Source: an uncultured Thermoplasmatales archaeon (GTDB lineage: Archaea > Thermoplasmatota > E2 > DHVEG-1). Taken from it: DNA of 28,103 nt. Of this stretch, positions 1-28,103 are shown piece by piece. Position numbers and translations under genes: made by a program. The notes beneath the pieces were generated by a model, which did not search any database, was not told the origin of the DNA, and saw only the letters and a list, made by a program, of their open reading frames with translations. Every line of letters starts with the position of its first letter. Within the stretch, counting starts at the first letter, position 1. The DNA is taken from positions 1-28,103 of the forward strand of contig CAZKUB010000100.1 in NCBI GenBank assembly GCA_964555835.1, read 5' to 3'.

Positions 1-1172
1 GCTATACCACCTGATTCATATTTTCGTCCGACCATAAATCCTGTAATGTTCTGTAAAAAGACAAGTGGTATTTTACGCTGACAGCACATTTCAATAAAAT
101 GAGTGCCCTTCAATGCTGATTCTGAAAACAAAACACCATTATTTGCAAGAATTCCAACAGGGTATCCCATAATCCTTGCAAAGCCACAGACAATAGTTGT
201 TCCATATAACGATTTGAACTCATGAAATTTAGATCCATCAACCACACGAGCGATAATTTCATGGACGTCAAATGGTCTTCTTGAATCCTTTGGAATAATT
301 CCATATATCTCTTTTATATCATATATAGGCTCTTCGGGTTTACAGACATCTAAATTAGTCTTTTCAGGTCGGTTCAAGTTTTCTACTATATTCCTAGTGA
401 TACCTATTGCTTCATGATCATCATGAGCATAATGGTCAGATACACCACTCTCACGACAATGAACATCTGCACCTCCAAGATCTTCAGCACTAACTTCTTC
501 ACCAGTTGCAGCTTTCACCAAGGGTGGACCACCAAGGAAAATAGTTCCATTTCCTTTAACAATAACAGTTTCATCACTCATCGCAGGGACATAAGCACCA
601 CCTGCAGTACAACTACCCATCACGGAAGCAATTTGAGGTATACCCATAGAACTCATTACAGCTTGGTTGTAAAAAATCCTGCCAAAATGTTCACGATCAG
701 GAAAAACCTCATCCTGCATCGGTAAAAAAGCACCGCCGCTATCAACCAGATAAATGCATGGAAGATTACTTTCCATAGCAATCTCCTGAGCACGTAAATG
801 TTTTTTTACGGTCATTGGATAATATGTTCCACCTGTAACAGTTGCATCATTTGCAACGATCACAACTTCTCGACCATGAACAACGCCAATACCTGTAACA
901 ATACCTGCGCATGGTGCTTTATCATTATAGAGCCCATGGCCAGCTAATGTATTAAACTCCATAAATGGGGTGTCTGGGTCGATTAAAGCATCGATACGCT
1001 CGCGTACAAGCATTTTGTTTCTTTCTTTATGAAGTTTTATTTTTTCAGCCCCTCCTCCCTCTTGAGCTTTTGCAATTTTGTCTTTTAAATCTTTTACAAG
1101 TAATTCATAACGTTTGAAATTTTCTTTATATTCCTTACTTGAGGCATCAATATTACTCTCAATTACATCCAT
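1..1172 (-). CDS. mccB: 3-methylcrotonyl-CoA carboxylase beta (carboxyltransferase) subunit, 3'-truncated by the window edge; absent from the ORF track
   Basis: Manual translation from ATG at 1172 (GGAGG upstream) is open to base 1: [11 protein letters not shown]...[26 protein letters not shown]...[31 protein letters not shown]...[18 protein letters not shown]...[19 protein letters not shown]. These are MccB/LiuB signature segments. Confidence 0.92.
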
Positions 1173-1187
1173 ATTTTTTCCTCCAAA

Positions 1188-1673
1188 TTAATTACCAATT
1201 TCCACGGTTTCTTCCCCGATTTCTATTTGATCATTTTCTTTGAAATTGATTTTTTTAACCTTGCCTTTAAAAGGAGCACGAATAAGATATTCCATTTTCA
1301 TAGCTTCAATTACCATTAGGACATCGCCTTTTTTTACTTTGGCTCCTTTTTTTACTTTGACGTTAACAACTTTTCCAGAGATAGGTGAGCTAAGGCTACC
1401 TTCTTCTTTAGTACGAGTTTTTTTAGTGGCAGTGAGTTCTACACGGCTTACCTTGTAAACATTTCCATCTACAAAAACAAATTTTTCATTATCTCCATGT
1501 GTTATTACTGCTTTTAAAATTCTATCTCCAATTTTGATTTTTAACTGACCTGGTTTTAACTCTTCAGCTTGGGCTTTGTATTCTGCGTTATCATAAGTTA
1601 TAAAAAAATGATTATCTCGTTTTTCAACAGTAACATTATACACATTATTTTCATGTTCATAATTTATAAACAT
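1188..1673 (-). CDS. Biotin carboxyl carrier subunit (partial BT domain + BCCP) of the acyl-CoA carboxylase, 161 aa
   Basis: EAMKM biotinylation motif and SPISGKV...V..GD biotinyl fold. ATG at 1673 has GGAGGT upstream, which is more likely than the TTG at 1700. Confidence 0.9.
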   Translation of the reverse strand: MFINYEHENNVYNVTVEKRDNHFFITYDNAEYKAQAEELKPGQLKIKIGDRILKAVITHGDNEKFVFVDGNVYKVSRVELTATKKTRTKEEGSLSSPISGKVVNVKVKKGAKVKKGDVLMVIEAMKMEYLIRAPFKGKVKKINFKENDQIEIGEETVEIGN

Positions 1674-1674
1674 A

Positions 1675-3183
1675 TTAGTTACCTCCTTTGCCACTAACAC
1701 GCCAGCGTCCTACATGTTTCCAAGGATTATGTGGATCTGCTTCTTTATAACGTACTATATCCTGGGATTTTTTATGCATTGAGTCAAATACAGCAAGAGC
1801 AATTATTGCATCAATCGGAAGAGTCTCTTTTGTAAGTATTCTATCTTTGAAATAATTATCAATAAAATGTGTGGTGATGTTTCCTTTTCTAAATTCAGTA
1901 TGCTTTAGTACTTTCTTTAAGAAACCTATGTTTGTAGTAACACCCAAAACCACGTATCTGGAAAGCACCCATATCATCTTGTTAATGTTTTCCTCTCTAT
2001 TTTCATCATAAGTAATAATCTTTGCAAGCATAGGATCATAATATGGAGTTACTTTCATACCCGATTGAACCCCGCTATCATCTCTGATATTTGGGCCATT
2101 TGGTACTTCTACTTTTTCAAGTGTTCCAATGCTTGGTAAAAAACCATTCCCCGGATCCTCTGCATAGATACGACACTCAATTGCATGTCCTCTCTGTGTT
2201 AAATTATCTTGCTTAAGTGTAAGTTTTTCACCACTAGCAATTTTTAACTGCCATTTTACAAGATCTACACCAGTTACCATCTCAGTTATAGGATGTTCTA
2301 CTTGAAGTCTTGTATTCATCTCCATAAAATAGAAATTTAGATCACCATCGATCATAAATTCAACTGTTCCCGCATTGGTGTAACCTGCAGCTTCTGCAGC
2401 AGTGACTGCTGCATCACCCATTTTTTTACGAAGAGTAGGGGTCATCACAGGAGAAGGAGTTTCTTCTATTATTTTTTGATGACGACGTTGAACACTGCAC
2501 TCTCTCTCAAAAAGATGAATTATGTTTCCATGTTCATCTCCAAGAATTTGAAATTCAATATGCCTTGGCTTGTCAATGTATTTTTCAAGAAATACAGTAT
2601 CATTACCAAATGCAGATTTAGATTCACGTTTAGCACTTTCAATTGCTTGACCAAGAGTATTTTGTGAGTGAACTATGCGCATACCTTTTCCACCGCCGCC
2701 TGCTGCGGCTTTTACAAGTAGTGGAAAACCAATTTTTTTACCTTCAACAATCAGTGATTTAATATCCTGTTTGACACCATGATATCCAGGAATTACAGGT
2801 ACACCTGCTTTTTCCATGGTTTTTTTAGCAGCAATTTTGTCACCCATGAGGCTAATTACTTTTGGCGAAGGTCCGATAAATTTGATCCCTGTATCATTAC
2901 ATGAATGAGCAAAATCAGGGTTTTCAGCAAGAAAACCATAACCAGGATGAATTGCTTCGGCACCAAAATCTTTAGCGATTTTAATTATCTTTGGAATATT
3001 AAGATAACTTTCAATAGGCGTTGGATCACCTAAGCATACACTTTCATCTGCAATTTGTACATGTGGAGCTTTTTTATCAACATCAGAATAGATTGCAATG
3101 GTTTTAATTCCTATTTCTTGACATGCTTTAATTATTCTTACAGCAATTTCCCCACGATTTGCAATTAGAACTTTTTTAAACAT
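1675..3183 (-). CDS. Biotin carboxylase subunit (MCC alpha-type, BC domain plus start of BT domain)
   Basis: KVLIANRGEIA, IHPGYGFLAEN, GGGGKGMR, ERECSVQRRHQKIIEE and EMNTRLQVEHP motifs. ATG at 3183 is preceded by GGAGTGA; GTG at 3195 is the alternative start. Confidence 0.93.
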   Translation of the reverse strand: MFKKVLIANRGEIAVRIIKACQEIGIKTIAIYSDVDKKAPHVQIADESVCLGDPTPIESYLNIPKIIKIAKDFGAEAIHPGYGFLAENPDFAHSCNDTGIKFIGPSPKVISLMGDKIAAKKTMEKAGVPVIPGYHGVKQDIKSLIVEGKKIGFPLLVKAAAGGGGKGMRIVHSQNTLGQAIESAKRESKSAFGNDTVFLEKYIDKPRHIEFQILGDEHGNIIHLFERECSVQRRHQKIIEETPSPVMTPTLRKKMGDAAVTAAEAAGYTNAGTVEFMIDGDLNFYFMEMNTRLQVEHPITEMVTGVDLVKWQLKIASGEKLTLKQDNLTQRGHAIECRIYAEDPGNGFLPSIGTLEKVEVPNGPNIRDDSGVQSGMKVTPYYDPMLAKIITYDENREENINKMIWVLSRYVVLGVTTNIGFLKKVLKHTEFRKGNITTHFIDNYFKDRILTKETLPIDAIIALAVFDSMHKKSQDIVRYKEADPHNPWKHVGRWRVSGKGGN

Positions 3184-3187
3184 ACGA

Positions 3188-3967
3188 TTATTCACTCCAT
3201 TTACTGTTTCTTTTCTGTAGAAATGCGTTTATTCCTTCTTGCCCCTCAGTAGATACTCTCAACTCAGAGATCTTTTCAACACTAAATTTTTTGTATTTTT
3301 CTACATCCATTTTTTCACAGGAGTCAACTAGTTTTTTAACTTCAACTATTGCTTTTGGCCCTGAACTGCGGATGATTTTGATGTATTTTTCTACAATTTT
3401 ATCTATTTCTTCTGATGCAACAAAGTCGACTAAACCAATGTCTTTTGCATAGTTTGATTCAAAACGCTCTCCTGTAATAAAAAGTCTTTTCATATCTGAA
3501 ATTTTTAAACGCCTTGAGATGTATTTTGAAATTACGGCAGGGATTATTCCAAGTTTTACTTCAGAAAAAGCAAATTTACAGCCGGGTACTGCAATTACAA
3601 TATCACATGCTGCAAAAAGACCTATTCCTCCTCCAAAGGCATGACCGTTTACCTTTGCAATAACTGGTTTTGAGCAGTTATAAATTGATTCATACAATTC
3701 AAGTAATAAATTACTATCTTTGATGTTTTCTTCTTTTGAATATGAAACCATGCTTTTCATCCAGTTAAGATCTGCCCCTGCACAAAAAGACTTACCCTGC
3801 CCTGTTAGTATGATTACTCTTATCTCTTTGTCCTTTTCAAGTTTTTTAAAATAATCTGTAAGTTCTTTCATAAGCTGCTCGTTCATAGCATTATGAACTT
3901 CAGGACGGTTTAAAAAAACTTTAGCAACATCTTTTTCCTTTGATACATTAATGGTATCGTATTTCAT
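3188..3967 (-). CDS. Enoyl-CoA hydratase family, probable 3-methylglutaconyl-CoA hydratase (LiuC-like)
   Basis: LNRPEVHNA, FCAGADLNWM, AFGGGIGL and FSEVKLGIIPAVI (one catalytic Glu). Immediately upstream of MCC genes. Confidence 0.8.
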   Translation of the reverse strand: MKYDTINVSKEKDVAKVFLNRPEVHNAMNEQLMKELTDYFKKLEKDKEIRVIILTGQGKSFCAGADLNWMKSMVSYSKEENIKDSNLLLELYESIYNCSKPVIAKVNGHAFGGGIGLFAACDIVIAVPGCKFAFSEVKLGIIPAVISKYISRRLKISDMKRLFITGERFESNYAKDIGLVDFVASEEIDKIVEKYIKIIRSSGPKAIVEVKKLVDSCEKMDVEKYKKFSVEKISELRVSTEGQEGINAFLQKRNSKWSE

Positions 3968-4061
3968 TTATTTCCTCCCTTTAACTTAAAAGGCATCTTT
4001 TGCCGATATTAGGTAAAATACATAAAGGTTTCTAAAGTTTTTATAGCAATTGCCGTAATAG

Positions 4062-4844
4062 TTATTCCCCTTTAAATACTGCTTTTCTTTTTTCAACAAA
4101 AGCAGCAACACCTTCTTTGAAATCTTTTGTCCCTGCGGCGTCTGCTGCGGTAAGACTTTCAAGTTCAAGATGCTCTTTCATATTATTATCCATACTTTTA
4201 TTGATAAGCATTTTTGCTTTACCTACCGCTATTGGTGGAAGTGTTCTAAATTTGTTTGCAAATTCTTCTACAGTATCTTCTAAATCTTTTTCTTCTACAG
4301 CCATGTTTATAAGTCCAAGTTCTTCTGCTTTATTAGCACTAAAAACTTTTGAAGTAAGTATATATTCACAAGCTTTTTGATAACCCACAATTTTTGTGAA
4401 AAACTGTGTGCCACAACCAGGGGCAAGTCCAATTCCGATAAAAGCAGTTCCAAATTTTGCGTTTTTAGAAGCAATTATAATATCACATGCAAGCGCAATA
4501 GAAAGCCCTGCTCCAAATGCATGGCCATTTACTGCTGCAATAACTGGTTTTTCCATGTTTCTCATTTCTAAAACGCATTTATGAATTGCAAGAGTTAGTT
4601 CTCTTAAAAACTTTGATTTGTCTTTTGCAAAATGCATTTCTTTAACATCGCCTCCACCACAGAATCCTTTCCCAGTTCCTCTGATAACAACTGCTTTTAT
4701 TTTTTTATCTACAGTAATTTTTTTTAATATATCATACAACTCCATTCCAAGCTTCATGTCAAAAGCGTTTAATCTCTCAGGTCTGTTGAGTGTAATATAT
4801 GCAATATTTTCCTTAACAGTATTTGTAAGTGTTTCATAACTCAT
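4062..4844 (-). CDS. Enoyl-CoA hydratase/isomerase (crotonase superfamily, PaaG-like subgroup)
   Basis: LNRPERLNA, FCGGGD, AVNGHAFGAG, IALACDI, FIGIGLAPGCG and DFKEGVAAFVEKRKAVFKG. Substrate not assignable. Confidence 0.85.
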   Translation of the reverse strand: MSYETLTNTVKENIAYITLNRPERLNAFDMKLGMELYDILKKITVDKKIKAVVIRGTGKGFCGGGDVKEMHFAKDKSKFLRELTLAIHKCVLEMRNMEKPVIAAVNGHAFGAGLSIALACDIIIASKNAKFGTAFIGIGLAPGCGTQFFTKIVGYQKACEYILTSKVFSANKAEELGLINMAVEEKDLEDTVEEFANKFRTLPPIAVGKAKMLINKSMDNNMKEHLELESLTAADAAGTKDFKEGVAAFVEKRKAVFKGE

Positions 4845-4875
4845 AAATATCGCTAACTGGGAAACATTTTTTGAA

Positions 4876-4884
4876 ATTTAAAAG
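4876..4884. promoter_or_regulatory. AT-rich TATA-like element in the divergent crotonase/symporter intergenic region
   Basis: Reads TTTAAAAG on + (4877-4884) and TTTTAAAT on - (4883-4876). It lies about 32 nt from the crotonase ATG and about 21 nt upstream of the putative operator. Confidence 0.45.
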
Positions 4885-4904
4885 TTAACCAAAATTATTA
4901 ATAA

Positions 4905-4938
4905 ATAGTCAACCATGCAGACGAGCTGGGTTAACAAT
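4905..4938. promoter_or_regulatory. Putative BirA operator (bioO-like inverted repeat)
   Basis: ATAGTCAACC-N14-GGTTAACAAT, with arms 8/10 complementary and AAC-to-GTT spacing of 16 nt. Resembles the TGTTAAC...GTTAACA BirA signal, overlaps the symporter ATG and precedes an HTH-bearing birA. Confidence 0.75.
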
Positions 4939-6280
4939 GGAATCTATGCTTACAATTGCTATTATACTAACATATCTATCAGTACTAATCACTATAGGTC
5001 TTATAAGCTCAAAAAAAATCAAAAACTCTAACAGTTTTTTCCTTGCGGATAGAAGCCTTAAAAAATTTGCATTAATTGCTACTATAACTGCAACAACTGT
5101 AGGTGGCTCTGCAACAATTGTTGCCGGTGGAAGAATTTATGCAGAAGGACTTCCCGCATTGTGGTACGATTTAGCAGGTGGTTTAGGTTTAATAGTTCTA
5201 GGTTTATTTATTGCAAAAAAAGTTAGAAAAACCAGACTTTTTACATTACCGGATATAACTGGTGCAATGTTTGATAAAAAAGTACGTTTTGCATCAGCTA
5301 TACTTATTGTTATAACTGAGATTGCTTGGGTTTCACTTCTTATTCAAGCATGTAGTCTTGTGCTTTCTGTCGCGGCTCCTGTTGATTATACAATATTACT
5401 TGTAGCAATTACTATTGGTTTTATTCTCTATACAATAATAGGCGGTCAGTATGCTGTTGTTTATACAGATATGATACAATTTTTTGTAATGCTTGTTGGT
5501 ATCTGTTTTATTGCAGCACCACTGCTTTTTATAGATGCCTTACCCGGAATTGGTGAACTACCGTCTGCCTCTCTTTCTTTTCCAGTTAATGCAAATATTG
5601 GAATTTTAGCTGCTTCATCTATTTTTTTCATGATGTTTCTACCTCATATTGTAGGGCCAGATATATATTCAAAAATTCTTTCTTCAAAAGATGAAAAAAC
5701 TGCAAAAACTGGAACCATTCTCTCAGGATTATTTAAATTAATTTTTGCAGCTGCAATAGCAATTATCGCAATTTCTGCAATGGTTCTTCATCCCGGTCTT
5801 GCAAATGCATATATTGCAATACCTACGGCCATGCTCAGTCTTTCACCAGTGCTAGGTGCAATTATACTTGCAGCTTTTGTATCTGTAATGCTTTCTTCTG
5901 CTGATTCATGTCTTCTTTCAGCAGGAACTATTATCAGTATCGATCTGCTGAAAAACAAAAATATAAATTTATCTAGACTGGGAATACTTGCTGTAGGCTT
6001 TGCAGCGTTAGGTCTTGCTTTGTATCTAGATGATGTTTTAAAGACTCTGCAACTTGCTTATACCATTTTTACAGCAGGACTTACCATACCAATCCTATTT
6101 GGTTTCTACAAAGAAAAAACACGTGTAAGTAAAAAGGGTGCGCTATGTGGACTAATATTTGGCGGGGGTGGATCACTTGTTTGGTTCTTTTTAAATAATC
6201 CTTATGGTATTGATGCTGTACTTATCGGAATGGCATTCTCCATTGCTCCGCTGTTGTTATTTAGAGAGGCTAAAAAATGA
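4937..6280 (+). CDS. Sodium:solute symporter (SSS/SLC5, PutP/PanF-like); candidate biotin importer
   Basis: About 13 hydrophobic segments, with SSS-type FFLADRSL, ATTVGGS, YTIIGGQYAVVYTDMIQF and AAFVSVMLSSADS (Na-site-like Ser pair). Stop overlaps the birA start (ATGA). Confidence 0.85.
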   Translation: MESMLTIAIILTYLSVLITIGLISSKKIKNSNSFFLADRSLKKFALIATITATTVGGSATIVAGGRIYAEGLPALWYDLAGGLGLIVLGLFIAKKVRKTRLFTLPDITGAMFDKKVRFASAILIVITEIAWVSLLIQACSLVLSVAAPVDYTILLVAITIGFILYTIIGGQYAVVYTDMIQFFVMLVGICFIAAPLLFIDALPGIGELPSASLSFPVNANIGILAASSIFFMMFLPHIVGPDIYSKILSSKDEKTAKTGTILSGLFKLIFAAAIAIIAISAMVLHPGLANAYIAIPTAMLSLSPVLGAIILAAFVSVMLSSADSCLLSAGTIISIDLLKNKNINLSRLGILAVGFAALGLALYLDDVLKTLQLAYTIFTAGLTIPILFGFYKEKTRVSKKGALCGLIFGGGGSLVWFFLNNPYGIDAVLIGMAFSIAPLLLFREAKK

Positions 6281-7227
6281 ATGAAAAAATCTTGGAGTTT
6301 TTAAAAGAAGACAAATTTGTATCAGGCGAACTTTTAGCTAAAAAACTTGGTATTTCAAGGACTGCGATCTGGAAACAGATCAAAACTTTAAAAGACGTAG
6401 GATACGAAATTGAATCTGTCAAAAACAAAGGATATAGAATTATTTCAAAACCAGATGTTTTGCTGCCTGGTGAAATTAAATCAGGTATTAAAACAAAAAT
6501 TATTGGTAAAAAAATAATCTATTTTAAAAAACTTACATCTACAAATTCCTTCTGTAAAACTCTTGTAAAAAAAGATATAGATGAAGGTACTGTTGTTGTT
6601 GTAGATATACAAGAACAAGGAAAGGGCAGGAAGAACAGAAATTGGTCTTCACCTGAGGGGGGCATTTGGTTTTCAGTTATATTATACCCTCAGATTCCTC
6701 CCCAGAATGCTATGATAGTTACAATGGCGGCTTCTGTTTCAATAGTTGAAGCAATTAAAAAATTTACAGGGCTGAATCCTCTGATTAAATGGCCTAATGA
6801 TGTTTTGATAAATGGTAAAAAAGTCTGCGGTATTTTAACGGAACTTGATGCTGAGGTAGATGAAATAAACCATGTAATTGTAGGCATAGGAATTAATGTT
6901 AATAACCCCTTAGATAAAGATTTACAAAATATTGCTACCTCTTTAAAAATTGAGTCAAACCATGATGTTTCTAGAGTTGAGCTTTTTAAAAATATACTTA
7001 ATAGTTTTGATAAAAATTATGATTATGTTAAATCATTAGATTACAAGAAAATTAGAGATTTATGGTTTTCAAATACAGATATAATTGGTAAAAAAGTTAA
7101 GGTTAATCATGAAAAAGATGTTATTTTTGGTATTGTTTCTGATATTGATGAAAGCGGCTGTCTCATTGTAAATACTTCAAATGGTTTTGAAAAGATTGTT
7201 GCAGGAGATGTAACATTTATATTGTGA
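6277..7227 (+). CDS. birA: Bifunctional biotin-protein ligase / biotin operon repressor (group II)
   Basis: N-terminal wHTH (SGELLAKKLGISRTAIWKQIKTL), Q..GKGR..RNW biotin loop, KWPND, KVCGIL and a C-terminal SH3-like domain. Confidence 0.95.
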   Translation: MNEKILEFLKEDKFVSGELLAKKLGISRTAIWKQIKTLKDVGYEIESVKNKGYRIISKPDVLLPGEIKSGIKTKIIGKKIIYFKKLTSTNSFCKTLVKKDIDEGTVVVVDIQEQGKGRKNRNWSSPEGGIWFSVILYPQIPPQNAMIVTMAASVSIVEAIKKFTGLNPLIKWPNDVLINGKKVCGILTELDAEVDEINHVIVGIGINVNNPLDKDLQNIATSLKIESNHDVSRVELFKNILNSFDKNYDYVKSLDYKKIRDLWFSNTDIIGKKVKVNHEKDVIFGIVSDIDESGCLIVNTSNGFEKIVAGDVTFIL

Positions 7228-7435
7228 TATATCAAGTTAAGCTACCCTGATGATTTTTAATCAAACAATACTTTTTTTGTCTTTTGAAATTTGTTATAAA
7301 TATTTCCTTCTCGTTTAGTTTTTTTATCTATACTAACTCATTTACTTTTTTTTCCAGAAAAAAGTAATTTCGGGATAACACATTCTTTTTTTCTTTGGAA
7401 ACTGTAATATCACATGTTTCTATTTGGGTTTTTTA

Positions 7436-8686
7436 ATGTCTAACTACAAACTTTCAAATATTGTAGAAGAAGAACTCTGCGGTCTTTCACCGATTCAGAC
7501 TATTATGAAAATGGCTGAAAAACGTAACATTATTAGAATGGGTTTAAATCCTGAGGAGGTCATCTCTTTTGGTGGAGGCTGGTGTAATCACAAAGCACCT
7601 GAAGAATTAAGAAATATTTATAAAAAAATAGTCGAAGATGAAAAATTATTTCATAAAACTGGGCGTTATAGCGAAATTCTTGGAGAGTATAATTGTCGTG
7701 AGCAGATCTGCCATTTTGAAAAAGAAATATACAATATGCCACTTTTAAATGCTGAAAATATTATTCTTGGGCAATCATCTACTCAGTTGTTCCATGATCT
7801 GATGAGGGTTTTATGTAACTCTTCAGATAGCATTGGTTTTTTAGATCCAACTTATGCAAATTATTTCAATGCTGTAAAATCTGCAGTTCCGGGATCAAAT
7901 ATGGTTTTTATTCCCGGGCTTGAAACAACTAATTGGAATTATTTACCAAATCCTGATGATACTTTAGAAATTCTAAAAAACTATTGTGAGCAAGGCTTAA
8001 AAACATTGGTGATACCCATCCCAGATAATCCTACCAGTCAGATAGCTCATGATGATTTTCTAAAATCTTGTCTTGAAATACTTACAGACTATAACTCTTT
8101 TTTAGTATTTGATTGTGCATACAAAGCATTATGGTTTAAAGACATGCCTAATTGTTTTTCATGGTCGCCTGAAAAATATCCAAATTTAGTTTTGCTAAAC
8201 TCTAATTCTAAATGGCTTTCTAGCCTTGGCCGCAGACTTGGATGGATAGAAGCTGATAAAAAAATAATACAAGGACTTGAGAAGTTAAATGAATCTGTTC
8301 TTTTGTCACCAGATACTATGCATAGTATGGCTACCGCAAAGTTTCTTGAAAAAAGTCTTTCAGATAAAAGTCTTAAAACTTTTATTGATGAAACACGAAC
8401 GCTATATGAAAAAACAGCGGATACTATGATTAAAAATATAGATGAATACCTTGGCTGGAGTCGACTTGATCCTATGGGTGGTCTTTATACTGTTTGTCCT
8501 ACACCCTCCGAGGAGGAACCTATGTCTTTTGTTCAACGTGTTTTAAAAAATACAGGAGTTTTATTTATCCCGGGATCCGGTTTTGGGCCAAGTATGCAAA
8601 AAGCAGTTCGTCTTTCTTATGGTCCCCTTTGTTACGATCATGATTTAATTCAGCAAGGTTTTGAAAGAATTCAAGATTATATCTAA
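7436..8686 (+). CDS. PLP-dependent aminotransferase, class I/II fold
   Basis: PDNPT, DCAY (PLP Asp), SNSKW (Schiff-base Lys), GRRLGW, FIPGSGFG and VRLSY. ATG at 7436 preferred over TTG at 7424. Confidence 0.88.
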   Translation: MSNYKLSNIVEEELCGLSPIQTIMKMAEKRNIIRMGLNPEEVISFGGGWCNHKAPEELRNIYKKIVEDEKLFHKTGRYSEILGEYNCREQICHFEKEIYNMPLLNAENIILGQSSTQLFHDLMRVLCNSSDSIGFLDPTYANYFNAVKSAVPGSNMVFIPGLETTNWNYLPNPDDTLEILKNYCEQGLKTLVIPIPDNPTSQIAHDDFLKSCLEILTDYNSFLVFDCAYKALWFKDMPNCFSWSPEKYPNLVLLNSNSKWLSSLGRRLGWIEADKKIIQGLEKLNESVLLSPDTMHSMATAKFLEKSLSDKSLKTFIDETRTLYEKTADTMIKNIDEYLGWSRLDPMGGLYTVCPTPSEEEPMSFVQRVLKNTGVLFIPGSGFGPSMQKAVRLSYGPLCYDHDLIQQGFERIQDYI

Positions 8687-8815
8687 TTTTTTTAAATGAT
8701 GCAAAACATATTTATAGAAAGACCTTATTTTGAAGATTTGAAGGATGAGGATAAAAATTTCATAAATATTGATTTTTTGTTTTTATTCTTTTGAAAAAAA
8801 TTGAGTTGATACAAT

Positions 8816-9250
8816 ATGTCTGTTGTAAAGAAAGGCGATAAAATAAAAGTAGAATATGAGGGAAAACTAGAAGATGGAACGGTCTTTGACAGCTCTGATA
8901 AACATGAAGCACCTTTAGAATTTACAGTTGGTGACGGTCAGATTATAAAGGGTTTTGAAGAAGCGGTAATCGGAATGAAGGTAGGCGAAGAAAAAGAAAT
9001 AAAACTTCTTCCGGAAGAAGCATATGGTACCCATAATCCAGAACTTGTAAGGGAACTGCCTAAGGAATCATTTCAATCCGATCAAGAAATTGAGCCGGGT
9101 ATGATGTTTCTTATGAATCTGCCAGATGGTCGTCAGATACCTGTTAGGATAACACAAGTTGGCGATGAAAAAGTTACAATTGATCTTAACTCACCGCTTG
9201 CAGGTAAAACTCTTGTTTTTAAAATAAAAATACTTGAAGTTGCAAGTTAA
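8816..9250 (+). CDS. slyD: FKBP-type peptidyl-prolyl isomerase, SlyD-like, without a His-rich tail
   Basis: GDKIKVEYEGKLEDGTVFDSS, GQIIKGFEEA, PEEAYG and DLNSPLAGKTLVF, with an IF insertion domain. Confidence 0.92.
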   Translation: MSVVKKGDKIKVEYEGKLEDGTVFDSSDKHEAPLEFTVGDGQIIKGFEEAVIGMKVGEEKEIKLLPEEAYGTHNPELVRELPKESFQSDQEIEPGMMFLMNLPDGRQIPVRITQVGDEKVTIDLNSPLAGKTLVFKIKILEVAS

Positions 9251-9255
9251 AAAAA
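9249..9255 (-). terminator. Oligo-T tract, probable archaeal terminator for the serpin gene
   Basis: T7 run on the minus strand a few nt after the serpin TAA, in the 9-bp gap between the convergent slyD and serpin genes. Confidence 0.4.
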
Positions 9256-9259
9256 TAGA

Positions 9260-10555
9260 TTATTGGGAAGGATCATCAACACTTCCCATAAATAGTATCG
9301 TTCCCGTTTCTCTATGATTTATTGTAAATAAGAATGGACGATTGCAATCAAAGGTGATTCTTGTTGGTGTCGTTGGTCCATTTACAGATGTTAATTCCAT
9401 TATTACTGCAGTGGCTGCTGCAGCTTCAGTTCCTTCTTCATTTACTTCCACAAATGCTTTATGTAAAACATTTGAAATAAATAAATCTCTAGCACCAGTT
9501 ATTCCTGAGAAATCAGCCTCTAACGAATTAAACGCATCAATCATCCCAAGCTCGATTAAATAATCAACAAGACCATAAGAAGTCTCAAACTTGAATTTTG
9601 GAAGATATACATCTGCTTCTACTTCGTTCATTTGCTCGATCCAATACTTATATTTCTCTCTGTTGGCTGAACTAATTATATCTGATAATTCTACTCCCGC
9701 CTTGGGAAGAAGAATAATCATGGATATATCATCTCCTGAGTAAAGCATCTCAAGGATCTGCAGATCATCGGTCTCAGTATAATTGAATTTTACATCTTTG
9801 TCTATTAATTTCATCATATCTACCTGTATATTTTCTCCAGATAAAAGGGTAAAATTTCTTTTAGTTGTATTTTGTTCTTCAAACTGAATCTTCCATGTTC
9901 CTTTGAAATAAATCGCATTTGTTAAAATCATTCTAGTAAAATCAGGATCAATGGCATCTGCGGGGACTAAATCTTTTATTAGATTATTTGTCTGATTTTC
10001 CACCCAGCTGTTTATAATTCCTGCAGCTTTTTCAGGATTTGCATATTCAACCTCTGATACATTCCCCCCATAATACGTTTTAATTATGTCTACAAAACTG
10101 TCTAAAAGGTTAAATCCAACATCAGGCCATAATGCGTTTGCTGTTGATAGGTTATACTCGTCATTAAAGTTCAGATGAGTGTAAAGATTATATACGTATT
10201 CATGAAATGATTCATTGTCTTGTTTTATATGCAAAACATTCCCCATTTCAACTGCAGTGTTTTCTCTAGCACCTTCATAGGTCATAGCAAGTGCAGTAAA
10301 TACTGAATACGGAGAGTAAAATATGTTTGGACTATTAGCTTTATCTTCGGATAATTTTTTGAAGAAATCAAAACAAAACTGGTTTATTGCATCTTCAAAT
10401 GAAGTTATATTTCCTACAGGAGGTAGCTCTTTATCCTCTTTTTGTTTCTCATCATCTATGGGCTTTGTAGAATCAAAATCTGCTACTAAAACAAAGCCTA
10501 ATGTTCCTAAGATCATCAAGCATATAATAGTTGCAATAATTGGTTTTTTATTCAT
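9260..10555 (-). CDS. Serpin (serine protease inhibitor) with N-terminal signal/anchor
   Basis: NIFYSPYS, NAIYFKGTWK, LPKFKFE, VLHKAFVEVNEEGTEAAAAT hinge and NRPFLF...LFMGSV. Basic-then-hydrophobic N-terminus. GGTGAT RBS. Confidence 0.95.
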   Translation of the reverse strand: MNKKPIIATIICLMILGTLGFVLVADFDSTKPIDDEKQKEDKELPPVGNITSFEDAINQFCFDFFKKLSEDKANSPNIFYSPYSVFTALAMTYEGARENTAVEMGNVLHIKQDNESFHEYVYNLYTHLNFNDEYNLSTANALWPDVGFNLLDSFVDIIKTYYGGNVSEVEYANPEKAAGIINSWVENQTNNLIKDLVPADAIDPDFTRMILTNAIYFKGTWKIQFEEQNTTKRNFTLLSGENIQVDMMKLIDKDVKFNYTETDDLQILEMLYSGDDISMIILLPKAGVELSDIISSANREKYKYWIEQMNEVEADVYLPKFKFETSYGLVDYLIELGMIDAFNSLEADFSGITGARDLFISNVLHKAFVEVNEEGTEAAAATAVIMELTSVNGPTTPTRITFDCNRPFLFTINHRETGTILFMGSVDDPSQ

Positions 10556-10595
10556 ATTTAAATCACCTACAAAAAATGGGTATTGGGCTTTTTAG

Positions 10596-10605
10596 TATTT
10601 AAAAA
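10596..10605 (-). promoter_or_regulatory. Putative TATA box of the serpin promoter
   Basis: TTTTTAAATA on the minus strand, preceded by purine-rich AAAG, about 40-50 nt upstream of the ATG and its RBS. Confidence 0.45.
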
Positions 10606-10662
10606 GCTTTAATTTGTTTGGGAAAAACCAAACAAAAAAATTAAAAAATGAGGAATATTTTT

Positions 10663-10800
10663 TTAATTGTTATTGTAATAATCTGGAGTAGAACTTGTTC
10701 TTCTATTACGATATGGGTTGAAATATTTTGATTCAGAAACGACTTTTTTGGTTTTTCTATGGGCAACTATTTTTTGTAATTTTTTTGTCATATCATTCAT
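10663..10800 (-). CDS. Candidate small basic protein, 45 aa (below the ORF-track cutoff)
   Basis: Manual translation MNDMTKKLQKIVAHRKTKKVVSESKYFNPYRNRRTSSTPDYYNNN. RBS-like GGTTGTGAT 6 nt before the ATG. No recognised homology. Confidence 0.3.
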   Translation of the reverse strand: MNDMTKKLQKIVAHRKTKKVVSESKYFNPYRNRRTSSTPDYYNNN

Positions 10801-10824
10801 TTTTTTATCACAACCAAATATATT

Positions 10825-10854
10825 TGACACTTCATGTCATGACAATTTATGTCA
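10825..10854. repeat. Tandem pair of 15-bp palindromic boxes, TGACA-N5-TGTCA x2 (probable operator)
   Basis: TGACA cttca TGTCA TGACA attta TGTCA, read directly at 10825-10854. Confidence 0.7.
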
Positions 10855-10958
10855 GCATATCTATTTGGTTTGAACTGGTTTATATTATTTTCGTTGATAT
10901 TTATCAAAAAGACATATTTACAATATCGAAAAACATTATTTTTATAAAAAAATAAAGA

Positions 10959-11180
10959 TCAGATTGTAGCTGCTTCTTCTTCAGCCCTCTTCATTTCTTC
11001 TTCTATTAGTTTATCAAGCTTTTTGTCGATACCTTGTTCATTTGCTATCTTTTGCATTTCATCAAGGATTTTCTCCCATAATACTTGTTGACTACAGGCA
11101 TAGTCCCACATATCCAGACGTTGTGAGCCTTCCGCTTTTTTAAATTCTTCCATTAATCCTTTTTTACCTTCTTCATCCAT
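10959..11180 (-). CDS. Small acidic helical protein of unknown function, 73 aa, paralog of the adjacent ORF
   Basis: GAGGTGA RBS. Ungapped alignment with 11196-11381 gives 21/49 identities. Confidence 0.85.
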   Translation of the reverse strand: MDEEGKKGLMEEFKKAEGSQRLDMWDYACSQQVLWEKILDEMQKIANEQGIDKKLDKLIEEEMKRAEEEAATI

Positions 11181-11195
11181 ATCATTTCACCTCTT

Positions 11196-11381
11196 TTAGT
11201 CATCTGCAGATAGCTTAACACCTGATTTCATCAACTGAACCCTTGCTATTTTTGACATTTCTTCCATTATTTCATCCCATATAGCTTCCTGTCCAAGAGC
11301 AAAAAACCACATATCCATTTTTTCTTCTATTTTTGCTTTTTTGAAATCTTCAAGAAAGTTATTCATATCTTCTTCATTCAT
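11196..11381 (-). CDS. Small acidic helical protein of unknown function, 61 aa, paralog of the adjacent ORF
   Basis: GGCAGGGA purine-rich RBS and a TAATATAT TATA-like element about 30 nt upstream. Shares FKKA...DMW..A..Q...W..I..EM.KIA..Q with its neighbour. Confidence 0.85.
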   Translation of the reverse strand: MNEEDMNNFLEDFKKAKIEEKMDMWFFALGQEAIWDEIMEEMSKIARVQLMKSGVKLSADD

Positions 11382-11652
11382 TGTTTTTATCCCTGCCTAT
11401 GTACAAATTCATATATTACATACTTGCATTTAAAACATGAGGAAAAAAACTTTTAAACTTATCGAAAAAAAGAAAAAAGAAGAGAAGATTTTTGTATAAA
11501 TGGCCAATAACTTCAAGTATTCCAAGGATTAAAATTATTATTCCAATTATACCTTGGAATCTCCGTGATCCAACCAATGTATTTAAAGACTTTTAACAAA
11601 AAAAGTATATAATGATTTTTGTTTTATCTAATAAAATAGATGTAACATAATT

Positions 11653-12288
11653 TTAAAGCAACCCTATCCTCTTTTTGAGACTATTGACAGATTTTTTGAT
11701 ATCATCTGATTTAACAATATACGAGCCAGAAACAAACAAATTAGCACCTGCCTTATCAACAAGATCAATTGTTTTATCAGTAATACCCCCGTCCACTTCT
11801 ATATCAAGATTTGGGCATTTTCTTCTCAGTTTTTTAATTTTATCAATCATCCCTGGCAGAAATGGACGTCCATAAAAACCAGGCTTAACCGTCATAATAA
11901 GAACCTGATCAATTTCATCAAAATATTCTTCAATTGAAGAAATCGGTGTTTCAGGGTTTAAAACAAAACCCACACGTTTTTCTTTTTTCTTCACTGCATC
12001 AATAACTTTTTCAGGTTTTTTACATGATTCAAAATGAGCAAGAACCGTATCAACTTTTTTATAATGTCTTTCTAGCCATTTAATAGAATCCTGAATCATC
12101 AGATGAGCTTCAAAACTACAATTTGTTTCAGGTAACTTAAAATCAAAATCAATTGAATTATTTGGTACAAACTTTCCATCCATAAAATCTAACTGAATGA
12201 TGTTTACAAAATCTTTTACTTTCAAAATTTTTTTTGTAAGTTCTTCTTGATTCTTTGCAATTATTGCAGGTATAATCTCTTTGTTCAT
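11653..12288 (-). CDS. rpe: Ribulose-phosphate 3-epimerase
   Basis: LDFMDGKFVPN, EAHLM, LNPETP, MTVKPGF, EVDGGI and GANLFVSGS. ATGA overlap with the LOG gene. Confidence 0.9.
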   Translation of the reverse strand: MNKEIIPAIIAKNQEELTKKILKVKDFVNIIQLDFMDGKFVPNNSIDFDFKLPETNCSFEAHLMIQDSIKWLERHYKKVDTVLAHFESCKKPEKVIDAVKKKEKRVGFVLNPETPISSIEEYFDEIDQVLIMTVKPGFYGRPFLPGMIDKIKKLRRKCPNLDIEVDGGITDKTIDLVDKAGANLFVSGSYIVKSDDIKKSVNSLKKRIGLL

Positions 12289-12959
12289 ATTTTTTCACCA
12301 TCCAGTAAACCATCTGTTTCACATTTGTATTTTTTAAAGTTATAACAAATGTCTTCTCCTCGCATATATCCTTCATGAAACCTTTTTACAATCCTGAACG
12401 CTTGAAAACTATCTTTTGCGACAAATAAATGCTGCAGATCCTTTTGTGACAAAAAACCTTTTTTTAATGGTTGTTGTTCTACCCATCTCAAAAATTCAGT
12501 CCACATTTCACCTAAAAGAATAATTGGAATATTACATATGTGTTTGACTTGTACTAATTGCCAGGCATATGCAAGTTCCAGAAGTGTTCCAACTCCGCCA
12601 GGGGCAACAACAACAGCATTTGATAAAACCATAAATGTATCAAGGCGTTTTGAAAACCTGTGAAAATCTTTTTTTATATCGAGATAGCGATTTGGTTTCT
12701 GCTCATTAGGAATATCTATGTTTAAGCCTATTGAATGAGATACATCACATTTTCTGCCTTCTCTGTGTCCTTTGCATGCAGCTTGCATAATACCAGGTCC
12801 ACCCCCTGTAACTATATCGATGTCCTCTGCACCAAGCATATGCGCCAACTTGTATACTTCATCATATGCTGGTTCATTGATTTTAATTCTTGCAGATCCA
12901 AAAATTGCGACACGAAAATATTTTTTATATATTTCATCTGAAACAGCGTTTTTAGTCAT
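12285..12959 (-). CDS. LOG family protein (nucleotide 5'-monophosphate nucleosidase / phosphoribohydrolase)
   Basis: AIFGSAR, TGGGPGIMQAA, SIGLNIDIP.EQ.PN and PGGVGTLLE signature. Confidence 0.9.
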   Translation of the reverse strand: MTKNAVSDEIYKKYFRVAIFGSARIKINEPAYDEVYKLAHMLGAEDIDIVTGGGPGIMQAACKGHREGRKCDVSHSIGLNIDIPNEQKPNRYLDIKKDFHRFSKRLDTFMVLSNAVVVAPGGVGTLLELAYAWQLVQVKHICNIPIILLGEMWTEFLRWVEQQPLKKGFLSQKDLQHLFVAKDSFQAFRIVKRFHEGYMRGEDICYNFKKYKCETDGLLDGEKI

Positions 12960-12961
12960 AA

Positions 12962-14053
12962 CTATTCATCCTTTGTAACTTTTATTTTAGCCGCATAACA
13001 TGCTCCAAGTAATCCTGCATTATCGTTTAATATAACATATATTGGAACATTTCTCAAAAACTCTTCTCTACGATTTCCATTGTTAAATTCATCTATGAAG
13101 TATTTAGATTGAAAAATATCTTTGTTTTTTGCAGCAATGCCACCTGCGATATACATGCCATCTTTGCAAAGTGTATCTAGAGCAAAGTTTTTTGCACATC
13201 GTGCATAAAAACTGCTAAATAACTTAAATGTTTCCTTACATTTTTTATCTTTTTTTCTATATTTTGATATTATCTGTGCAGCATCTTCTGATTTTTGGAT
13301 TTCATAATCAACTTCTGTTTTTTTATCATTACTTTTTTTACTAAGATAACTGTAGATTCCTTCCAATCCTCGTCCTGATAAAAGCTCTTCATAAACTAAG
13401 GGTTTTTTTATATTGCGAAGTTTTTTGATATATTGTACAAGATCTGCTTCGAATTCATTGTAATGCGGAAAATCACTATTGCCCCCCTCGCTTGAAATAG
13501 GCATGTAACATTCGTTTTTTTCGTTATAAGTTAGAATACATTTGCCAAGGCCGGTACCTGCACCAATTACTGCCTTTGTTTGATATTTAGAATTTATTTT
13601 TTTGTTTTCTCTTACTTTGAAAATATCTAGATTACTGTTTTTGTCAAGCAGATTTACTCCAAAACCTAAAGCTTCAAAATCATTTATTAAAAAAACATCG
13701 TTTAGATAAGTTTTGTCAATAATTTCTTTTTTGTCTATACTCCATTTTGCATTTGTAAGTTCTACAAAATCTTCTGACTCTGAAATTATTCCTGCTGAGC
13801 CTATACATGCCGAACGGATATTTATACGATGTTTTTTATCTGAATAACGCAGGGTTTCTTCTAATGCCGGGATAATAGACTTAATTGAAGGTGTTTCAAA
13901 TTTCAATGTAAATATCAATTTTGTTTCTTTTCCTTTGCTTCCAGCAACTGCGAATCTTGTAAAGGTTCCACCGACATCTGCCCCCAGATAAAAACCTGAA
14001 TATTTTTCTTTAACAGGATTTTTAACAAAATCTTTGTTAGAATATTTCAACAT
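12962..14053 (-). CDS. glk: Bacterial-type (E. coli Glk family) glucokinase-like sugar kinase
   Basis: GADVGGTFTRF, INDFEAL, GAGTGLG, SEGG, EELLSGRGL, YIAGGIA and AGLLGA motifs. Confidence 0.82.
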   Translation of the reverse strand: MLKYSNKDFVKNPVKEKYSGFYLGADVGGTFTRFAVAGSKGKETKLIFTLKFETPSIKSIIPALEETLRYSDKKHRINIRSACIGSAGIISESEDFVELTNAKWSIDKKEIIDKTYLNDVFLINDFEALGFGVNLLDKNSNLDIFKVRENKKINSKYQTKAVIGAGTGLGKCILTYNEKNECYMPISSEGGNSDFPHYNEFEADLVQYIKKLRNIKKPLVYEELLSGRGLEGIYSYLSKKSNDKKTEVDYEIQKSEDAAQIISKYRKKDKKCKETFKLFSSFYARCAKNFALDTLCKDGMYIAGGIAAKNKDIFQSKYFIDEFNNGNRREEFLRNVPIYVILNDNAGLLGACYAAKIKVTKDE

Positions 14054-14142
14054 TTTTCTTGCAACCTCGCAATAAGTAAACCAGAATACTTTAACTTAAT
14101 AAAGATTTAATCCAAAAATAAAGAAAAAATTTATGATGTTTA

Positions 14143-14964
14143 TTATTTTTGAAATAAATGAACATCACGTTGCGGGAAAGGTATGTTTATCTTGTTTTTA
14201 TCAAACGTTTCTTTTATTTGTTTGGTAATCTCTCTATGTACTACCCAATAATCACTTGTATTTGCCCAGGGCCTTATGATAAGATTTACACTTGAGTCAC
14301 CAAGCTCTGAAACAGCAACAAGTGGCTCAGGATCCTTTAGGACTTTTTTATGTTTGGTAAGAACATCCATGGCAATAGTTATTGCTTTACCTATATCATC
14401 ACTATAACTGATTCCTACTTTCAAATCTATCCTTCGGGTATCTAAAGCAGTATAATTTATCATTGGCGCTCCATAAACTTTGCTGTTTGGGATAGTAATT
14501 TTCTTATTATCTGGTGTTGTCATCCTTGTGATACTTATTCCAACACTTTGCACTGATCCTGCATTACCTGCAATTTCAACAAAATCTCCCTTTTTAAATG
14601 GTTTTGTAATGGCAAGCATGAAGCCTGATGCTAAATTTGCAAGTGTATCTTGTAATGCAAAACCTAGGACAAAACCTGAAACAACAGATAGGCTTAGAAT
14701 ACCTGCAAATGCATCAAATCCTAAAAAACCAACAGCAAAAGCAAATACAAAGATGAGTAATAATATTTTTACAATTCTGCGTGTAAATTCTGAAAGAATC
14801 TCAGACATTTTTGCTTTTATCATAGATTTTTTGAGTTGTCTTGTAATAATTATTGTTATAAAGTATCCAAATACAAGTACCATGATTAAAAATAATATAT
14901 TTTTCACAGGAATATTTAGTAGCGGAATATTTGTTTCTAACAATTCTATTGCTTCATTAAACAT
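14143..14964 (-). CDS. mscS: Small-conductance mechanosensitive channel
   Basis: Three TM segments, GFALQDTLANLASG pore helix, PFKKGDFVEI and IPN. GGGGAG RBS. Confidence 0.9.
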   Translation of the reverse strand: MFNEAIELLETNIPLLNIPVKNILFLIMVLVFGYFITIIITRQLKKSMIKAKMSEILSEFTRRIVKILLLIFVFAFAVGFLGFDAFAGILSLSVVSGFVLGFALQDTLANLASGFMLAITKPFKKGDFVEIAGNAGSVQSVGISITRMTTPDNKKITIPNSKVYGAPMINYTALDTRRIDLKVGISYSDDIGKAITIAMDVLTKHKKVLKDPEPLVAVSELGDSSVNLIIRPWANTSDYWVVHREITKQIKETFDKNKINIPFPQRDVHLFQK

Positions 14965-15101
14965 ATATTTTTATCTCCCCTTTTTTTTGTTAGATATGTT
15001 TTCATCTTTAATAAATTTGTACAATTATTTTCTGCAACCACAAAATTTAAAACATTTGTCTGATTGCCATATCTAAATAAATTTCAAAATTAGGTGAACT
15101 A

Positions 15102-15674
15102 ATGACAGAAGATAAGATCGTTTTACCCGGAGAACAAGTATCTACATCAGAAGAATTAGCACCGGGAGAAGGAACTTTTGAAGAAGAGGGAATAATAAAA
15201 GCATCTCGCTTTGGAAAATATCAAATTGATCAAAAAAATAGAGCGGCTACTGTAAAACCACTAACAAGCATACCTGTCGAACTTAAAAAAGGAGATACAG
15301 TTCTTGCTGAAGTAGTTATGGTAAGATCAAATATGATAATTGCAAATGTAATACATGTAATAGGTAAAAAAAGAGCTATCTCAGGTGATACAAATGGTAC
15401 ACTAAGGGTATCTGAGATATCTGAAGGCTATGTAAAAGATCCTGCAACAGAATTTGCCCCGGGGGATATAATAAGAGCAAAAGTAACACAAGTCAAACCA
15501 AGTATACAACTACATACTAAAGATCGAGAATTAGGCTCGATAAAATCACTTTGTTCTAAATGCCGACATACCCTGCAGAAAAAAGGAAATATTCTCGAAT
15601 GTGAAAACTGTAATAACCAAGAGCGAAGGAAAATTACATTTGATTATGGAACTTATGATCCTAACAATCTATAA
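15102..15674 (+). CDS. csl4: Exosome complex RNA-binding protein Csl4
   Basis: VLPGEQV N-terminus, S1 domain (GDIIRAKV) and CxxC...CxxC zinc ribbon. AGGTGA RBS. Followed by rpoL as in the conserved archaeal order. Confidence 0.92.
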   Translation: MTEDKIVLPGEQVSTSEELAPGEGTFEEEGIIKASRFGKYQIDQKNRAATVKPLTSIPVELKKGDTVLAEVVMVRSNMIIANVIHVIGKKRAISGDTNGTLRVSEISEGYVKDPATEFAPGDIIRAKVTQVKPSIQLHTKDRELGSIKSLCSKCRHTLQKKGNILECENCNNQERRKITFDYGTYDPNNL

Positions 15675-15717
15675 AATAAATGAATTTAAAAATCTATGAG
15701 ACGGATGTGAGAAGATA

Positions 15718-15999
15718 ATGGAATTAAAAACAATTAAAAAGACATCAAAAGAACTTGAAATTGAAATAACCGATGAAAATGAAACAATTCTTAATCCTAT
15801 AGTTGAGGTACTACTTCAGTATGAAGCTGTAGAATATGCTACTTATATAGCAGATCATCCTAATTCTAAAAAAAGAAAGCTGTATATAAGAGCCAATAGT
15901 GGAAAACCTGAAGAGCTACTTATGAAAGCCGTAAAACAACTTGAAAAAGAAGTAAAAGATTTTGGTAAAAACTTTGAGCCTAAGAAGAGTAAAAAATAG
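15718..15999 (+). CDS. rpoL: DNA-directed RNA polymerase subunit L (Rpo11)
   Basis: ELEIEITDENETILN...ATY..DHP...LYIR pattern, 93 aa, conserved position after csl4. Confidence 0.88.
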   Translation: MELKTIKKTSKELEIEITDENETILNPIVEVLLQYEAVEYATYIADHPNSKKRKLYIRANSGKPEELLMKAVKQLEKEVKDFGKNFEPKKSKK

Positions 16000-17304
16000 A
16001 TGAAGGTGCTTGACTTAGAAAAAAAAATTGGAGTTACTACTTTTTTAACTAATTCTTTAGGTATGGGTGGTAAACTTAGATTCTACCCTGAAGATTTTAT
16101 AGTAGCAGAAAAATCTTTGTATCCGCAAGAAAAAAAAGATGGTAAATTTACAGTAGCTGAAGTGACATCTACGGGTTGGGAGACAAATCTACTTGTTAGA
16201 GAGCTTTCCAACAGACTACATATGTCTCGTCAGAGAGTTGGTTTTGCAGGTACAAAAGACAAACGAGCAAAAACAACCCAATTAATGTCTTTTTACAAGG
16301 TAAAAATAGATGATTTATCAAATCTAAAAATAAAGGGTGTTGAAATAACAAATATCTATAGATCAGATAAACCAGTTAAGATAGGTACTCTTCTAGGAAA
16401 CAAGTTTGAGATAACAATACGCAATATAAGAGAGGATACTAAACCTGGAGATATTGAAGAGATATGGTCCGGCATACATAACAATGGTGGTTTTCCAAAC
16501 TTTTTCGGCGTTCAAAGATTTGGGATAATAAGACCAATTACTCACATTGTTGGAAAACACATTGTAGATGGTGATTTTGAAAAAGCAGTGATGACTTATA
16601 TCGCTAATCCAATCAAAGGAGAAGATGAAGATACTTTTAAACTTAGAAAAAAACTACAGGAAACCCGTAATTACTCAGATGCACTCAACTCTTATCCTGA
16701 TAATCTTAATTTTGAAAAAGCAATTTTAAATAAACTAGTAAATAACCCAGATGACTTTGTATCAGCCTTAAAAGAACTACCAAAGAATCTTCTTACAATG
16801 TTTGTCTATGCATATCAATCCTATCTATTTAACGAAATAATATGTGAAAGAATTAAAAGAAAAATCCCATTAAACCAAGCAATCGAAGGCGACATTGTCC
16901 TACCTCTCAAAAATGGAATAATCGAAGATAGATTTATAACTGTATCTGCTAAAAACATTGAAAAAGTAAACCAGCAACTTTCAAAACAAAAAGCAGTTGT
17001 AAGTACAGTGCTTTTTGGAAGCGATTCTGTTTTTTCTCAGGGTGAGATGGGTGAAATTGAGAAAAAAATAATCGAGTCAGAAAAATTTGACCCACGTGAT
17101 TTTATAATACCTGAGATCCCTTTTATTTCGTCATCTGGCTCACGCCGCTCGATACTTGCTTTTGTAAAAGATTTTGATTATAAATTATTTGATGATGAAA
17201 CAACAGGTAAAGCTTTGACTTTGAAATTCGAGCTTTTAAAAGGATGTTATGCAACATCGTTTCTAAGGGAGTTTATGAAAGCAGAGGATATCCGAAATTA
17301 TTAA
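16000..17304 (+). CDS. truD: tRNA pseudouridine(13) synthase TruD/Pus7
   Basis: PEDFIV.E, AGTKDKRAKT.Q (catalytic Asp), GNKFEITIR, PNFFGVQRFG and F.L.KGCYAT..LRE. Confidence 0.95.
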   Translation: MKVLDLEKKIGVTTFLTNSLGMGGKLRFYPEDFIVAEKSLYPQEKKDGKFTVAEVTSTGWETNLLVRELSNRLHMSRQRVGFAGTKDKRAKTTQLMSFYKVKIDDLSNLKIKGVEITNIYRSDKPVKIGTLLGNKFEITIRNIREDTKPGDIEEIWSGIHNNGGFPNFFGVQRFGIIRPITHIVGKHIVDGDFEKAVMTYIANPIKGEDEDTFKLRKKLQETRNYSDALNSYPDNLNFEKAILNKLVNNPDDFVSALKELPKNLLTMFVYAYQSYLFNEIICERIKRKIPLNQAIEGDIVLPLKNGIIEDRFITVSAKNIEKVNQQLSKQKAVVSTVLFGSDSVFSQGEMGEIEKKIIESEKFDPRDFIIPEIPFISSSGSRRSILAFVKDFDYKLFDDETTGKALTLKFELLKGCYATSFLREFMKAEDIRNY

Positions 17305-17364
17305 TGGAAACGATTTTAATAGTCTTCTGTTATTTAGGGTGCTGTTTATAGGAAGTAGTTTAAA

Positions 17365-20300
17365 ATGATTAAGCAAACACCTCAGAAATACAGTCCTTGC
17401 TCAGTGGAAAAAAAAATTCTTAAATTCTGGGATGAAAAAAACATATTTCAGAAATCGATAGATCAACGCAAAGGTTCTAAACAATATATTTTTTTAGAAG
17501 GTCCTCCAACTGCAAATGGTATGCCTCATCCAGGTCATATTCTTACAAGAGTTGTAAAAGATCTTGTACTGCGCTATCAAACCATGAAAGGTCATTATAT
17601 ACTACGTAAAGCAGGATGGGATACACATGGATTGCCGGTTGAGATAGAAGTTGAAAAAGAACTAGGACTTTCAGATAAACAAGAACTGGAAGAATATGGT
17701 ATTGAAAAGTTTAACCAGGAATGTAGAAAATGTGTATTCAAATATGAGAATGTATGGGTTGAAATGACCAGACGAATCGGCTTCTGGCTTGATATGAAAA
17801 ACCCGTATGTCACTCTTGAAAATGATTATATAGAATCTGTCTGGTGGTCACTCAAACAAGCATGGGAGAAAAAACTGCTTTATAAAGGTCATAAAGTTGT
17901 GCCTTATTGTCCTCGTTGTGGGACAGCACTATCTGCTCATGAGATCTCACAGGGTTACAAAAACGTAAAAGAGCCTTCAATTTTTGTAAAATTCAAACTT
18001 AAAGATGAAGATGCATATTTTTTGGCTTGGACGACAACACCGTGGACTCTTATATCAAATGTTGCCCTTGCAGTTCATCCTGATGAATTGTATGTAAAAG
18101 TTCGTTACAACAATCAAATATTGATCCTTGCAGAGTCGCGTGCATCTGTTTTATTAAAAGGGCAGAATTATGAGATAATCGACGGTTTTAAAGGAGAAGA
18201 ACTAAACGCAAAAGAATACGAGCCATTATTTGATTATGCAAAAACAAAAAAGAAGGCATGGTACATAGTTATCGCTGATTTTGTAACAATGGATGAAGGT
18301 ACAGGAATTGTACATATTGCTCCTGCCTTTGGAGAAGATGATTATCAAGTTGGGAAAAAATATGACCTTCCCGTAGTTCAACTAGTAAAACTCGATGGAA
18401 CTTTTCCACCTGAAGTAAAACTATGGAGTGGGAAATTTGTAAAAGACGCAGATCCTGAAATTATTAAACACTTGGAAAAAAGAGGGCTTCTAGAAGGAGT
18501 CCATGAATATACTCATGATTATCCCTTTTGCTGGCGATGTGACTCTCCTCTTATTTACTATGCGATGGAATCATGGTTTATCGCAATGACAAAAGTTCAA
18601 GATTCACTTATTAGAAATAATAATAATATCAATTGGTATCCCGAGCATCTTCAACAAGGTCGTTTCGGTGATTTCATACGTGAGGTAAAAGACTGGGCTT
18701 TATCACGTAAAAGGTACTGGGGGACTCCATTACCTATCTGGACTTGTAAGGATGAAAAATGTAATCATCAGATTTGTGTCGGCAGTGTTGAAGAGTTAAG
18801 AACGCTTAGTGAGAACTTCCCCAAGGATTATGATCTTCACAAACCATTAGTGGACAATTTAAAAATTGTTTGTCCTAAATGTAAAAAAATACTGAAGCGT
18901 GAGGAAGAAGTAATAGACTGCTGGTATGACAGTGGCTCTGCTTTTTTTGCACAGTGGCATTACCCGTTTGAACACAAAGAAGAGTTTAAACAAAACTTTC
19001 CCGTGGATTTTATATCAGAGGCACTTGATCAGACACGCGGTTGGTTTTACTCGCTTCTTGCAATATCAACAATTTTGTTTGATGAAAAAGCCTACAAAAA
19101 TGTGTTGACACTAGGGCTTGTTCTTGACGAAAACAATCAAAAAATGAGTAAAAGCAAGAAAAATTATGTAGATCCATATATTATTCTTGAAAATGAAGGA
19201 GCAGATGCACTTAGATGGTATCTGGTTTCTGTTAATGCGCCATGGAATTCTAAAAGATTTTTTGAGCAAGCTGTCAAAGAAACACTTGGAAAATTTTTGC
19301 TTACATTTTGGAATTCATACAATTTCTTTGTAACCTATGCGGCACTTGATAAATTCAATCCAAAAACAGATATAATAGCATATGAAAAAAGACAGCTTTT
19401 AGACAAATGGATAATAAGTAGATTCAATAAAACCTCAGCGGAGGTTGAAGAACATCTTAATGTTTTTAACATACATAAAGCTGCAAGAGCTATTGAAAAC
19501 TTTGTAATAGAAGATTTTAGCAACTGGTATCTACGCAGATCAAGAAAAAGACTTTGGGTTGAAGAAAAAACAGATGATAAACTTGCAGGTTATTCAACAA
19601 TATATGAAATATTTTTGAACCTTTCAAAACTAATCGCACCATTCGTGCCATTTATCACTGAAGAAGTTTATCAAAACATAAGAACAGATGATATGTCTGA
19701 AAGCATTCATCTTTGCAACTATTATGAATGCAATAAAAAACAGATAGATGAGGATCTTGAGCAGGGGATGGAAAAGATAAGAGCTCTTGTAGAAGTAGGA
19801 AGATCACTTCGCTCAAAAATCGGAATAAAAGTAAGATACCCATTGAGCAGTGCAACACTTGTCTGTGATAAAAAAACAGAAGAAACACTCAGAGATTTAC
19901 TAGATTTATTAAACGAAGAAATAAATGTTAAAAAGATAAGTTTTGAAAGAAACACAGAAAAATTCATGACTAAATCATTAAAGCCTAACCCTTCAAAGAT
20001 CGGCCCGAAATACAAAGAAAAAGCAGGGCTTATCTCTAAGAAACTTGAAGAAGAAAAACCTGAAGAATTATACAATAAATTTGAAAAACAAAAAGAACTC
20101 ATACTTGATATAAAAGGCGAAAAAATAAAGCTGTTGGAAGAAGACCTGGAGATAGTATATTCCGTAAAAGAGCATATTGCAGAAACACAAACAGAGGATG
20201 TAACGCTTATTTTAGATACAGAACTTACCGCTGAGCTTGAAGCAGAAGGTTTTGCAAGGGAAATTGTGCGAAGAATACAATCCATGAGAAAAGAACTTGA

Positions 20301-20487
20301 TCTTGATATTGAGGATAAAATCAAAACAGAGATTAAAACAGACAAAGAAAAAGCACTGCAAAAATGGATAGATTATATCAAAGGTGAAACACGATCTGAA
20401 AAATTATTTTTTACTAATAAACCCGCGGGAAAACTAGTTAAAAAATGGAAAATTGATGAGCTTGCAGTAGAAATTGGGATAAACTAA
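17365..20487 (+). CDS. ileS: Isoleucine-tRNA ligase (archaeal/eukaryote-like type II)
   Basis: EGPPTANGMPHPGH (HIGH), GWDTHGLPVE, WTTTPWTL editing domain, DWALSRKRYWGTP and KMSKS. Confidence 0.97.
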   Translation: MIKQTPQKYSPCSVEKKILKFWDEKNIFQKSIDQRKGSKQYIFLEGPPTANGMPHPGHILTRVVKDLVLRYQTMKGHYILRKAGWDTHGLPVEIEVEKELGLSDKQELEEYGIEKFNQECRKCVFKYENVWVEMTRRIGFWLDMKNPYVTLENDYIESVWWSLKQAWEKKLLYKGHKVVPYCPRCGTALSAHEISQGYKNVKEPSIFVKFKLKDEDAYFLAWTTTPWTLISNVALAVHPDELYVKVRYNNQILILAESRASVLLKGQNYEIIDGFKGEELNAKEYEPLFDYAKTKKKAWYIVIADFVTMDEGTGIVHIAPAFGEDDYQVGKKYDLPVVQLVKLDGTFPPEVKLWSGKFVKDADPEIIKHLEKRGLLEGVHEYTHDYPFCWRCDSPLIYYAMESWFIAMTKVQDSLIRNNNNINWYPEHLQQGRFGDFIREVKDWALSRKRYWGTPLPIWTCKDEKCNHQICVGSVEELRTLSENFPKDYDLHKPLVDNLKIVCPKCKKILKREEEVIDCWYDSGSAFFAQWHYPFEHKEEFKQNFPVDFISEALDQTRGWFYSLLAISTILFDEKAYKNVLTLGLVLDENNQKMSKSKKNYVDPYIILENEGADALRWYLVSVNAPWNSKRFFEQAVKETLGKFLLTFWNSYNFFVTYAALDKFNPKTDIIAYEKRQLLDKWIISRFNKTSAEVEEHLNVFNIHKAARAIENFVIEDFSNWYLRRSRKRLWVEEKTDDKLAGYSTIYEIFLNLSKLIAPFVPFITEEVYQNIRTDDMSESIHLCNYYECNKKQIDEDLEQGMEKIRALVEVGRSLRSKIGIKVRYPLSSATLVCDKKTEETLRDLLDLLNEEINVKKISFERNTEKFMTKSLKPNPSKIGPKYKEKAGLISKKLEEEKPEELYNKFEKQKELILDIKGEKIKLLEEDLEIVYSVKEHIAETQTEDVTLILDTELTAELEAEGFAREIVRRIQSMRKELDLDIEDKIKTEIKTDKEKALQKWIDYIKGETRSEKLFFTNKPAGKLVKKWKIDELAVEIGIN

Positions 20488-20538
20488 TTTTTTCAACCAA
20501 ATTTATTTTATATAGATTAGCTTTTCAGCTTTTTATTT

Positions 20539-21534
20539 ATGATATGCCTTGGAATTGAAGGTACTGCACATTCAATAGGTGTAGGACTTGTTGAAAAAAG
20601 AAACAATAAATGCATTGTTCACTCTAATCTGATTAAGATATATAGGCCTGAAAAAGGAGGTATTCATCCTCGTGAGGCTGCAAATCATCATGCAAATTAT
20701 ATTGCAGATCTTATAAAAGACTCTGTCAAACAATCAGGTGTTGATATATCCAAAGTTGATCTTGTTTCTTTTTCAAAAGGTCCCGGTCTTGGTCCTTGTC
20801 TTCGTACTGCAGCAACAGCTGCTCGTGCGCTTTCACTTTCACTTGACAAGCCGCTAATCGGCGTTAATCATTGTGTTGCTCATATAGAGATAGGCAGGGG
20901 AACAATTGATAAATGCGATGATCCTGTTCTGCTTTATACATCTGGTGCAAATACTCAGGTAATAGGTTTTGCAGAAGGCAGATACCGTGTTTTTGGTGAA
21001 ACACTTGATATAGGTATTGGAAATTGTCTTGATAAATTTGGAAGGGAAGTAGGTTTAGAATTCCCCGGTGGTCCTAAAATTGAAAAACTTGCATTAGACG
21101 GTAAAAAATACCTTGAACTACCGTATACAATAAAAGGTATGGATATTGCTTTTTCAGGGCTTTTAACGACAGCTTTGCAATATTTTAGATCAGGTGAAAA
21201 ACTAGAAGATATATGTTATTCAATTCAAGAAACAACATTTGCAGCTCTTACTGAAGTAACTGAGAGGGCGATGGCTCATATCGAAAAAAAGGAGGTATTG
21301 CTTGGTGGCGGTGTAGCAGCAAATAAAAGACTTAGAGATATGGTAGAAACCATGGCTTGTGAGCGAGGTGCTTCTTTTTTTGTTCCTAGTACAGATTTAT
21401 GTATTGATAACGGTGCTATGATTGCTTGGCTTGGAATTTTAATGCATCTGAGCGGTGTTAGAATGAATGTTGAAAATAGTTTTATCGATCAGAGATTCAG
21501 AACAGATATGGTGGATGTGACTTGGCGTGACTAA
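20539..21534 (+). CDS. kae1: tRNA N6-threonylcarbamoyladenosine synthase Kae1 (KEOPS)
   Basis: LGIEGTAH, GGIHPREAANHH, VNHCVAHIE, SGANTQ, GETLDIGIGN and DNGAMIAW. Confidence 0.96.
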   Translation: MICLGIEGTAHSIGVGLVEKRNNKCIVHSNLIKIYRPEKGGIHPREAANHHANYIADLIKDSVKQSGVDISKVDLVSFSKGPGLGPCLRTAATAARALSLSLDKPLIGVNHCVAHIEIGRGTIDKCDDPVLLYTSGANTQVIGFAEGRYRVFGETLDIGIGNCLDKFGREVGLEFPGGPKIEKLALDGKKYLELPYTIKGMDIAFSGLLTTALQYFRSGEKLEDICYSIQETTFAALTEVTERAMAHIEKKEVLLGGGVAANKRLRDMVETMACERGASFFVPSTDLCIDNGAMIAWLGILMHLSGVRMNVENSFIDQRFRTDMVDVTWRD

Positions 21535-22153
21535 GGAAAAAATATTGTGTCTTGGAGCTGAGGCAGAAATCATTTCTTCAAAATACTTAGGTTTTGATGT
21601 AATTGAGGAAAGAAGAGTTAAGAAAAAGTATAGGATAAAAGAAATAGATGAAAGACTTATTTCTTCTCGTACTAAAGAAGAGGCAAAGCTTATCTCAGAG
21701 GCACGTAAAACTGGTGTTTCTGCTCCTATCATTTATGATGTTGATTTGCAGAAAGGAATTATCCGGATGCAGTACATCAAAGGTAAGCGTGTAAAAGATA
21801 TTTTAGATAATCTTTCTGAAGAAGAAAGAAAAAAACTCTGTAAAAAAATTGGTAAAAGTATTGCTTATCTTCATAAAAATGATTTAATTCATGGGGATAT
21901 TACAACTTCTAATATGATACTTGATGATAACTTAGTTTATTTCATTGATTTCGGCCTTGGTGAAAAAAACAGTGAAATCGAGTCAAAAGGCGTTGATTTA
22001 CATGTACTTATGGAGGCAATAGAGGCAACACATTCTAAATATTTACACTGTTTTGGTTATGTGCTTGAAGGATACAAAGAAATAATGCAAAACGATGCAA
22101 AATCAGTTATTAATAAGATAGATGATATTGTTCGTAGAGGAAGATATAGATGA
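21527..22153 (+). CDS. bud32: KEOPS kinase/ATPase Bud32
   Basis: GAEA, HGDITTSN and IDFGL. GTG start with GGTGGATGTGA RBS. 8-nt overlap with kae1. Confidence 0.93.
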   Translation: MTKEKILCLGAEAEIISSKYLGFDVIEERRVKKKYRIKEIDERLISSRTKEEAKLISEARKTGVSAPIIYDVDLQKGIIRMQYIKGKRVKDILDNLSEEERKKLCKKIGKSIAYLHKNDLIHGDITTSNMILDDNLVYFIDFGLGEKNSEIESKGVDLHVLMEAIEATHSKYLHCFGYVLEGYKEIMQNDAKSVINKIDDIVRRGRYR

Positions 22154-22713
22154 ATGAGCTTTATTTTATTACAGGTAACAAAGGTAAGGTTTTAGAAGCT
22201 AAAAAAAAGTTTTCCGAAATTGGAATAAAAATTATTCAAAAAGACCTTGGTTATCCTGAAATTCAAGCAGAAAACCTAGAAGATGTTGCATTATTTGGTG
22301 CCAAGAATGTTTTGAAAAAATTTGACAAACCATTTATTCTTGAAGATGCAGGTCTTTTTATCAATTCTCTTGATGGTTTTCCTGGTGTTTACTCAGCATA
22401 TGTGTTTTATACAATAGGCTGCAAAGGGATACTTAAACTAATGCATAACGTAGACGATAAAAACCGCAATGCCGCGTTTAAGTCTGTTTATGTATATGCC
22501 AAACCAGGGAAAAAACCTAAATTATTTCTTGGAGAATGTTTAGGTGCTATATCCTTTGAAGAACGAGGCGATAATGGCTTTGGTTACGATCCTATTTTTA
22601 TACCAAAAAATAGTAGTAAAACATTTGCTGAGATGAACACTGATGAAAAAAATATTTTATCACATAGAGGTAGGTCTTTAGATAAATTGCTTGATTTTTT
22701 TAAAAATTTGTAA
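22150..22713 (+). CDS. rdgB: dITP/XTP pyrophosphatase (RdgB/HAM1)
   Basis: TGNKGK, EDAGL, FPGVYS, GFGYDPIF and SHRG. Confidence 0.95.
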   Translation: MNELYFITGNKGKVLEAKKKFSEIGIKIIQKDLGYPEIQAENLEDVALFGAKNVLKKFDKPFILEDAGLFINSLDGFPGVYSAYVFYTIGCKGILKLMHNVDDKNRNAAFKSVYVYAKPGKKPKLFLGECLGAISFEERGDNGFGYDPIFIPKNSSKTFAEMNTDEKNILSHRGRSLDKLLDFFKNL

Positions 22714-22765
22714 ATAGAAAAATTAAAAGTATATAATTGCAATACATGTTATTAGGTTGCAACCT

Positions 22766-23224
22766 ATGGAAAAACAAAAAAAACAAGAGGATTTTATTGA
22801 GCTTGAAAAAATTATTAAGAGCAAATATTCTCTTTTGACAAAAATTATATTTCTTGTAGGAATTATTATTGTTTCAGTATTGATAATTGTTTTTTTAGGA
22901 GTATTGATCTGGAGTTATGATTATGACTGGGCTTTAATAAACATTGATAATTGGCTTTTAATCGCCATTATCACAATATCTATTTTAATAGTAATTGAAC
23001 TTGTTTTGTATTTTAAATATACTACCATTGGAGAGAAAAAAATTAAAAGTCAAAAACCCAAACCCGAGTTTATCGACAATAAAAAAGTAAATATTTTTAC
23101 TTATCCTCACGGAATGGAAGGGGGCATTTTTAGCAAAACATATCTTGATTTAGATGACCATAATATTCTTTGCATTAGAGCTTTAATCATTCATCCTGCT
23201 GAGCTTTGGACAAATAAAGAGTAA
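22766..23224 (+). CDS. Hypothetical membrane protein (2 TM segments plus a conserved-looking C-terminal soluble tail)
   Basis: Two long hydrophobic stretches. GTATATAA TATA about 30 nt upstream and an AGGTTG RBS-like element. ATG at 22766 preferred over TTG at 22757. Confidence 0.7.
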   Translation: MEKQKKQEDFIELEKIIKSKYSLLTKIIFLVGIIIVSVLIIVFLGVLIWSYDYDWALINIDNWLLIAIITISILIVIELVLYFKYTTIGEKKIKSQKPKPEFIDNKKVNIFTYPHGMEGGIFSKTYLDLDDHNILCIRALIIHPAELWTNKE

Positions 23225-23247
23225 CAAAATGATAAAGATAGTTAATT

Positions 23248-24348
23248 TTATTTTTTGAGAATACCCCTCTCTGTCAGTTTTTCAGGTAGATATGTATCTG
23301 TTACATAGTCAAGACCATATTTTGCAAGAGCCTGCTGCTCTGATTTTTTACCGATTTTAAGCTGAAGCTTGATTTCTCCTTTCCAGAAGTTATCTTGAAA
23401 CCTTGGATCTGTAAGCTCGCTTTTCAAAGCGTTTATATCTTCTGTTGTAAGTTTATCTGTAGGTAGATCATAGTTTTCAATATCTGATGGTGTTACACCT
23501 AGATATTGAGCAGAAGGCGTTGCGAGATATTCTGATATATGTGCGGTTTTAATAGCACCATATGCAACACTTGCATAAATCCTATAACTCCAAGGGTCAC
23601 AATCCGTAAATACAACTACTGGTAGTTTTTTTTCATTGCCGAGACGCTGTATAAATCTGCGTGTTGAGCGTGCAGGTTGACCTTTTAGATGTACAAGGAT
23701 CGCCCTACTTGATTGATCGAAACCATTTTCTACTAATCTATCAAACATACCACCTGTTTCTATTGCTATTACAAAGTCAGCATCACAATTTTTTAAAGTA
23801 ATTTTTTCAGATTCGACATTATACGGTATAGAGTAACCGGCATCTCCTACGTCGTCTTGGCAGTGTATTTTTTTCTTAGTGTTATTTCTTGTTACTTCTT
23901 CAATTGTCAGATTTCCCATTACTCTTGCACCATCTTCTTCAGGTCTTAATTTGAAATCTTCTCGCATACAGTTAGTAATTACTTCCAGGTCTTCTGCAAG
24001 TAAGTTTGATTCATTTTGAGAGTGAAACTTTGCAAGGTTCCATCCTTCTGAGATATAATACATTTCTCTTAAAGTGGATGATTTCTTTATTTTGATCATT
24101 TCTTTTATAAAATCAGCCATATACATAGTTCTAAGTAGCATATATGCTCCATCAAGGGATTTTGCAGTACGTTCTGTAGTGTTAGAACCATACTTCCAGA
24201 CGTTTAGTTTTTCATTGAATCTAATGTTTGCTTTTGTACGCGTTGGAAGCTGAAGTGATGGTATTTCTGTTTTTATGAAATCTTCATATACTTTAGATGC
24301 AACCGTATCAATTTTTTTGACTACGTCAGTATAGTCTTTTTTGGTCAT
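23248..24348 (-). CDS. top6A: DNA topoisomerase VI subunit A
   Basis: LREMYY (catalytic Tyr), IETGGMF, and DCDP toprim motifs. Confidence 0.96.
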
Positions 24349-24350
24349 GT

Positions 24351-26288
24351 TTATTCACCTTCCCATTTTTCAGCGCCAATCACATAAGCCGGGTTTATGT
24401 TTTCAATGAATAAATCGTTCTCATCGAAATCATCTTTTTCAAGACCTGCAAGTTCAAATAAAATATCTGTTTTGTTTGCAGGTTGTATTCTGTTTAGAGT
24501 CCATTTTATATAGTTATCTGTTATTTTACTTGGTTTTGGTTCGACATTTCCTACTACAGCCTCTTCAGGGATCAATGCATAAAGATTAAACTTCTGTGGG
24601 GTTTTTTTGTAGTTTACAACCAAAATTCTACTTTTTGTAATAAAGCCTTCTTTAGTTTTTTTGACATCTCCCTCTACAAGTGTTGTTTGGATAGGCGCTC
24701 TTGAAACTTTTTCATATTCTACAATATCTTCAATCCATACTACGTCCATAATTTTGGTTATAATCGGATCAAGGTTTGGAACGGGTTTGCCAATCATATT
24801 TGCAGATTTTTTTGCAATTTCTGGTAAAATTTTGGTTATAAGATCAAATTTCTCACGGGTTTTTGCACGTCGAACTTTTTTGTTTATATGTTTCTGGACT
24901 TTTCTTGCGCATTCCCTGAATGCAAGCTTGACTTCGTTTTCTATTTCCTCTACATCCGATATTGCTTCTTTACTTTCAGATGTAAATGGAATCTGTGTGG
25001 ATGATACATGTGCTAAAAATATTGCAGGGCCAACGGGTATTCCTTTACCTGAAGGCTGACTTAAGCCATATCTTCTCCAGTCAATAGATGAAATTGCAGA
25101 TGTTATCACGCAGCCTCCTTGTTGATATAGTAAAGGAACTCTATTTGCAAATCTAAGTATTTTTACGGATTCATCTTTTGGAAGATTACCTCCATACACA
25201 AGTCCTACTTCTATCTGAAAAGGATTTCCTGAATAAACCGATGATGGACGAGAAGCAGTAATAATAAATTCAGGGGAAATCTCTTGTGTTTCGTGTTTTA
25301 AACTACGTTTGATAAGTGTTTCGCCAATGGGTGATAAACAATCAGTTGAGGGTGACATTATTTTTACTTTTTTAAAAGCATTATGAAGGGCAAGAAATTG
25401 CTCACGGCTCATTTGTTTTGGATTTAAATTTTTTTCAAGTCCTGCTTTTTGAATTGCCATGTTTGTTGTTCTGTCACCCATGCTGCTGAATTCTGTTTTT
25501 AGAAAAGAATTAAGTTGTCTTGATTTAGTGTGTTTTGCCATTTTGATAAGAGTACCAAGCTCTACACCATAAGGATGAGGTTTTATTTCAATGGATTTTT
25601 TCGGCATTTGCTCGCTTGTTCTTTCAAAAACGTGGATTGTTTCATCGGGTTCTTTGTATGTTATTTTTGCGTGAGGATTTACAATAGATGTACTTTGGAG
25701 ATATTCATAAACGTATTTTTTACCTCTTTTAATGTCAGCGGCAATGTCAACTTCGATGCGTGTACCTGTAGGTTTATCCCAATGAGTAGTATCTCTGCTT
25801 ATTATCTCTGCACGGTTTTTATTTGTATTAATTGCAATTTCTAAAATAAAAGCGGGTCTATCTTCTTCAACTTTTGATATAACCTTTGCATGTTTTCCAG
25901 TGGTTAACTGTCCGTATAATACAACTGCAGATATTCCAATTCCTTGTTGACCTCGACTCTGACGTATTGCATGAAATCGCGATCCATAAAGAAGTCTTCC
26001 AAAAATATGTGGTATTTGATTTTTTACAACGCCGGGTCCGTTATCTTCAATTATTATTTTACAATCTCCATCTGAATGGTTTTTAATTTCTACATATAGA
26101 TCTGGCAGGATGTTTACTTCTTCACATGCATCAAGTGAATTATCAACTCCTTCTTTAACACTAGTTATTAATGCTCTAGTTTGATTTCCAAAACCAAGTA
26201 TGTGTTTGTTTCTTTCAAAGAACTCTGCTACTGATATTTCTTTTTGTTTTTTTGCAAGGTCTTGTGCTGTTATTTTAGCCAAAATCAT
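24351..26288 (-). CDS. top6B: DNA topoisomerase VI subunit B with C-terminal extension
   Basis: [35 protein letters not shown]2TH and [10 protein letters not shown]. Start is ATG 26288 or TTG 26282; the GGAGG spacing favours the latter. Confidence 0.96.
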
Positions 26289-26623
26289 TTCCCTCCTATA
26301 ACTGGGAGAATTACGCACCCAAAAATGTAATACAGATATTAATTATAAAATTATTCATTTAAAAAATCAAAAGTATGCATTTGTAACTTAAAAGTAAAAG
26401 TAGATTTAGTTGTATTCTCCGACTATAAAACCAAAAGAGTAATTTCTTTCAACTTTGTTTTTTTCTTTCTTTTTTTGTTTAAATTCATTTTTTATTTCTT
26501 TAATATGATTCCCTTTGTTCATTATAAACACTTATGAGTATTTTTTCTGTTAATCTAAATATATAAAAGTTCCTTGGTATTTTATCAAAATGTAAAAAAT
26601 TAATTATCTTTTCTTAGTTAATT

Positions 26624-26998
26624 TTAAAGGATATCAACATAGCTGTTTTTTACTATGTTGTTTTCTTTACAAAAACCTCTATTTGTCTCAATTACATGTT
26701 TGCAGAAACCATGACTTGAATACATTTTATAAAAAAATCCTTTTTCAATAGGGGCTTCATGGATTTTGAGTATCATCTTTTTACGATTTACAAAGATTAT
26801 ATCTAAAGGAATCTTGACGTTTTTCATCCAAAAAAATCGATACCATGGAATTACAAAAGAGAAAAGCATTCCTTTGTTTTTTTCTAGTTTTTCTCGGTAC
26901 ATTAAACCATTTGCTTTTTCTGCAAAGGTTTTGGCAACTTCACAAATAAGTTCAATATTTTTTTTATTTGTTTTAAAGACTATTTTTTTCGTATACAT
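26624..26998 (-). CDS. DUF192 family protein
   Basis: GLMYR, GMLF, FWMKNVKIPLDIIF and VIETN motifs. Confidence 0.88.
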   Translation of the reverse strand: MYTKKIVFKTNKKNIELICEVAKTFAEKANGLMYREKLEKNKGMLFSFVIPWYRFFWMKNVKIPLDIIFVNRKKMILKIHEAPIEKGFFYKMYSSHGFCKHVIETNRGFCKENNIVKNSYVDIL

Positions 26999-27110
26999 TT
27001 ATTTCTCCTAGTAATTAAATTATATTAAAATCTTATGTTTGATTTATTGCATTTTAAAGTATATTTTATAACATAAAAATTGTTTCACAATTATAAGGTT
27101 TGAGAATATT

Positions 27111-28103
27111 ATGCTTAGAAAAAGCTCTTATGTCATTGAAATTGTTTTGATTTTAAGTTTACTTATAATAAGTAGTCCTGTTACTCAATCTGAGTCAATA
27201 AATGAAACAAGGACCTTAGTTGTTGATCCAACAAATATTTTTAATGAATATATGACTATTTCTGATGCTATACTTTCTGCGGATAACGGTGATATAATTT
27301 ATGTAAAAGCAGGTGTATATCATGAAAACATTGTGATTAATAAATCTGTATCTATTATAAGTAATGATAGTAAGTTAACAGTTATCAATTCTTTAGAAAA
27401 TGTTTATTCTGTTCTTATAAAATCTTCAAATGTTACACTTTCTGGTTTTACAATTACAGATTCAATAATCGGTGTGTATATACTTGGATCAAATAACACG
27501 ATTGAAAATAATATTATAACAAACCATACAACTGCTATATTTTTAGAAGATTCGTCAGAAGGAAATATTCTTATGAACAATATTATAACTAAAAACCTTG
27601 AGGCTATAACTCTTTACAATTCTTCATATAACACTATCTCAAAAAACTATATTTTTAACAACACCCATGCTGGAATTAAACTTTGGGAATTATCTAAAAA
27701 TAATAAAATTGAAAATAATACAATTGCAAAAAGCGTCAATGGAATTTTTCTAGGCCGTTGGTCAAATTTTAATAAGATATGCTATAACAATTTATTATCA
27801 GAACTGCAAGAAAATAATGGCTTGATTCTAGATTATTCATATTACAACGTTATATACAACAATACTATTTCAAATTGGAGTACAGGTATATCATTGACTA
27901 ATACTCATAATAATACTATACGAGATAATATATTTGAAAATAATTACAGAGGTATTTATCAGAAGGATTCATATGAAGAAAAACTTTATGAATACAATTT
28001 TTTTATAGATAACATAATTGATATAAGGCCCTATGTAAAACCACCTGTTATTAGCGCAATTGTTATTATCATTGCTTTTTTGTTATTGATTCTCTTTTTT
28101 ATC
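27111..28103 (+). CDS. Exported right-handed beta-helix (NosD/CASH-type) protein with a C-terminal TM segment, truncated at the window edge; absent from the ORF track
   Basis: Manual translation is open for 331 codons: signal-like MLRKSSYVIEIVLILSLLIISSP, then TISDAILSADNGDIIYVKAGVYHENIVINKS, repeated GI.L..S..N.I.NN.I units, and the terminal KPPVISAIVIIIAFLLLILFFI. Confidence 0.88.
   Translation, partial: MLRKSSYVIEIVLILSLLIISSPVTQSESINETRTLVVDPTNIFNEYMTISDAILSADNGDIIYVKAGVYHENIVINKSVSIISNDSKLTVINSLENVYSVLIKSSNVTLSGFTITDSIIGVYILGSNNTIENNIITNHTTAIFLEDSSEGNILMNNIITKNLEAITLYNSSYNTISKNYIFNNTHAGIKLWELSKNNKIENNTIAKSVNGIFLGRWSNFNKICYNNLLSELQENNGLILDYSYYNVIYNNTISNWSTGISLTNTHNNTIRDNIFENNYRGIYQKDSYEEKLYEYNFFIDNIIDIRPYVKPPVISAIVIIIAFLLLILFFI

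Follow-up and report, generated by a model that had tools for sequence, protein, structure and literature searches.

The window, by which we mean the whole 28,103-nt stretch of DNA that was analysed, is a contig of a metagenome-assembled genome (MAG; 1.46 Mb in 324 contigs, 86.6% complete, 33% G+C) that the names of homologs assign to uncultured Thermoplasmatota, and the locus described here was also detected in DNA runs of aquatic and freshwater-sediment metagenomes. The locus consists of a gene for a permease of the SSS family followed by a gene for the biotin-protein ligase BirA, with a set of carboxylase genes on the opposite strand (Table 1). In the ORF list the stop codon of the SSS gene and the start codon of birA share the sequence ATGA, and the BirA translation matches the Pfam profiles HTH_11 (67 bits, residues 3-54), BPL_LplA_LipB (80 bits) and BPL_C (35 bits) as well as TIGR00121 (215 bits versus a cut-off of 83), which bears out the overlap of the two genes and the HTH domain on BirA that the initial annotation had described. 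By this domain set (HTH, BPL and BPL_C) the protein is a group II, or bifunctional, BirA. Its translation contains a GKGRKNRNW loop and a KWPND lysine motif, which we take to be the counterparts of GRGRRGR and K183 of the E. coli enzyme, i.e., of the glycine-rich biotin-binding loop and the catalytic lysine. Judging from profile matches, the divergent gene set is methylcrotonyl-CoA-carboxylase-like; a biotin carboxylase, a BCCP and a carboxyltransferase could all be identified, as expected from the earlier reading of this operon as coding for a biotin-dependent carboxylase, and no clear biotinyl domain other than that of the BCCP was detected in the genome. The product of an aminotransferase gene at 7424-8686 is not BioF-like.

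Table 1. Genes and sequence elements at the SSS-birA locus (positions are those of the window)
Feature	Position	Strand	Basis or remark
Divergent operon, biotin-dependent client enzyme	3-4844	-	Profile matches
Carboxyltransferase	3-1172	-	Runs past the window edge
BCCP	1188-1700	-	Divergent operon
Biotin carboxylase	1675-3195	-	Divergent operon
Methylglutaconyl-CoA-hydratase-like crotonase	3188-3967	-	Divergent operon
Crotonase	4062-4844	-	Divergent operon
Extra GTTAACC beside the TATA-like sequence of the divergent operon's promoter	4884-4890	.	Exactly complementary to 4929-4935 over 7 nt
TATA-like box TTAATAAA of the SSS-birA promoter	4898-4905	+	TTATAAA consensus, position
Predicted BirA operator, dyad with 14-nt spacer	4907-4936	.	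Spans the expected transcription start
Left operator half-site AGTCAACC	4907-4914	+	Family consensus AGTTAACY, one mismatch
Right operator half-site GGTTAACA	4929-4936	+	Abuts the ATG; best-conserved upstream stretch
SSS-family permease, predicted biotin importer	4937-6280	+	447 aa; Pfam SSF 96 bits
Group II BirA, N-terminal winged HTH and biotin-protein ligase	6277-7227	+	316 aa; Pfam, TIGR00121

Upstream of the SSS gene the sequence elements follow one another in the order TTAATAAA-T-AGTCAACC-N14-GGTTAACA-ATG. The inverted repeat that had been noted at 4905-4938 is present, its two 10-mers ATAGTCAACC (4905-4914) and GGTTAACAAT (4929-4938) being complementary at 8 of 10 positions, and its informative core is narrower, corresponding to the dyad AGTCAACC-N14-GGTTAACA. 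The one deviation of the left half-site from the family consensus is a C in place of a T at 4910. Located about 25-30 nt ahead of the expected transcription start, TTAATAAA would by its position serve as the TATA box. The window contains a single copy of the pattern GTYAACC-N14-GGTTAAC, versus zero occurrences expected from 100 shuffles, and when the whole genome was scanned for GTTAACC-N13-16-GGTTAAC, allowing at most 2 mismatches, the dyad was the sole good intergenic site. Eight further sites in the genome were set aside: each is either intragenic or adjacent to a gene for an aldehyde dehydrogenase or TrkA, with no apparent link to biotin. The dyad, which follows the TATA-like box and ends right before the ATG, fits the bioO-type pattern TGTWAACC-N14/15-GGTTWACA. 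In half-site and spacing it equals the bioY site of S. suis, TGTTAACC-N14-GGATAACA, which is shifted by BirA in EMSA and covers the transcription start (PMC4877710). The extra GTTAACC in front of the divergent operon was examined as a possible BirA site of that operon. It is retained at L023 and L029, whose genomes have HTH-less BirA only, is not conserved at L012-L015, and is lost in some genomes with an HTH-bearing BirA, and is therefore probably not a BirA site.

Both the linkage to birA and the operator are conserved among orthologs. The scan of species-representative genomes gave 63 loci, and the archaeal orthologs among them number about 39, with 54-83% identity. A full-length birA gene including the HTH lies directly downstream of the SSS gene in 30 of these ~39 archaeal loci, and linkage was found at three bacterial loci as well; the association of the two genes noted at first for a single contig is conserved. 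Aligned upstream regions have the consensus TTATAAA-nAGTTAACy-N14-GGTTAACA-ATG, with a high information content in the half-sites and almost none in the spacer; in 24 loci the left half-site is immediately preceded by the aligned TTATAAA. The dyad is found at every one of the 29 loci that have a downstream HTH-birA gene and available upstream sequence, with one N12 spacer and a few of N13 or N15, versus none of the seven loci lacking a downstream birA. Five of those seven genomes were checked, and in each the only BirA is an HTH-less protein of 263-288 aa encoded elsewhere; at L076 and L080, the two neighbourhoods checked, its gene adjoins another biotin carboxylase. Operator presence tracks the HTH on BirA. 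Rodionov et al. are said to have used, in 2002, just such a correspondence between sites and DNA-binding domain as a criterion for BirA regulons.

An operator of this kind could still serve for the autoregulation of birA only, with the symporter as a passenger whose unrelated substrate, such as a branched-chain amino or keto acid, a monocarboxylate, proline or pantothenate, feeds a leucine-type catabolic operon. The position of the SSS gene next to the methylcrotonyl-CoA-carboxylase-like operon would suit this arrangement, as would L023 and L029, where the gene is kept beside the carboxylase operon in the absence of both birA and operator. We nevertheless regard a passenger role as unlikely, whichever of these substrates is assumed, because of what occupies the same place in sister genomes and because of the context of more distant homologs, as set out below.

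The first of these arguments comes from biotin metabolism in the order. With profile scores, neither bioY nor any of bioB, bioD and bioA rose above cut-off in the genome of the window (86.6% complete), which extends to the genome the earlier observation that the window has no bioY or biotin synthesis gene. In the sample of 118 species genomes from the order, 43 of them at least 90% complete, bioB was above cut-off in none, archaeal BioB being detected in control genomes, so that the whole order looks biotin-auxotrophic; the initial suggestion of a probable auxotroph thereby gains support, from the order as well as from the lack of detectable bioD and bioA in the organism's own genome. An SSS ortholog is present in 43 of the 118 genomes and BioY in 52, while the two never occur together and 23 genomes lack both, the absences in these being soft because the genomes are MAGs. 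The 43 genomes of the order that carry SSS contain no match to PF02632 (BioY), and Fisher's test for mutual exclusion gives p 1e-15, a value that overstates the case because related genomes, which are not independent, were treated as if they were. The switch between the two transporters also occurs inside genera: one contains one BioY genome and four SSS genomes (g9), another two BioY genomes and one SSS genome (g38).

Of the BioY loci, 14 were examined, and in six of these bioY is followed by a full-length birA with HTH. Four of the six adjoin the same crotonase or carboxylase genes as the SSS locus. The same arrangement of TATA box and dyad precedes bioY in five loci, and a sixth dyad lies ahead of a bioY that has no adjacent birA. 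The occurrence of bioY-birA in sister genomes with the same operator and, on the opposite strand, the same divergent carboxylase operon indicates one regulatory slot, which is occupied either by bioY or by the SSS gene. What had been noted as a missing bioY is thus a strict complementarity of BioY and SSS at the same place. For a passenger, neither the identical position of bioY in sister genomes nor the absence of any co-occurrence of SSS and BioY in 118 auxotrophic genomes would be expected. The exchange also bears on the nature of the substrate. That the symporter carries a biotin precursor or vitamer (dethiobiotin, KAPA or DAPA) might be considered in view of the heterogeneous context of the bacterial sister clade. 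However, the gene swaps one-for-one with bioY, which encodes a carrier of biotin, and in an order where bioB was found in none of 118 genomes, with positive controls, dethiobiotin and earlier precursors would be useless, the genome of the window moreover having no detectable bioD or bioA to convert them. Precursor import is for this reason rejected for the order and retains at best a very slight probability overall, and the substrate under selection should be biotin itself.

The second argument comes from homologs outside the family. In a sample of 401 genomes from the phylum, close orthologs are almost confined to one family, and homologs of 31-41% identity occur in others. At two loci from two other archaeal families (L096 and L101, 31-37% identity), TGTAAACC-N13/14-GTTKACA stands immediately before the SSS gene; no birA was found near the SSS gene at either, and both genomes encode a full-length BirA. 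In the operator-less genomes G143 and G131, BirA matches start at residue 76-83, and the correlation of operator and HTH is repeated in these other families (G284 and G277 versus G143 and G131). BioY was absent from all five SSS-bearing genomes of other families that were checked. Among bacterial homologs, birA is directly upstream of the SSS gene at L049, L053 and L060, and a dyad precedes the birA-SSS pair in a member of Dehalococcoidia (L053, TGTTAACC-N13-GGTTGACA) and in a Desulfovibrio MAG (L060, TGTAAACT-N14-GGTTGACA). Operators in front of SSS homologs without an adjacent birA, as at L096 and L101, are hard to explain by autoregulation of birA, and the birA-SSS operons of Dehalococcoidia and Desulfovibrio would likewise argue against a passenger. 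No birA was found within 4 kb at 17 of 20 sampled bacterial homologs, and the wider clade is therefore possibly mixed in substrate.

The permease itself belongs to the SSS superfamily as a divergent member. Its SSF domain scores 96 bits versus the Pfam gathering threshold of 22.8 (residues 34-409), and the score for the superfamily profile TIGR00813 is 112 bits versus a cut-off of 184, which suggests a divergent SSS protein (PF00474, TC 2.A.21). An AF2 model (pLDDT 81, pTM 0.84) has a LeuT-type fold with about 12-13 TM helices. In the Swiss-Prot fold search this model gave TM 0.85-0.88 to PutP, PanF and ActP, with 0.86 for PutP and PanF, at 16-22% identity, and among solved structures TM 0.72-0.81 to CHT1, SGLT and vSGLT, with NIS and SiaT also among the matches. 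The best sequence matches in the PDB are CHT1-type proteins. Identity is about 20% to PutP, PanF, ActP and CHT1 alike, and the proteins form a separate SSS clade about equidistant from these four. That PutP, PanF and ActP are the nearest named families could be read in favour of an unrelated substrate, but the scores for the PutP equivalog TIGR02121 (84.6 bits versus a cut-off of 515.5) and the PanF equivalog TIGR02119 (64.3 bits versus 328) are far below those at which either function would be assigned. S320 and S321, two serines that never vary within the clade, correspond in the alignment to S364 and S365 of vSGLT, which we take to be the Na2-site serines in TM8; the alignment fits Na+ coupling, without constituting proof of it.

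The description of the transporter as SMVT-like calls for some precision. SMVT (SLC5A6) is a Na+-coupled SSS protein that carries biotin, pantothenate and lipoate (PMC4049904), and at the level of the superfamily the comparison stands. A specific kinship does not: SMVT is found neither among the PDB sequence matches at E<=0.001 nor among the 30 best fold matches in Swiss-Prot, and neither by sequence nor by fold is the permease nearer to it than to PutP, PanF, ActP or CHT1. As SMVT nowhere stands out, the term describes a function and not a relationship. The precedent of SMVT, an SSS protein with three vitamin substrates, could also suggest a broad multivitamin carrier for biotin together with pantothenate and/or lipoate, and additional substrates would be compatible with the data. 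Given the lack of specific kinship with SMVT, and with control by BirA only and the one-for-one exchange with BioY pointing to biotin, we consider such a broad specificity quite improbable, though slightly less so than the import of precursors.

We thus consider it very likely, on several mutually independent lines of genomic evidence, that the SSS gene is co-transcribed with birA and specifies a secondary importer of biotin, probably coupled to Na+, and that BirA represses the pair at the dyad; the substrate, the coupling ion, the binding of BirA and the geometry of the promoter are all inferred. With ample biotin and a fully biotinylated BCCP, BirA-biotinyl-5'-AMP would dimerise on AGTCAACC-N14-GGTTAACA. 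A TATA box centred near 4901 would set the transcription start at about 4926-4929, in which case the start would fall within the dyad and the mRNA would have hardly any leader. BirA bound there would be expected to block the recruitment of RNA polymerase, so that neither the importer gene nor birA would be expressed. Under biotin shortage, apo-BCCP of the acyl-CoA carboxylase encoded next door would use up the adenylate, leaving the operator free and allowing the importer to be made. To our knowledge, repression by BirA has never been demonstrated in an archaeon. With its operator between TATA box and ATG, the simple archaeal promoter of this locus would be well suited to a first test.

A symporter located exactly in the slot that bioY occupies in sister genomes, behind a conserved operator and in an auxotroph, is very probably a third kind of importer. 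The broader proposition, that the SSS clade as a whole constitutes a third prokaryotic family of high-affinity biotin importers beside BioY/ECF and YigM, one that has displaced bioY in situ in one sediment family of Thermoplasmatota and that has come under BirA control in further archaeal families as well as in Dehalococcoidia and Desulfovibrio, appears likely to us, if somewhat less so than the mechanism proposed for the locus itself. Genomes with neither BioY nor YigM are currently scored as lacking biotin uptake in models of auxotrophy and cross-feeding, and a third family would fill that gap for widespread sediment archaea and some Chloroflexota. Databases label the relatives generically as 'sodium:solute symporter family protein', and hundreds of proteins would acquire a functional name if the proposition is true. 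Non-orthologous displacement can also be studied cleanly at this locus, as a natural experiment in which operator, partner gene and neighbours are constant and either bioY or the SSS gene is present.

BioY and YigM are the only established prokaryotic biotin importers (PMC4049904, PMC6593275), and the BirA regulon listed by Leyn 2016 contains yigM as its only transporter. An SSS-type prokaryotic biotin importer was not found in the full-text articles searched. For archaea, Rodionov et al. reportedly predicted BirA-regulated bioY units in 2002. The present locus resembles the bioY and bioY-birA units of S. suis, L. lactis and B. subtilis in that an auxotroph's importer lies behind a dyad of the TGTTAACC-N14-GGTTAACA type. 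The position of the dyad over the transcription start and the binding by an HTH-bearing BirA are features that it would have in common with the bioY units (PMC4877710), both being predicted in the present case. In contrast to BioY, which is a small S-component, the SSS protein is predicted to be an unrelated secondary carrier of about 13 helices with the SSS/LeuT fold; in addition, no leader separates the operator from the SSS start codon, while one containing GAGG is retained at the sister bioY loci. Like YigM (BioP) of E. coli, the permease would be a secondary, non-ABC biotin importer within the BirA regulon. YigM is a 10-TM protein of EamA/DMT type found in prototrophs, whereas here an SSS-fold carrier is encountered in auxotrophs. 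With PanF and PutP, its best structural matches, the permease has motifs in TM1 and TM8 in common, including the presumed Na2 serines, but its genomic and regulatory context is that of biotin and not of pantothenate or proline. With SMVT it has the superfamily (PF00474) in common, but at 447 aa it is shorter and has no specific relationship to the animal protein. It looks as if the fold had been recruited independently, and, if the assignment is true, this would be a convergent recruitment of the fold that animals use for biotin. Biotin uptake under the control of BirA is already known, and what our comparison would add to it is a transporter family to which this role has not previously been assigned in prokaryotes.

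Two loci of the comparative sample carry the predicted BirA operator and the SSS transporter gene in unexpected taxonomic company. L009, the row nearest to the window on the tree, is a contig of 1815 bases (JAYEKK010000279.1) whose bin is labelled 'Candidatus Cloacimonadota bacterium', and it contains the archaeal operator, an SSS gene with 82% identity to that of the window and the start of birA. The contig is probably archaeal and mis-binned. At L102, in a genome (G207) placed in a different family (f41), the operator, SSS gene and birA are likewise found in this order, divergent from a crotonase gene, and the SSS gene shares about 58–60% identity with that of the window. Either an inter-family transfer or a problem of placement or binning would account for this locus.

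In the window, the divergent crotonase promoter has a TATA-like element, and next to this element lies a third GTTAACC motif. The motif is retained in L023 and L029, where the only BirA of both genomes is HTH-less, and is absent from L012–L015. Judging from this distribution, it is more likely to be a promoter element or the site of another factor than a BirA half-site. In two genomes (G118 and G121; loci L076 and L080), the gene for an HTH-less BirA directly adjoins a second biotin carboxylase gene (~466 aa), and no transporter gene lies beside it.

Among the genes beyond birA, a BioF-like identity for the aminotransferase was rejected; its top NCBIfam match, a GntC-type cyclodehydratase model, falls far under the cut-off of that model. 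For the serpin, NCBIfam gives no match.

Features of the window discussed here
Feature	Position	Strand	Observation
Third GTTAACC	4884-4890		At divergent crotonase promoter
Right half-site and SSS ATG	4929-4939	+	Directly abutting
Class I/II aminotransferase	7424-8686	+	197 bp downstream of birA
Serpin	9260-10555	-	Full-length, archaeal; Pfam Serpin, 387 bits

The abutting of half-site and ATG gives the SSS loci a leaderless-like arrangement, whereas in sister-genome loci with the known biotin importer gene bioY instead (L082, L084, L089 and L094) a leader that contains GAGG comes after the right half-site. The SSS and bioY loci have the promoter in common but differ in their translation initiation signals.
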